DNA of 64,000 nucleotides, from positions 1,866,413-1,930,412 of the forward strand of contig NZ_OZ244791.1 of NCBI RefSeq assembly GCF_965219815.1, read 5' to 3'. Both the position numbers and the translations under genes were made by a program. Positions 1 to 64,000 of the stretch are shown here, piece after piece (position 1 is the first letter of the stretch; each line of letters opens with the position of its first letter). The notes below the pieces were generated by a model, which was not told the origin of the DNA, did no database searches, and worked only from the letters and a program-made list of their open reading frames with translations. This stretch comes from Candidatus Poriferisocius sp. (GTDB lineage: Bacteria > Actinomycetota > Acidimicrobiia > Acidimicrobiales > Bin134).

Positions 1-273
1 GGGGGCGTCCTCGAACAGGTCGAAGCGCAGGTACTCCCACTGACCGTCGGCGTCGAACACGTGCAATGACACCCCGCGGTCCTCAATGCCCAGCGGTGCG
101 GTGCGCCGCAATTCCTCGATATAGGCCTCGTCGCCCCCGTAATACTCCATAAGAGCCTCGGGGTTGAGGTCGCGGTACTCCACCCCGATCTTGATCACCC
201 CGGCGGGGAAGTAAGTGGTGTGGGAGTCGTCGGGCCGCATGGGCGGCATCTCGTAGACGTGGCCGATCTCCAT
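1..273 (-). CDS. hypothetical protein, N-terminal part only (gene runs off the left edge)
   Basis: The minus-strand frame is open from the ATG at 273-271 down to position 1 (91 codons, MEIGHVYEMPPMRPDDSHTTYFPAGVIKIGVEYRDLNPEAL...). Third codon positions are G/C-rich. It is absent from the ORF track because it has no stop in the window. No family recognised. Confidence 0.4.
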   Translation of the reverse strand, partial: MEIGHVYEMPPMRPDDSHTTYFPAGVIKIGVEYRDLNPEALMEYYGGDEAYIEELRRTAPLGIEDRGVSLHVFDADGQWEYLRFDLFEDAP

Positions 274-317
274 GGCCGCCAGCCTAGTGCCGGGTCGGTT
301 CTGCCTCTAGGTGCAAG

Positions 318-2426
318 GTGCTCGCTCACTACCATCAATTTTCCATGGCCCAGCGGCGAATCGACCTTGAGGAGTTCTTCCACCCCGTCGGGGTGGCGGT
401 GATCGGCGGGGTCGACCGCACCCAGACTGAGGATGCGCTGCGGGCCGCTATGGACAGCCGTTGGGGAGAGGGCAACTGGCATCTGGTCAACCCCAAGGGT
501 GGGTCGATCGGAACTGTGCCCATCTACCAGGCGGTGGCCGATGTGCCCGGCCCTGTGGCGCTGGCGGTTATCTCCACTCCACCAGCAGCGTGCGCCCAAA
601 TCGTGGACGAGTGCGGTGCTGTCGGGGTCCGCTACGCCCTGGTGTTCTCCTCGGGTTTCAGCGAGGTCGGCCCCGAGGGGGCCGAGTTGGAGGCCGAACT
701 GGGGGAGGCGGGCCGCCGCAACGGCATCCGCATCTTCGGCCCCAATACCAACACCAACGCATTTGAGCCGGTACCCGAGATTCCCGGGTTGCGGGGGGGC
801 AAGATCGGGGTGGTCACCCAGTCGGGCCACAACGGCCGGCCCATCATGCAGGGGGTGCACTTTGGCATCGGCTTCAGCCGCCAGGTGCCGTGCGGCAACG
901 AGGTTGACCTCGAAGTGAGCGACTTCATCGAGTACTTCGCCTACGACGAAGACACCGCGGTTATCGCTGGCTACATCGAGGGGTTTCGGTCGGCCGAGAA
1001 GCTGCGCACCGCACTGGAGGCGGCCAACGCGCAGCACAAGCCGGTGGTGATCTTGAAGATCGGCGCCACCGACGCTGGGTCGCGCATGGCTTCGTCGCAT
1101 ACCGGCCACCTCACCGGATCAGACGAGGTGATCGACGGCCTGTTCGAGCAGTTCGGGGTGGTGCGGGTGCGCGATCTCGACGAGCTGCTGGAAACTGCCG
1201 CCCTTTTCGCCAAGTTGGGCCCAGGAGCGGCCGAGGGGGCCGGGCTGTACTCCATTTCTGGGGGTTCGAGCACGCTGATGGCCGAGGCCGCCGAGTTGGC
1301 CGGGGTGGTGGCGCCCCCGCTGGCCGAGGAGACTCAGGAGAGGCTGTACCAGCACATTCCCCGTTACTTGGCGGTGTCCAACCCGGTGGACAACGGGGGC
1401 ATCTTCATCATGAGCGAGCCACCAGAGGTTCGCCAACAGGTGATCCGTGATATCAGCGCCGATCCGGCGGTGGGCTACACGGTGGTGGGCATCACCGGCG
1501 CGGTGCCGCCCATGTCTGATTATCTGGGCGACGACATCGTGGTGCTGGCCGACGAGGTGGACAAGCCGATCATTGCCACGTGGAACTCCTTCAAGGTGGA
1601 CGAGCCGGGATTCGACCGGCTGGTGGAGTCGGGAGTGCCGCTATTCCGCTCCTTTCGGGGCTGTTTCGCCGCACTGGCCGCCTACCACCGCTACCAGCGC
1701 CACCAAGAGGGCTTCCGAGTTCGCCCAGAGCTTCCTGACGACATGCCCGATGCTGCGGAGGCTGCTCTCGGGGTGCCAGCACCCGACATCGGAGCGGTGT
1801 TGCAGGCCTTCGGACTGCCAATGGCGGCCAGTGAGGTGGTGTCTACACCCAGAGACGCCCGCAGGGCGGCCGAGGAGATCGGCCTGCCGGTGGTGGTCAA
1901 GATCGCCTCCGCCGATTTTCCCCACAAGTCGGATGCTGGGCTGGTGGTTCTGGGGCTGGACTCTCTTGAAGGGGTGGAGCAAGCCACTCAGGAAGTCTTA
2001 AAGCGGGCGAGAAGCGCTGCTCCCGACGCGGCTATCGACGGGGTGGAGGTCCAGCAGATGGTGACCGGCGGCACCGAGATGATCGTGGGAGTGACCCGCG
2101 ATCCCACCCTCGGCCCCGCGGTCATGGTGGGTACCGGCGGCGTGTTCACCGAGGTGCTAGCCGACACCGCCGTTCGCCCGCTGCCCCTGGACGAGGCCGA
2201 CGCCCACGAGATGGTTCGATCGCTGAAGGGCTTTCCCTTGCTCGACGGGGCCCGCGGCCGACCGCCCGCCGATGTGGACACCCTGGTCCAAGTCATCATG
2301 TCAACTGCAACCCTGGCCACCGCCTTGGGTGATCGTCTGGCTGAACTCGATCTGAATCCCGTGGTCGTGCTCGACCGCGGCAAAGGAGCGGTAGTCGTGG
2401 ACCACCTCATGATCTTGGCTGACTAA
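318..2426 (+). CDS. ADP-forming acyl-CoA synthetase (acetate--CoA ligase family, fused CoA-binding + ATP-grasp)
   Basis: 702-aa ORF. It has an N-terminal CoA-binding Rossmann segment (VGVAVIGG...NPKGG), a succinyl-CoA-synthetase-like middle, and a C-terminal ATP-grasp part (LPVVVKIASADFPHKSDAGLVVLGL). The start could also be the ATG at 345. Confidence 0.85.
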   Translation: MLAHYHQFSMAQRRIDLEEFFHPVGVAVIGGVDRTQTEDALRAAMDSRWGEGNWHLVNPKGGSIGTVPIYQAVADVPGPVALAVISTPPAACAQIVDECGAVGVRYALVFSSGFSEVGPEGAELEAELGEAGRRNGIRIFGPNTNTNAFEPVPEIPGLRGGKIGVVTQSGHNGRPIMQGVHFGIGFSRQVPCGNEVDLEVSDFIEYFAYDEDTAVIAGYIEGFRSAEKLRTALEAANAQHKPVVILKIGATDAGSRMASSHTGHLTGSDEVIDGLFEQFGVVRVRDLDELLETAALFAKLGPGAAEGAGLYSISGGSSTLMAEAAELAGVVAPPLAEETQERLYQHIPRYLAVSNPVDNGGIFIMSEPPEVRQQVIRDISADPAVGYTVVGITGAVPPMSDYLGDDIVVLADEVDKPIIATWNSFKVDEPGFDRLVESGVPLFRSFRGCFAALAAYHRYQRHQEGFRVRPELPDDMPDAAEAALGVPAPDIGAVLQAFGLPMAASEVVSTPRDARRAAEEIGLPVVVKIASADFPHKSDAGLVVLGLDSLEGVEQATQEVLKRARSAAPDAAIDGVEVQQMVTGGTEMIVGVTRDPTLGPAVMVGTGGVFTEVLADTAVRPLPLDEADAHEMVRSLKGFPLLDGARGRPPADVDTLVQVIMSTATLATALGDRLAELDLNPVVVLDRGKGAVVVDHLMILAD

Positions 2427-2470
2427 CGTCCAGCGGCCCTTTGACCCTCGGGCCATCCTGTGTAGGATCA

Positions 2471-2483
2471 CCGATTATCGATT
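2471..2483. promoter_or_regulatory. putative GntR-type operator (CCGATTATCGATT) upstream of the Mo-hydroxylase genes
   Basis: AT-rich near-palindrome 40 nt upstream of the coxM-like start. It shares the 10-nt core CGATTATCGA with the site at 9175-9185 in front of the GntR gene. Confidence 0.35.
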
Positions 2484-2522
2484 GTCTAGGGTGAGACCAG
2501 GGAACCAAGGGGGGTACCCGCG

Positions 2523-3371
2523 ATGGCGTCCTATTGCCGGCCTCGCACGGTGAGCGAGGTGCTCGCCGCGCTGGCTAGTGCTGAAGGTCACGGTCGAATC
2601 CTCGTCGGCGGTACGGACCTCCTCGTCCACCTTCGCAAGGACCCATTCGCCCCGACTGTCATCGTTGACATCAAGTCCGTCAATGACTTCCCGCCAGCGG
2701 TCGAGATCGGCGACGAAGCGGTGCGATTCGGTCCGACTGCTCGGATGTCCGAAATCTCAGGCGACCCATTCATCGCAGACCGCCTGCCTGCGCTGAGCGC
2801 ATCGGCTCGTGTGGTGGGATCAATCGCCATCCGGAACCGGGCGACGCTTATTGGCAACATCTGCAACGGCTCACCGGCGGCCGACACCGCCCCTGCCCTT
2901 CTCGTCTACGGCTCGACCGTGACTGTGACCGGGCCCGGCGGCGAACGGACGATGCCGTTGGTTGACTTCTTCGTCGGACCTGGCGAGACCAGGTGCGGGC
3001 CAGACGAGATCGTGATCCGTGTCGACGTACCAATTCCTGATCGTGAACATCGGTCAGCGTTCCAACGCCTAACCAGGCGGAGAGGGGTCGACCTTGCGAC
3101 GGTCAGCGTGGCGGCCGGTGTCGACGCAGACGGCGGGATTGTTCTCGGTCTGGGATGCGTTGGACCGACGCCGCTGTTGACCGATGCGAGCCTGCCCGTC
3201 GATCTCAGCGATCCAGACGCAATCGAGGGGGCCGTTGAAGAGCTGGTGTCCATCGCAACACCGATCTCCGACGTCCGGGCGGCTCGCGACTATCGCGAGG
3301 CAATGGTTCGTGTCCTCGCCGTACGGGCCGTTCAGGCCGCCGCGGCTCCTCCCGAGGGGATGTCTTCATGA
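2523..3371 (+). CDS. xanthine dehydrogenase/CO dehydrogenase family FAD-binding subunit (CoxM-like)
   Basis: 282 aa with ILVGGTDLLVHL and NRATLIGNICNGSPAADTAP, typical of the molybdopterin-dehydrogenase FAD-binding domain. ATGA overlap with the next gene. Confidence 0.85.
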   Translation: MASYCRPRTVSEVLAALASAEGHGRILVGGTDLLVHLRKDPFAPTVIVDIKSVNDFPPAVEIGDEAVRFGPTARMSEISGDPFIADRLPALSASARVVGSIAIRNRATLIGNICNGSPAADTAPALLVYGSTVTVTGPGGERTMPLVDFFVGPGETRCGPDEIVIRVDVPIPDREHRSAFQRLTRRRGVDLATVSVAAGVDADGGIVLGLGCVGPTPLLTDASLPVDLSDPDAIEGAVEELVSIATPISDVRAARDYREAMVRVLAVRAVQAAAAPPEGMSS

Positions 3372-3868
3372 CGGATTCCTCTGTGCACCCCACGAGTGAG
3401 GTGGCCGTTGCGCTGGAGCTGAACGGCGAAAATGTTCGTGCCACGATCCCGGCGCACCGGACGCTGCTGGACATGCTTCGAGATGACCTTGGCCTCTGCG
3501 GCACCAAACGCTGTTGCGCCGAGGGTGAGTGCGGCGCCTGCTCTGTGCTCCTGGACGGCGAACTCGTCAACTCCTGTCTCGTACTCGGCGCCGAGGCCGA
3601 CGGCGGAGCCCTCCTCACGATCGAGGGGGTGTCCATGGGCGGCATAACCGACCTCCAGGCCGAGTTTCTGGCCGCTGGGGCCGTTCAATGCGGGGTGTGC
3701 ATTCCCGGTCAGGTCATGGCGGCCGAGCAACTCCTGCGAACGAATCCCAATGCCTCCCGAGATGAGATCCGAGACGCCATGTCGGGAAACCTGTGCCGAT
3801 GTGCGAGCTACCAGCGGATCGTTGAGGCGATCCAAACCGCGGCGGCCGGAAGGCAAACCGATGCCTGA
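3368..3868 (+). CDS. (2Fe-2S)-binding small subunit (CoxS-like)
   Basis: 166 aa with two cluster motifs: CAEGECGACSV, and CGVCIPGQ...CRCASYQRI. Confidence 0.9.
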   Translation: MTDSSVHPTSEVAVALELNGENVRATIPAHRTLLDMLRDDLGLCGTKRCCAEGECGACSVLLDGELVNSCLVLGAEADGGALLTIEGVSMGGITDLQAEFLAAGAVQCGVCIPGQVMAAEQLLRTNPNASRDEIRDAMSGNLCRCASYQRIVEAIQTAAAGRQTDA

Positions 3869-6176
3869 CGAAAACCAAGGTCTTTCCTCCAATGGTCCCG
3901 TTGCTGGCACCGACCGGGTGGTCGGCCAGCGGATTCACCGTTACGGGGGCATAGATCGGGTCACCGGCGCTCAGCGTTACCTGAGCGACATCACGTTTAC
4001 CGATGCCGCGCACGTGGCGTTCGCCACTGTTCCCGTCGGATGCGCCGCGATCGACGCAATCGATACCTCGCCGGCGGCGGCGATGCCCGGCGTCATCGCG
4101 GTGGTACACGCCGATGACCTGCCTCAGCCCGTGGCCCGGTTCGGGATTTCCCATAAGGACCGACCGGTGATCGCTACCGAGACGGTCAACTACCACGGCG
4201 AGCCTGTTGTCGCGGTGGTTGCCGAGACTGAAGACGAGGCCCGGGCTGCGGCTAACGCCGTCGTCATCCACTTCACCGAGTTGACCGGTGTGTACGGGCT
4301 CGACGCGGCCCTGGCCGGCGACGCCCGATTGGTCCAAGACCCTTCAGTTCGGCCCGGCGATGACCTGAACTCCACCAATGTTCTCGAGCAGGTTGAGTAC
4401 GCATGGGGTGATGCCGACTCGGAGGGCGCCAGCTCGCACACGATCATCGAGGACACCTACACGTTCCCGATGGTCACCCATTTTCCGATCGAGCCCGGCG
4501 GAATCGTCGCCGTACCGACCGATGACGGTGGTATCGAGGTTTACTCGCCGGTCCAGCACCCCTACCTCCTCCAGCGGACGATCGCCGAGGTGTGGTCGCT
4601 TCCACTGTCGCGGGTCCGGGTCATCGCCCCGGATCCCGGCGGGGGATTCGGCGGAAAGCAAACCCCTCGATATGAGCCCCTGATTGCCTTCCTCGCCCTC
4701 AAAACGGGACGTACCTGCCGCCTCGTGCTCTCGCTGGAAGAGGCGTTTCAATTGATGCGGCGGTCGGGTTGTCGGATCCACGCGCGCACAGGATTCACAG
4801 AAGCGGGCGAGCTGGCCTTCCACGAGATGCAGGTCGATTTCGTGGTCGGGGCCTACGCGGACGTCGCTCCTCGGGTCATGACCAAGGGCAGCTATGTGGG
4901 TGCTGGGCCCTATCGGATTCCTCGCGTTTCCATCAACGCACGCGCCGTTTTGACCAACACCGTCCCCAGCTGCGCCTTTCGGGGGTTCGGCGCCCCCCAA
5001 GTCGGGTGGGCCACCGAGTCCCAGCTCGATGCCGGCGCCCGAGCGTTGGGGCTCGACTCGCTTGAGATACGCCGACGCAACCTCGTCGAGCACGACGAGG
5101 CCTTTATCCGCGGCGACTACGAGGCCCGCGCCGACGGCCGCTGGCACGATAGTCTCGAGAAGGCAGCCGAGCTGATCGGCTGGCAGGAGCCGACCCCATC
5201 GGGCCGGGGACGAGGCATTGCCGTCGGGATCAAGCCGGGAGCGACAACGGGTCTGTCCCAGAGCCTGGTCCGCCTGCTTTACGACGGCAGCGCGATGGCG
5301 TATGCGGGCACGTCGGACATGGGGCAGGGGGCTAGGACCCTGTGGAAGCAGATTCTGGCCGACGAGTTGGGCGTTGATCTCGATCTGATCACCATCATCA
5401 GCGGCGACACCAACGCCGTGCCTTTCGACCTTCAGACGTCGGCGAGTCGCTCCACCGTGTTCATGGGCAACGCCGTGCTCGCAGCGTGTGAAGACATCCG
5501 CGACCGAGTTCTCGAGCTCTATGCCGAAGCCACCGAGACCGCACAGTCGGAGCTTTCCCACTCGCCTGGCCAACTTGTCACCCCGTCAGGGGCGATTTCG
5601 CTGGTCGAGGCCGCCCAGACCGCGCTGGGTGGGCTGCGAGGCGAGTTCGTCGGCCAGGGAACCAGCCGCCTATGGGGCACGAAGGGCCACCCGCTCGGCG
5701 GCGATGCGGCGTTCTACGAATTCAACGCCACGGCCATAGAAGTCGAGGTGGATCGCGCCACGGGCGAGATCTTGTTGACCAAGCACGTGACAGTCGGCGA
5801 TGTAGGGACAGAGATCAATCCACTACAGGTCGTCTCCCAGGATGAAGGCGCCGCGATCATGGGCCTGGGTCACAGCCTCATGGAGCAGATGCTGTTCGAC
5901 GATCACGGCCAGATCCTCAACCTGGGCGCGATCGACTACCGGATCCCGACATTCAACGATGTCGCGCTCCATATGCAGACCGCATCTGTCGAGAATCAGG
6001 ACGGCCCTGGCCCATACGGGTGCAAGGGAATCAGCGAGGGCGCGCTGCTGTGTACGGCGGGCGCCGTTGGCGCGGCGGTTGCCGACGCCATCGGCACACC
6101 GGTTCGCGAACTCCCGATCACCGCGGAGCGGGTCTGGCGCACCATCCGCGACGCCACCCTCGACTCGCCGGATTAG
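3861..6176 (+). CDS. molybdopterin-binding large subunit of the xanthine dehydrogenase/aldehyde oxidase family (CoxL-like)
   Basis: The track ORF is 3750-6176. I chose the ATG at 3861 (MPDENQG...), which overlaps the CoxS stop. Motifs: PDPGGGFGGKQ and CAFRGFGAPQ. It lacks the CODH form I/II active-site loop, so it is a generic hydroxylase. Confidence 0.85.
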   Translation: MPDENQGLSSNGPVAGTDRVVGQRIHRYGGIDRVTGAQRYLSDITFTDAAHVAFATVPVGCAAIDAIDTSPAAAMPGVIAVVHADDLPQPVARFGISHKDRPVIATETVNYHGEPVVAVVAETEDEARAAANAVVIHFTELTGVYGLDAALAGDARLVQDPSVRPGDDLNSTNVLEQVEYAWGDADSEGASSHTIIEDTYTFPMVTHFPIEPGGIVAVPTDDGGIEVYSPVQHPYLLQRTIAEVWSLPLSRVRVIAPDPGGGFGGKQTPRYEPLIAFLALKTGRTCRLVLSLEEAFQLMRRSGCRIHARTGFTEAGELAFHEMQVDFVVGAYADVAPRVMTKGSYVGAGPYRIPRVSINARAVLTNTVPSCAFRGFGAPQVGWATESQLDAGARALGLDSLEIRRRNLVEHDEAFIRGDYEARADGRWHDSLEKAAELIGWQEPTPSGRGRGIAVGIKPGATTGLSQSLVRLLYDGSAMAYAGTSDMGQGARTLWKQILADELGVDLDLITIISGDTNAVPFDLQTSASRSTVFMGNAVLAACEDIRDRVLELYAEATETAQSELSHSPGQLVTPSGAISLVEAAQTALGGLRGEFVGQGTSRLWGTKGHPLGGDAAFYEFNATAIEVEVDRATGEILLTKHVTVGDVGTEINPLQVVSQDEGAAIMGLGHSLMEQMLFDDHGQILNLGAIDYRIPTFNDVALHMQTASVENQDGPGPYGCKGISEGALLCTAGAVGAAVADAIGTPVRELPITAERVWRTIRDATLDSPD

Positions 6177-6230
6177 TCGTGCGACACCCCACCACAAGAA
6201 CGAACTGAAAACAACAAAGGAGACAAACCA

Positions 6231-7478
6231 ATGCCGAACACCACCGTGTGCCTCGCAGGTACCCTCGACACGAAAGGCGCTGAGTACGAGTTCGTGCGCG
6301 ACCGTCTCATCGATGCTGGCGTCGACGTATTGGTGATCGACTGCGGGGTTCTCGGAACCCCGCACTTCGCCCCCGACATCTCCGCCGACGAGGTCGCCAG
6401 CGCGGCCGGGATCGACCTCTCTGATTTCCGCGCCGGCGTCGAAGGCGCCGGAGGACGCGTCGCCGCAGTCGGGAGCATGGGCGAGGGTCTCGCCGCCGTG
6501 CTCGGCGATCTCGTTTCGAGCGGACGCATTCAAGGTGTGATGGGCTTGGGCGGGTCCGGCGGCACCTACCTCCTCACCGATGCCTTCCGAACGCTGCCGC
6601 TCGGCTTTCCAAAGCTCATGGTCTCGACCATGGCGTCGGGCGACGTCCGTCCCTATGTTGGGCATTCCGACATGCACATGGCCAACGCGGTGACCGACAT
6701 CGCCGGCATCAACAACGTCTCCAAGCTGGTCCTGTCCAACGCCGCAGGATCGATCGCGGGGATGGCCCAGGGATACGAGGCCACCAAGGCGCTGGCCACC
6801 GAAGGCGAGCCGCTGATCGCCATCTCGATGTTCGGGGTCACCACCCCGGGCGTGATGCGGATGCGTGAACAGCTCGAGTCCGAGGGATTCCAGGTCGTTA
6901 CCTTCCACGCCGTCGGAGAGGGCGCTGGCATGGAGCACCTCATTGACGAGGGCATCATCGACGGAATCATCGACTTCACGCTGGCCGAATTGCTCAACAC
7001 CTGGAATGACGGCATCTTCCGTCTCGACATCGAGCGGATGTCGGCCGCCACTCGCAACAGCATTCCGCTCGTGGTAGTTCCGGGTGCGATCGAGTGCTTC
7101 AACTTTGCGGCGCCCGAGACCATTCCCGAGAAGTACAACACCACTGAGCGCAACATCATTCTTCACAACCCCAACATCACATCGCTGCTCGCGACCTCCG
7201 AAGAAATGACTCGGCTCGGCGAATATCTGGCCGACCACGTGAACCGGAGCATTGGGCCCAAAGCAGTTGCCCTGCCCCTCCAGGGCCTCGACAACTACTT
7301 CAAAGAGGGCAGCCAATGGCACGGGGTGGACATCACGCCGCTGTTCGACGCCATTCGCTCAAATCTCGATCCGTCCACTGAGCTCGTCGAGATGGACAAC
7401 CTCATCAACGACGAACCCTTTGCCGACGCGGTCTTCAATTTGTTCATGGAGCGTTGGAAGCAGGCCCAGTCCCAGTGA
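6231..7478 (+). CDS. UPF0261 / Tm-1-like ATP-binding protein
   Basis: 415 aa. The N-terminus TVCLAGTLDTKGAEYEFVRDRL and the overall glycine-rich two-domain layout match my memory of the UPF0261 (COG5441) family. AAAGGAG RBS upstream. Confidence 0.65.
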   Translation: MPNTTVCLAGTLDTKGAEYEFVRDRLIDAGVDVLVIDCGVLGTPHFAPDISADEVASAAGIDLSDFRAGVEGAGGRVAAVGSMGEGLAAVLGDLVSSGRIQGVMGLGGSGGTYLLTDAFRTLPLGFPKLMVSTMASGDVRPYVGHSDMHMANAVTDIAGINNVSKLVLSNAAGSIAGMAQGYEATKALATEGEPLIAISMFGVTTPGVMRMREQLESEGFQVVTFHAVGEGAGMEHLIDEGIIDGIIDFTLAELLNTWNDGIFRLDIERMSAATRNSIPLVVVPGAIECFNFAAPETIPEKYNTTERNIILHNPNITSLLATSEEMTRLGEYLADHVNRSIGPKAVALPLQGLDNYFKEGSQWHGVDITPLFDAIRSNLDPSTELVEMDNLINDEPFADAVFNLFMERWKQAQSQ

Positions 7479-7512
7479 GCGCTGGCCCAGTGAGCGCCGG
7501 CCAAAGCGGGAC

Positions 7513-8256
7513 ATGGCGACCGCGATGAGCCCAAAGGGCGGCCGCACGGTACGGGTGATTCTCCTTCGGCACGGCCAAGTCGCCCACCACCGGAGCGATG
7601 TGGGCCTCACCGATCTCGGGGTTGCCCAGTCGGAGGCCGCCGGTCGCTGGTTCGCAGAGCAGGGAGTCGAGATCGAGTGCCTGCTTAGCGGCGAGACGGC
7701 ACGAACCCTCGACACGGCAACCGCGTTCGCGGCTGGCTATCGCGGAGTGGCCGGCTCACCTGAGCTGCCTGAACCCGTGGTGGGCTTCGCCCTGCGAAAC
7801 CCCGACCTCTACCTCGGTGGGCATCGGGTCAACATCGCAGAGGGCGCCGAGGCAATCGCAGCACAGGCACCTGGCATCAGCCCGGAGGACGTGGTGAGCT
7901 CTCCGTTCTTTGGCAAACTGATCAGCGCCGAGGAGCGGGTCGGCTACTGGCTGGAGCATCCCAACCCGCCTGGAGAGGACGCTCACGCCGTCGCTTGGCG
8001 AGTCGTGTCGTTCGTCAGAAGTCTGGGCGACGGCGCCGGTCGAGCGGGAGCAACCGTCGTGGCCATCACCCACTCGCCAGTGCTCAGGGCCGTCCGGCTT
8101 GGATTCGAGAACGTGTACACACGGGAGCCTCCGTTCCTTCACGGCTTCTCGCTCATCGCCGGCCGAACCGGTGACATCACGTTCTCATTGTTCGAAACGG
8201 ACACGGGTGACATCCCGGCGACGTCAAAGCCGGGGCCCGGACTGGAGGAATCCTGA
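7513..8256 (+). CDS. histidine phosphatase family protein (phosphoglycerate-mutase-like)
   Basis: The track ORF 7252-8256 overlaps the previous gene. The internal ATG at 7513 gives MATAMSPKGGRTVRVILLRHGQ (RHG catalytic motif), with a later ITHSPVLRA histidine. Confidence 0.7.
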   Translation: MATAMSPKGGRTVRVILLRHGQVAHHRSDVGLTDLGVAQSEAAGRWFAEQGVEIECLLSGETARTLDTATAFAAGYRGVAGSPELPEPVVGFALRNPDLYLGGHRVNIAEGAEAIAAQAPGISPEDVVSSPFFGKLISAEERVGYWLEHPNPPGEDAHAVAWRVVSFVRSLGDGAGRAGATVVAITHSPVLRAVRLGFENVYTREPPFLHGFSLIAGRTGDITFSLFETDTGDIPATSKPGPGLEES

Positions 8257-9164
8257 TGCGATCCGCAATCATCACCTGCGCACCGACTGGCGCCATCCAC
8301 ACCCCGTCGATGTCGCCCTACCTGCCCATCACGCCGGGCGAGATAGCCACCGCCGCCATCGGCGCCGCACAAGCCGGCGCCGCGGTCGTACACCTCCACG
8401 TGCGCGATCCCGAGGATGGTCATCCGGTCCAAGACGTCGGCCTGTTCCGGGAGCTGCTCGATCACATTCGAGCTGAGAGCGATGTGGTCATCAACGTCAC
8501 CACCGGAGGCAGCCCCCACATGACCGTTGACGAGCGCATTCGCCCGGCATTGGAGCTCGCCCCCGAACTCGCCTCGCTCAACATGGGCACCATGAACTTC
8601 GGCCTATACCCCATGCTGGAGCGCTTCCCCGATTTTCGCTATGACTGGGAACGCACCCATCTTGGCAACAAGGCCCTTATCTTCCGGAATTCCTTCGAGG
8701 ACATTGAGCGCATTCTCAAGTCCTGCGGAGATCAGGGCACTCGGTTCGAGTTCGAGTGCTACGACACCGCCCATCTCTACAATCTGGCCCACTTCGTCGA
8801 CCGGGGCCTGGTGGAGCCGCCGCTCTTCGTGCAATCCGTGTTCGGCATCCTCGGGGGGATGGGGGCTGATGTCGACGATGTGATACACCAACGCCGCACG
8901 GCTGAGCGCCTCTTTGGCGACGACTTCGAGTGGTCGGTTCTCGGTGCCGGTGCGGCGCAGACCCGGGTTGCCGCGCTTTCTCTCGCCCTTGGGGACAACG
9001 CTCGCGTGGGTCTCGAAGACTCGTTGTGGGATGGCCCGGGCCGCCTGGCCGAGGCGAACCGCGACCAGGTCGAACGGGTTCGAGTCCTGGCCGAAGCCGT
9101 CCATCGCAGCGTCGCTACTCCGGAGGAAGCCCGCGGGCGACTTCGGCTTCGCGGTGTAGCATGA
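8256..9164 (+). CDS. beta-keto acid cleavage enzyme family protein (BKACE, 3-keto-5-aminohexanoate cleavage enzyme-like, DUF849)
   Basis: 302 aa. The N-terminus IITCAPTGAIHTPSMSPYLPITPGEIA and VVHLHVRDPEDG are characteristic of BKACE TIM barrels. The start overlaps the upstream stop (TGATG). Confidence 0.8.
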   Translation: MRSAIITCAPTGAIHTPSMSPYLPITPGEIATAAIGAAQAGAAVVHLHVRDPEDGHPVQDVGLFRELLDHIRAESDVVINVTTGGSPHMTVDERIRPALELAPELASLNMGTMNFGLYPMLERFPDFRYDWERTHLGNKALIFRNSFEDIERILKSCGDQGTRFEFECYDTAHLYNLAHFVDRGLVEPPLFVQSVFGILGGMGADVDDVIHQRRTAERLFGDDFEWSVLGAGAAQTRVAALSLALGDNARVGLEDSLWDGPGRLAEANRDQVERVRVLAEAVHRSVATPEEARGRLRLRGVA

Positions 9165-9174
9165 CCCGCACTAA

Positions 9175-9185
9175 TCGATTATCGA
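9175..9185. promoter_or_regulatory. putative GntR autoregulatory operator, perfect 11-bp palindrome TCGATTATCGA
   Basis: Perfect palindrome (TCGAT-T-ATCGA) 26 nt upstream of the GntR start codon, in an AT-rich patch of an otherwise G+C-rich genome. A related copy lies at 2471-2483. Confidence 0.4.
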
Positions 9186-9210
9186 ACGTTTACCCAGGAA
9201 TCGGTTTCCC

Positions 9211-9903
9211 ATGGCCCTAGACAGTTCCGTCCTCGGAACCGAACCACTTTCAGCCGCTACCAAGCGTCTCCTGCTCGACCGGATTGTCAAGGGCGAGCTT
9301 GTGCCGGGAGAGCGCATCGTTGAGAGCCGGCTGGCGAAGGAACTCGACATCAGTCAGTCCCCGATCCGCGAGGCGCTTCGCGACTTGGCGGCCGCTGGCT
9401 TGGTAGACATCGAGTCGCGGCGAGGGGCGCGGGTGCGCAAGCCCACCAACCGCGAGCTCTGCGACGTCAGCGAGGTGCGGGCCGAGATAGACGCGCTAGC
9501 GGCGCGGCTCGCAGCCGAACGGCTCGACGACGAGACCATCGAGGAGCTTCAGTACGCGCATCAGCTCATGTCTGATCGGCTGGAAGCCGGTGACTACGTC
9601 GGAATGACCGAGGCAGACGCCGGGTTCCATCGCATCATCGTCCGGGCATCGGGCAACGGCGCCGCCGAAAGGGTGTTCGGGCAACTTGAGCCGTTCGCCC
9701 GCACCTTCATCACGCTCACGTCGCCAAATGTGCCGCTCCGTGGGATTCTGGCCCAGCACAGCGGCATCCTCGAGGCGCTCATCCAGCGCGATCCAGACTT
9801 GGCTGCGAGCCGGGCCAAGGCCCATCAGCTCAGCGTGCGAAAGATGTTCTTCCAAGCCGATCACGGAGAGCCGGCGGACAGCGACGCGGTTTCAGATGGC
9901 TAA
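9211..9903 (+). CDS. GntR family transcriptional regulator (FadR/FCD subfamily)
   Basis: 230 aa. N-terminal winged HTH (ESRLAKELDISQSPIREALRDLAAAGLV) and an all-helical C-terminal FCD-like domain. Confidence 0.85.
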   Translation: MALDSSVLGTEPLSAATKRLLLDRIVKGELVPGERIVESRLAKELDISQSPIREALRDLAAAGLVDIESRRGARVRKPTNRELCDVSEVRAEIDALAARLAAERLDDETIEELQYAHQLMSDRLEAGDYVGMTEADAGFHRIIVRASGNGAAERVFGQLEPFARTFITLTSPNVPLRGILAQHSGILEALIQRDPDLAASRAKAHQLSVRKMFFQADHGEPADSDAVSDG

Positions 9904-10888
9904 CCAGACGGTGGCGCCACCGGTCGAGCGCGAGGGCTGGTCCAAGTACGGGCGGGCGCCGGCATGGGCCATCAGCCTCGGCGTTGTCGTTGTCGTTGTG
10001 GTGCTCGCGGCTTTGTTCGATTTCTGGGCCACAACTTTCGTGGTCGGCGCCACCGAAAACGCTCCGCTGGTGCTCGCCGCTTTCGGCTTTGCCCTGTTGT
10101 ATCGCCTCACCGGCCTCCTGAACGTCGCCTACGCCGAGACCATCACGCTGGGCGCGTACTTCGCGGTTTGGATGAACAACTCGTGGGGGCTGGGTTTCTA
10201 CGTGGTGCTTCTCCCCGCCGGCCTGCTCGCCGGCGTGCTCAGTGTGGTCACCTACCTCGCAATTTTCCGCTATGCCAAGGGACGGCGGGTGGGCAACCTC
10301 GAGATGATCGTCATCTCATTCGGGTTGTCGATCTTCCTGCAACACGGGTTGCAGTTCGTGTTCGGCTATCGCCGACGCGCCTTTGACATTCCGCCTCCCA
10401 ACACGATTGAAGTGTTCGGGGTTGGGGTCTCCTCGTTCCGGTTGCTGGCGTTGGCCAGCGTTGCCGCATTGACGACCATCGTGTACCAGTTCATCCAGCG
10501 CACCAGCTATGGGCTTCAGATCCGAGCGCTGGCCAGCAACGAGGGCTTGGCGCAGGCGAGCGGAGTCCGGCCCCTCCGCGTGACCATCTTGATCTGGTTC
10601 GTCGCCGGGCTGTGCGGTGGTCTGGCTGGCGTGTTCTACGGGGCGGGCGCCTCGGTGGAGTCCTTCCTCGGCATCGACGAGCTCCTCTTGATCTTGCTGG
10701 TGGTGCTGGTCGGAGGAATCTGGGGCCTGCTCGGCGTCGTGGTGGTCGGCATGGCCACTGGGGTCGCCCTGACCGGGATCACGCTGGAATACGGAAACAG
10801 CCTGTACGCGGAGCTCGTCCTCGTTGTCGCCTTTCTCGGTGTGCTCAAGTTCCGTGGTCGTCGGCTCACCGACGCATCGAAGGTCTGA
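9896..10888 (+). CDS. branched-chain amino acid-type ABC transporter permease (LivH-like)
   Basis: The track ORF is 9686-10888. The ATG at 9896 (MANQTVAPP...) overlaps the GntR stop by 8 nt. Multi-pass hydrophobic protein of the LivH/LivM type. Confidence 0.8.
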   Translation: MANQTVAPPVEREGWSKYGRAPAWAISLGVVVVVVVLAALFDFWATTFVVGATENAPLVLAAFGFALLYRLTGLLNVAYAETITLGAYFAVWMNNSWGLGFYVVLLPAGLLAGVLSVVTYLAIFRYAKGRRVGNLEMIVISFGLSIFLQHGLQFVFGYRRRAFDIPPPNTIEVFGVGVSSFRLLALASVAALTTIVYQFIQRTSYGLQIRALASNEGLAQASGVRPLRVTILIWFVAGLCGGLAGVFYGAGASVESFLGIDELLLILLVVLVGGIWGLLGVVVVGMATGVALTGITLEYGNSLYAELVLVVAFLGVLKFRGRRLTDASKV

Positions 10889-10890
10889 CG

Positions 10891-11844
10891 ATGAACCTCG
10901 ACTGGCTCGACGCTTTCCTCATCTTCGGTGCTTTCAAGGTTGTTGAGATCATGGGCCTTGGCCTCTTGGTGCATCTCCAGCTCGGCTTGACCCGGGTGGC
11001 GAACTTCGGGGTCGTGGGTTTCTGGGGCCTGGGGTTGTATGCGTTCGGCGTTGCCTATCTGAAGGTTGATTGGCCATTCGGGGACGTGTACCAGTTCCTC
11101 ATTTGTGCCGCGATCGCGACGATTGTGGCCGCGGCCGCTGGCCTAGTCGTCGGTTGGTTGATCTCAGATCTCGACGACGACGGAACCCTCGTCGGAACCC
11201 TCGGATTCGCCACGATCGTGGTGATCCTGGCCACGACGCAACAGGGGTTGACGGGAGGGGCGCTGGGCCTCGGCGGCCTTGGCTTCCCATACGACTTCGG
11301 TCGGGTGAAGACCCACGAGTTCACATGGTTGCTGATCACAACAGCAGTGGTGGTCTTGATCTTTGTCTACGCCTGGAGGGTCCACCGCACGCCCCACGGC
11401 CGTCTGTTGATTGCCGTTGGCGCCAACGAGGCGCTGGCTCGCAGCCTCGGAAAGTCGGCGACCGCGGCCAGGCTCCGCATGATGATGGTCACCTCGGGCG
11501 CCATGGGACTACTCGGTGCGATGCACGGGGTCATGGTGCGATCGCTGGAAATCAACAGCCTTGATGTCAGCGTGACTCTGGCTGCGCTGGCGGCGTTGAT
11601 ACTTGGCGGCACGGCCCGGGTGTTCGGGGCCGTTGTCGGCGTCTTGTTGACTGTCGCCCTCTTCGACATCGTGATCCAGTTCTATATCCCGATTCCAGAC
11701 GGGTGGAACACCCAGGCTCTCCCCGTGGCCCGCGAGGCCGTGTTCGGTGCCGCCATCGTTCTCATGCTGATATTCCGGCCCCAAGGACTGCTCGGGCAGA
11801 TGCGGCGTCCTGCTCTCATGCGGAGGCTCCACGGTGACTGGTGA
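10891..11844 (+). CDS. branched-chain amino acid-type ABC transporter permease (LivM-like)
   Basis: The ATG at 10891 (MNLDWLDAFLIFGAF...) follows directly after the upstream stop. Polytopic membrane protein. Confidence 0.8.
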   Translation: MNLDWLDAFLIFGAFKVVEIMGLGLLVHLQLGLTRVANFGVVGFWGLGLYAFGVAYLKVDWPFGDVYQFLICAAIATIVAAAAGLVVGWLISDLDDDGTLVGTLGFATIVVILATTQQGLTGGALGLGGLGFPYDFGRVKTHEFTWLLITTAVVVLIFVYAWRVHRTPHGRLLIAVGANEALARSLGKSATAARLRMMMVTSGAMGLLGAMHGVMVRSLEINSLDVSVTLAALAALILGGTARVFGAVVGVLLTVALFDIVIQFYIPIPDGWNTQALPVAREAVFGAAIVLMLIFRPQGLLGQMRRPALMRRLHGDW

Positions 11845-12610
11845 GGACCTTCGGCCGCAGATTCTGGTTCGCGACGTCACCAAGTCGTTCTCGGGTCGCG
11901 TTGTGGTCGACGTTGACGAGCTCGTACTCGGGGATGTCCCGGTGGAGGGACTGCTTGGTCCCAACGGTGCCGGCAAAACAACGCTGATGCGCCTCATCAT
12001 GCACTCCATCCCGCTGGACGGGGGGACGGTCACCCTCAGCCGCCCAGGACAGCGCGATGTGGTGCTGTCCGCCACTCGCACCAGCCAGATGGCCGGGCTT
12101 GGCGTTGTGAAGTCGACCCAGGTGATCACCGACTTCGAACACCTCACCATCCTCGATTCCGCGCTGCTAGCAGTGACCGAGGCGCGCTATGAGCGCCCCT
12201 TCGCCGCGGCGGCGGATCGAGCGGTGCGCAAGCGACACGAAGACGAGATCCGACACTGGCTCGACTACTTCGGCTTCGATGATCCGCTGGCCGTCGCCCT
12301 CTCGGGCGGAGACAAGAAGTTGCTCGACATAGTGCGCTGCCTGTTGCTCCAGCCCGCCGTTCTTCTGTTGGACGAGCCGACCGCCGGTCTTTCGGAGGAC
12401 CACACTGAGCGGGTCAAGGCCGCGGTCCGACATCTCGCCAGCAGGGGCACGTCGGTGGTGATCGTCGAGCACGACCTCGATGTGATCTGGGACCTGTGCG
12501 ATGAGGTGATCTTCATGGCCGAGGGGAAAGTTCTCCTAAAGGACAACCCCGCTACGATTCGGGCTAACCCAACGGTGGTCGAGAGCTACTTGGGGGCCGG
12601 AAGTGCGTAA
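11834..12610 (+). CDS. ABC transporter ATP-binding protein (LivG-like)
   Basis: Walker A GPNGAGKTT, signature LSGGDKKLLDI, Walker B LLLDEPTAG. Overlaps both neighbouring genes. Confidence 0.85.
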   Translation: MTGEDLRPQILVRDVTKSFSGRVVVDVDELVLGDVPVEGLLGPNGAGKTTLMRLIMHSIPLDGGTVTLSRPGQRDVVLSATRTSQMAGLGVVKSTQVITDFEHLTILDSALLAVTEARYERPFAAAADRAVRKRHEDEIRHWLDYFGFDDPLAVALSGGDKKLLDIVRCLLLQPAVLLLDEPTAGLSEDHTERVKAAVRHLASRGTSVVIVEHDLDVIWDLCDEVIFMAEGKVLLKDNPATIRANPTVVESYLGAGSA

Positions 12611-13343
12611 ACAAGCGGTGGTCAACAGCGGCGACACATCCGTAACGCCGTCAGTGTCGGTAAACGGGCTCTCGAGCGGATATGGCAGCGTGGCAGTGCT
12701 CCACGACGTGGAGTTCACCGTCGGCCACGAGATCTTCGCGGTCCTTGGTGCGAACGGTGCCGGAAAGACAACGCTGCTCACAACGCTCGCCGGGCTCCTA
12801 CCAGCTTTTTCGGGTTCCATCGCCTATCACGGAACCGACGTCACAAACCTCGCGGCGTCGGAGTCGGCGCGGCTAGGAGTTGGGTACGTGCCCCAGGAAG
12901 CCGCCGTGTTCCCAGATCTGTCGGTACTCGAGAACCTCACTGTCGGCGGGATGATTGGCACCAGACCTCACGAGGAACGCCTCGAAGAAGTGTTCGAGAC
13001 GTTTCCCGACTTGCGCAGCAAGGTCCATCTCCGGGCCGGGAACCTCAGTGGCGGCGAGTCGAGGATGGTGGCTTGCGGTCGCGCCCTGATGCAGGACCCG
13101 ACCGTGTTGCTGCTCGACGAGCCCACGGCCGGCCTGTCTCCGCTCTACCTCGAACTCTTCTTCGAGAAGGTCGCCGAAATACACCGCACACGCGGGGTGT
13201 CCATTGTGCTGACAGAGCAGAACGCAACCCAAGCCCTCGGCATCGCCGACCGGGTGATGGTCCTCAGCCTCGGCGTCGGCTCGGAGCCGATGTCTGCCGA
13301 CGCTGTCACCACCGACCTACTAAGAGAGGGATACCAGATCTAG
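12603..13343 (+). CDS. ABC transporter ATP-binding protein (LivF-like)
   Basis: Walker A GANGAGKTT, signature LSGGESRMVAC, Walker B LLLDEPTAGLSP. Confidence 0.85.
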   Translation: MRKQAVVNSGDTSVTPSVSVNGLSSGYGSVAVLHDVEFTVGHEIFAVLGANGAGKTTLLTTLAGLLPAFSGSIAYHGTDVTNLAASESARLGVGYVPQEAAVFPDLSVLENLTVGGMIGTRPHEERLEEVFETFPDLRSKVHLRAGNLSGGESRMVACGRALMQDPTVLLLDEPTAGLSPLYLELFFEKVAEIHRTRGVSIVLTEQNATQALGIADRVMVLSLGVGSEPMSADAVTTDLLREGYQI

Positions 13344-13409
13344 CTCCCAGGGGGGCCAGAGCTTGGGCCCGATTTAGGGGCCCGAGCAGACAAGAAAAGG
13401 AGACCAACC

Positions 13410-14924
13410 ATGAAGACCAACAAGAGGTGGATGCAAGTCATTGCCTTGATCTTCGGGTTTGTGCTGATTGCCAGCGCCTGTGGAAACGATGACGACGCTC
13501 CGAGCTCCGTCGAGCCGTCGGCGCCCGATTCCTCCGCTGACGCTGGCGATGCCGCTGACGCTGGCGATGCCGCTGACGCTGGCGATGCCGCTGACGCTGG
13601 CGATGCCGCTGACGCCGGCGATACCGCCGACGCCGGCGATACCGCCGACGCCGGCGATACCGCTGACGAGGCTGCGGCGCCGTCCGACGATGGACCTGTG
13701 ACGGTGTGCGAGCTCGCCTACTACACAGGCGAGTTCGGCGCGTATGGCCCATCGCTGACCGCCGACGTGCGGTTCCCGATTGAGGAGGTGATCAATGAGG
13801 ACCCACCCCTCGGCAGAGAATGGAGACTTGTCTCGGAGGATCTCGGTACGGTCGGTGAGCCGCAGGCGGCCCGGGCGTGCTTGGACCTCCACGACGCCGA
13901 TGTCATCGTCAGCATCGCCCACGGGTACCGAACGTACCGGCCCTTCATGATCGAGCATTGGGCCGAGAACGACAGTCCGATCGTGCCATCCGTCCACGGT
14001 GGCGCAATTCCGGGCAACCTCGGTGGAACCGCGGCGGAACCGATTTTCCGAGCCCAGGGCTTGGACGAGGCCCTTGGCACCACAGGCATCCTGTATGCGG
14101 AGTCGATCGGCGCCAGTTCGGTTGTCATCTTCGCGACCCAGGTTGAGGGCTTCCAGCTTGCCGCCAATGCGGCTCAGGCCGCGGCCGATAGCGTCGGAAT
14201 CGATGTGCTCGACCGAATAGACGCACCTGCCGAGGAGCCTTCGTATCGGGCGCAGGTAGAGCGCATCGCCGACCTCAATCCGGACGTGGTCATCCTCCAG
14301 GTAGGCCCGGTCGAGGCCGGCACCATCATCAAGCAGGCCGCCGAAGCGGGCTTGTCGCTCGAGTGGATCGGCGAGACCGGCATGGTGTTGCAAGAGTTCG
14401 TCGAGACCATGGGAGTCGATGTCATCGACACCCAGCAGGGCATCGGCTTTGCTGCGTTCACGTTTGACGACACGACGCCGGCATGGGATTACTTCTCAGC
14501 CGCTTGGGACGGTGCACCTGGCTATGGCGACGAGTTCGGCCCGGCGACCGACCTCTATCACTTCTCGACCTACGACGTCTTGGTCCACACCGCCCTTGCG
14601 GTTGAAGCCGCCGGCTCCTTGAAGGCGTCGGACTGGGCTCCGGCCATGCGGGAAGTCGGCTCTGCTCCGGGCACCGTGTGCTACACGTACCTCGAATGCC
14701 TGGAATTGATCCGAGCTGGCGAGGACGTTGACTACGAGGGTGTGACCGGTTCTGGCGACTACACCGCGGGCGGCGTGAACAACGTGACATCGGCGTACAC
14801 GCCGTTCAACTCCGACGGAACCACGGGAACCGCCGTGATCCTCGACCCAGTTCGCTCGCTGGAGATCATCGACGCCATCGCGACGCAAGCGGAGTGCGAC
14901 GACGACAACAACTGCGAGTGGTAA
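13410..14924 (+). CDS. ABC transporter substrate-binding lipoprotein (LivJ/type I periplasmic binding fold) with repetitive acidic linker
   Basis: 504 aa. Signal peptide with lipobox LIASAC, then a DAGDAA/DAGDTA repeat linker, then a binding-protein-like domain. AAAGGAG RBS upstream. Confidence 0.8.
   Translation: MKTNKRWMQVIALIFGFVLIASACGNDDDAPSSVEPSAPDSSADAGDAADAGDAADAGDAADAGDAADAGDTADAGDTADAGDTADEAAAPSDDGPVTVCELAYYTGEFGAYGPSLTADVRFPIEEVINEDPPLGREWRLVSEDLGTVGEPQAARACLDLHDADVIVSIAHGYRTYRPFMIEHWAENDSPIVPSVHGGAIPGNLGGTAAEPIFRAQGLDEALGTTGILYAESIGASSVVIFATQVEGFQLAANAAQAAADSVGIDVLDRIDAPAEEPSYRAQVERIADLNPDVVILQVGPVEAGTIIKQAAEAGLSLEWIGETGMVLQEFVETMGVDVIDTQQGIGFAAFTFDDTTPAWDYFSAAWDGAPGYGDEFGPATDLYHFSTYDVLVHTALAVEAAGSLKASDWAPAMREVGSAPGTVCYTYLECLELIRAGEDVDYEGVTGSGDYTAGGVNNVTSAYTPFNSDGTTGTAVILDPVRSLEIIDAIATQAECDDDNNCEW
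13539..13664 (+). repeat. seven tandem copies of an 18-bp in-frame repeat (GACGCTGGCGATGCCGCT x4, GACGCCGGCGATACCGCC/T x3)
   Basis: Read directly. It encodes (DAGDAA)4(DAGDTA)3 just after the lipoprotein cysteine. Confidence 0.95.
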
Positions 14925-14966
14925 TGGCTCTGCGGTAGCAGACCACTAATCGTCGGAACGGGCGGC

Positions 14967-15941
14967 GTGGCGGACCCCTCCGCGCCATCTCCGCCCGTTC
15001 CGACGGGTTTCCCTCAACCAGAAAAGGCAAGACGAATGGATCACGAGTCCCCTCACCGCGACCAAGAGCGCGGGCCTGCGGCGTTCCAAACGAATGACGC
15101 TCTGCTCGACGCATTGCGAATTCCCCAGCAGGGCCGAGTCTTCTCGCTGGCGCTGCCGCGATTTCATGGCATGCCGCTCTTTGCTTCGCACCCACCGTTC
15201 GAGGTGTCGATGTACCGGACACCGCTGGGGCTGCGCGGCGACGGAGAGGAGCCGTGGGGACCGGTGAATGAGGTCAATCTCGGCTACATGGCGGAGGTAA
15301 CAAGCGGGACTTCACACTCTGGCGCTCACGTTGATGCTCTTGCCCATATGACCATCGGACCCGACGACCACTGGTACGCAGGTGTATCCGCTCACGAACA
15401 CTTAGGCGACCGCGGCCCCAAAGTGGGCGATGCGAGCAAGCTGCCCCACTTCGTGACGCGGGGTGTTCTCTTGGACGTGCCGGGCTATCGCGGCGTTGAC
15501 GCCCTGGGGGCGGGAGAACCGATCTACGCCGATGAGCTTCAAGCCGTCACCCAGCACCAGGAGACTGAGGTGCGCCCCGGCGACGTCGTAATGATCCGAA
15601 CCGGCTACCTTTCGAAATGGCCTGACCCGGAGGCCCTGGCTCGCCATCGGACCGCGGGCCCCGACATCTCCGCTGCCAAATGGCTACTCGACGCAGGCGT
15701 CGTGGCGACCGGCACCGACACGGAGACCTACGAAGTTCAACCAGCCCCGGACCTTGGCTCGCCGGCCAATCCGCAACCGGTCCACACCCTTTTGCTCATC
15801 GAGGAGGGTATCTACCTCTTCGAGTCGATCTACCTTGAGGAGATCGCACGCGAGGGTGTCCACGAATTCCTGTTCATTGCCCTCCCAACGAAGATCGAGG
15901 GCGGGACCGGGTCAATGCTGGATCCGGTCGCGATCATTTGA
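14967..15941 (+). CDS. cyclase family protein (kynurenine formamidase-like metal hydrolase)
   Basis: HSGAHVDALAHM matches the HxGTHxDxPxH cyclase motif. The start is uncertain (GTG 14967 or ATG 15036). Confidence 0.75.
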   Translation: MADPSAPSPPVPTGFPQPEKARRMDHESPHRDQERGPAAFQTNDALLDALRIPQQGRVFSLALPRFHGMPLFASHPPFEVSMYRTPLGLRGDGEEPWGPVNEVNLGYMAEVTSGTSHSGAHVDALAHMTIGPDDHWYAGVSAHEHLGDRGPKVGDASKLPHFVTRGVLLDVPGYRGVDALGAGEPIYADELQAVTQHQETEVRPGDVVMIRTGYLSKWPDPEALARHRTAGPDISAAKWLLDAGVVATGTDTETYEVQPAPDLGSPANPQPVHTLLLIEEGIYLFESIYLEEIAREGVHEFLFIALPTKIEGGTGSMLDPVAII

Positions 15942-15953
15942 AGAGGAGAACGC

Positions 15954-17000
15954 ATGAAGGCGCTCGTCCTAAACGCACCCAACGACTTCGGGGTCACCGA
16001 AGTGCCCGATCCGCAACCCGGCCCGCTCGAAGTGCTGTGTCGAGTCGAACGGATCGGGATCTGCGGCACCGACGTCCATATGGTGCAAGGTCACTACGAC
16101 CACTGGCCCGCCTACTACCCGTTCATACCCGGCCATGAATGGTCGGGCCAGGTCATCGAACTCGGCTCAGGGGCGGACGAGTTCGGATGGGCCGTGGGTG
16201 ACCGGGTGGCTGGTTCGTCCCATGCCGGCTGCATGCACTGCCCGAAGTGCATTGAGGGTCGCTACAACCTCTGCCTGAACTACGGGCACTCGCAGGTGCA
16301 CAGCCACTACGGCCACACGGTGCAGGGCGCCTATGCCGACTACGTCGTTCACTCGATCCGAAGCGTGTTCAAGTTGCCCGATGCCATGAGCTACGACCTG
16401 GGTGCGGTGACTGATCCAGCGTCCATCGGCTTGCACTGCGCCCATCGGGGCGGGGTCGAAACGGGACAAACCGTAGCGGTGGTGGGTGCGGGGCCAGTGG
16501 GAATTCTCGCCGCGGATGCGGCCAAAGCACTGGGCGCGAGCAAAGTCGTCGTCGCGGGACGTGGGGCGCGACTCAGCGTCGTGGAGAAGTTCGGATTTGA
16601 GGGATTCGACACTTCCTCGCCCGATGGTCTCAATCGCTTTCGCGAGCTCGCTCCCCACGGGGCTGACGTGGTTTTGGACGCGGCGGGTACCCCCGAGTCA
16701 ATTGCGCTGGCCCTATCGATGCTCGGCCGAGGTGGGCGATGCTCCGCGGTCGGGATTCCCATTGAAGACGTTTCGATTTCACTGGCACCGCTAGTTCTCG
16801 ACGAATTGGAGCTGGTGGGAAGCCGTGCCGTCGCCGGCGAGATGCAGGCGACGCTGGACTTCATCGCCGACGGGCGGATTCGGGCCGGAGAGATCATCAC
16901 CCACCGATATCCGCTCGACGACTTCGGCAAAGCCCTCGAAGTGACCGATCAGCGGATCGACGGGGCGATGAAGGTCCTCATCGACAACAGCTTGGACTAA
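15954..17000 (+). CDS. zinc-dependent medium-chain dehydrogenase/reductase (sorbitol/threonine dehydrogenase-like)
   Basis: GICGTDVHM and GHEWSG zinc-site motifs, a structural-zinc Cys cluster (CMHCPKCIEGRYNLC), and a GAGPVG Rossmann motif. Confidence 0.85.
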   Translation: MKALVLNAPNDFGVTEVPDPQPGPLEVLCRVERIGICGTDVHMVQGHYDHWPAYYPFIPGHEWSGQVIELGSGADEFGWAVGDRVAGSSHAGCMHCPKCIEGRYNLCLNYGHSQVHSHYGHTVQGAYADYVVHSIRSVFKLPDAMSYDLGAVTDPASIGLHCAHRGGVETGQTVAVVGAGPVGILAADAAKALGASKVVVAGRGARLSVVEKFGFEGFDTSSPDGLNRFRELAPHGADVVLDAAGTPESIALALSMLGRGGRCSAVGIPIEDVSISLAPLVLDELELVGSRAVAGEMQATLDFIADGRIRAGEIITHRYPLDDFGKALEVTDQRIDGAMKVLIDNSLD

Positions 17001-17017
17001 GCGCAAAGGAGAACCGC

Positions 17018-17890
17018 GTGAGCAACTCTGCCTTCGATCGCAACGCGCAGAACGTGGGCAACATAGTGATGCTCGAACACGTCAACGTCACTGTTCCAGA
17101 CATCGAAATGGCCGCCCTCTTCTACGTTCACGCCCTCGGGTTTACTCGAGATCCTTACATCGACCTGGGGCCCGACTTGATGTGGATCAATCTCGGCGAG
17201 CAGCAGTTCCATCTTCCGGCTGGAGAACCCCAGGTGATACGAGGCACGGTCGAGGTCGTCGTCCCCAGCCTTACCACGACGCAGGCACGGCTTGAGGCCA
17301 TGGCACCCCGGCTGGTTGACACCCTATTTGAGGTTCGACCCGCCAGCGCGAGCCTTGAGGTCGTGGGGCCTTGGGGCAATCGAATCCGCTGCTACGAGGC
17401 CACGATGAACCAACGGATGCAACTTGGTATGCGTGGAGTGGAGTTCTCGATTCCGCGTGGCTCGGCCACAGGGATCGCGCGCTTCTACGAACGGGTCATG
17501 GGGGCACTTGTTTCGATGGCGGACGATTCCTGCAAGGTGCGGATTGGTTTTCATCAGGCGCTCTGCTTCACGGAGACCGATGAACCCATTGCTGACTACG
17601 ACGGACACCACATCGCCATTTACGTGTCCGACTTCTCGCCACCGTATGCCTGGTTGGTCGACCGGAACCGAATCATTGAGGACACCCGCGAGTGCGAGTA
17701 TCGCTTCCAATGGATCGTCGACCCCGACTCGGGCGAACCCCTCTTTGAAATCGAACACGAGGTTCGCAGCCTCCAGCATCCCTTGTACAGACGGAACCTC
17801 GTCAATCGAAACCCAGACCAGAATCTAGCGACATACACGCCCGGCTTCGATGTCTTCCGTCCCCAGAATCCAGGATCACCGAGCGGTTAG
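17018..17890 (+). CDS. VOC (glyoxalase/bleomycin-resistance/dioxygenase) superfamily-like protein, function unknown
   Basis: 290 aa. The N-terminal segment VMLEHVNVTVPDIEMAALFYVHALGF resembles the first beta-alpha-beta unit of VOC proteins. The rest is unassigned. Confidence 0.45.
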   Translation: MSNSAFDRNAQNVGNIVMLEHVNVTVPDIEMAALFYVHALGFTRDPYIDLGPDLMWINLGEQQFHLPAGEPQVIRGTVEVVVPSLTTTQARLEAMAPRLVDTLFEVRPASASLEVVGPWGNRIRCYEATMNQRMQLGMRGVEFSIPRGSATGIARFYERVMGALVSMADDSCKVRIGFHQALCFTETDEPIADYDGHHIAIYVSDFSPPYAWLVDRNRIIEDTRECEYRFQWIVDPDSGEPLFEIEHEVRSLQHPLYRRNLVNRNPDQNLATYTPGFDVFRPQNPGSPSG

Positions 17891-18046
17891 CGGCGCCTTC
17901 GAGAGATCGCTCACCGCATCGACAATATTGATCCCGTTTGCCACCCTCCCTCGCCTATCGGAGTGTCTGGAAATTTGTAGGACAGCTACTATGTTCCTTA
18001 TCGCGGACTGGATTTCCGAGGCGTTCGGCGAGATGCCGGGGCCGAT

Positions 18047-18490
18047 GTGAGCGGCGCACTGTCGCTGGCGGTAGCCGACCGTATAGTCGATGCTGCGTTA
18101 GCCGCGGCGGCCGATAATGGCTTCCCGCCGATGACGGTCGTGGTGCTTGACACTGGCGGGCATCCACTGGTGGTCAAGCGTGACGAGCGGTCTGGCATCG
18201 GCCGGGTTGAGATCGCCATGGGCAAGGCCCACGGCTGCCTTGCTATGGGTTTCGGTGGCCGCGAGCTGGCCCGACGAGCCGACGCCGTTCCTAAGTTCTT
18301 CACCTCAATTGGCCAACTGCTGCCCCACGGGATCGTACCCGTCGCCGGCGGAGCGCTCATCCGCGACGACAAGGGAACGCTCCTCGGATCCATAGGCATC
18401 AGCGGGGGAACCTCTGACGACGACGACATTTGTGCCATCGCTGGGATCACCTCGGTGGGTCTCGTAGCCGACACGGGCGATGCGCAATGA
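18047..18490 (+). CDS. GlcG/HbpS-like heme-binding protein (DUF336)
   Basis: 147 aa. VVVLDTGGHPLVVKRDE...AMGKA...GGALIRDDKGTLLGSIGISGGTSDDD is typical of DUF336. Confidence 0.75.
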   Translation: MSGALSLAVADRIVDAALAAAADNGFPPMTVVVLDTGGHPLVVKRDERSGIGRVEIAMGKAHGCLAMGFGGRELARRADAVPKFFTSIGQLLPHGIVPVAGGALIRDDKGTLLGSIGISGGTSDDDDICAIAGITSVGLVADTGDAQ

Positions 18491-19767
18491 TCGGACGGCA
18501 CGGCGGTGGTGCCGTCGTGTTCAAGAACGTGCAGATTTTCGACGGCACCGGGGCCGGGCGCTTCCCTGGTTCCGTATTGGTGCGGAGCAATCGCATCCAG
18601 CAGGTTGTCGCCGGATGCGGGGAGATCGACGCCCCCGAGGCCATGGTCGTCGACGGCCGTGGCGGCACCCTCATGCCCGGTATGGTCGAGGGGCACGCCC
18701 ATCTCACATGGCCGTCGTCGATTGAGCAAATCATCAATGACATGGCACTCCCGATCGAGGAGCACATGCTCACCACCGCGGTGAATGCACGTATCACCCT
18801 CGACGCGGGCTTCACCAGCGCCTATTCAGCCGGGTCGCTTGGCGAGCGCATGGAGGTAGCTCTGCGCGACCACATCGACGACGGCCGACTGCCTGGGCCG
18901 CGACTGCGCGCCTCGGCAATGGAAAAGGGCCAAGAAGGGATCATGGGCGTGCCCGAGGGGCACGATCCAACCCACGACCGCAGCATTCCGGGTCTTCAAC
19001 AGTACGTACGCGACATGGCTGACCTCGGCGTCGACACCATCAAACTGCTCATGTCCAGCGACGAGGGGTTCAGCCCTGGCGGCGCCAATGTGCTGATGTA
19101 CTCCGAGGAAGAAGCCCAGGCGGTGGGCGTGGCTGCCCGCGAGGCGGGCATGTGGTTGGCGTGCCACGCCCAGGCTGCCGAAGCGGTAAAGCGGGCGGTG
19201 CGGGCCGGCTTTCGGTGCATCTACCACTGCACCCTCGCCGATGAGGAAGCGCTCGACATGCTCGAGGAGCATCGGGATGAGCTGTTCGTGGCGCCGGCGC
19301 CGGGACTGCTCTATTCCCGCATCCACGAGGCCGAGGAATTCGGCATCGACCGTGCCACCGCAGAGCGGATGGGTGCGGTCTCTGGTCTAGAGGCCATGGA
19401 GCGGATCTACCCCGAGATGAAGCGCCGCGGCATCCGCGTGGTCCCGGGGGGCGACTACGGATTCCCGTACAACCCCGTAGGACGCAACGCGCGCGATCTC
19501 CAGCTCTTCGTCGATCTCTTCGGCTACACGCCGGTTGAAGTGCTAGTGGCGGCAACGAAGACCGCCGGCGAGATGGTCGGTTTCGATGTCGGCACCATCG
19601 AGGAGCGCCGACTGGCCGATCTGCTGCTCATTGACGGGGACCCCACTGTCGATGTCTCAATCCTTCAGGACAGAGAGCGAATCGTCGCCGTGATGCAAGA
19701 CGGGTCATTCCACCGGGCGCCCCCCTGGCAGTCGTTCGCGGGAAGCAGCCAAGACAACGGCCAGTAG
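18487..19767 (+). CDS. amidohydrolase family protein (metal-dependent hydrolase)
   Basis: The ATG at 18487 overlaps the GlcG stop (ATGA). N-terminal FKNVQIFDGTG...LMPGMVEGHAHL (HxH metal motif) and C-terminal ADLLLIDGDP. Confidence 0.8.
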   Translation: MIGRHGGGAVVFKNVQIFDGTGAGRFPGSVLVRSNRIQQVVAGCGEIDAPEAMVVDGRGGTLMPGMVEGHAHLTWPSSIEQIINDMALPIEEHMLTTAVNARITLDAGFTSAYSAGSLGERMEVALRDHIDDGRLPGPRLRASAMEKGQEGIMGVPEGHDPTHDRSIPGLQQYVRDMADLGVDTIKLLMSSDEGFSPGGANVLMYSEEEAQAVGVAAREAGMWLACHAQAAEAVKRAVRAGFRCIYHCTLADEEALDMLEEHRDELFVAPAPGLLYSRIHEAEEFGIDRATAERMGAVSGLEAMERIYPEMKRRGIRVVPGGDYGFPYNPVGRNARDLQLFVDLFGYTPVEVLVAATKTAGEMVGFDVGTIEERRLADLLLIDGDPTVDVSILQDRERIVAVMQDGSFHRAPPWQSFAGSSQDNGQ

Positions 19768-19819
19768 CTCAGGAAGGCCCGCGGCCCAGTCGGTGGTTTT
19801 GCCCACCTAGTGTGGCAGT

Positions 19820-21349
19820 GTGCTTGTCCGTTTGGGCGCGCTGCTGGTGGGAGCCGCCGTTCTTGCCGCGGCGTGCGCGGGCGCAGACAATGCCGACCGG
19901 ATCCCAGCCTCGACCCCCACGACCGCGGACGCCCCTGGCGGGGACAGCCCCCAACCCAGAGCGACCGCCGGCGCAGCAGCCGTCGCTTCCCCCACGCCAA
20001 CCCCTTCGCCTACCGCCCCGGTGGTTCTGGATCCGCGTGAGACCGGGGGACTGAGGAACTTCCTGGGCTACCAATTCCCGCCCTCGCCCCAAGCGCCCAC
20101 GGGTCCGCTGTCACCGGAAGCCACCGACCAACTCGACTTCATCTGGTCCAAATTGCGCACCGGCGGGCTCGAAGGTGCCGAGGTGGCCCGGCTTGGGGAG
20201 TCGGGCGATGCCCGGCTGGCCTGGATCTTGTCTGACCTCTTGAGGTTCGTTCGCCCCGGCGACATCTTCAACGGGGCGGTTTCGGCCTTTGAGGAGCTGA
20301 CCGGCGCGTCGCTGGTCGACGATCCGGTGGCCATTAGGAGCCCCTGGCAATCGATGACCGATCACCTGATTGCCTGGGATCTGCCCGTCTTCGACGGTTA
20401 CGCCGACTACAAGGGCCGGCTGTTCACCCTGATCGAGCCGGGCTGGCAGCCGTTCTTCGAAGACGCCGATGCCGACATCGACTGGCGTTTGGTGAGCTGG
20501 GGCGGTGTGCTGATTGACGACCGGGAATTCGGCGACCCGCGGCCGTGCCCGCAGGGCTGCATCCCGGCGCTCGACGACCCGGGCGTGACCGATGCCGAGG
20601 GAGGCTCCTGGTACCCCGACGACGGCATCGTGTTCGCATTGGTGATCGGCGGCGAGGCCCGGGCCTACTCCCGACACATCATGGAAATCCACGAGATGGT
20701 CAACGACTCGCTCGGGGGGCGCCGCATCGGCATGCCGTATTGCACCCTGTGCGGCTCGGCGCAGGCCTACTTCACCGACGAAGTGCCCGACGGGGTCGAG
20801 ATGCCCGTCTTGCGGACGTCGGGTTTGCTGTCGCGGTCGAACAAGGTGATGTACGACCTGGTCACCAAGTCGGTATTCGATACCTTCACCGGGCGTGCAT
20901 TGTCAGGTCCGCTGCACCGACAGGGGCTTGTGCTGCCCCAGGCCACGGTGATCACCACCACCTGGGGCGAATGGAAGGCTGCGCATCCCGATACCACGAT
21001 TGTTGCCCAGGGCGGCGGGATCGGCCGGGTGTATCCCTTCAACCCACTGGGCGGGCGCGACGATCATGGGCCTATCTTCCCGGTGGGCGATGTGGACGAA
21101 CGCCTCGGCGTTCAAGATCTAGTGTTCGGTGTGGTGCTGGACGACGGCACCCCGGTGGCGTTCCCGGTGGAGGCTGCGGCTGCCGCGCTGCGAGCCGGCG
21201 AGGTGGTGGAGTTGAGCGGCGTGGAGCTCCGCTTGGACGGGGGCGGGGTGCGCGCCATCGACTCCGACGGCCATGAGATCACCGGTCACCAGGCGTTCTG
21301 GTTTGCCTGGAGCCAATTCATGGCCGACACCCTCCTGTGGGAGCCGTAA
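19820..21349 (+). CDS. DUF3179 domain-containing secreted/lipoprotein
   Basis: Signal peptide ending LAAACAG, then a Pro/Ala/Thr-rich linker. The core contains PYCTLCGSAQAYF, which I associate with DUF3179. Confidence 0.6.
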   Translation: MLVRLGALLVGAAVLAAACAGADNADRIPASTPTTADAPGGDSPQPRATAGAAAVASPTPTPSPTAPVVLDPRETGGLRNFLGYQFPPSPQAPTGPLSPEATDQLDFIWSKLRTGGLEGAEVARLGESGDARLAWILSDLLRFVRPGDIFNGAVSAFEELTGASLVDDPVAIRSPWQSMTDHLIAWDLPVFDGYADYKGRLFTLIEPGWQPFFEDADADIDWRLVSWGGVLIDDREFGDPRPCPQGCIPALDDPGVTDAEGGSWYPDDGIVFALVIGGEARAYSRHIMEIHEMVNDSLGGRRIGMPYCTLCGSAQAYFTDEVPDGVEMPVLRTSGLLSRSNKVMYDLVTKSVFDTFTGRALSGPLHRQGLVLPQATVITTTWGEWKAAHPDTTIVAQGGGIGRVYPFNPLGGRDDHGPIFPVGDVDERLGVQDLVFGVVLDDGTPVAFPVEAAAAALRAGEVVELSGVELRLDGGGVRAIDSDGHEITGHQAFWFAWSQFMADTLLWEP

Positions 21350-21353
21350 GGGG

Positions 21354-22919
21354 TCAGGCTTTTTCGGAGGGCGGCGGCAATTGGCCAACCCACAGCTCGT
21401 CGCGGAGTTTGGTGCGGAGGACTTTGCCGGTGGGGTCGCGATCGACCGTAGGGCGGATGATGTAGCGGCGGGGGCGCTTGTAGCCCGCGAGGTGCTCATT
21501 GCAGGCGGCGTCGATGGCTGCGGTCACCTCGTCGGGCCCGAAGCCGTCGGACACGGCCAGATACACCACCACCTGTTCGCCCCGGTCGGGGTCGGGTCCG
21601 CCCACCGCACAGGCATCGGCCACCCCGTCGACCGCGAAGATCACGTCCTCGATCTCGGCGGGGTAGATGTTCACTCCGGCGGCCACGATCACCTCGGAGC
21701 TGCGGCCCGACAGGTACAGATAGCCGTCCTCATCCAGGTAGCCGATGTCGCCCACCGAGAAGAACCCGGCTTCGTTGTAGGCGTCGTCGGTCTTGTCATC
21801 GGCGTTGATATAGCGGAAATAACGCCCTTCGGGTCGGCGGAAGTACACCGTGCCGGGCTCGCCGGGGGCCAGCACCTCGCCGTTGTCGTCCACGATCTGG
21901 ATGACGAGCTCACCGATGGGGGTGCCTACGGTGCCGGGCCGGGCCAGCCAATCGGTCGAGCTGCACATGGTCATCCCGCCTTCGGTGAAGCCGTAGTACT
22001 CGGTGAAGATCGGGCCCCACCACTCGATCATGCGCTGCTTAAGAGGCACAGGGCAGGGTTCGCCGCCGTGGAGGACAGTGGCCAGACGGGAGTGGTCCAG
22101 ATCGGATTTTCGCTCGTCGGGCAGGGCTAGGAGCTGGCGGAACATGGTGGGAACCATGATGGAGGCGGTCACTCCGTCGTTGATCACGTCCACGGCTCGC
22201 TCCGCGTCCCACCGTCCCATGATCCGCATGGGCGCGCCGTTGGCCAGCGCCCCCAAGGCAAAGGCCAGGGGAGCGCCGTGAAAGAGCTGGGCCACCAAGA
22301 GGTGCTTGCCGTCTCGGGGCAGACCCAGCCCCTGGGCCCCCATTGACGAGAACTCCCACCACTGCTCAAAGGTGGACTCCGAGTCCAGAGTGCGCTCCAC
22401 CCCTTTGGGCCGCCCTGTGGTGCCCGAGGTGTAGGGGATGCGATAGCCAGTGCCCCCCGCCGGGAGCGGCGTCGGATCTTGGGCATCCACCCAGGCGTCG
22501 AATTCGTCGCCAATCCACACCACCGGGCGGTGGCTGGCCGCGTCTCGGGCCGCGGGTGCGTCGGTCACCACGAGCGCTGAGCCAGCATCGTTGAGCACGT
22601 AGGCGATCTCGGTGGCTGTCCAGTTGGTCTTGATCGGCGTCATCTTCAGCCCGGCCCGAAAGCAGGCCAGCATGACCTCCACGAACTCGGTGCGGTTGGA
22701 GCACACCAGCCCGACATGATCCCCCGGCGAGGCCCCCGCGGCCAGGAGCCCCCGCCCGATGGCATGGGTGCGCCGGTCCAGCTCAGCCCAGGTCATCTGA
22801 TGGGTGTCGTCCTCCAACGCCAGGTCATTCGGTTCCCGCCTGGCCAACTCCGCCAGCACCGAGGGTTCGCTCACTGCTGCGACACTACCGGTCGTATCAG
22901 GCTTCGCCGACAATTCCAC
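21354..22919 (-). CDS. AMP-dependent acyl-CoA synthetase/ligase (FadD-like)
   Basis: 521 aa. AMP-binding motif IPYTSGTTGRPKGV and C-terminal GDIGYLDEDGYLYLSGR. GTG start at 22919. Confidence 0.9.
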   Translation of the reverse strand: MELSAKPDTTGSVAAVSEPSVLAELARREPNDLALEDDTHQMTWAELDRRTHAIGRGLLAAGASPGDHVGLVCSNRTEFVEVMLACFRAGLKMTPIKTNWTATEIAYVLNDAGSALVVTDAPAARDAASHRPVVWIGDEFDAWVDAQDPTPLPAGGTGYRIPYTSGTTGRPKGVERTLDSESTFEQWWEFSSMGAQGLGLPRDGKHLLVAQLFHGAPLAFALGALANGAPMRIMGRWDAERAVDVINDGVTASIMVPTMFRQLLALPDERKSDLDHSRLATVLHGGEPCPVPLKQRMIEWWGPIFTEYYGFTEGGMTMCSSTDWLARPGTVGTPIGELVIQIVDDNGEVLAPGEPGTVYFRRPEGRYFRYINADDKTDDAYNEAGFFSVGDIGYLDEDGYLYLSGRSSEVIVAAGVNIYPAEIEDVIFAVDGVADACAVGGPDPDRGEQVVVYLAVSDGFGPDEVTAAIDAACNEHLAGYKRPRRYIIRPTVDRDPTGKVLRTKLRDELWVGQLPPPSEKA

Positions 22920-22932
22920 GGCTCATTGCGAG

Positions 22933-22964
22933 GTACGTCATCGTACAGTCGGTACCGAAGGTAC
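22933..22964. repeat. four phased GTAC motifs (GGTACG-5-GTACA-4-GTACC-4-GTACG)
   Basis: GTAC occurs at 22933, 22943, 22952 and 22961, about one helical turn apart, 14-45 nt upstream of the fadD-like GTG, at the left junction of the low-G+C insert. Confidence 0.5.
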
Positions 22965-23087
22965 GAGCATGGCCTGATGAAGCCACTCGGTAGAATTTCT
23001 GGGGAACTATGTTGGCCATACTCCATCCCCTGACCTGGCGTTTTGAAAAATATCTCGTGTTGTACTGGTGTCATCGTAGAAATCGTC

Positions 23088-23093
23088 TATAAT
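23088..23093 (+). promoter_or_regulatory. candidate -10 box TATAAT for the low-G+C cassette
   Basis: Perfect TATAAT 63 nt upstream of the ATG at 23156, which is preceded by AAGGAG at 23143-23148. I could not find a well-spaced -35 (TTGTAC lies 22 nt upstream). Confidence 0.35.
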
Positions 23094-23155
23094 ATCCTTG
23101 TGGGGGATATTCGGAAGAAGTTTGGCTCGGCCGCCAGTCATTAAGGAGAAGCACC

Positions 23156-24079
23156 ATGAGCAATGACCTTGAATCGATCTCCAGCAGTGTCGGGGGGAAG
23201 GAAGACAACGAAAGCGCTGCCATCAGTAATAGAGGCGGGCCGCAGAGGAGGGGGGCCGGTTTTCCAAGGCTGTCACTCTCAGAGGCATCCAGAATTCTGA
23301 AAGAGGCTGGCAAGTACGGTTTTGAGCATACTGCATCGGCGTTTGCCGAGTACATGGGCCTAAGTACGACCAACAGTGGCAGCTTTCGTCAGCGACTCGC
23401 AGCATTTCGGGACTTCAAACTCATTGCTGGCCGAGGTGAGGTCCTCACAATGACTGGCGTGGCCAGGCAGATTGCTAAACCCCTTAGCGACGCAGGAGAA
23501 CTAGAGGCACTGCAGGAAGCGTTCGCAAATTGTCAGATATTTGCTGACTTATATGAAAAATCCTCTAAGGGTGTGTCCCTGCAGCGTAGACATCTTGCAG
23601 CACGCGCAATTCACGAGTTCCGAGTTTCACCGGCCAACGGCGATGCGTTTGTGGATTCATTCGCCGAGAGTCTCGCGGCTGCAGGGTTGGGAGAAGAAGA
23701 CGGTGAGGATGTTGTCATTCTCCGGGAAAAAGTTGGGCGTCCCGTGGACAACGCCAATGGGGAGACCCAATCCGAGAATGAGTCACTGACCGATACAGGC
23801 GGACTCATACAACAGCCTGCGTCCACTCCAGCTTTCCCTGAAGAACGCGATTCCAAGTCAAAAATTCTTCCAAAACCAGTCATCGATCACACTTGGGAGA
23901 TCCAAGGCGGACAAGTTGTATTCCAAGTCTGCATGGAGGGAGCACCGGCTTCCGATGCATACAGCAACATCGGGACAGTGATAGCCAGCATCGAGGAACT
24001 AGTGAATGTGCTTGGCCCGGATCAGCCAATCGGGCAGGTCGATGAGCCGGAGAATGGGACTGATGGTCCGGAGGAGTGA
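23156..24079 (+). CDS. orphan protein of unknown function (first gene of the low-G+C cassette)
   Basis: 307 aa with a strong RBS. The layout is a polar N-terminus, a helical region (LSLSEASRILKEAGKYG...FRQRLAAFRDFKLIAG), an acidic linker, and a short C-terminal domain. The stop overlaps the next start (ATGA). No family recognised. Confidence 0.7.
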   Translation: MSNDLESISSSVGGKEDNESAAISNRGGPQRRGAGFPRLSLSEASRILKEAGKYGFEHTASAFAEYMGLSTTNSGSFRQRLAAFRDFKLIAGRGEVLTMTGVARQIAKPLSDAGELEALQEAFANCQIFADLYEKSSKGVSLQRRHLAARAIHEFRVSPANGDAFVDSFAESLAAAGLGEEDGEDVVILREKVGRPVDNANGETQSENESLTDTGGLIQQPASTPAFPEERDSKSKILPKPVIDHTWEIQGGQVVFQVCMEGAPASDAYSNIGTVIASIEELVNVLGPDQPIGQVDEPENGTDGPEE

Positions 24080-24513
24080 TGACGAGTAAGGAGGCCGAGG
24101 AAAACGCACCTTGGCGCGTCCACTTCTTTCGCCGGGAAAGGGGTGGCGATCTATCGGAAGCCGTTCCAGCAATGGGGTTCTTGAAGTCCGTTCCTAGCGG
24201 TGTGGCCGCGAAGATCCAGGCGGTCTTGGAGGCTGTTGCCGAAGCACCCCCACCATCGTTCTCTGGTGGAGGAATGTGGAAGGCGATGCGTGGCGATATG
24301 GCAGGTTTCTACGAGGTGTGTGTTCAAGGGTCGGATGCAAACTATCGGTTGCTTTGCCTTCTCGACCGCCACGCTGATGACCTGGGCGGATCATCGATTA
24401 TCTGCGTCTATGGGTTTTCAAAGCCAAAGCGACAGAGTGCAAGCGGCAGAGATTACAGGCAGGCCAGAAAATACCGGGAAGAATTCGAACGAACCAGGAA
24501 TGTGCTTAGCTGA
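24076..24513 (+). CDS. Gp49/HigB-like toxin (RelE/ParE superfamily, DUF891-like)
   Basis: 145 aa. The C-terminal half (GFYEVCVQGSDANYRLLCLL...SSIICVYGFSKPKRQSASGRDYRQARKYREEF) follows the Gp49-like pattern (F-E-hR, YR-hh, hhhhhxFxKK, Y). Translationally coupled to the upstream gene. Confidence 0.6.
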   Translation: MMTSKEAEENAPWRVHFFRRERGGDLSEAVPAMGFLKSVPSGVAAKIQAVLEAVAEAPPPSFSGGGMWKAMRGDMAGFYEVCVQGSDANYRLLCLLDRHADDLGGSSIICVYGFSKPKRQSASGRDYRQARKYREEFERTRNVLS

Positions 24514-24838
24514 TTTTGGCGGCACCTAGCTCGGCACCAGTCCCGTGACCGGCTCCCAGTTCAAGCCCAACAGCACAGGCAAGGTCAACCACAGTGCCGA
24601 ATGAGGGGTCGGGTGTTTCGAGCGAGTAGATCTGCCGGATGTCTTCGGGATTGATATTGGCCTGGCAGGCTAGCTCCTCGTAGCTCCAGCCCAGCTCATT
24701 TCGGCGCTGGTCAATGAGCCGAATGATGGAATCGAACTGGTCATCTCTGTGACGGGCCTGTTCGACTGTGCAGCGATACTCCGGGTCGTCCATGCGCTCT
24801 GCGAAATACCGTTCGGCACCGGTGCGTTCCCTGGACAT
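24506..24838 (-). CDS. XRE-family helix-turn-helix protein (HigA-like antitoxin/regulator candidate)
   Basis: I chose the ATG at 24838 (MSRERTGAERYFAERMDDPEYR...). The HTH is LGWSYEELACQANINPEDIRQIYS. The 3' end overlaps the toxin 3' end by 8 bp in convergent orientation. Confidence 0.65.
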   Translation of the reverse strand: MSRERTGAERYFAERMDDPEYRCTVEQARHRDDQFDSIIRLIDQRRNELGWSYEELACQANINPEDIRQIYSLETPDPSFGTVVDLACAVGLELGAGHGTGAELGAAKIS

Positions 24839-24844
24839 ATAGCC

Positions 24845-24850
24845 ACTATA
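24845..24850 (-). promoter_or_regulatory. candidate -10 box (TATAGT on the minus strand) 6 nt upstream of the XRE ATG, implying a leaderless mRNA
   Basis: The minus strand reads TATAGT-GGCTAT-ATG. There is no Shine-Dalgarno sequence, and the spacing fits transcription starting at or next to the A of the ATG. Confidence 0.3.
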
Positions 24851-24895
24851 GCGACCCGTCAACCGCGGTAGACAGGCCATTCAACTTTAGAACCG

Positions 24896-26047
24896 TCAGG
24901 AGGGATTGCCGCCGAGGCCGATTTGGCGGGCGATGATGTTGCGCTGGATCTCGCTGGAGCCGGCGCCGATTGTGCCCAAGCGGGCATTGCGCCAGTGAAG
25001 CTGCATGTTGGAGTCGAGGGTGTAGCCGTAGCCGCCCATCACCTGCATCCCGGAGTAGCTGGCCCGCATCATGGCCTCGCTGATCCACAGCTTGGCCATC
25101 GACACTTCTAGGGAGCACGGCTCGCCCGCGGCGATGCGCCGGGCCAAGTCCCAGGTGAGGGTGCGGGCGATGTTCACGTCGACCGCGACGTCGGCCAGCA
25201 TGTGCTGGATGGCCTGGAAGCGCCCGATGGCCTGGCCGAACTGCTCCCGGGTGTTGGCGTATTCGATGGCCTCATCCAAGATGGCCTCCATCGGCCCGAG
25301 GTTGATGGGCAGTGAGGAGAACCGCTCCCGCTCCAGGTTGGCCTGAAGATTGCGATGGCCCTGGCCCTCGGCGCCCAAGATGTTGGCGGCCGGCACCCGC
25401 ACGTCGGTGTAGGCAACCATGTTGGTTCCGCTGGCCCGCTCGCCGATGGTCTCGATGGGAGTGATCTCGATGCCGGGGCTCGACAGGTCCACCACGAAGA
25501 ACGTGATGCCGTCCTGTTTTTTCGGCTCATCGGAAGTGCGGGTGGCCAACAGCACGTAGTCGGCGTGGCGGGCGAAGGAGTTCCACATCTTGGTGCCGTT
25601 CACCACGTACTCGTCGCCGTCGCGCTCGGCCCGGCATTTGAGGTTGAAGGCGTCGGATCCGGCATCGGGCTCGCTGAGCGAGAAGCAGAACTTGTACTGG
25701 CCGGAGGCGATACCGGGGAGGAATCGCTCCCGCTGTTCCTCGGTGCCGTAGATCTGCAATCCCCCCGACGCGTGGATGGCAGACCGATAGACCATGATGG
25801 CGAACGACATCATGGCCCGGCTCAACTCGTGCAAAACGATGGCCACCTCCACGATTCCCCCGCCCTGGCCGCCGTGCTGCTCGGGGATGCCAACCCCCAT
25901 GAACCCGGCATCAGCGAACCGCTGGTAGGTCTCCAGTGGGGGCTCGCCCTTGATGTCCCACTCCCGGGCGAACCCGTCGGGCATCTCTTTGGCCGCGAAG
26001 CCTCGCACCGATTCCCGCAGCAGCTCCTGTTCGGGGGTGAACTCCAT
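24896..26047 (-). CDS. acyl-CoA dehydrogenase
   Basis: 383 aa with the typical three-domain ACAD sequence (FTPEQELLRESVR...GIPEQHGGQGG...MQVMGGYGYTLD...GAGSSEIQRNIIAR). Confidence 0.9.
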   Translation of the reverse strand: MEFTPEQELLRESVRGFAAKEMPDGFAREWDIKGEPPLETYQRFADAGFMGVGIPEQHGGQGGGIVEVAIVLHELSRAMMSFAIMVYRSAIHASGGLQIYGTEEQRERFLPGIASGQYKFCFSLSEPDAGSDAFNLKCRAERDGDEYVVNGTKMWNSFARHADYVLLATRTSDEPKKQDGITFFVVDLSSPGIEITPIETIGERASGTNMVAYTDVRVPAANILGAEGQGHRNLQANLERERFSSLPINLGPMEAILDEAIEYANTREQFGQAIGRFQAIQHMLADVAVDVNIARTLTWDLARRIAAGEPCSLEVSMAKLWISEAMMRASYSGMQVMGGYGYTLDSNMQLHWRNARLGTIGAGSSEIQRNIIARQIGLGGNPS

Positions 26048-26072
26048 GGGTGCCTCTTAGTGCCGAAGTCGC

Positions 26073-28058
26073 TCAGCGACCGCCGCTGAGCACGTCGACG
26101 GCGGTGACCCCTGAAGTATGCACGATGAGCGGGTTGATCTCGGCCTCGGTGTGATGGCGGGCGGCGATGCGCCCGAGTCGAACCAGCACCTCCGCGGCAG
26201 CATCCCGGTCGCTGCGGGTGCGGCCTCGGTAGCCGTCCAGCAGCGTTCCGGCCCGGGTGGCGTCCAACAGGGCGTGGGCCTCGGCGGCGCTCAGCGGAGC
26301 GGGGGCGATGGCCACGTCGTCGACGAGCTCGGCCAGCACTCCTCCGAGGCCGGCCACAACGCAGGGGCCGGCCTCCGGGTCCACCCTGGTGCCGACGATC
26401 AGCTCTATGCCGGGCTCGGCCATGGGCTGGGCCACCACCACGGCGTCGGACAGGTCCAGCTCCCGGCGGCGGGCGTCCAGCCGCGCCGCGGCTGCCGCTA
26501 TGTCGCTGGGTACCACGTTGAGCTCAACCAGTCCGAGTTCGGTCTTGTGGTCGAGGCCATCGCCCAGCAGCTTGACTGCGGCCGGTTGGTCTTGGGCGTA
26601 TTCGGCGGGGGCGCAAGCCGGGGATGCGATGTCGGCCAGCAAATCGTCCAAGGTTTCATCCGGCCAGGTCTGCGGCTCTTCGTCCCGCGGCAAGTGGCGC
26701 CGCTTTTCCCACTCGGCCAGACAGCGGAACAGCCGATCGGGGGAGTTGAACACCGGGATGCCGGCGTCGGCCAGCTTGGGATAGTCCACAGAGTGCCATC
26801 CCGGCGTGCTGTAGACCGCCACCGGGGTTCCCTGCTGGGTCTGGGCCACGAGAGAGTCCATTTGCTTGTCGATGATGGTGTCGGGGCCGATCAGCATCCC
26901 ATGGACCAGCACGTCCAATCCGGGGTCGTCGCCCATGGCCTCGAGAGCGGCAGGCAGCAGACCGTGGTCAACCACCGACTGGCCGGTGAGGTCGAGGGGA
27001 TTGCGAGGGTCGCCCAGTGCCATGCGCTCGGCCAGGGCCGAGTGGGCCGCCGGCCCCAACGGGGGAACGTCGAAACCATGCTGGCGGGCTGAATCGGCCA
27101 GGATTCCGGCCATGGCCCCCGATGACGACAGCACACCGATCCGTTGCCCCCAGCGACCTCGGGCCAGGGGAAGCGCGGCCAGCTCGGCCAAGTCGTGGGC
27201 CATGAGAATGCCGTGTTGGCGGCAGCGAGCTGCGAATGCGTCGTAGTCGCCCACCAGGGCCCCGATGTGGGTACGGGCCGCATCGGCGCCCTCGGGGGAG
27301 CGGCCGGCCTTCATCATATGCACGGGTTTGCCTGCGGCTCGGGCCTCGTCAGCTGCGGCGAAGAACCGTTCGGCGTCGTGCAGCCCCTCGGCATACACCA
27401 CGATCTGCTCGGTGCGATCGTCGGTGGCCAAGAATCGGACGTAGTCGCCCACGGTGAGATCGATGCCGTTGCCCACGGCGAACCCCACGGTGAGGCCGAG
27501 GCCGTTGCCCAGCAGATGCTGGACCAGCGACGACACCAGGGCGCCGCTCTGGGATACCACGCCGAGATTTCCGGCGGGCAGCTCGTCGGCCATGGCATAG
27601 GGGGGAAACCCGGCGGGGATCCGGTCGATGCAGTTGATGACGCCGTTGGTGTTGGGTCCGCACACCGCCATGGGTGTATCGCTCAGGAATGCCTTCAACT
27701 CCAGGTCGAGCGGAGACCCGGCCCGGTCTCCTTCGCCGAACCCGCTGCTGAACAAGATGGCGGCCTGGCTGCCGAGCGCCTCGGCCTGGCGGAGAACGTC
27801 GATGGCGGCGGCCGCGGGCACCAGCACCAGCACCAGATCGGGGGTTGCCGGGAGGGATCCTAAATCGGGATAACAGGGCCGCCCTTCCAGCGTGTCGTAG
27901 CGGGGGTTGACCAGATAAAGATCGGCGGGCACATCGTGCTTGAGCAGGTTGCCCAGAGCCCACGAGGCCAGCTTGTTGCTCTCCAGCGGTGTTGCCCCCA
28001 CCAGCGCGATGGACTGGGGCCGTACCAGCGGGGTGAGGTCTTTGGCCGGTGCGCTCAT
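26073..28058 (-). CDS. ADP-forming acyl-CoA synthetase (acetate--CoA ligase family), paralogue of 318-2426
   Basis: 661 aa. CoA-binding N-terminus (PQSIALVGAT...NPRY), a CoA-ligase middle and a C-terminal ATP-grasp-like part. Confidence 0.8.
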   Translation of the reverse strand: MSAPAKDLTPLVRPQSIALVGATPLESNKLASWALGNLLKHDVPADLYLVNPRYDTLEGRPCYPDLGSLPATPDLVLVLVPAAAAIDVLRQAEALGSQAAILFSSGFGEGDRAGSPLDLELKAFLSDTPMAVCGPNTNGVINCIDRIPAGFPPYAMADELPAGNLGVVSQSGALVSSLVQHLLGNGLGLTVGFAVGNGIDLTVGDYVRFLATDDRTEQIVVYAEGLHDAERFFAAADEARAAGKPVHMMKAGRSPEGADAARTHIGALVGDYDAFAARCRQHGILMAHDLAELAALPLARGRWGQRIGVLSSSGAMAGILADSARQHGFDVPPLGPAAHSALAERMALGDPRNPLDLTGQSVVDHGLLPAALEAMGDDPGLDVLVHGMLIGPDTIIDKQMDSLVAQTQQGTPVAVYSTPGWHSVDYPKLADAGIPVFNSPDRLFRCLAEWEKRRHLPRDEEPQTWPDETLDDLLADIASPACAPAEYAQDQPAAVKLLGDGLDHKTELGLVELNVVPSDIAAAAARLDARRRELDLSDAVVVAQPMAEPGIELIVGTRVDPEAGPCVVAGLGGVLAELVDDVAIAPAPLSAAEAHALLDATRAGTLLDGYRGRTRSDRDAAAEVLVRLGRIAARHHTEAEINPLIVHTSGVTAVDVLSGGR

Positions 28059-28400
28059 TCAGCCGGAAATGGTCAGGCCTGCCTGGCCGGTGCGAACCAC
28101 CATGAACTCCATGCCCTCATGTCCCGCAGTGAAGCCGTACTCCACGTTGGCGGCCAGCAGCAGCGTGTCGGGCGGCTCCACCACCACACCGCTGTCAAGG
28201 GTGGCGCTGCCAGCCAAGACCACCATTATCTCATCTCGGTCGTGACTGTGGGGAGGGATCACATAGCCGGGGGCCAGCCGTATAGCGTGCGCGAAGAACG
28301 ACCCCCGGTGCAGCCATGCCTTCTGCAAATCGGTGTCATCGGGGTCGGGGTTCTCACCGGGCTGGAACCACTCCAGGTCGCGATATCGGGTGAGGGCCAT
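28059..28400 (-). CDS. cupin domain protein
   Basis: 113 aa. LAPGYVIPPHSHDRDEIMVVLAG matches cupin motif 1. Abuts the synthetase start. Confidence 0.7.
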   Translation of the reverse strand: MALTRYRDLEWFQPGENPDPDDTDLQKAWLHRGSFFAHAIRLAPGYVIPPHSHDRDEIMVVLAGSATLDSGVVVEPPDTLLLAANVEYGFTAGHEGMEFMVVRTGQAGLTISG

Positions 28401-28453
28401 GGAGAATTCGTAGCACGGCCAGCCCGGTTCTGGCTCTTGGGCGGGCGAATAAC

Positions 28454-29488
28454 ATGGCCTCGATGCATGTTGTGGTAGCCGGTGCCGGAGGAATTGGCGG
28501 TGCTATAGCCGGCGAGGTGGCCCTCGGGGGTGGAGAAGTCAGCGTGATCGACGCTTGGGCCGAACACGTGGAGGCCATTCGTACCGACGGCCTGCGCCTG
28601 GTGGGCCCAGATTCGACTGGGGAGCGAACAGTCCGGCTGCCCGCGTGGCATATCGAAGAGTGGCCGCGGCTGGCCCCCATCGATGTTTTGGTAATCGCGG
28701 CCAAGGCGTTTGACAACCGGTGGCTCGTCCCGCGGTTGGCTCCTCGACTGGCCGACGGCGCCACCGTGGTCTCGGCCCAGAACGGGGTCAACGAACCCCT
28801 GCTGGCCGAGCTGCTGGGTCCAGAGCGGGTGATTGGTGCCGTCGTGCTGTTTCCCGCCGCGGTTGTCAAGCCGGGTCAGGTGAGGCTCGACTGGCATCCC
28901 ATGCTTCAGATTGGCGAGCTCAATGGATCCCGCACCGACCGGCTGGAGCGGGTGTCGTCGGCGCTGGGGGAGGGGATCGACACCCCGGTGAGCGGCAACA
29001 TCTGGGGGGCCATCTGGTCGAAGCTGGTGATGAACTGCATGAGCAACCCAGTCAACGCGGTGCTTGGGGGCCGGGCCCGAGATTGCCGGGAGCAACCCGG
29101 TCCTCGCCGGGTGAGCTTGGCCTGTGGTTCGGAGGCCGTGGCGATTGGCCAGGCCCGAGGCCTCGCCATCGATCCGGTGAGCGGTATAGAAGCCCAGCGC
29201 ATCCTGACTGGGGGCGAGGGCGGACCAGGGGCCGCCGAGCTGGCCGCCGACTGGGCGGCCACCGCCGCCGAACTGGGTGAGGTCAAGGGTTCGATGCCCA
29301 CCGACATCGAACAAGGCCGCAAAACCGAGATCGACTCGTTCAGCGGGTTTGTCAGCCAGGAGGGAGTGCGATTGGGCATCCCCACTCCGGCCAATGATGC
29401 GGTGCTCAAGGTGGTGCAAGAGATCGAGTCCGGCCGGAGAGCACCCGGTCTTCAGAATCTGGATGAGCTGTTGAGGGTGCTGGGCTAG
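28454..29488 (+). CDS. 2-dehydropantoate 2-reductase family protein (ApbA/PanE-like)
   Basis: N-terminal VVAGAGGIGG Rossmann motif, WSKLVMNCMSNPV, and SMPTDIEQGRKTEID, typical of the ketopantoate reductase C-terminal domain. Confidence 0.8.
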   Translation: MASMHVVVAGAGGIGGAIAGEVALGGGEVSVIDAWAEHVEAIRTDGLRLVGPDSTGERTVRLPAWHIEEWPRLAPIDVLVIAAKAFDNRWLVPRLAPRLADGATVVSAQNGVNEPLLAELLGPERVIGAVVLFPAAVVKPGQVRLDWHPMLQIGELNGSRTDRLERVSSALGEGIDTPVSGNIWGAIWSKLVMNCMSNPVNAVLGGRARDCREQPGPRRVSLACGSEAVAIGQARGLAIDPVSGIEAQRILTGGEGGPGAAELAADWAATAAELGEVKGSMPTDIEQGRKTEIDSFSGFVSQEGVRLGIPTPANDAVLKVVQEIESGRRAPGLQNLDELLRVLG

Positions 29489-30264
29489 CGGCCCTGCCAG
29501 CGGGGAGGGCGCTTCTCGGCGAAGGCCCGAGGGCCCTCTTGGGCATCGTCGCTGGCGTAGACCGGCTGGTAGATCTCGTCGGCCACGGCCGCGGCCTCAG
29601 CGGGTGACAGGCCGGCGGTGGCTCGGATCATGGCTTTGCCGGCGCGGACGGTGAGCGGCGCGTTGGCGGCGATTGTTGCCGCGAGTTCGGCCGTTACCGA
29701 CATCAGCTGATCTGCGGGCACCACCCGGTTGACCAGACCGAGCTCGTAGGCCCGCTGGGCGCTGATCGGCTCGGCGGTACACAGCAGTTCGATGGCCGCC
29801 CGAGGGGGAATGAGCCAGCCCAGCTGGGCGGCCCACGGCGAGCCCCGGCCCACCTTGGCCTCAAAGATGCCGAAGCGGGCATGGTCGGCGGCCACGCACA
29901 AGTCGCACTGCATGACCAGGTTGAAGCCGAAGGCATAGGCCACGCCGTTCACTGCGGCGATGACCGGCTTGGTGACTCCGCCGTCGGCCAAGCGCCCCCC
30001 GACGAATTGGGAGGGCAGCCCCCGCTCGGCTCGGGCAGCCATCTCCTTCAGGTCGGCCCCGGCCGAGAAGGCGGCTTCGCCGGTGCCGGTGAGCACGGCC
30101 GCCGCGACGTCGTCGTCGGATTCGACCCGGTCCCACGCTTCGGCCAAGCCCTCCGAAACCGCCTGGTTGACAGCGTTGCGGGCTTCGGGGCGATTGATGG
30201 TCACCCACGCCACCCCATCTCTGACCTCGAACAGGACCGCGTCAGCGGCCGGTTGGTCAACCAT
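29485..30264 (-). CDS. enoyl-CoA hydratase/isomerase (crotonase) family protein
   Basis: 259 aa. VAWVTINRPEARNA, FSAGADLKE and AAVNGVAYAFGFNLVMQCD. Confidence 0.9.
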   Translation of the reverse strand: MVDQPAADAVLFEVRDGVAWVTINRPEARNAVNQAVSEGLAEAWDRVESDDDVAAAVLTGTGEAAFSAGADLKEMAARAERGLPSQFVGGRLADGGVTKPVIAAVNGVAYAFGFNLVMQCDLCVAADHARFGIFEAKVGRGSPWAAQLGWLIPPRAAIELLCTAEPISAQRAYELGLVNRVVPADQLMSVTAELAATIAANAPLTVRAGKAMIRATAGLSPAEAAAVADEIYQPVYASDDAQEGPRAFAEKRPPRWQGR

Positions 30265-30868
30265 CGCGCACCCCCAGGGCCAGGTAGTGGTCGTCGGCGT
30301 CGTCCAAGTGCTCCAGGGTCCAGCCCCCCTCCGCCAGCAGCGGTCCGATGCGGTGGGGGTCGATGTTCATGTCGTGGGCGTGGGCGCCACGATGCTTGTG
30401 GCGGGCGGCCAGAGCGAGGCGGCCGATGGGGTGGAACACGCCCAGCCGAGCGCCGGGCTGAGCCACCCGGGCCATCTCTCGCAGCGTGCCCACGGGATCG
30501 GGCAGGTGGGGAAGCAGCCCCGCAGCCAGGATCCCGGCCACGCAGTTCTCCCGAACCGGGAGTGCGCCGACGTCGCCCACTACGCAAACTGAAATGGCCT
30601 GGCGTCCCAGCCGGGCGGCTTCGCAGAGCATGGCGGGGGTGGCGTCGATGCCCAGCACCGCGCCCTGGGGTCCAACCGCTGCCCGCATTGGGGCGAGCGC
30701 CCGTCCCGATCCACAGCCGGCGTCAATAGCCACATCGCCGGGGGACAGCTTGAGCTGGTTCACCGCCCAATTGAACAAGACGTCGTCATCGGGATGGCGG
30801 TCCTCCCAGCCGGCGGCTCGAGAGGTGAAGAACTCCCGGGTTTGCACCAAGTCTCGTGACAGACCCAT
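30257..30868 (-). CDS. class I SAM-dependent methyltransferase
   Basis: 203 aa. Motif I is VAIDAGCGSGR. Overlaps the crotonase start by 8 nt. Confidence 0.75.
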   Translation of the reverse strand: MGLSRDLVQTREFFTSRAAGWEDRHPDDDVLFNWAVNQLKLSPGDVAIDAGCGSGRALAPMRAAVGPQGAVLGIDATPAMLCEAARLGRQAISVCVVGDVGALPVRENCVAGILAAGLLPHLPDPVGTLREMARVAQPGARLGVFHPIGRLALAARHKHRGAHAHDMNIDPHRIGPLLAEGGWTLEHLDDADDHYLALGVRDG

Positions 30869-30913
30869 CAGCCCCTCAATTCTGGTGGTTTCCCAGAGGG
30901 AGATTCCATGGGA

Positions 30914-31339
30914 TCAGACGGTACCGGGCAGTTGGCGGGCCGATGCGATGAGGGCGGACAGCTCCGCGGCGGTGGCGGGGCCGGCCAGCGAGGCGCACAC
31001 CGCCCCAGAGCGATCGGCCAACACCACCAGAGGAACGGCGTCGACCGCATAGCGGCGGTGCAGGTCGCCATGGCGGCGGTACTCCACTTCTTGCACCGCA
31101 AGTGAGTCGTTGGCCAAGCCCTCGGCCTCCTTCACCACCACGGCGCAGGTCGAGCAAGTCTTGGAAGTGAACACCGCCAACAGCCACTCGGCATTGGGCT
31201 GGGCGAAATCCCAGCGCTCCAGTCGGGTGGGCACCGAGTATGTCGGTGCAGTGGGGTTCGAAGGGCGGAAGCGACGATAGAGCCAGGCCACTGCCAGTGC
31301 CCCGACTATTACCCCCAGCGCGATCAGGGTGCGGGCCAC
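30914..31339 (-). CDS. membrane-anchored thioredoxin-like protein (CxxC)
   Basis: The upstream part of track ORF 30914-31588 overlaps ftsH. The GTG at 31339 gives a TM helix ([17 protein letters not shown]) followed by FTSKTCSTCAVV (CxxC) and a thioredoxin-like C-terminus. The start is uncertain. Confidence 0.5.
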   Translation of the reverse strand: MARTLIALGVIVGALAVAWLYRRFRPSNPTAPTYSVPTRLERWDFAQPNAEWLLAVFTSKTCSTCAVVVKEAEGLANDSLAVQEVEYRRHGDLHRRYAVDAVPLVVLADRSGAVCASLAGPATAAELSALIASARQLPGTV

Positions 31340-33381
31340 GTCTCCGGGGTGTCGGGCTCCTCCAGGTTGGTCGAGGAGGCAACAGTGGTTGTGGCCGTGC
31401 CCCGCGTCCCGCCCGAGCTGCGAGACCCCAGAGCAGCTCCGATGATGTCTCGGGGATCTCCGATGGGGCCCTCGTCGCCCAGCTCCACCAGCCTGCCGAC
31501 TTCCTCGCCGGAGATGGTCTCGTGCTCCAGCAGTGCCCGAGCCACCAGATCGAGGCCGTTGCGGTGTTTGGTCAAAACTTCCCGGCATCGGTTCTCCTGG
31601 GCCCGCAAAATCTCAGCCACTTCCTCGTCGATGACCCGGGCCGTCTCGTCGCTGTACTCCCGATTGGTCATCATCTCGTCGCCCAAAAACACCTGTCCCG
31701 CGCTCCGCCAGGCCATCGGCCCGATGCGGTCGCTCATGCCCCACTCCCGCACCATGCGGCGGGCGAACTCGGTGGCGCCGGCCAGGTCGTCGGCCGCGCC
31801 GCTGGAAGACACGCCGAACACCAGCTCCTCGGCGATGCGCCCGCCCATGCGCATGACCAGCATGTCGTCCAAGTAGTCGCGTCGCAGGGTGTGCCGGTCT
31901 TCCTCGGGAAGGGTCATGGTCACCCCCAGGGCCATGCCCCGGGGAATGATGGTCACCTTGTGCAGCGGGTCGGCCTTGGGCAGCACGGCGGCGCACACCG
32001 CATGGCCGGCCTCGTGATAGGCGGTGATCTGCCGCTCCTCCTCGGACATGACCATGGACTCGCGCCGCTGGCCCATCAGCACCCGGTCGCGGGCGTTCTC
32101 GAAATGGATCATGCGGATCTGATCGGATTCGCTGCGCACCGCGAACAGCGCAGCCTCGTTCACCAGATTGGCGAGGTCGGCCCCGCTCATGCCCGGTGAT
32201 CCCCGGGCGATCAGCGGGAGGTCTACATCGGCGGCGATCTTCTTCGACCGAACGTGGACGTTGAGGATCTGGAGCCGGTCGTCGGCTTCGGGCAGGGGGA
32301 CCACCACTTGGCGGTCGAAGCGTCCGGGCCGCAGCAGCGCCGGGTCCAAGATGTCGGGACGGTTGGTGGCCGCCATCATCACGATGCCCTCGGTGGCCTC
32401 AAAGCCGTCCATCTCGGCCAGCATCTGGTTGAGGGTCTGCTCCCGCTCGTCGTGGCCTCCGCCCAGGCCAGCGCCCCGCTTGCGGCCGATGGAGTCGATC
32501 TCGTCGACGAAGATGATGGCACGGCCCATCTTCCGGGCAGATTGGAACAGGTCCCGCACCCGGCTGGCGCCCACCCCGACGAACATCTCCATGAAGTCCG
32601 ACCCGGTGACCGACAGGAACGGCACCCCGGCCTCGCCGGCCACCGCCCGGGCGATGAGCGTCTTGCCGGTGCCCGGCGGCCCCACCAGCAGCACTCCCTT
32701 GGGGATGCGGGCACCGATCTGGGCGAACTTGTCGGGATGTTTGAGGAAGTCGACCACCTCGACGATTTCCTTCTTCACCCCTTCGTAACCGGCCACGTCA
32801 TCGAAGGACGTTTCGGGTCGTTCGGTGGTGTAGGTCTTGGCCTTGGACCGGCCGATTGACATGATCCCGCTCATCTGCCCCTGAGCCCGGCGCTGGAACC
32901 ACCAGAAGATCAAGAAGATCAGCGCCACCGGGATCAGCAGGGGCAGGATGCTGGCCCAGATGCTGCTGCGGGGGGTGTGGAACTCGAACGTGTCGATGTT
33001 CTTCAGCAGGACTTCCTCATTGGCGTCTCCCAGCGGGACGCTGCCGGTGGTGTGGAACTTGGAGACGGCCACCGTCTCCCCTTCGATCTCCACCGTCGCG
33101 CCCTCTTCCATCGTGCCCTTGATCTCGCCGGTGTTGTTGTTGTACTCCGCTTCCGCAACCTTGTCGTTCTCGGCCGCGTCCAAGAGCACGTCGAAGGAGA
33201 TCTGCCTGCCGTTGTCGTCGCCGCGCCATACATTGGAGAACAGCAGGGCGGCCAACAGGCCCAGCACGATGAACCACACCCAGCGCGGCATCCGGCTTGG
33301 TGTGGGCTGCTGCTGACCCGGGCCGCGCTCGGGGTCTCGCCGCTCAGGCGACGGGGGAGGCGGCGGCGGGGGAGAGGCCAT
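31324..33381 (-). CDS. ftsH: ATP-dependent zinc metalloprotease FtsH
   Basis: 685 aa. Two N-terminal TM segments, Walker A GPPGTGKT, the AAA second region of homology, and the zinc motif HEAGHA. Confidence 0.97.
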
Positions 33382-33403
33382 TGCGCAATTCTACGAGGGC
33401 TCG

Positions 33404-34216
33404 GTGACAAAGTCACCATTACGCTGCGGGCCGGTGGAGGCCGCGAAGCTGAGCAAAGAGCGAGAGATCCGGTGGGGTCTGCCCGATGTCTTCATCGGGG
33501 TGGTGTTCTCCTGGGTGGCCGCGGTGGTGGTTTTCTTGGGTGTTCTGGCCGCGGTTGGGTTGGATACCGGGGGGACCACTGGCACCGGGTCATACGTGGG
33601 GCGCTACGGGTTGAGCGACGCCATAAGCCAGGAGCGCAACGACCCAGCGCTGCCGCTTTGGACCCTGCCGGTGGGCCAGATCGGGCTGTGGGGCGGGTTC
33701 GCATTGGCCACCTTGGTGGCCGGCACACTGCGAGGTACGGGACTACGGCGCGATTTCGGCCTGTCGATGAAGGCGTCGGATGTGCCTGTGGGGCTGTTGG
33801 TGGGGGTGTTCGCCCAGATCGCGGTGGTTTGGCTTATCTATGCGCCGTTCCAGCAGTTCTTCGACTTTGACGTGAGCGAGGCCGCCCGCGAGATCACCGA
33901 CCGCGCCGCCACCGGCAGCGACATCGCTCTGGTGATGCTGGGGGTGGTGGTGGGGGCGCCCATCTTCGAAGAGCTCTTCTTCCGCGGTCTGGTGCTGCGG
34001 GCGTTCGAGCGCAAATGGGGGGCAGTGATAGGCGTGCTGGCCTCTTCGGCCCTGTTCGGAGCGGTTCACTTCCAACTCCTCCAGTTCCCCGCGCTCATGG
34101 CCTTCGGAATCATCGCCGCCCTGCTGGTGAAACGCTACAAGCGACTGGGGCCGGCCATCTGGGCCCACGTCGGCTTCAATCTGATAGCGGTGATCAACCT
34201 GATCTGGCTGGCTTGA
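33404..34216 (+). CDS. CPBP family intramembrane glutamic endopeptidase (CAAX protease-like)
   Basis: Polytopic protein with the EELFFRG and FGAVH motifs. Confidence 0.8.
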   Translation: MTKSPLRCGPVEAAKLSKEREIRWGLPDVFIGVVFSWVAAVVVFLGVLAAVGLDTGGTTGTGSYVGRYGLSDAISQERNDPALPLWTLPVGQIGLWGGFALATLVAGTLRGTGLRRDFGLSMKASDVPVGLLVGVFAQIAVVWLIYAPFQQFFDFDVSEAAREITDRAATGSDIALVMLGVVVGAPIFEELFFRGLVLRAFERKWGAVIGVLASSALFGAVHFQLLQFPALMAFGIIAALLVKRYKRLGPAIWAHVGFNLIAVINLIWLA

Positions 34217-34284
34217 GCCCGATTTCGCCTAACTTGAAGCCGTGAGCACTGGGTTGGCAGCAAGATTTTGAGGGCCTGGATGCG

Positions 34285-35436
34285 ATGAGCACGCCGGGTG
34301 TTCTGATTGGGGCAGTCCAGCCCTACGCGTGGGGGTCGCGGGAGGTGCTGCCCCGGATCATGGGCGTTCCGCCCACCGGCGAGGCCCAGGCAGAGCTGTG
34401 GTTGGGCGCCCACCCCCGGGCACCGTCCATGCTGCGGCGCGACGGTGTGGATCGGCCCCTAAGCGAGGTGATCGCCCAAGACCCGGAGGCAGAGCTGGGC
34501 GCGGAAACGGCCCGGTTGTTCCGCGGTGAGCTGCCCTTTCTGCTCAAGATCCTGGCCGTAGACCAGCCCCTCTCGCTCCAGACCCACCCCACTCGCCAGC
34601 AGGCTCAAGCGGGGTACGACTCAGAGGAAGACCAGGGCATCCCCGTCGACGCCGACCACCGCTCATATCGCGACCGCAACCACAAACCGGAGCTGATCTG
34701 TGCGCTCGAGCCGTTCACCGCCCTGTGCGGGTTCCGGTCGCCGGATTCCGCCGCCGCTCTATTCGACTCGCTGGAGGTTGCCGCTCTGGCCCCGGCAACT
34801 GGTTGCCTGCAAGCAGGGGAGATCGCCCCAGCCCTTCGGTGCCTGCTGGAGCGCTCCCCACAAGCCGGCGCGGACATCGCCCATCAGGTGGTGGCGGCTT
34901 GCGCTCAGCCCGGCCCGTTTCCCGATGAGAGGCAGTGGGCGGTGCGGATCGGGGAGCGGCATCCCGGAGACATCGGGGTGGCTGTGGCCCTGATGCTGAA
35001 CCTGGTCCGCCTCAACCCCGGCCAGGCCCTCTTTCTGGAAGCAGGCAACCTGCACGTGTACCTGCACGGAGTAGCGGTGGAGATCATGGCCAACAGCGAC
35101 AACGTGCTGAGGGGCGGTCTCACCGTCAAGCATGTGGACGTTCCCGCGGTGCTGGAAGTGGTGAATTGTCGCCCCATCGACGTGCCCGTGCAAAGCCCCG
35201 ACGGTCCGTGTTTCTCCTTCCAGGCGCCGGCACCCGACTTTGGGCTTGCCCGCGTCGAGTTGGACGGGGCGCGGCGGTTTCTTCCCACAGGGCCGGAAAT
35301 CGTGCTCTGCACATCGGGGCGTGCGAGCGTGGCGGGTCACGAGATCACCGGCGGCGGAGCAGTGTGGGTGCCGGCGGGGACCGGCGAGTATGACGTCGTC
35401 GGGACCGCGCTGCTGTTCCGGGCGGCAACTGGATGA
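34285..35436 (+). CDS. manA: mannose-6-phosphate isomerase, class I
   Basis: 383 aa. QPYAWGS, LPFLLKILAVDQPLSLQTHP and HKPELICAL. Confidence 0.85.
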   Translation: MSTPGVLIGAVQPYAWGSREVLPRIMGVPPTGEAQAELWLGAHPRAPSMLRRDGVDRPLSEVIAQDPEAELGAETARLFRGELPFLLKILAVDQPLSLQTHPTRQQAQAGYDSEEDQGIPVDADHRSYRDRNHKPELICALEPFTALCGFRSPDSAAALFDSLEVAALAPATGCLQAGEIAPALRCLLERSPQAGADIAHQVVAACAQPGPFPDERQWAVRIGERHPGDIGVAVALMLNLVRLNPGQALFLEAGNLHVYLHGVAVEIMANSDNVLRGGLTVKHVDVPAVLEVVNCRPIDVPVQSPDGPCFSFQAPAPDFGLARVELDGARRFLPTGPEIVLCTSGRASVAGHEITGGGAVWVPAGTGEYDVVGTALLFRAATG

Positions 35437-35467
35437 TCGTGGTGGCTGCTTCAACTAGAGGCAGCGG

Positions 35468-35722
35468 TTGAGTAAGACTGTGGCCATGGCGCTGGATCCC
35501 CGACTGCTCGAGATTCTGGCCTGTCCTGACGACAAGGGGCCGCTGCTGTACTTTCCCGATGAGGACTCGCTGTACAACCCCCGCCTGCACCGCCGTTATC
35601 TCGTGGAGGATGACATCCCCAACATGCTCATTGACGAGGCCGAGACGGTGGACGATTCCGAGCACGAGCGATTGATGGCCAGAGCAGAGTCTGAGTCCAT
35701 TCCCTTCACCTTCACTCCGTGA
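35468..35722 (+). CDS. Trm112 family protein (UPF0434)
   Basis: 84 aa. LLEILACPDDKGPL...VEDDIPNMLIDEA is typical of the family. Confidence 0.7.
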   Translation: MSKTVAMALDPRLLEILACPDDKGPLLYFPDEDSLYNPRLHRRYLVEDDIPNMLIDEAETVDDSEHERLMARAESESIPFTFTP

Positions 35723-35756
35723 GAGCCATCTCACGTCTCGTGGATCGGAGAATGCG

Positions 35757-36788
35757 GTGAGCGAGCGGGTGGACACGCTGGGCATGTGGCCGGCGGTCAA
35801 CCGGCTCCCCGAGCAGATGCTGGACGCTCTGGATCGGACCAAAGACCTGCGCGGACTGCCTGACCGCTCGGAGATCGCCAATGTGCTGGTGCTGGGAATG
35901 GGGCCGGGCGGGTTTGCCGGCGACCTGCTGGCTGTAACTGCGGGGCCGTTCATGCCCCTGCCCATCGTGGTGGTCAAGAGCTACCAACCGCCTTCGTATG
36001 TGGACGAGCAGACCCTTGTATTCGCTCTCTCCGCCAGCGGCGACACGCCGGAGATCGTCCAGGCCGCGGCACTGGCCGCGGAGGCGGGCGGTCGGGTTGT
36101 GGCGGTGACCGGGGGCGGCCAACTGGCCCAGATGGCCGGGGCTTGGGGGGCCCCGCTCGTCGAAGTCGATCCAATGCTCTACCCGCCACGGGCCGGGCTG
36201 AGCGTGCTCACCGTGGCCCCCATGATCATCCTCGAGCAGATGGGGCTTTTCCCCGGCGCCTCTCAATGGGTGCGCTTTGCCGTGGACCAGATTCGCAGCC
36301 GCCGGGACGCGGCTCGGGACTCGGCCGCGTCCCGAGCCCGCCACCTCGCCGGCACGGTACCGCTGATCTACGGCGGGGGAGGACTCGGCTCGGTGGCCGC
36401 CCGGCACTGGAAGAACATGATCAACACCAGTGCCAAAGCCCCGGCATTCAGCGCCGGCGTGCCCGACCTGCTGCACAACGAGATCGCCGGGTGGGGCCAG
36501 CACGGAGATCTGACCCGGCAGGTGTTCAGCATGGTGGTTTTGCGCCATGATCACGAGCATCCCGATGTGATGCGGGGCTTCGACATCATGATCGACCTGA
36601 TGGACGAAGTGGTGGGTGCAGTCCATACCGTGGAGGCGGCGGGCGAGGGCCCGGTGGCCCAGATCTTCGATCTGATGTACCAGGGGTCGATCACCGCATT
36701 GGAGATGGCCGCCGCGGTGGGCCTCGATCCCGGCCCGGTGCCGGCCATCGTGGCCGCTCGACAGGCGCTGGCCGGTCGCACCCAATGA
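35757..36788 (+). CDS. SIS-domain bifunctional phosphoglucose/phosphomannose isomerase-like protein
   Basis: 343 aa. SASGDTPE SIS motif, and the conserved actinobacterial manA-neighbourhood context. Confidence 0.7.
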   Translation: MSERVDTLGMWPAVNRLPEQMLDALDRTKDLRGLPDRSEIANVLVLGMGPGGFAGDLLAVTAGPFMPLPIVVVKSYQPPSYVDEQTLVFALSASGDTPEIVQAAALAAEAGGRVVAVTGGGQLAQMAGAWGAPLVEVDPMLYPPRAGLSVLTVAPMIILEQMGLFPGASQWVRFAVDQIRSRRDAARDSAASRARHLAGTVPLIYGGGGLGSVAARHWKNMINTSAKAPAFSAGVPDLLHNEIAGWGQHGDLTRQVFSMVVLRHDHEHPDVMRGFDIMIDLMDEVVGAVHTVEAAGEGPVAQIFDLMYQGSITALEMAAAVGLDPGPVPAIVAARQALAGRTQ

Positions 36789-36864
36789 CGGCTTTGACGG
36801 GGACATTCCATAGATTCAAACGGGAAATCCCGCTAAGAAACCTAGACAGCAAGGGAGGGTCGCG

Positions 36865-38307
<1,443 letters not shown>

Positions 38308-38324
38308 ACAGGCAAACTGGAGCG

Positions 38325-39296
<972 letters not shown>

Positions 39297-39358
39297 CCAC
39301 CGGCCAGGGGCCTGAATGGGCAGGAGAAAGTGTCACTGATGGCTTTTAGGGTGCGGTC

Positions 39359-40033
39359 ATGTTATTTCCATGCACGTGCGCTGGTTGCGGAGGGCCGGGG
39401 CCATCGCCGTGTCGGCGCTGCACGGCCGATATGCGAGCAGTGGGGGAGATGCCCCCGCCCGAACCGCTGGCCGGGCTGTGGGCGGCCTTCGCCTACGTGG
39501 GTGCGGGCCGGGAGCTCTTAGCCCGGCTCAAGTACCGCAACCAGCGGTCTTGCGTGAGGTGGCTGGCGTCAGCCATGGCTCAAGTCTTGCCGCCGGGTCT
39601 GGCGGTCGACTCGGTGACGTGGGCGCCGACGTCTTCCCAGCGACGCCGGCGGCGGGGTTTCGACCAGGCTGAGCTTTTGGCTCGAGCCTTGGGCCGAGAG
39701 ACCGGGCTGTGTGTCGTTCCCCTGCTGAAGCGAGTCGACGCCGCAGGCCAGACCGGTCGAAGCCGCAGCCAGCGCTTTTGCGCCCCTGTCTTTGCTCCCC
39801 ACCGCCCCCCGCCGGCCTCGGTACTGCTGGTAGACGATGTGGTCACCTCCGGGGCCACGCTCCAGGCCGCGGCATCCACTCTGGTTCGGGCCGGTGCCGG
39901 ACGGGTGGACGCCGTAGTGGCTGGAGCCACGCCGCTCCCCTACACGCCGTCTTCCGCACGACTGCCGCCCGGTGTGGTTACCATGGGAACCCACAACTCA
40001 ACCCCAGCCGAAAGGGAGCCGCAATGGACGTGA
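39359..40033 (+). CDS. ComF family protein (phosphoribosyltransferase domain)
   Basis: N-terminal zinc-finger-like CTCAGCGGPGPSPCRRC and a C-terminal PRTase motif VLLVDDVVTSGATL. Confidence 0.75.
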   Translation: MLFPCTCAGCGGPGPSPCRRCTADMRAVGEMPPPEPLAGLWAAFAYVGAGRELLARLKYRNQRSCVRWLASAMAQVLPPGLAVDSVTWAPTSSQRRRRRGFDQAELLARALGRETGLCVVPLLKRVDAAGQTGRSRSQRFCAPVFAPHRPPPASVLLVDDVVTSGATLQAAASTLVRAGAGRVDAVVAGATPLPYTPSSARLPPGVVTMGTHNSTPAEREPQWT

Positions 40034-40356
40034 CCATCAGCAGCAGCGGGATTCAGGTGTCGCAGAGACTGGGGGAGACCACCCGAACGAAGGTGGGCAA
40101 GTTGAGCCGCTACTTATCGGGCATCGATCACGCCACGGTTCGGTTCAGCGAGGAGAAGAACCCCCGCATCGCCGAACCCGACATCTGCGAGGTCACCTTG
40201 GAGGGCCACGGCTATCACATCCGCAGCCGGGTCAACGGTCCCACCCCGTTCGCGGCCTTGGATCGGGCCATCGCCAAGCTGGAGCGCCAGTTGCGCCGCA
40301 CCAAGACCCGCCGGGTGGATCGCCAGCACCACTCCCGGGAACGCCGGGCCAGCTGA
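40024..40356 (+). CDS. hpf: ribosome hibernation promoting factor, short form
   Basis: The ATG at 40024 (MDVTISSSGIQVSQRLGETTRTKVGKL...) lies inside the longer track ORF. 110 aa with the sigma-54-modulation/S30EA fold pattern and a basic tail. Overlaps the comF end by 10 nt. Confidence 0.8.
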   Translation: MDVTISSSGIQVSQRLGETTRTKVGKLSRYLSGIDHATVRFSEEKNPRIAEPDICEVTLEGHGYHIRSRVNGPTPFAALDRAIAKLERQLRRTKTRRVDRQHHSRERRAS

Positions 40357-40472
40357 GTTCCACACCGCCGGCCAGCAGATTTCCGAGGCACCTTCTGAGG
40401 TAGCCCGCCAACACGATTCTGGTTGGCTCCGTTGACTAAATCGCGCCAGCGCGACAGTAGAGTGGGCCTGGA

Positions 40473-43199
<2,727 letters not shown>

Positions 43200-43221
43200 C
43201 TGCTGAACCCCGGGAATCCCC

Positions 43222-44322
43222 GTGCCTGACTTCACCGGCGACCTCGCCCTGCTCCGATCCAAACTGGACGAGGCCCGGCGCTATCTGCATATCGACGATC
43301 TGATCGCCCGCCGCCCCAAGCTGGAGAAGGCCGCTTCTGCCCCCGGCCTGTGGGACGACCCCGACCAGGCCCGCAAGGTGACCAGGGAGCTGTCCGAGTT
43401 GGTGGAGGATTTGGAGCTGTTCGCCGGGTTGGAGGCTGCGTTGGACGACGCCGACACCTTGCATGAGCTGGCCAATGAGGAAGAGGACGAGTCGCAGACC
43501 CCGGAGATCGCCCAAATGCTGGAGTCCCTGTCGGCCAAGGTGGACGACCTGGAGCTGCGGTCGCTCTTGGGCGGTGAGCACGACGACTCCGATGCCGTGT
43601 GCGAGCTTCACAGCGGCGCGGGGGGCACCGATGCGCAGGACTGGGCCGAGATGCTGTTGGGCATGTACCAGGGATGGGCTGAGCGCCGCGGTTTCGAGTT
43701 CAAGGTGGACTCCGTGTCAGAGGGTCAGGGCGCGGGCATCTCCTCGGCTGACTTCACCATCTCCGGACGCAACGCCTACGGCCTGCTCCAGTCGGAGCGG
43801 GGGGTGCACCGGCTGGTGCGGATCTCGCCATTCGACTCGGACGCCCGCCGCCACACCGCATTCGCCCAGTTCAAGGTGGTCCCGTTCTTCGATGAGGTCT
43901 CCGACGAGGTGGAGATCGAGGACAAGGACCTGCGGATCGACACCTTCCGGTCGTCGGGAGCGGGTGGCCAGCACGTGAACGTGACCGACTCGGCAGTGCG
44001 CATCACCCACTTGCCCACCGGCGTGGTGGTGTCGTGCCAGAACGAGCGCAGCCAGCACCAGAACAAAGACCGGGCCATGCAGATCCTGGCCGCCCGCCTG
44101 GCCGACCTGAAGCGGGCCGAGCGGGAGGCCGAGATCGCCGGGCTGGCCGGCGACTACCAGAAGGCCGAATGGGGCAGCCAGATCCGCTCGTACGTGCTGC
44201 ACCCTTACCAGCAGGTCAAGGACGATCGCACCGGCGTGACCATCGGCAACGTAGAAGCAGTGCTGGCCGGCGACCTCGACGAGATGATCGAGGCCTACCT
44301 GCGGTGGAGGCGGATGTCCTGA
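43222..44322 (+). CDS. prfB: peptide chain release factor 2
   Basis: 366 aa in a single frame from a GTG start. SPF tripeptide (RISPFDS) and GGQ (SGAGGQHVN). No programmed +1 frameshift site is visible. Confidence 0.95.
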
Positions 44323-44458
44323 GTTTTGCCGGGTTCGCCGCAGGATTTGGGGGGAAGGGTGCGCGTTCAATACCTGGAGCCGGTGGTAGCGTTGGTCGAG
44401 CTTTCCAGGCCGCCGAAGGGGGGTGCGAGCCCGGTTCGCAGTTCGGAGTTCACATCGC

Positions 44459-45136
44459 ATGATCAGAATGGAGAACGTCACCAAGGTGTACAAGGGCGAG
44501 GTGCTCGCCCTTCAGAACGCCTCCTGTGAAGTGCAGCGGGGGGAGTTCATCTTCTTGGTGGGCCCGTCGGGCTCGGGCAAGTCCACGTTCATGCGCCTGC
44601 TCAACAAAGAGGAGAAGCCCGACCGGGGCCGGGTGTTCGTCGCCGGGCGGGACATCGGCAAGCTGCCTAGTTGGAAGGTGCCCTTTTTGCGCCGCAACAT
44701 CGGCTGCGTCTTCCAAGACTTCAAGCTTCTGCCCAACAAGACCGTGGTCCAGAACGTGGCCTTCGCGCTGGAAGTGATCGGCAGCCCCCGCAGCGTGATC
44801 AAGTCCAAGGTGCCGGCCATCTTGGAGCTGGTGGGCCTGTCCAAGAAGATGCACAACTTTCCCGACGAGCTGTCGGGAGGGGAGCAGCAGCGGGTGTCCA
44901 TCGCCCGGGCCTTTGTCAACCGGCCGCTGATCCTGTTGGCCGATGAGCCCACCGGAAACCTCGATCCGAACACCTCGCTGGGCATCATGACGCTGCTGGA
45001 CCGCATCAATCGCACCGGCACCACGGTGGTGATGGCCACCCACGACCGCAGCATTGTCGACAAGATGCGCCGCCGGGTTGTGGAGTTGGACCGGGGCCAG
45101 ATCGTCCGGGATCAGTCCCGGGGCGTGTACGAATAG
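44459..45136 (+). CDS. ftsE: cell division ATP-binding protein FtsE
   Basis: I chose the ATG at 44459 ([14 protein letters not shown]). Walker [10 protein letters not shown], signature [14 protein letters not shown], Walker [12 protein letters not shown]. Confidence 0.93.
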
Positions 45137-45189
45137 CCGATGGGCTTTCGCGAGCTCGGTGAGGCCAGTCGCTTGGCGGGCGCGAGCTG

Positions 45190-46083
45190 ATGAGCCTCAA
45201 GTTGGACTATGTCCTGCGGGAGACGGCCAGCAACTTCCGCCGCAACATCACCCTCACACTGGCCACCATCATCACCGTCACCATCTCGCTGACGCTGCTG
45301 GGTGCGGCGCTGCTGTTCGGCGACGCCGTAGACAACGCCACTGTCCGCTGGAAGGACGGTGTGGAGTTCATCGTCTTCACCGACCCCGAGATCAGCCCGG
45401 AGTTGGAGGCCGACATCCGCCGCCAACTCGAGGGTTCGCCTGAGGTCAGCGGGTTCACCTATATCGACAAGGACGAGGCCTACGCCGAAGTGCAGGACCT
45501 CTTGGGCGATTCGCCTGAGCTTGTAGAGGTGATCACGCCGGAGCGGCTGCCGGCTTCGTTCCGGGTCAAGCCCACCGACACCCTGCCGGAGCGGGTTGAC
45601 GAGCTGGCCGCGGCATTCCGCGCCCAGCCCGGAGTGGCCAGAGTGGTCACCGCCAGCGAGACGATCCGGGCCATCGAAGACTTGTCCAGCGGGTTGCGCC
45701 AGAGGGTGATCATCATCGCCATCATCCTGTTGGTGGCCGCTGCCGTGCTGATCTTGAACACGATCCGCATGGCGCTGTTCTCCCGTAGACGGGATATCGA
45801 GGTGATGAAGCTGGTCGGCGCCACCAACTGGTTCATCCGGGTGCCGTTCATGTTCGAGGGACTCGTCCAAGGCCTCGTCGGCGGGGTGATTGCCATTCCG
45901 CTCATCTGGCTCACCAACAACTTCTTCAGCGTGATCAACGACGACGTCACCCTGGAGCTGCTGCGGGGCTTCACCGTCGATCCCTCCCGGGTCTGGACGC
46001 TGGGCTTCCAGATGGTGGGGTTGGGCGCCATCGTGGGCACGGTGGGCTCAGGCATCGCAGTCACCCGCTTCCTGGACACCTGA
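45190..46083 (+). CDS. ftsX: cell division permease-like protein FtsX
   Basis: 297 aa. N-terminal TM segment, a periplasmic domain, then three C-terminal TM segments. Follows ftsE. Confidence 0.9.
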   Translation: MSLKLDYVLRETASNFRRNITLTLATIITVTISLTLLGAALLFGDAVDNATVRWKDGVEFIVFTDPEISPELEADIRRQLEGSPEVSGFTYIDKDEAYAEVQDLLGDSPELVEVITPERLPASFRVKPTDTLPERVDELAAAFRAQPGVARVVTASETIRAIEDLSSGLRQRVIIIAIILLVAAAVLILNTIRMALFSRRRDIEVMKLVGATNWFIRVPFMFEGLVQGLVGGVIAIPLIWLTNNFFSVINDDVTLELLRGFTVDPSRVWTLGFQMVGLGAIVGTVGSGIAVTRFLDT

Positions 46084-46126
46084 GCGGCTGCCCTCGCCAC
46101 CTTTGCGCTTCCTGGACACCTGAGCG
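46066..46126 (+). repeat. exact 21-bp direct repeat CGCTTCCTGGACACCTGAGCG (46066-46086 and 46106-46126) duplicating the ftsX 3' end including its stop codon
   Basis: Read directly. The copies are 40 bp apart, start to start. Confidence 0.95.
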
Positions 46127-46208
46127 ACAGCGTTTTCTCAGCGCGTAGTAGGTTCGCGGCAGATGGCCTCGGCGGCAGTGGCCGGTGGCCGGGCGAAAGG
46201 AGCAGCAG

Positions 46209-47291
46209 ATGGCCCAGCAGGTTCGAGCCGTTATCGCCAAGGCCAAAGGCGAGCCGGTCAGCATCGAGACCATCGAGGTGCCCGATCCCGGCCCGGGCGA
46301 GGCCCTGGTGGCCGTGCAGGCCTGCGGTGTGTGCCACACCGATCTGCACTATCGGGAAGGGGCCATCAACGACGAGTTTCCGTTTCTGTTAGGCCATGAG
46401 GCAGCCGGAGTAGTGGAGGCAGTGGGCAGCGACGTAACCGGCGTGGCCCCGGGCGACTTCGTGATCCTGAACTGGCGGGCAGTGTGCGGCAACTGCCGGG
46501 CATGCCTGCGGGGCCGTCCGTGGTACTGCTTCGCCACCCACAACGCAACCCAGAAGATGACGCTGGACGGCCAGGAGCTGTCACCGGCGCTGGGCATCGG
46601 AGCCTTCGCCGAGAAGACGCTGGTTGCGGCGGGCCAAGCCACCAAGGTCAACCCCGAGGCCAGTCCCGAGGTGGCTGGTCTGATCGGCTGCGGAGTCATG
46701 GCCGGGCTGGGGGCGGCCATGAACACCGGCGGAGTCGGCCGGGGCGACTCGGTGGCCGTTTTCGGCTGCGGCGGGGTCGGAGATGCCGCCATCGAGGGAT
46801 CCCGCCTCGCCGGAGCGCACACCATCATCGGGGTGGACATCGACGACACCAAACTGGAGTGGGCGAAGGAGTTCGGCGCCACCCACACCGTCAACTCCAC
46901 CCGGGAGGATCCGGTGGAGCGGATCAGGGAACTGACTGGGGGCCACGGCGTGGACGTGGCCATCGAGGCCATCGGCTTGCCCCAGACCTACGAGCAGGCC
47001 TTCTACGCCCGGGATCTGGCCGGGGTGGTGGTGCTGGTGGGGGTGCCCAATCCGGAGATGAAGATCGAGCTGCCCATGATCGAGATATTTGGACGAGGGG
47101 GTGTCCTCAAGTCGTCGTGGTACGGCGACTGCCTGCCGTCGCGGGACTTTCCCATGCTGATCGATCTCTATCTCCAGGGACGGCTGAACCTGGAGCGGTT
47201 CGTGTCGGAGACCATCTCGCTGGAGGACGTTGAGGAGGCGTTTCACGCCATGGAGCGGGGAGAGGTGCTCCGGTCGGTGGTAGTGGTCTGA
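46209..47291 (+). CDS. class III zinc alcohol dehydrogenase (S-(hydroxymethyl)mycothiol/glutathione dehydrogenase-like)
   Basis: I chose the ATG at 46209 ([16 protein letters not shown]). Motifs [18 protein letters not shown] and [10 protein letters not shown]. Confidence 0.85.
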
Positions 47292-47298
47292 GGCCTTT

Positions 47299-47314
47299 CG
47301 CGCCGTGTGGCGCG
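47299..47314 (+). terminator. short GC hairpin (CGCGCC-GTGT-GGCGCG) 8 nt after the ADH stop
   Basis: 6-bp perfect stem with a 4-nt loop. There is no clear U-tract, so this is a weak terminator call. Confidence 0.3.
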
Positions 47315-47391
47315 GAATTGTGCATTGACCCCGGGGAGGGTCGGTCGCTACCCTTTTCTGTTGCGGGTGGGGCTAATGGGGCCAATGAGGC

Positions 47392-47865
47392 TTGAGTAGG
47401 CCGTCGTGTCTGCTCTTGACGGAGGCACCCGATATGCCTGAACTAAACCTGACGACGGTCGTTACCTCGATCATCGTCGTACTGCTGCTGGCACTGCCGT
47501 TCGTTGCCGCCCGGCTACCGCATTCCCGCCGGACTGTGTCTGGCGACCTCGAGTCGTACAGTCCTGCGACCCGTGATCTTGAGAGGTCAGGTCCCGGTCC
47601 GGGATTCACCTACGCTCTGGTGCCCCCTGGGGGCCATCCTGAAGAAGAGGATGGCGGTGAGAAGGGCTCGTGGCAGTGGTGCTTGGCCTTCATACCCGAG
47701 GAGACATCCGAGGGCGGCTCTGAGTTGCCGCCCTGGTGGGCGCCGGCACCCCCATGGAGTGCAGCTGCCGAGCACGACGGCGATTTCACCCGCGACGCTG
47801 ATGTCCTGCAAGCGGTGTTCGACGAGACCAGTGCCTATCCCGCAGCGAGGTCTAGCGGCGTCTAG
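47392..47865 (+). CDS. hypothetical membrane protein
   Basis: 157 aa (or from the ATG at 47434). One TM helix (VVTSIIVVLLLALPFVAA), then an acidic/Trp-rich tail. No family recognised. Confidence 0.4.
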   Translation: MSRPSCLLLTEAPDMPELNLTTVVTSIIVVLLLALPFVAARLPHSRRTVSGDLESYSPATRDLERSGPGPGFTYALVPPGGHPEEEDGGEKGSWQWCLAFIPEETSEGGSELPPWWAPAPPWSAAAEHDGDFTRDADVLQAVFDETSAYPAARSSGV

Positions 47866-47904
47866 GGCGTTCCCTGCCCCTGAGATGGGGCAGTTGGAGC
47901 ATCA

Positions 47905-48552
47905 TTGGGTATGGCCGAAGATCGGCACCGAGATCGGCGGCTGGCCATGGTGCGTCGCCAGATCGAAGGCCGCGGGGTACGCGACCCCCGGGTTCTGGCC
48001 GCCATGAGGTCGGTGCCCCGCCATCGGTTCGTGTCCCGAACGCTGGTGGGCGATGCCTACAAGGACCACCCGTTGCCCATCTCGGCGGGCCAGACCATCT
48101 CGCAGCCCTACATCGTCGCCCTGATGGCCGAGGCTGCGGCTATTGAGCCGGAACACCGGGTGCTGGAAGTGGGAACCGGCTCGGGCTACGGGGCTGCGGT
48201 GCTGGCCGAGCTGGGCGCCTCGGTAGTCACGGTGGAGCGCCACCGGAAGCTGGCCGACGCCGCGACCAAGGTCTTGGGCAACCTGGGGTATGCCAACGCC
48301 ACGGTGGTGTGCGGAGACGGGTCGCAGGGCCATCCACCGGGTGCCCCCTATGACGCTGTGGTGGTCACCGCAGCAGCCTCCATCATCCCCTCGCCGCTTG
48401 TAGACCAGCTGGCCGACGGCGGACGGCTGGTTATTCCCGTGGGTCCGCCGTCGTTCTCCCAGAACCTGACCCTCGTCACCCGAGCAGGGGACGAGACCAC
48501 CTCCAAGCGGTTCTGCCCCGTGAGATTCGTTCCCCTCGTCGAAGAGCCCTGA
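47905..48552 (+). CDS. pcm: protein-L-isoaspartate O-methyltransferase
   Basis: 215 aa. VPRHRFV, ISQPYIVALM, VLEVGTGSGY and the C-terminal RFVPLV. Confidence 0.9.
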   Translation: MGMAEDRHRDRRLAMVRRQIEGRGVRDPRVLAAMRSVPRHRFVSRTLVGDAYKDHPLPISAGQTISQPYIVALMAEAAAIEPEHRVLEVGTGSGYGAAVLAELGASVVTVERHRKLADAATKVLGNLGYANATVVCGDGSQGHPPGAPYDAVVVTAAASIIPSPLVDQLADGGRLVIPVGPPSFSQNLTLVTRAGDETTSKRFCPVRFVPLVEEP

Positions 48553-48563
48553 GCGGGTCTCGC

Positions 48564-49088
48564 TCAGCCCCCTTCCCCCAGCGGCCAATGGCTCAGCTTG
48601 GTGTAGCGGGCGCCATCGGAGTGGAGCTGGCTGGACACCAGCCAAAGTTCTGCGGCTTTGAATTGGGCGTCGAAAGGCTGGCTGACCACAGCACCGTGCA
48701 ATCGCCTTCGGGTCCGAGCCAACGTGAGGTGTCCGGTGAATTTCCGGCGGTCGGGTGCTTGTCCAATGGTCTCAGTCCTAGCTCTCACCTCGACGGCCAA
48801 CTCGTCTAGCCCATCTGCGGGCAGCGCCAGCACCCGCCCCCCCAGCCACCGGCTAGCCGGTCCGAGCAGCACGGTGGGCGCCGCCCCCCGAAATTCCCGC
48901 AAGCTGTCCTCCACATCGCCTTGCTCCGCCTCCCCGAAAAACCTCAGCGTGATGTGCCACTGCTCCCGGTTCGTCCACCGCAACCCCTCCACCTCCGGCC
49001 GCTCCAACTCGCCCAGCTGCTCAACGACATCCACCGGCGGAAATACAGCCAAGAACAACCGGGCCACCTTGAAATCATCGCAGGTCAT
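48564..49088 (-). CDS. thpR: RNA 2',3'-cyclic phosphodiesterase (2H phosphoesterase, ThpR/LigT)
   Basis: 174 aa with the two HxTx motifs HITLRF and HLTLAR. Confidence 0.85.
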   Translation of the reverse strand: MTCDDFKVARLFLAVFPPVDVVEQLGELERPEVEGLRWTNREQWHITLRFFGEAEQGDVEDSLREFRGAAPTVLLGPASRWLGGRVLALPADGLDELAVEVRARTETIGQAPDRRKFTGHLTLARTRRRLHGAVVSQPFDAQFKAAELWLVSSQLHSDGARYTKLSHWPLGEGG

Positions 49089-49147
49089 GAGCCGTATCCG
49101 ATTCCAGAGGCGAACTGCCTAGACCCCGGGCCGGGTAGGGTGAGCGG

Positions 49148-49564
49148 GTGCTGCGGTTGAGCGGGGGGGTTTATTCGGAGGTCATCGCCCATGCGTTGGC
49201 GGGGCTGCCCAATGAGGCTTGTGGACTCTTGGCGGCTCCGGCGGGGGGAGAGGTGGCCAATCGGTTCTTTCCGGTGCGCAATGCGGCGGAGTCGAGCCAG
49301 ATCTATCGGCTGGATGATGCCGAATATCTCCAGGTGGAGCGGACCGCCGATGACGAGGGGCTGACGCTGGTGGCGGTGATGCACTCTCACACCCACACCA
49401 CCGCCTATCCGTCGCCTACTGATGTGCGCGATGCCTCGGCCTTCGACCCCTTTGGAGCACTGCTCTATGTGATCGTGTCATTGAAGGATCCCGAACCCGC
49501 GCTGCGCTGCTACCGGATCGTCGACGGTGCCATTTCCGAGGAACCGGTAGCCGTCGAGGGGTAG
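49148..49564 (+). CDS. mec: Mov34/MPN/JAMM metalloprotease (Mec-like, CysO-cysteine peptidase type)
   Basis: 138 aa. EACGLL and the JAMM motif HSHTHTTAYPSPTD. Sits directly upstream of a cysteine synthase gene. Confidence 0.75.
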   Translation: MLRLSGGVYSEVIAHALAGLPNEACGLLAAPAGGEVANRFFPVRNAAESSQIYRLDDAEYLQVERTADDEGLTLVAVMHSHTHTTAYPSPTDVRDASAFDPFGALLYVIVSLKDPEPALRCYRIVDGAISEEPVAVEG

Positions 49565-49586
49565 GCATCCGGGTAATCTGAGGCCC

Positions 49587-50537
49587 GTGGCCGCGCACAA
49601 ATCGGTGATCGATCTGATCGGGAACACCCCCATGGTCGACGTCAGTGTGCTGTCGCCAAACCCATCGGTGGCCATCCACGTCAAGCTTGAGGGTGTAAAC
49701 CCGGCCGGGTCGGTCAAAGACCGGGTGGCGCGCGAGATGATCCTCGAGGCCGAGGCCGACGGCACGCTGGAACCGGGCCGCACCATCATTGAGCCGTCGT
49801 CGGGGAACACCGGGATCGCCCTGGCCATGATCGCCCGGCTCCGGGGCTATCCCATCAAAATCGTCATGCCCGAGAACGTCTCGGCCGAGCGCCGTCAGTT
49901 GCTGGAGGTGTTCGGGGCCGAGATCATCTGGTCGCCGGGGACCGAGGGGTCCAACGGGGCCGTCCGCATGGCCCAGAGGCTGGCCGATGACAACCCGGAT
50001 TGGGCGTTCCTCTACCAGTACGGCAACGAGGCCAACCCCCGGGCCCACTACAACACCACCGGGCCGGAGATCTACGCCGACTGCCCCGAGATCACCCACT
50101 TCGTGTCGGGACTGGGCACCAGCGGCACATTGATGGGGGTGGGTGCCTATCTCAAGGAGCGCAAACCCTCGGTGCAGGTGCTGGCGGTGGAGCCCCCCGC
50201 GGGGGAGATGGTGGACGGCCTGCGCAGCTTGGACGACGGGTTCATCCCCCCGGTCTATGAGAAATGGGGCGGCGACCAGCTCTTGGACGGCAAGCGCATA
50301 GTGAGACCCCGGGAGTCGATCGAGTGGACCCGTCGGCTGGCTGAGGAGGCCGGCATCTTCGCCGGGATCTCCACCGGTGCCGCACTGGCCGGGGCCGCCC
50401 GAGTGGCCGAGCGGACTGACGAGGGCGCGGTGGTGGTGGTTTCGGCCGACGGCGGCTGGAAGTACCTGTCCACCGGGGCATGGACCGACCCGATCGACCA
50501 GGTGACCGCTCGGGCCGAGTCGATCATCTACTTCTGA
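49587..50537 (+). CDS. cysM: PLP-dependent cysteine synthase (CysM/CysK family)
   Basis: 316 aa. PLP-lysine motif NPAGSVKDR, SSGNTGIALA and GTSGTLMGVG. CysM is inferred from the mec neighbour. Confidence 0.8.
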   Translation: MAAHKSVIDLIGNTPMVDVSVLSPNPSVAIHVKLEGVNPAGSVKDRVAREMILEAEADGTLEPGRTIIEPSSGNTGIALAMIARLRGYPIKIVMPENVSAERRQLLEVFGAEIIWSPGTEGSNGAVRMAQRLADDNPDWAFLYQYGNEANPRAHYNTTGPEIYADCPEITHFVSGLGTSGTLMGVGAYLKERKPSVQVLAVEPPAGEMVDGLRSLDDGFIPPVYEKWGGDQLLDGKRIVRPRESIEWTRRLAEEAGIFAGISTGAALAGAARVAERTDEGAVVVVSADGGWKYLSTGAWTDPIDQVTARAESIIYF

Positions 50538-50540
50538 ACT

Positions 50541-50575
50541 CCAAGTGAAAAAATCCCCACTTGGACGGGTTTTGT
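50541..50575 (+). terminator. candidate intrinsic terminator of cysM (CCAAGTG-10 nt loop-CACTTGG, then ACGGGTTTTGTGG)
   Basis: 7-bp perfect stem starting 4 nt after the stop, followed by a short T-run. Confidence 0.45.
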
Positions 50576-50599
50576 GGTCCTTGATGTGCTATAAGCACC

Positions 50600-50706
50600 C
50601 CGCGCTGCTAGGATTCCCATACCCAAACCACACCACCACGCTGGAGCACAGCTCCAGCCGAACGGCCTCGACTCATCCCGCCAGAGTCGAGGCCGTTCCT
50701 CTTTGG
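50600..50706 (+). ncRNA. candidate small RNA: C/A-rich single-stranded 5' part plus two perfect hairpins and a U-rich tail
   Basis: TATAAG at 50590-50595. Then the unstructured CCCATACCCAAACCACACCACCAC, an 8-bp hairpin at 50640-50658, a 13-bp perfect hairpin at 50660-50698, and CTCTTTGGG. The boundaries are guesses. Confidence 0.3.
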
Positions 50707-50786
50707 GCTCTTGTATCGTGCCCCCAATGATGGAAGTTGGCGGGGGTGTCAGAAGTTGAAGGGTGTCGAATGAGAGCAGGTCAACG

Positions 50787-51514
<728 letters not shown>

Positions 51515-51518
<4 letters not shown>

Positions 51519-52111
51519 GCCTTCCACCAGACAGTCCGCCGCGTTTGGTGGCGGCAACCGCCAACCCCCACAAGCTGGCCGAGATCGAGGCCATCTTGGG
51601 ATCGGCGGTGGAACTCCTGCCTCGGCCCGCCGATCTGGGCGAAGTGATCGAGGACGGCGACACCCTGGAGGCCAACGCCCGGCTGAAGGCGGCCGCGGTG
51701 TGCGCGCACACCGGAAAGGCCGCAGTCGCCGACGACACTGGCCTGGAGGTGCCCGCACTGGCAGGAGCGCCGGGAGTGCGGTCGGCCCGATTTGCCGGGG
51801 AGCACGCCAATGACGCCGACAACCGGGCACGTCTGCTGGACGAGCTCGAGGGGGCAGCCGACCGGTCGGCCCGCTTCCGCACGGTGGCAGTGGTGGTGTT
51901 CCCCGACGGCCGCGAGTTGCTGGCCGAGGGCATGATGTCGGGAGTCATCGCCGCCGCGCCTCGTGGAGACGGGGGCTTCGGCTACGACCCGGTGTTCGTC
52001 CCCGACGGGGCAGACGGGCGCACATTCGCCGAGATGTCGCCCGACCAGAAGAACGCAGTCTCCCACCGGGGCCGGGCTTTTCGGTCTTTGGCCGTCCAGT
52101 TGGGCCTGTAG
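51515..52111 (+). CDS. rdgB: non-canonical purine NTP pyrophosphatase (RdgB/HAM1 family)
   Basis: 198 aa. [22 protein letters not shown] and SHRGRA. Overlaps the rph stop. Confidence 0.9.
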
Positions 52112-52130
52112 CCTGACCCCATCGAGCTAC

Positions 52131-52215
52131 GCGCCAGTGGCGGAATTTGGCAGACGCGCAGGGTTTAGGTCCCTGTGGGCGCAAGCCCGTGTGGGTTCAA
52201 ATCCCACCTGGCGCA
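52131..52215 (+). tRNA. tRNA-Leu (anticodon TAG)
   Basis: I folded the 85 nt by hand. The acceptor stem is GCGCCAG/CTGGCGC. The anticodon stem is CAGGG/CCCTG with loop TTTAGGT. The long variable arm is GGGC-GCAA-GCCC. The T arm is GTGGG-TTCAAAT-CCCAC. The discriminator is A, and no CCA is encoded. Confidence 0.93.
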
Positions 52216-52216
52216 C

Positions 52217-52744
52217 ATGACTGATGAATTTCGGCGGGTTGTTACTGGGGTGGATGGGGATGGTCATTCGGTGGTGGACAGTGATGGGCTGCCGCCGGTG
52301 GTGATCAGTCCTCGCCATCCTGAGCAGTTTCTAACTGCCATTTGGGCGGTGGACGAGCTCCCCGCCAGCTATGGCGCCTCGGGTGACCGGGATGGCTTCC
52401 GGCTTTCTCCCCCGCCGGGCGGGGTGAACATCATCCGCAACAAGCTGCCGCCCGACTCGGCGGTCTACGTGGACGCTGACGGAAGCCCCCGCCCGGTGGA
52501 GGACGAGGAGAATCTCCACCGCACCGCCACGGTGGACTTCATCTGCGTGCTGGAGGGCGAGCTGTGGCTGGTGTTGGAAGGTGATGACGATGTCCACCTC
52601 CGAGCGGGGGACTGCGTGGTGCAGCGGGGGACGGTTCATGCGTGGCGCAACCGCACCGACCGGCCTACCACGTTTCTGGCCGTGCTTTTCGACGCTGACG
52701 AGGACACGCTGGCGGCGACCCCGATCGGGCCGGAGGCTCTGTGA
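52217..52744 (+). CDS. cupin domain protein
   Basis: The ATG at 52217 (MTDEFRRVVTGVDGDGHSVV) lies 2 nt after the tRNA 3' end. The C-terminal part (VLEGELWLVLEGDDDVHLRAGDCVVQRGTVHAWRN) is a cupin barrel. An alternative start is the GTG at 52250. Confidence 0.6.
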   Translation: MTDEFRRVVTGVDGDGHSVVDSDGLPPVVISPRHPEQFLTAIWAVDELPASYGASGDRDGFRLSPPPGGVNIIRNKLPPDSAVYVDADGSPRPVEDEENLHRTATVDFICVLEGELWLVLEGDDDVHLRAGDCVVQRGTVHAWRNRTDRPTTFLAVLFDADEDTLAATPIGPEAL

Positions 52745-53886
52745 GCGAGCTTCGGGAAAGTGAGCCGGACAGCGAGGCCCGGCAGGCTTGGCGGGATCTG
52801 CTGGGCGCGCTAGCGGAGATCGACGCCGACTGGATTGGGCCGCAGCGGGGTCTGGCCCCCGGCCGAGAGCACCTGGGCATCCGGGGGTTGGGCATGGCGC
52901 TGTGGGGGGCGCTGGACCTCTACCTGGAGAACGAGCCGGAGCGGCCCCACTTTGTGCGCCTCATCTCGCCGTACCGCAAGTGGGGCGACAACCCCGACGC
53001 CATCTACTTCTTCGCCCCGCTGCGGGGTGATCTCACCTATCGGGTTCATGGTCGGCGGCGGCGGGAGATCTATATGTCGCTCACCGTGCACGGCGGCGAT
53101 CGCGATGGCCACTGGCCAACCCGGGTGGTGGGCGAGCTCAACATGGACGACATGGCATTCGACGAAGACGGCACCTTCGAAGTGGTGCTGTCGCCCGACG
53201 CCCACGGGGGCAACTGGATGGAGTTGGCCGAGGACGCCGGGTCGGTGGTGGTGCGGTTCTACTTCAACGAGGCACAGGCCGCCTCGGCCCAGCCCGAACT
53301 GGTGCCCGATCTGCGCATCGACGTCGTTGACGGGCCCGAGCAGAGCCCGGTGCCCGATGACGAAACAGTGGCCCGCCGCCTGAGGCGGGTGGAGGCGTGG
53401 GTGCGCTCGAAGTTCGGCGGACAGATGCTCGGCCCGCAACCCCGGCGCCGTCCGAGCTGGTATTCCGAGGTGCCCAACACGATGGGCCCGCCGGTGGACT
53501 GGACCGACAGCGACGGCGGCGGATGGGGGGCGGTGGACATCGCCTACTCGGCCGGCGAATACGAGTTGGCCCCCGACGAGGCCCTGGTCATGGAGGGGCG
53601 GCTGCCCGAGGGCTTGTTCACCAACGTGGTGATCTGGAACGAGCTGGGCCAAACGGCTGACTACCTGGAGCACACCGTCTCGCTGAACGACGCCCAGATG
53701 GAAACAGACGCAGACCGCCGCTACCGGGTGGTCATCGCCCACCGCGACCCCGGCGTGCCCAACTGGCTGGACACCTGCGGCGAGCTCCGAGCCGCGGTGT
53801 TCTGGCGCTTCATGCTCCCCACCGAGCCCCCTGAGGCACCGGTGTGCACGGTGATGCCGGTGGATCGGGTGGCCGAGACGCACTAG
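52741..53886 (+). CDS. hypothetical protein (possibly DUF1214-like)
   Basis: 381 aa with a GTGA overlap with the cupin gene. KWGDNPDAIYFFAPL and MSLTVHGG are reminiscent of DUF1214/DUF1254 proteins, but I cannot confirm the family. Confidence 0.45.
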   Translation: MSELRESEPDSEARQAWRDLLGALAEIDADWIGPQRGLAPGREHLGIRGLGMALWGALDLYLENEPERPHFVRLISPYRKWGDNPDAIYFFAPLRGDLTYRVHGRRRREIYMSLTVHGGDRDGHWPTRVVGELNMDDMAFDEDGTFEVVLSPDAHGGNWMELAEDAGSVVVRFYFNEAQAASAQPELVPDLRIDVVDGPEQSPVPDDETVARRLRRVEAWVRSKFGGQMLGPQPRRRPSWYSEVPNTMGPPVDWTDSDGGGWGAVDIAYSAGEYELAPDEALVMEGRLPEGLFTNVVIWNELGQTADYLEHTVSLNDAQMETDADRRYRVVIAHRDPGVPNWLDTCGELRAAVFWRFMLPTEPPEAPVCTVMPVDRVAETH

Positions 53887-53901
53887 CGGGCCGGTACTAT
53901 T

Positions 53902-54498
53902 GTGGCTATGACCGACCCCGTTTTGTTCGAGCCGGGCAGCCCCGAGCGCGGCGCATTCGAGATCTACAACCGGCTTCTGAAGAACCGCATTGTGTTTCTC
54001 GGAACCGACGTGAACGACGACATCGCCAACTACATCACCGCCCAGCTCTTGTATCTGGAGGGCGAAGATTCCGAGAAGGACATCTGGCTCTACATCAACT
54101 CCCCGGGCGGGTCGGTCACCTCGGGCATGGCCATCTACGACACCATGCAGTTCATCACCCCCGATGTGGGGACCATTTGCATGGGTTTGGGCGCCTCAAT
54201 GGGCCAGTTCCTCTTGTGTGCCGGAGCCCCCGGCAAGCGCTATGCCCTGCCCCACGCTCGGATCATGATGCACCAGCCCTCGGGCGGCGTTCGGGGCCAG
54301 GCCGCCGACATCGCCATCCAGGCCGAGCAGCACGCCTACGTGAAGGAGCTGCTGGCCGAGCGCATCGCCACCCACACCGGCCAGTCGGTGGAACAGGTGG
54401 AGGCCGACTCCGACCGCGACCGCTGGTTCACAGCCGAAGAGGCCAAGCAGTACGGCATCATCGACCACGTGATCGTCAAGCGCGGCGAGATGCTCTGA
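53902..54498 (+). CDS. clpP: ATP-dependent Clp protease proteolytic subunit
   Basis: 198 aa. The triad context is intact: [11 protein letters not shown] (Ser), MMHQPSGG (His) and [13 protein letters not shown] (Asp). Confidence 0.93.
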
Positions 54499-54508
54499 TC
54501 GATCGCCG

Positions 54509-54527
54509 GCCGACTTCACTGGTCGGC
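54509..54527. terminator. hairpin GCCGAC-TTCACTG-GTCGGC between convergent clpP and lipoprotein genes
   Basis: 6-bp stem located in the 34-nt gap between two convergent stops. No U-tract. Confidence 0.3.
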
Positions 54528-54532
54528 AATGG

Positions 54533-55000
54533 CTAGCCCCGCACGTCCAGCCGTACCTCGCCGGGAATCTTGTCGGGGTCGACGAACACCACAGGACTCT
54601 CCCAGTCCAGCCTCAATCCGCAATGTTCGATTGAGTATCGGGCCAGTTCAACGGCGGCCGTTTCGCTTTGCTGCAACTGCTCCGCTTCGAGCGTCAAGTC
54701 TTCCGGGTTGTCGAAGGCCTCGATGATGAGGCTCGCAGTGGCATTGATGGTGGCCAGCGACGGCTCGATTTCCAGCGGCGCCACCCGGCGTATGGCTTCA
54801 AGTTCGTCCACTACCGCCGCCGCAGCGCTCGGGTCGTCGGAGTAGTCCGAGGCCAATGCGCCCTCAGGTCCAAAAGCGGTCTCCAGTTTCTGACAGAAAG
54901 CGCTCAAATCGGGCTGGTCGTCATCACCGCAGGCGCTGAGGCCGAGCATCAGGGCTCCCAGCACCAGCACAGCCGCAATCGGCCGTCGGCGGCATCGCAT
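54533..55000 (-). CDS. hypothetical lipoprotein
   Basis: Only the last 155 codons of track ORF 54533-55609 look real. The ATG at 55000 gives MRCRRRPIAAVLVLGALMLGLSACGDDD (lipobox). It starts 3 nt after the rpe stop. Confidence 0.6.
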   Translation of the reverse strand: MRCRRRPIAAVLVLGALMLGLSACGDDDQPDLSAFCQKLETAFGPEGALASDYSDDPSAAAAVVDELEAIRRVAPLEIEPSLATINATASLIIEAFDNPEDLTLEAEQLQQSETAAVELARYSIEHCGLRLDWESPVVFVDPDKIPGEVRLDVRG

Positions 55001-55002
55001 GG

Positions 55003-55686
55003 TCAACTGACGGCGGCTGCTTCTCGCAACTCGGTGATGGCGTGGTTGAACCCCAGCTCGTCGGAGAACACCGCGCTGCCGGCCACGAACACCCCGGCCC
55101 CGGCTTGGGCCGCGGCTCCGATGGTGGACCGGCCGATACCGCCGTCCACCTCCAACTCCACGTCGTGTCCGCCCTCGTCGATCATCGCCCGCACTTCGGC
55201 CACCTTGGACTCCATTGATGCGATGTACGACTGGCCACCCCATCCGGGGTTGACGGTCATCACCAGCACCAGTCGGCACAGGTCCAGCACATGGGCCACG
55301 GCGGAGGCCGGAGTTGCCGGGTTGAGGGCCACGCCGGCATCCATGCCCAGTTCTCGGATGGCCCCCAGCGTGCGGTGCAGATGAGGACAGGCCTCGACAT
55401 GGACGGTGAGCAGCTCGCAGCCGGCCTCGGCATAGCGGGGGGCCAGCTCGTGGGGCTCCTCCACCATGAGGTGGGCCTCGAACGGCAGTGACACTAATGG
55501 GCGGATCGAGGCGATCACGTCGGGGCCGAAGGTGAGGTTGGGCACGAACCGGCCGTCCATAACATCCCAGTGGATCCGGTCGGCCCCGGCCTTTTCCAAG
55601 CCGATGCACTCCTCGCCCAAGCGGGCGAAATCAGCGGGCAGCACTGAAGGCGCGATCAGAGCTTCATGGGCCAAATCAGTGGCCAT
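55003..55686 (-). CDS. rpe: ribulose-phosphate 3-epimerase
   Basis: 227 aa. IAPSVLPADFARLGEE, HWDVMDGRFVPN, VMTVNPGWGGQ. Confidence 0.95.
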   Translation of the reverse strand: MATDLAHEALIAPSVLPADFARLGEECIGLEKAGADRIHWDVMDGRFVPNLTFGPDVIASIRPLVSLPFEAHLMVEEPHELAPRYAEAGCELLTVHVEACPHLHRTLGAIRELGMDAGVALNPATPASAVAHVLDLCRLVLVMTVNPGWGGQSYIASMESKVAEVRAMIDEGGHDVELEVDGGIGRSTIGAAAQAGAGVFVAGSAVFSDELGFNHAITELREAAAVS

Positions 55687-55741
55687 GACCCGACCCTACC
55701 CTGTGCCGGTGCGGAAGATGCGCACCATTTGAACAGCCTGC

Positions 55742-56503
55742 TCAGCGCAGCATTCCGCCGTCGACGAATACCGGTCGACCACTCATAAAAGCAGATGCGT
55801 CGCTGGCCAAGAACACCGCGGCGCCAACAAGGTCATCGGGCACACCGAGGCGGCCGAAAATGGTCTCGGCGGCAACCTCTTGCTCGAAGCGGGCTCGGGC
55901 CTCGGAGTCGCGGGGCAAGATCATGTCGGTGGCCACTGGGCCGGGGACCAGCAGGTTCACCCGCACCCTTCGGCTGGCCCACTCCCGGGCCATGGTGGTG
56001 GTCCAGTTGGCCATGGCCGCTTTGACCGCGCAGTAGGCCCCGATGCCCTCCATGGGCTGGAAGGCTCCCAGCGCCCCGATGTTGATGATCGAACCGCCCC
56101 CATCGGCGGCCAAGTAGTCGAGCGCGGCCTGCGACAGGAACAGCGGTCCCTTCAGGTTGACCGCCAAGATGCCGTCCAGCTCCTCAGGGGTGACCCGGGT
56201 GGTGAGGTGGGGGCGCAGCACCCCAGCGTTGTTTACCAGCACGTCGAGGCGGCCAAAGTGGCTCAAAACAGCCTCCAGAAGCGGTTGATGCTGGTTCAGC
56301 TCGCCGACGTCGAGCTCGGCGGCCATGGCCTCCCCGCCCGAGGCGGTTATCTGGTCGGCGAGGGTCTGGCAGGCGTCCAGCGTGCGGCTGGCCACCACCA
56401 CCTTGGCCCCGGCTTCCGCCAGCCCCAAGGCCAGAGCGTGGCCGATGCCTCGAGAGGCCCCGGTAACCAGGGCCACCTTGCCGGTCAGGTCGAACCTATC
56501 CAT
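55742..56503 (-). CDS. SDR family oxidoreductase
   Basis: 253 aa. TGASRGIG, NNAG, and catalytic YCAVKAA. Confidence 0.9.
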   Translation of the reverse strand: MDRFDLTGKVALVTGASRGIGHALALGLAEAGAKVVVASRTLDACQTLADQITASGGEAMAAELDVGELNQHQPLLEAVLSHFGRLDVLVNNAGVLRPHLTTRVTPEELDGILAVNLKGPLFLSQAALDYLAADGGGSIINIGALGAFQPMEGIGAYCAVKAAMANWTTTMAREWASRRVRVNLLVPGPVATDMILPRDSEARARFEQEVAAETIFGRLGVPDDLVGAAVFLASDASAFMSGRPVFVDGGMLR

Positions 56504-57311
56504 CGCTTCCCCCGGCTGTATCTTGCGCGGCTGATTCTTGGGCGGCCAGCCAATTCTCCAGGCTGGCGTCCTCCCAGTCTTCGGGGCCGTACACCGTGCG
56601 GGGCAACGGGGTCATCAAGTGGGTGTCACCGCCGGTCACGTATTCGGCCGAGCGTTGCTCCCAGGCGGTGATCCGCTCGTCGGCGGTGCCCTCGTCGCAC
56701 AGCCCCCGGGTGGTGTCGCGGTTCTGGCGGTAGGTGACGTGGGAGGCGATGTCGGCGGCCCACACCATCACCACCTCGTGCTGGTTGTTAAGCACCTCGT
56801 ACAGCCCAGTGGGGCGGTGTCCGTAGTCGGCCATGAGGGGCACCCGCTCCTGCACCACCGCGGCCAGAAACTCCATCGGAGTGCCCGGCCGCACGGTGAG
56901 GATCTCGTTCACGAACAGCGTGCCGGTGATGCCCGCCTCGGCGATCTCGGTGGTGCTCGGGCTGCCGGGCACGCCCCCGCACAGCCGGTCGAATCCGCCG
57001 GAGCGCCATTGGGCGGCCTCGTCCCACCAGTCGCCGTAGAACGCCTTGCGCCGCTTCAGGTTGAGCCGGTCGAGGTTCTTGGCCAGGCCCTTCCAGCCCT
57101 CCGATCCGATGTCCCAGATGTTGATGACCTGGGGCCAGCGCCCCCCGCCCGCCCCCAGGATGTAGAACGCGCCCTGGAGCCCGAACATCTCCGGCATGCG
57201 CAGCACCGGGTCTTGCCACAGGTGCTCCATGTAGTCGTACTGGCCTTGCCCGATGACGTCGACCACCTCATACAGGTACAGGTCGCGGTTCACGGAAGGC
57301 CTCTGAGGCAA
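56496..57311 (-). CDS. hypothetical protein (possibly NIPSNAP/Dabb-like tandem domains)
   Basis: 271 aa, overlapping the SDR start by 8 nt. The domain guess rests only on the general sequence character (YLYEVVDV...; LFVNEILTVRPG...). Confidence 0.4.
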   Translation of the reverse strand: MPQRPSVNRDLYLYEVVDVIGQGQYDYMEHLWQDPVLRMPEMFGLQGAFYILGAGGGRWPQVINIWDIGSEGWKGLAKNLDRLNLKRRKAFYGDWWDEAAQWRSGGFDRLCGGVPGSPSTTEIAEAGITGTLFVNEILTVRPGTPMEFLAAVVQERVPLMADYGHRPTGLYEVLNNQHEVVMVWAADIASHVTYRQNRDTTRGLCDEGTADERITAWEQRSAEYVTGGDTHLMTPLPRTVYGPEDWEDASLENWLAAQESAAQDTAGGSDG

Positions 57312-57397
57312 CTGGTGCTCATGTACCGAAGCTTCATCATCCGCCGACGTTACTGGGCCGGGGCCGCGCAGTCGGGTGAGGCCAATCGTGCATGAGG

Positions 57398-57427
57398 GTC
57401 TCCCGTGGTCTCCGGTAGTCTCCGGGC
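57398..57427 (+). repeat. three tandem 10-bp units containing GTCTCC (GTCTCCCGTG GTCTCCGGTA GTCTCCGGGC) ending at the oxygenase start codon
   Basis: Read directly. GTCTCC occurs at 57398, 57408 and 57418. The GTG start is at 57428. Confidence 0.9.
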
Positions 57428-58573
57428 GTGCGGCGCGAGACCCAGGTGGAGCTGATCCGGGAGCTGTTGGCCCACCACGCCGCGGGCACCACGCAGCTGG
57501 CCGACGACGTGCTAGTGCTGCCCGCTGATGTCTATGTAAGTGAACAGCACTGGCAGGCCGAGCGGGAGACGCTGTTCCGCCACCGCCCGGTGGTGGCCTG
57601 CCTGTCGGGGGCGGTGGCCTCGCCCGGTGACTACGTGTCGCTCACCGTCGGCGGAGTCCCGCTTGCAGTGGTGCGGGGCGACGACGGAGTGCTGCGGGGG
57701 TTCCGCAACGTGTGCCGCCACCGAGCGTCGTCGGTGGTGAGCGGGTGTGGATCGGGAGCAGCCTCGCTGCGGTGCCCGTTCCACGCCTGGACATACCGGC
57801 TAGACGGAACGCTCTTGGCTCGGCCCCAGGCGGGGGAGGGGTTTGACGGGACCGACGAGTCGGAGCTCGGTTTGGTGACGGTGCCGGTGGGAGAGGCCCA
57901 CGGCATGGTGTTCGTGCAGCCCGAGGGTGATGGCCCGATTGACGCGGCCAGCCTTGTAGGGGAGGCCGCGTTCGATCTGGATGATTTCAGCGCGGGCAGC
58001 TACCTCCCGTTCGACCGGTGGGAGTCGAGCTGGCCGTGCAACTGGAAGCTGCTGGTGGACACGTTCTTGGAGTCGTACCACGTGTTCTCCCTACACCGCA
58101 CCACAGTGGGCAAGTACTACCTGTCTCAGCCCATGACCTACCGCGGGTACGGCCCCAACCTGCGATTCCAAACCTGCCAGAAGTCGATCCTGGAACTGGC
58201 CGAAGCCCCCGAAGACCAGTGGGATCTGCTCGGCCGGGCCACTGTGGAATATCTGATCGCTCCCAACGTCATTCTGAGCCACAGCGTGGACCACTTCGCG
58301 GTGTACCAATTCCTGCCCACCGCGGTCGACCAAACCGACGTCACCATGACCCTCTACACCCCCGAGCCCGTCACAGAACAAACCCGCCCCCACTACGAGC
58401 GCACCCTGGAGCTACACCAACGAGTCGGCGCCGGCGAAGACTTCCCCCAAGCAGTCAAGATCCAGCAGTCCCTATCCTCCGGCCTGGTCGAAGAAACCCT
58501 CGTAGGCCGCCACGAAGTAGCCCTAATCCACTTCCACCAAGCGCTAGGTCAGCTATTGAATGGGAAGGGCTGA
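57428..58573 (+). CDS. Rieske (2Fe-2S) aromatic ring-hydroxylating oxygenase alpha subunit-like protein
   Basis: 381 aa. Rieske motif CRHR...(17 aa)...CPFHAW, and a C-terminal catalytic domain with ESYHV. Confidence 0.85.
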   Translation: MRRETQVELIRELLAHHAAGTTQLADDVLVLPADVYVSEQHWQAERETLFRHRPVVACLSGAVASPGDYVSLTVGGVPLAVVRGDDGVLRGFRNVCRHRASSVVSGCGSGAASLRCPFHAWTYRLDGTLLARPQAGEGFDGTDESELGLVTVPVGEAHGMVFVQPEGDGPIDAASLVGEAAFDLDDFSAGSYLPFDRWESSWPCNWKLLVDTFLESYHVFSLHRTTVGKYYLSQPMTYRGYGPNLRFQTCQKSILELAEAPEDQWDLLGRATVEYLIAPNVILSHSVDHFAVYQFLPTAVDQTDVTMTLYTPEPVTEQTRPHYERTLELHQRVGAGEDFPQAVKIQQSLSSGLVEETLVGRHEVALIHFHQALGQLLNGKG

Positions 58574-58584
58574 TGAATTAGGAG

Positions 58585-58821
58585 TCAGCCTGGTTCGGCG
58601 AAGTTGACGACTAAGGGGCCGACTTCGGCTTCGTCTGCGTCAAACCACAGCGCGATGGCATCGCGGGCTGTTACCTCGATCTTGGCGCGTCGCCTCGCCT
58701 GGGTGTGGCATCCGGGTAGGTTGTCGGCTTTGATCGCCCACCATTTGCCTGATCGGACGACAGTGAGGTGGTGGGTGTCGCTCACTGATGGTTGAGCATC
58801 AGTGTCGGGTGCTAGCGACAT
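58585..58821 (-). CDS. hicB: HicB-like antitoxin (short, N-terminal HicB fold only)
   Basis: 78 aa. HLTVVRSGKWWAIKADNLPGCHTQARRRAKIEVTARDAIALW fits the HicB/UPF0150 partial RNase-H-like fold. Overlaps the hicA stop by 10 nt. Confidence 0.6.
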   Translation of the reverse strand: MSLAPDTDAQPSVSDTHHLTVVRSGKWWAIKADNLPGCHTQARRRAKIEVTARDAIALWFDADEAEVGPLVVNFAEPG

Positions 58822-59015
58822 GGTTGCTCCCTTTCTGCGTCCTTGATCAGCCCTTCGGCAGTGAACCGAGAAATCTCCCTATGGCGGGGAATCGTCAGTG
58901 TCGTATTGCCCAAACGCCAGACCTCGTGTTTGGCGCCCTTGCGCCGCAGCTCAAGCATAAGGCCTTTTCTCTGCGCAATCCGCCGAAGTTCCTTCAGCAA
59001 GTCCACTTTCTTCAT
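58812..59015 (-). CDS. hicA: HicA-like mRNA interferase toxin
   Basis: The ATG at 59015 inside track ORF 58812-59279 gives 67 aa: MKKVDLLKELRRIAQRKGLMLELRRKGAKHEVWRLGNTTLTIPRHREISRFTAEGLIKD (YcfA/HicA pattern). Confidence 0.65.
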   Translation of the reverse strand: MKKVDLLKELRRIAQRKGLMLELRRKGAKHEVWRLGNTTLTIPRHREISRFTAEGLIKDAEREQPCR

Positions 59016-59031
59016 TTGGACACCCTGTCGA

Positions 59032-60273
59032 TCAGTTTCGGAGCAAAGGGTTGCGCTGGAGTGGTCGAGTTGTATCAATACCAGTGTCGGGGAAGGGGTC
59101 GGGCGGCGGGTGGGTTTTCCAGCGTTTGGCGTCGGGGTCGTGGGCGACCTGGTAGTTGTCGTCGTGGATGCTGTGGTGGCACTTGTTGCACACCAACACG
59201 AGGTTGCCGAAGTCGGTGGGTCCGCCATGGCGCCAGAATTGGACGTGGTGGGCAAAGCTCCGGTTGGCGCTGGCGCCACAGCCGATGCACTCCCTGTCCC
59301 GGTAGATCAGCGCAGCCCGCTGGGCTTCGCTGGCGGTGCGCCGCCGGCGTCCTAGGTTCATTTCCTGGGTGGCGGCCCGGTACACGCCGGGCAGAATCTC
59401 GGCGTCGCAGGCCAGGCGAACCAGTTCGCACATCGGGATGGGGGTGCCGTCGGCCAGGCGGGCGTTGACTAGCTCTTGGTTGACGGCGTCGTAGTCAGCC
59501 ACCACCATCAGCGCCGTGCCTTGGGCCTTGCCCTTCTCGGGCTCGAGGATCAGTTCGGCAATGGCGTCGGCCATGCGCTGCTGAGGTGTGCGCCGGTCGC
59601 GGGGATCTTCTTGATTCCACAGTTCCTTCTCCTTTGCGGCCAGCACCGTGTCGATCTTGGCGCCGGTGATGGGATCGAACTCCCCTGACAACAGGTACAT
59701 GCCGGTCTCTCGGCTCGAAAAAGCCCTTCCGGTGCGATTCTTGCGTTGCCGGTCGTAGATGGACTGCCCATCGTCGTCGGACTGCTCCTGCTGATGGGTG
59801 CGCAACGTCTTGGCGAATTGGTCATAACCCTGGCGCTTGGCCGCGTCGACCAAGAAGGACTGATCGATCGGCCCCTCAGAAGCGGCCCGGGCAATCAACT
59901 GGGCATGCCCCACCGGGATTTCTCCCGAAGACAAGGCCTCCGAAGTCTCCGAGAGAACCGTCAGTCGCTCAGCAGCCTCCACATCGCGCTGGGCACCCCG
60001 TCTAGACGCCTGCAACTCCTCGCGGGCCACCCTCTCCGCGGCCACCGCATTCTCACGGCGGCTCAGCTCAGCCAGAACCTGAGACTTCATCGCCCCCAGC
60101 TTCGACTCAGCCCGCCCGATCTCTCTCAGGCGCCCACGCAACCCATCCCCCGAAAGCCCAGCCACATCAACAGCAGCCACACTCACCCCGCCCGAAAGGC
60201 ACGCTCCCATAGGAGAACCGCCCCCGTCGCCATCGGTGATAGCCCTGAATTCCATAGCCGTCACCCTACCCAC
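59032..60273 (-). CDS. DUF222 domain / HNH endonuclease protein (REP13E12-like)
   Basis: 413 aa. The C-terminal HNH is DRECIGCGASANRSFAHHVQFWRHGGPTDFGNLVLVCNKCHHSIHD. The N-terminal helical DUF222-like region is typical of actinobacterial 13E12-type genes. Confidence 0.8.
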   Translation of the reverse strand: MGRVTAMEFRAITDGDGGGSPMGACLSGGVSVAAVDVAGLSGDGLRGRLREIGRAESKLGAMKSQVLAELSRRENAVAAERVAREELQASRRGAQRDVEAAERLTVLSETSEALSSGEIPVGHAQLIARAASEGPIDQSFLVDAAKRQGYDQFAKTLRTHQQEQSDDDGQSIYDRQRKNRTGRAFSSRETGMYLLSGEFDPITGAKIDTVLAAKEKELWNQEDPRDRRTPQQRMADAIAELILEPEKGKAQGTALMVVADYDAVNQELVNARLADGTPIPMCELVRLACDAEILPGVYRAATQEMNLGRRRRTASEAQRAALIYRDRECIGCGASANRSFAHHVQFWRHGGPTDFGNLVLVCNKCHHSIHDDNYQVAHDPDAKRWKTHPPPDPFPDTGIDTTRPLQRNPLLRN

Positions 60274-60380
60274 GACCAGTGACAGTTACCCCCCGAAAAA
60301 CCCACCCTGACCAGGAAAAATCTCCGACTTTTTCAAAAATTACGAGTATTCTCAGAACCCATGTCAGAGACGGTCGGCCG

Positions 60381-60929
60381 ATGCTGAGAGTCGTGGCGCT
60401 AGGGGCGATTTGCGAGGCGAAAGGGGACGAATCCGTGAGGTACGCCGACCAGCCGGTCCCTCCGTTGCCCGTAGATGACCCGCAACCCATGCCATACCAT
60501 CCGGAGCTTCCAATTGTGGAAGAGCCTGACGGGCCGAAACCGTTTGCGCTCAACTTCAGTCTGACTGAGTTCGCAGATCTGAGTGATGGCCAGCGAGTCG
60601 TCCTGAGCGACGACCGCGGGTTTGGCAGCACTCTTCATGCGGTTGACTGGAACCCCGAAACTGGCGAGGTGCGCGGTGCATCCTGGCACGAAGGATCCGA
60701 GCTTGAAGCCTTGGTGAGCGACCCGTGGCGGTTCACCACTCGGGAGAGCCTCACTAAATCGGTGATCGGAGCTCTCGATCCAGAAGACGATCAGGAGTGG
60801 TACCACTGGGTCGTCGAACGGCTGGACTCCCTGGGCTTCGAAGTCGATCCCGCATCCGTGGAGGCAGCGCCCTACCGGGTTGAATTCGGAAGCCGAGTCC
60901 TAGAAGAACTGGAGAAGAGGGGCCGTTAG
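60381..60929 (+). CDS. orphan hypothetical protein
   Basis: I prefer the ATG at 60381 (MLRVVALGAICEAKG...) over the GTG at 60279, which abuts the divergent HNH start. 182 aa, acidic, no family recognised. Confidence 0.45.
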   Translation: MLRVVALGAICEAKGDESVRYADQPVPPLPVDDPQPMPYHPELPIVEEPDGPKPFALNFSLTEFADLSDGQRVVLSDDRGFGSTLHAVDWNPETGEVRGASWHEGSELEALVSDPWRFTTRESLTKSVIGALDPEDDQEWYHWVVERLDSLGFEVDPASVEAAPYRVEFGSRVLEELEKRGR

Positions 60930-61023
60930 CTGTTCGGCGTGGCTGGGTGGACGAAGACATGGCAGCAGCAGTGGGTGTTCAAAAGATGAACAAAGTGTCG
61001 CTGTGGTGCTTACGCTCTTGTGC

Positions 61024-61230
61024 ATGGACGCCACCCAGCTTTCTCATCTTCAGGATGCGCACAATGCTGTAGAAGATTGTGTGTACTGCCCATCTCCTGA
61101 ACAGCTCAAGGCAGCCGAGGAGCGGCTGTTGGAGAAGTGCGGGTTCTCAAGGGAAGAGTTGGAAGAGCAGGCGAGACAGGGCAAGTTCAAGACGGAAGCG
61201 GCCAAGCGCGCCTGGTATTGCCTGCCCTGA
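61024..61230 (+). CDS. orphan small protein
   Basis: 68 aa from the ATG at 61024 (MDATQLSHLQDAHNAVEDCVYCPSPEQLKAAEERLLEKCGF...). Helical and charged, no family recognised. Confidence 0.35.
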   Translation: MDATQLSHLQDAHNAVEDCVYCPSPEQLKAAEERLLEKCGFSREELEEQARQGKFKTEAAKRAWYCLP

Positions 61231-61348
61231 CATGGTCCCACCCCTTCTGAAACGGGTGAGGCAATTCGCCGACAGTTTGACGTGCCTGCTCAATCAGACG
61301 ATTGCCAACGGCATCAGACTGAGCTGAGTGATTGCGTGGCTCGGGCTT

Positions 61349-62373
61349 TCAAAGTGAGGGTGGGAGGCTTTTGACGATTCGGGCTGTTTCGACGGAGACG
61401 GTGATAAGGCGGCGGAGGTGGCGGATGAGGTTGAAGGGCTCGTCGGCCCAGTCGTGCCAACCATTGGGGTCATCGGTGATGCCGGAGGGCTTGTCGAGCT
61501 TGAATCGGAGGCTGTCGATGGCCCAGTCAAGGGGGGTTCGGCCTGACACGGTGTAGTCGTGGGCCTCGTCGGGGATGTCGACGAGTTTGCAGCGGTTGTT
61601 GATTTCCAGCACTGATCGGTTGGTTTCTTTGCCTTCTTTGGCCCAGCGCATCTTCTTTTCGATCCGGTAGGCCGACGGGTCGTCAGCGTCTCCTTCGTCG
61701 GGCTGGCCGTCTACGAGGCAGGGCACTGGGTATTCGTCGACGGTCTCGTAGTTGACGTGCAGGTCCATGAGTGCTCGGCCGGCGGCACGGAATGCTTCGA
61801 AGTCGGGGGCTAGAGGCACCCGGGGGAGGTTGCGCTGCAAGTCGTGCTTGTATCGCTCTCGCCAGTCGGGGGCGTGCATCACCCCGTAGAGATATTCCCA
61901 AATGTCGTCTTTGGTGATGTGATCGCCGTAGTGGGCGTGGAACTGCTCCAGGCACCAGTCGGTGATGTTGTCGTTGTCAGCAGGTCCTGAAGGCAAGTCC
62001 AGGTCGAGTTCAAGGGCTTCGGGCATGTTGCCTCCTCTATTGGGAACGACGGGTCATGACCCGTCCGGCGGGGTCAAGCGCGTGGAGGTCGGGGAGGATA
62101 GAAGTCGCCAGAGCGGCAAACCTCGTACGGTTCGACGGGCTGCTCAAGAGGATTCCTTCGGCATGGCTCTGGACTGTTGTCCTGGTCCCATCAGATGCAG
62201 GTCGGGCAGCGATCGAGTGGCCAGCACTCCGAAGATCGCCATATTCGACGGTCCGGCCATCAGGATCGCCTCCGAGGGATGCACCGGGTTTGACGCCCGG
62301 TGGCGCAGAGGTCGAAGAGCCGATCGGTGGCGATGACGCCGAAGGGGAGCTGTTGGGTGACGTTGAAGAGCAT
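61349..62373 (-). pseudogene. degraded 3' remnant of a type ISP-like restriction-modification (helicase-methyltransferase) gene
   Basis: Intact 225-codon ORF 61349-62026. ITKDDIWEYLYGVMHAPDWRERYKHDLQRNLPRVPLAPDFEAF...LHVNYE matches the C-terminal specificity domain of type ISP enzymes as I remember it. The upstream region 62027-62373 continues the homology only through at least two frame changes and stops. The catalytic methylase/helicase part is absent. Confidence 0.6.
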
Positions 62374-62395
62374 GGGGGGTGTCCCTGTGTTGTTG

Positions 62396-63625
62396 TCAAG
62401 CTGCGGGGGCTAGTTTTTCTGGTTGGTTGGGGGGTGGTTGGTAGGGGGTTTGGGTTTTGAGGATGGCGAGTACGATGTTGCAGCGTTTGCGGGCCAGGGC
62501 GGTGATGGCGGCGTTGTGTTTTTTGCCCTCGGCTCGTTTCTTTTGGTAGTAGGCGCGGGCCCAGGGGTCGTGTTGGGATGCGGTGAAGGCGGCTTGGAAC
62601 ATGGCGTTTTTGAGCCGGTGGTTGCCGTGCCGGTTCTGTCGGGTGGTGTGGCTTCGGCCTGACTGGCGGTCGGTGGGGGCCAGTCCGGCGTAGGAGGCGA
62701 GGCGGGCTGGGTTGTCGAAGCGGTGGGGGTCGGCGATCTCAGCGAGGGTTCGGGCGCCGGTTCGGGGGCCGAACCCGCACATGGTGGACAGGACTTTTCC
62801 CAGGGGGTGGTCCATGAACGCTTGTTCGATCTGTGTTTCGAGCTGGTCGCGGCGCCCGCAGATGCGGTCGAGGTCTGAGGCGAGGTCGGAGATGGCGTCG
62901 CCCCAGGCCGCCTCGGCTGCCACGGTGATGGTCTGGGCGCTCAGCGCTGACCAGATGGCGGCGGCGAGGGTGTCGGCTTTGCGGGGGTTGCGCCGGGCGA
63001 TCGCGGTTCGGATCCGGGCTCTGCCCGCTTTTCGCAGGGCGGCGGGGGTCGGCCAGCGAGACAGCGCTTGGCGCAGCCCGGCGCTTGTTGAGAGCTGGTC
63101 GCCGACGGCCCGCTCCAGGGCGGGGCACACGGCCAAAAGGGCGTCTCTGAGCCGGTTCGCCGCCCGAGTGGCGTCCGCGGCCAGATCGGCGTCTCGGCCG
63201 TTGAGCACCCGCAGGCGCGCCAACAGCTCTCCGGCGGGCTCGGCCCAGCCGAGCCGGTCGGCGTTGCGGCGGGCGTAGTCGGCCAGAACGAACGCGTCCT
63301 TCGGGTCGGACTTGGCCGCCCCCGCGTACAGGTCCGCGGCCCGTCGCATCACCAAACCGGGCACATAGGCCACCGCCGCGCCCCGCCGTGCCGCGGCCTC
63401 CAAAACCAAAGACGCCGCCGACCCCGTCTGGTCGACGACCAGAGCCGCCGGCCCGTGATCGGCGGCCTCATCGATCAGCGCGTCTATGGCCGCCTCGTCG
63501 TTGCGCACCGCCCGGGAGAACAACTCCTCCCCGCCCGCGGTGATCGCGCACGCCCAGTGGTCGCCTTTGGCGATGTCGACGCCGACGAACACCTCGACGG
63601 CGGCGACGCCGGCTGAATCCTCCAT
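62396..63625 (-). CDS. IS110 family transposase (DEDD recombinase)
   Basis: The ATG at 63625 is preceded by AAGGAG. The N-terminus VGVDIAKGDHWACAIT is a DEDD RuvC-like motif. The C-terminal part is GFGPRTGARTLAEIADPHRFDNPARLASYAGLAPTDRQSG (transposase_20 domain). Confidence 0.9.
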   Translation of the reverse strand: MEDSAGVAAVEVFVGVDIAKGDHWACAITAGGEELFSRAVRNDEAAIDALIDEAADHGPAALVVDQTGSAASLVLEAAARRGAAVAYVPGLVMRRAADLYAGAAKSDPKDAFVLADYARRNADRLGWAEPAGELLARLRVLNGRDADLAADATRAANRLRDALLAVCPALERAVGDQLSTSAGLRQALSRWPTPAALRKAGRARIRTAIARRNPRKADTLAAAIWSALSAQTITVAAEAAWGDAISDLASDLDRICGRRDQLETQIEQAFMDHPLGKVLSTMCGFGPRTGARTLAEIADPHRFDNPARLASYAGLAPTDRQSGRSHTTRQNRHGNHRLKNAMFQAAFTASQHDPWARAYYQKKRAEGKKHNAAITALARKRCNIVLAILKTQTPYQPPPNQPEKLAPAA

Positions 63626-63874
63626 GGCTGGACTCCTTGCGTCCGGGAACAAACTGCTCGGAAGCTCCCGGCGCCTTGGCCTCAACCACTTTACAAAGCC
63701 TTGCGGGCCAACCCGCAGACACGTCCCTGTCAGAGGTCCCAGACGCCCCCCGCAGCGGGCGGCACCACCCCCCGAACCGTCAACCGACAGGGGGACAAAG
63801 CCCTACCCGCCACGGCGAGCAACCAGCCCCAACACTCCCACGGCCAGAGCCACCCAACAACGTAAAGGGGGGGT
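63626..63874 (-). ncRNA. candidate IS110 bridge-RNA region (non-coding left end of the element)
   Basis: About 250 nt of non-coding, G+C-rich, hairpin-prone sequence directly upstream of the recombinase gene (for example TGCGGG-CCAA-CCCGCA at 63702-63717). The call is by position only. No covariance evidence is available. Confidence 0.3.
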
Positions 63875-63915
63875 CATTGCTGGGCCATGGTAGTGAACCA
63901 ATGAATCGTCGCGGC

Positions 63916-64000
63916 TAGCCGAATTGCTCGGCTTGCCAGGCTCGGGCGGCTTTGAAGCCCTCGGTTCTTATGATGTGGCCGAATTCTTGGGCGGCGGGGG
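63916..64000 (-). CDS. hypothetical protein, C-terminal 28 codons only (gene enters from the right edge)
   Basis: The minus-strand frame is open from the window end to the TAG at 63918-63916 (...PAAQEFGHIIRTEGFKAARAWQAEQFG*). Too short to identify. Confidence 0.3.

Follow-up and report, generated by a model that had tools for sequence, protein, structure and literature searches.

A foreign insert of about 2.0 kb in the genome of Candidatus Poriferisocius sp., a sponge-symbiont actinobacterium, probably carries a toxin-antitoxin (TA) module of the HigB(Gp49)/HigA type in a conserved tail-to-tail layout, in which the two partners have separate promoters and a further gene is an accessory. The three genes are designated A, B, and C. 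B is the putative toxin, C, on the opposite strand, the putative antitoxin, and A the accessory. The open reading frames are those described in an earlier note on this DNA, which had proposed an undescribed three-component system. The arrangement of A and B followed by a convergent C is a real conserved module and not a chance arrangement, and the constant unit within it is B and C rather than all three genes. Positions refer to the window, which is the whole 64,000-nt stretch of DNA that was analyzed, and are collected in Table 1.

Table 1. Features of the cassette and its surroundings, in window coordinates.
Feature	Position	Strand	Basis
Whole foreign insert, ~2.0 kb	22891..24894	.	Homology breakpoints against 12 empty orthologous sites; G+C
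Four GTAC cores, ~10 nt spacing, including the palindrome TCGTAC..GGTACC..GTACGA	22930..22966	.	Read from sequence; inverted repeat I2
TATAAT, putative -10 box of the A-B promoter	23088..23093	+	Sequence; block near-identical in L007
Palindrome AATATCC-N7-GGATATT over the -10 box, putative operator for A	23091..23111	+	Comparison with L007 and L012
AAGGAG, ribosome-binding site for A	23143..23148	+	7 nt before ATG 23156
Gene A, 307 aa	23156..24079	+	AlphaFold2 model, homologues, omega
Gene B, putative RelE/ParE-fold, Gp49/HigB-like toxin	24079..24513	+	Fold model, Pfam profiles, omega
B/C stop-region overlap, 8 nt (TTAGCTGA)	24506..24513	.	Sequence
Gene C, 110 aa; XRE-HTH protein, putative antitoxin (HigA-like) and autorepressor	24506..24838	-	Profiles, neighbourhood, omega
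TATAGT, -10 box of C, 6 nt before ATG; leaderless-mRNA signature	24845..24850	-	Sequence; motif count in 60 loci
Palindrome CCTGTCTAC-CGCG-GTTGACGGG, abuts the C -10 box, putative C operator	24855..24876	-	Inverted repeat I14

The insert lies between an acyl-CoA dehydrogenase (ACAD) gene and an AMP-ligase gene of a fatty-acid operon. In 12 related species these two genes are directly adjacent, and such empty sites account for 12 of the 26 orthologous loci from other species; the non-empty loci include the full cassette, a cassette of B and C only, or decayed copies. Homology to the empty sites breaks off where the ACAD gene has its stop codon (24895), and it restarts at 22890-22864. The AMP-ligase gene probably starts at a GTG at 22874 and not, as the earlier note had it, at 22919, so that the insert spans the interval given in Table 1. 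Windowed G+C is 0.51-0.59 across 22900-24900 compared to 0.64-0.70 in the flanks (0.55 for the insert and 0.67 for the flanks). Likewise, GC3 is 0.53 for A, 0.58 for B, and 0.65 for C, compared to 0.82-0.90 for four host genes, which bears out the low G+C content reported earlier. The module is lower in G+C than its flanks in all 15 of 15 loci. Because 12 orthologous loci are empty and the codon usage is foreign, the segment is horizontally acquired foreign DNA, as the earlier note had suspected in proposing that the flanking genes would otherwise be adjacent. It is an example of a cassette that splits a host operon, the two genes of which are translationally coupled in related genomes.

No convincing terminal inverted repeats or target-site duplication were found around the insert in the window, and an integrase gene and attachment sites are absent from this cassette. 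CCTGA occurs at both insert junctions, possibly by chance. Elsewhere, modules occur alongside integrases and tRNA or tmRNA attachment sites: at one locus (L013), the module sits between the copies of a perfect 38-nt repeat of the tRNA-Gly 3' end, and a tyrosine integrase gene abuts B in several loci without A. An alternative insert of about 1.8 kb, present at the same site in 8 species, was rejected as a mobile cassette, as it consists of metabolic genes of native G+C. A phage origin was discarded as well, since no relatives of A or B were found on IMG/VR viral contigs and the PHROG matches of the cassette proteins were weak. The GTAC cores possibly belong to the divergent AMP-ligase promoter. 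No Rfam family matched in a scan of 22600-25200, and a scan for sigma-70 promoters and intrinsic terminators returned nothing beyond the shuffled expectation. The TATAAT and AAGGAG signals ahead of A, both pointed out in the earlier note, are present where they were claimed.

B comprises 144 aa if it starts at ATG 24079 and 145 aa if it starts at GTG 24076, and a GGAGG of its own is found at 24069-24073. The earlier note had described A and B as coupled through an ATGA overlap. The overlap itself is real, as the TGA of A overlaps the GTG of B by 4 nt or the ATG by 1 nt, but the junction reads GTGATG and not ATGA. The predicted structure of B (AlphaFold2, pLDDT 88.6) has the RelE/ParE fold and places the protein with the Gp49/HigB toxins, in agreement with the earlier assignment. 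The top Foldseek match is RelE2 of Mycobacterium tuberculosis (3g5o_B, E 8e-4, probability 1.0, TM 0.74), with further matches to HigB2 (5ja8/8a0x) and E. coli HigB (6kmq). The window's B matches Pfam PF05973 with an E value of 0.0029 and 18.1 bits (gathering cut-off 23.9). Among the members of the B family, Gp49 was matched by 28/30 (E below 0.1, best 1.5e-5) and YoeB_toxin by 24/30. B carries a YoeB-type GxGKxE..GDxxGxY..R motif, and conserved basic and aromatic residues lie on the strands that hold the active sites of the RelE family. With an omega of 0.07, it is under the strongest constraint among the three. By homology, B would act as a ribosome-dependent mRNA endonuclease.

In all 24 loci found through A, the genes are arranged as A and B in one direction with C facing them, so the linkage that the earlier note had proposed to look for, with A recurring upstream of a RelE-like gene and near an XRE gene, is present. 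The three-component layout proposed earlier is therefore recurrent, but it is not a three-gene unit. In a census centred on B, C is convergent with and adjacent to B in 73/73 loci, and A is present in 28 of 49 loci and missing from 21; mapped on the B tree, A shows about 8 gains or losses. At this site, B without A is intact, and its dN/dS in B-C pairs is 0.12-0.15. The invariance of C, the variable presence of A, and the constraint on B where A is missing together point to B-C as the invariant unit. C lies on the strand opposite to B in 77/77 loci, and the 3' ends of the two genes overlap by 4-68 nt in 73 of 88 non-identical loci. Divergence is best correlated between B and C among the pairs compared (r = 0.91). 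Since the two genes face each other, each needs its own promoter, and as they leave no space in which a terminator could fit, their transcripts must be complementary at the 3' ends. The B-C lineage has hundreds of members in Acidimicrobiia, Solirubrobacterales, and Euzebyales.

Gp49 toxins pair with HTH antitoxins, and are even fused to them, in the canonical gene order of toxin then antitoxin (PMC11980606). The longest open reading frame of C is 24506-24880 on the minus strand, and the ATG at 24838 is most likely the start rather than 24880. C is uncalled in several public assemblies. Its assignment as an XRE-type protein in the earlier note proved sound: this copy matches HTH_3 weakly (E 0.03, below the Pfam gathering threshold), yet 13/13 members of the C family match it (best 2e-11), and a profile search of the PDB returned HipB and 434 Cro. 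The omega of C is 0.16, and all three genes are under purifying selection. A TANNNT motif is found 5-8 nt before the start codon in 55 of 60 C genes compared to 3 of 34 A genes, while Shine-Dalgarno-like motifs occur in 4/60 and 12/34, respectively. At the position of the putative C operator, most other loci have GCGTAAC-N6-GTTACGC, with 2 or fewer mismatches in 51/60. Half-sites of this operator are absent from the window's A promoter, and there is thus no sign that C controls the A-B promoter here.

The earlier note had called the 307-aa protein an orphan, which it is not: more than 170 close homologues were found, and 1,976 representatives remain at 50% identity. No match to A was found in Pfam, NCBIfam, PHROG, or PADLOC, and a sequence-profile search of the PDB with A found nothing. 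In the AlphaFold2 model, residues 35-190 form a tandem winged-helix region (pLDDT above 90), followed by a disordered linker at 191-240 and a beta-hairpin plus helix module at 241-290. The Foldseek matches of this model are weak, and all are winged-helix proteins. Judged by the model, A belongs to a large, unannotated, and undescribed tandem winged-helix family, which this work delimits. Omega is 0.21 for A in comparison with the relative L007, and 0.10 for the winged-helix region. In many relatives, the slot of A holds nothing, another DNA-binding protein (an RHH protein in L129), or an integrase. The C-terminal module of A and an alternative partner, A' (L140/L180), look alike by eye (beta-beta-helix), but this candidate relationship was dropped, as the hhalign probability was 0.3%.

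Most likely, A serves as an accessory that represses the toxin promoter and is exchangeable between alleles. At L007, the -10 block is nearly identical to that of the window and the arms of the palindrome are conserved, while the spacer differs and the distal upstream sequence diverges. At L011 and L012, an allele that cannot be aligned, and that has another palindrome, stands in place of the promoter region and codons 1-246 of A. The tail of A, B, C, and the C operator are approximately 98% identical. In L012, C is 99% the same, A is swapped (54%), and the palindrome at the A promoter is CTGTTGTCGG-N8-CCGACAACAG. As the swap breaks at codon 247, the C-terminal module of A stays with B. Palindromes at A promoters are weakly enriched across loci (6.06 compared to 5.67 of 7 in shuffled sequences), and the proposal that A binds its own promoter therefore draws mainly on the comparison of the window, L007, and L012.

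In the favored reading, a HigBA-type module with A as an accessory, C would bind and neutralize B and repress its own promoter, in the manner of XRE-HTH proteins of the HigA kind. C would be made from a leaderless mRNA, with the -10 box abutting its palindromic operator. B would be transcribed behind A in this window and translationally coupled to it, and A would most likely repress the A-B promoter via the palindrome over the -10 box and thereby set the amount of toxin. The C-terminal beta-hairpin plus helix module may dimerize A or contact B. The complementary 3' ends may add antisense or transcriptional-interference control, as far as the geometry suggests. A more ambitious version, which seems unlikely, makes the tail-to-tail overlap the working principle and the A family a general lead regulator. 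The toxin and antitoxin mRNAs would then be mutually antisense at their 3' ends, and a leaderless antitoxin promoter would be set against an A-controlled toxin promoter through transcriptional interference and duplex formation. If transcription of C were shut off, or repression by A relieved, the balance would shift to the toxin; such events could be the loss of the element, host shut-off caused by a phage, or a cue that the swappable A perceives. If true, this would be a protein TA system regulated like type I, with a modular, exchangeable third component, and small defence or toxin operons would generally be led by a regulator from the A family (about 2,000 clusters).

The roles of A and C could also be reversed, with A as the true antitoxin (N-terminal DNA-binding, C-terminal toxin-binding) and C as a dedicated regulator comparable to PaaR2 in paaR2-paaA2-parE2. 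A and B are translationally coupled (gap of -4 to +8 nt across loci), and A has the classic antitoxin layout of a DNA-binding domain, disordered linker, and small folded C-terminal module upstream of a toxin. The C-terminal module left with B by the allele swap fits this reading, as does the RHH protein, a classic antitoxin type, in the slot of A. We nevertheless consider it doubtful, because A is missing from 21/49 B loci with repeated changes of presence, A-less B-C pairs persist at this site with B intact, C is never missing, and proteins of the class of C are known to neutralize Gp49-type toxins. A role in abortive infection or phage defence, in which A is a sensor whose fast-evolving, swappable N-terminal half recognizes a phage cue and releases B, is a rather weak prospect. 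It would suit hosts that are sponge symbionts and the alternative A alleles on a constant B-C background. The module adjoins a type I restriction-modification system with embedded AbiEi/AbiEii in L001-L003, and distant members of the A family head operons that adjoin an N6-methyltransferase (L031) or an operon with the PADLOC candidate defence protein PDC-M34A (E 3.5e-12), next to Fic. These distant contexts come from few look-ups, however, several of them on contigs too short to inform; PADLOC v2 gave no matches to A or B and a weak capH match to C (E 0.014), and A is dispensable in many lineages. Moreover, the low omega of the winged-helix region (0.10) and a promoter palindrome that co-varies with it fit an operator-binding repressor better than a sensor.

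It is improbable that there is no poison-antidote pair at all and that the module is a regulatory switch of small integrative elements, with C as a CI-like repressor, A as another DNA-binding regulator, and the RelE-fold protein B as either a co-regulator without toxicity or a very mild RNase. Such a switch would account for the integrases and the tRNA or tmRNA attachment sites near modules, and for two DNA-binding proteins with separate putative operators. It is difficult to reconcile with B being the most constrained gene and keeping its basic and aromatic residues on the RelE-family active-site strands, or with the maintenance of the window's cassette without integrase or attachment sites. 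At L056, the toxin gene has decayed and C has been kept, which is the usual fate of TA loci.

Type II TA systems are defined, and computationally sought, as co-directional two-gene operons. Because B and C are convergent and overlapping, operon-based searches and gene callers miss this lineage. The layout, which the earlier note did not recognize, has no description in Pfam, NCBIfam, PHROGs, PADLOC, or the searched literature. The claim of an undescribed module thus holds for the layout, but not for a categorically new system: C has the marks of the canonical Gp49 partner in inverted orientation, which makes the module an unusual HigBA variant. The layout implies a different regulatory logic, with separate promoters, a leaderless antitoxin mRNA, and an obligatory 3' antisense overlap. 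The natural allele swap, which combines the same B-C pair with another A and another palindrome, provides a handle on DNA-binding specificity and operator co-evolution.

In canonical higBA, toxin and antitoxin are encoded in one operon. The module resembles the Gp49 class of HigB/HigA systems (HigB2-HigA2 of V. cholerae and HigB-type pairs of M. tuberculosis) in the RelE/ParE fold and Gp49-profile similarity of the toxin, in a partner, encoded downstream of the toxin, that has about 110 aa and in which an XRE HTH comes after a helical N-terminal segment, and in a palindromic putative operator at the antitoxin promoter. It differs in the inverted orientation of the antitoxin gene, which in essentially all loci converges on the toxin gene, overlaps it at the 3' end, and thus shares no operon with it, and which has its own leaderless-type promoter. 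Furthermore, B is longer by about 12 residues at the N-terminus and contains a PPPSFSGGG loop, and an extra gene is often found upstream of it. Like paaR2-paaA2-parE2 of E. coli O157:H7 and the TAC system HigB1-HigA1-SecB of M. tuberculosis, the full cassette combines a RelE/ParE toxin with two more proteins that include at least one DNA-binding regulator. In those systems, all genes run in the same direction within a single operon, whereas one gene is on the opposite strand here. They are completed by a CI-like regulator together with the small antitoxin PaaA, or by the chaperone SecB; the third component here is the facultative tandem winged-helix protein A, with no SecB or other Pfam domain.

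Type I TA and excludon-type pairs share the convergent, overlapping 3' ends, which would give complementary RNAs. In type I systems, the antisense RNA defines the mechanism, whereas an antisense effect would be an extra layer here. In addition, both partners of the present pair are conserved proteins under purifying selection, and the putative toxin is a 144-aa soluble RelE-fold protein and not a small hydrophobic membrane peptide. AbiEi and BrxR/CapW-type systems also have a winged-helix protein, probably autoregulatory, as the first product of a small toxin or defence operon. A has no detected sequence similarity to either family, and differs from both in its two tandem winged-helix units and in a C-terminus formed by a beta-hairpin plus helix in place of a WYL or AbiEi C-terminal domain.

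Between the acyl-CoA dehydrogenase (ACAD) and AMP-ligase genes of the window, G+C content is 0.51–0.59 versus 0.64–0.70 in the flanks. Third-codon-position G+C agrees, with values of 0.53, 0.58, and 0.65 in the three cassette genes versus 0.82–0.90 in four neighbouring host genes, which bears out the low G+C described in an earlier note made from the sequence alone. The open reading frames A, B, and C listed there are present, and the TATAAT and AAGGAG signals that it read ahead of A were both found. At the A/B junction, GTGATG, the TGA stop of A shares 4 nt with the GTG of B or 1 nt with its ATG, and a GGAGG just upstream is B's own. The start of C was placed by a family alignment.

Coordinates of the cassette, its signals, and its flanking genes in the window
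Feature	Position	Strand	Remark
ACAD gene	24896-26047	minus	flank of the cassette
AMP-ligase gene	21354-22919	minus	other flank; longest ORF
Gene A	23156-24079	plus	ORF, 307 aa
Gene B	24076 or 24079 to 24513	plus	ORF
Gene C	3' end at 24506	minus	conserved start is ATG at 24838; 110 aa
TATAAT	23088-23093		upstream of A; read in the window sequence
Palindrome AATATCC-N7-GGATATT	23091-23111		upstream of A; overlaps TATAAT
AAGGAG	7 nt 5' of the ATG of A		read in the window sequence

To place the insertion, 26 orthologous loci were retrieved with the ACAD protein (89–98% amino acid identity), one per species, from the Candidatus Poriferisocius group of sponge-associated Acidimicrobiales. The site is empty in 12 loci, where ACAD directly abuts the AMP-ligase gene, as expected from the earlier proposal that the cassette lies between two genes otherwise adjacent. 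In two empty sites (L034 and L039, about 8145–8160), the ACAD stop overlaps the AMP-ligase start as ATGA; the window cassette therefore splits a pair that is translationally coupled elsewhere. Approximately eight loci carry a 1.8-kb insert of native G+C, consisting of an amidohydrolase gene and a HbpS/GlcG-like gene, and one locus (L111) holds both this metabolic insert and B-C. Homology to the empty sites extends precisely up to the ACAD stop codon (24895) and restarts at 22890–22864, so the insert is estimated to span about 22891–24894. For the AMP-ligase gene, the GTG at 22874 is a more probable start than 22919. The full cassette occupies this site in the window, L007, L012/L037, and L011/L046, L044 holds B and C without A, and a decayed copy (L056) keeps C intact with a B fragment reduced to profile positions 5–52. 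Beside the decayed copy, a 3' fragment of ACAD (residues 272–383) is duplicated at 8980–9315, which points to a local rearrangement where the cassette inserted.

No terminal repeats of the insert were found in the window. In L013, a perfect 38-nt direct repeat of the tRNA-Gly(CCC) 3' end brackets A-B-C (3560–3597 and 5370–5407; spacing 1,810 nt) and looks like the attL/attR of a minimal integrated element without an integrase, and in L004 the module adjoins a tmRNA gene and a recombinase-like gene; both are signs of mobility. The same tRNA fragment lies upstream of A in L001, with no intact tRNA nearby. Module G+C is lower than that of the flanks in 15 of 15 loci, and searches of viral contigs found no relatives of A or B.

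The order of A and B on one strand with C convergent recurs in every locus retrieved with A that is long enough to assess (24 of 24), with representatives from Acidimicrobiales, Iamiaceae, Ilumatobacteraceae, Microthrixaceae, Solirubrobacterales, Euzebyales, and sponge symbionts. C is frequently left uncalled by gene callers. An unbiased census centred on B and covering 80 metagenome loci placed C directly downstream and convergent in 73/73 loci with room, with C matches on the opposite strand in 77/77, and recovered A in only 28 of the 49 loci with room for it. The three-gene module of the earlier note is thus a recurrent arrangement, but its constant core is B plus C. The divergences of A, B, and C correlate pairwise, most tightly for B versus C (r = 0.91). 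A neighbour-joining tree of B shows approximately eight changes between presence and absence of A. Where present, A lies −4 to +8 nt from B. Where it is missing, B is preceded by a tyrosine integrase gene whose end lies 1 nt upstream, by another protein, of about 215 aa, that overlaps its start, by a RHH_1 protein, or by nothing. The ~215-aa partner (L140, L180, L164, and L114) overlaps the start of B by 11 nt, has no Pfam domain and no detectable homology to A, and is built from a helical domain at the N-terminus, a linker rich in Pro and Ala, and a conserved module at the C-terminus (...YPFPLR...LPPDL..EA.RL..F..LA...). B and C overlap by 4–68 nt in 73 of 88 non-identical loci, judged by true stop codons, and are separated by 1–10 nt in 14 and by 58 nt in one; a terminator would hardly ever fit between them. 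Directly downstream of the module in L001–L003 (7722–12852), just past dnaB, lies a type I restriction-modification locus in which hsdR and hsdM are separated by an inserted AbiEi/AbiEii pair.

The window copy of B scores below threshold against Pfam Gp49 (18.1 bits; cut-off 23.9 bits). Across the family, Gp49 is matched by 28 of 30 members and YoeB_toxin by 24 of 30, a profile search recovered the YoeB-type motif GxGKxE...GDxxGxY, and the model (pLDDT 88.6) resembles M. tuberculosis RelE2 (probability 1.0, TM 0.74), V. cholerae HigB2, and E. coli HigB. On these profile, motif, and model matches, B has a Gp49/HigB-like RelE/ParE fold, consistent with the pattern first read from its sequence. 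The XRE-type identity proposed for C is likewise upheld, as HTH_3 is matched by 13/13 family members (best 2e-11) and a profile search of the PDB returned HipB and 434 Cro; C is an XRE-HTH protein. Its layout, an HTH preceded by approximately 40 helical residues, probably resembles that of HigA2-type antitoxins.

Protein A had been called an orphan, which does not hold: it has more than 170 close homologues, and a profile search returned 1,976 representatives at 50% identity, 150 with E below 1e-30. It has no match in Pfam, NCBIfam, PHROGs, or PADLOC, no Pfam domain was found in any of 42 diverse members, and a sequence-profile search of the PDB gave no match. The alignment and an AlphaFold2 model divide A into two winged-helix-like units (residues 35–190, pLDDT above 90), a variable, disordered linker (191–240), and a conserved beta-hairpin plus helix module (241–290). 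Foldseek matches of the model in the PDB are weak (best E 0.027), and every one is a winged-helix protein, including the tandem units of Stn1, Rpc5, and SelB as well as JetB, FokI, MarR, and DtxR. A distant family member heads a small operon in L195 (2807–5330) with the PADLOC candidate defence protein PDC-M34A (DUF5343-like) and an adjoining Fic gene, and another (L031, 1266–4237) adjoins an N6-methyltransferase, with a lamin-tail-domain-like protein and membrane proteins encoded after it.

In the comparison of the window with L007, omega is 0.21 for A, 0.07 for B, and 0.16 for C, and within A it is 0.10 in the winged-helix region, 0.32 in the linker, and 0.14 in the C-terminal module. All three are thus real genes under constraint. 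Cassette dS (0.41–0.56) is 3–4 times higher than that of ACAD (0.13), which may reflect allele exchange between lineages or just strong codon bias in ACAD.

In actinobacterial transcription, a −10-like hexamer close to the start codon combined with few Shine-Dalgarno motifs is a signature of leaderless mRNA. TANNNT lies 5–8 nt before the start codon of C in 55/60 distinct loci versus 3/34 for A, and Shine-Dalgarno-like motifs precede 4/60 C genes versus 12/34 A genes; the C mRNA is therefore predicted to be leaderless. A palindrome, GCGTAAC-N6-GTTACGC, abuts the −10 box of C with at most two mismatches in 51/60 loci. The clade of the window has a different one, CCTGTCTAC-CGCG-GTTGACGGG (24855–24876), and a correspondingly divergent HTH in C. 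The half-sites of C are absent from the A promoter of the window, and the arms of the palindrome there are kept in L007 with a different spacer. L011 and L012, whose flanks are 89–92% identical to those of the window, cannot be aligned with it over about 22889 to 23893, that is, the promoter and A codons 1–246. The A proteins are 54% identical overall, and the A tail from codon 247, B, C, and the C operator are ~98% identical. The perfect palindrome in the replacement allele is a different one, CTGTTGTCGG-N8-CCGACAACAG. Because the A-promoter palindrome changes along with the winged-helix half of A and not with C, the swap points to A as its putative binding protein; palindrome enrichment at A promoters is weak across all loci. 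Within the swapped segment, in the part that separates the AMP-ligase start from the A promoter, four GTAC cores about 10 nt apart (22930–22966; gGTACg, cGTACa, gGTACc, gGTACg) form a nested palindrome.

The best-supported interpretation is a toxin-antitoxin module of the HigB(Gp49)/HigA type whose tail-to-tail layout is unusual but strictly conserved. The putative toxin B and antitoxin C would each be driven from a separate promoter, with C autoregulated and leaderless. As no terminator would fit between the genes, the two transcripts would have to be complementary at their 3' ends, probably with antisense or interference control as an added layer. A would act as an accessory repressor of the toxin promoter, translationally coupled to B, with a specificity exchangeable between alleles. 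More speculatively, read-through from the host ACAD operon in the window, sense through C and antisense through B and A, would favour the antitoxin.

A rival reading makes A the real antitoxin. Copies without A at the site of the window cassette (L044, L110, and L111/L112) consist of B and C only, with an 8-nt overlap, an intact B of 144 aa, a B dN/dS of 0.12–0.15 at dS 0.29–0.74, and a conserved AT-rich promoter-like block before B. The convergent pair is thus a self-sufficient unit under selection, and mainly for this reason the antitoxin role is assigned to C rather than A. This putative role agrees with the pairing of gp49-family toxins with HTH antitoxins encoded downstream and with the 69 known gp49-HTH fusions (PMC11980606). 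The module could also be a non-toxic regulatory switch of integrative elements, or an abortive-infection system in which A is the sensor. Only context hints at a defence role, namely the type I restriction-modification and AbiE genes adjoining the module in L001–L003 and the N6-methyltransferase, PDC-M34A, and Fic genes near distant A-like genes.

Compared with known systems, the putative toxin-antitoxin module of the window shares its fold and partner type with HigBA/Gp49 modules, but these are operons and it is not. It is neither a TAC nor a PaaR-PaaA-ParE system, and it is absent from the PADLOC catalogue. The toxin-antitoxin systems called "convergently transcribed" in the searchable literature are all type I, which this module is not. 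A 2025 survey of the RelE/ParE superfamily places the gp49 toxin before its antitoxin and makes no mention of a convergent layout or of a winged-helix partner (PMC11980606). Since the fold and partner are shared while the operon is missing and the literature searched describes no counterpart of the layout, the module is best viewed as a known class in altered form; what is new here is the convergent layout of that class, together with an accessory protein family, that of A, not described before.
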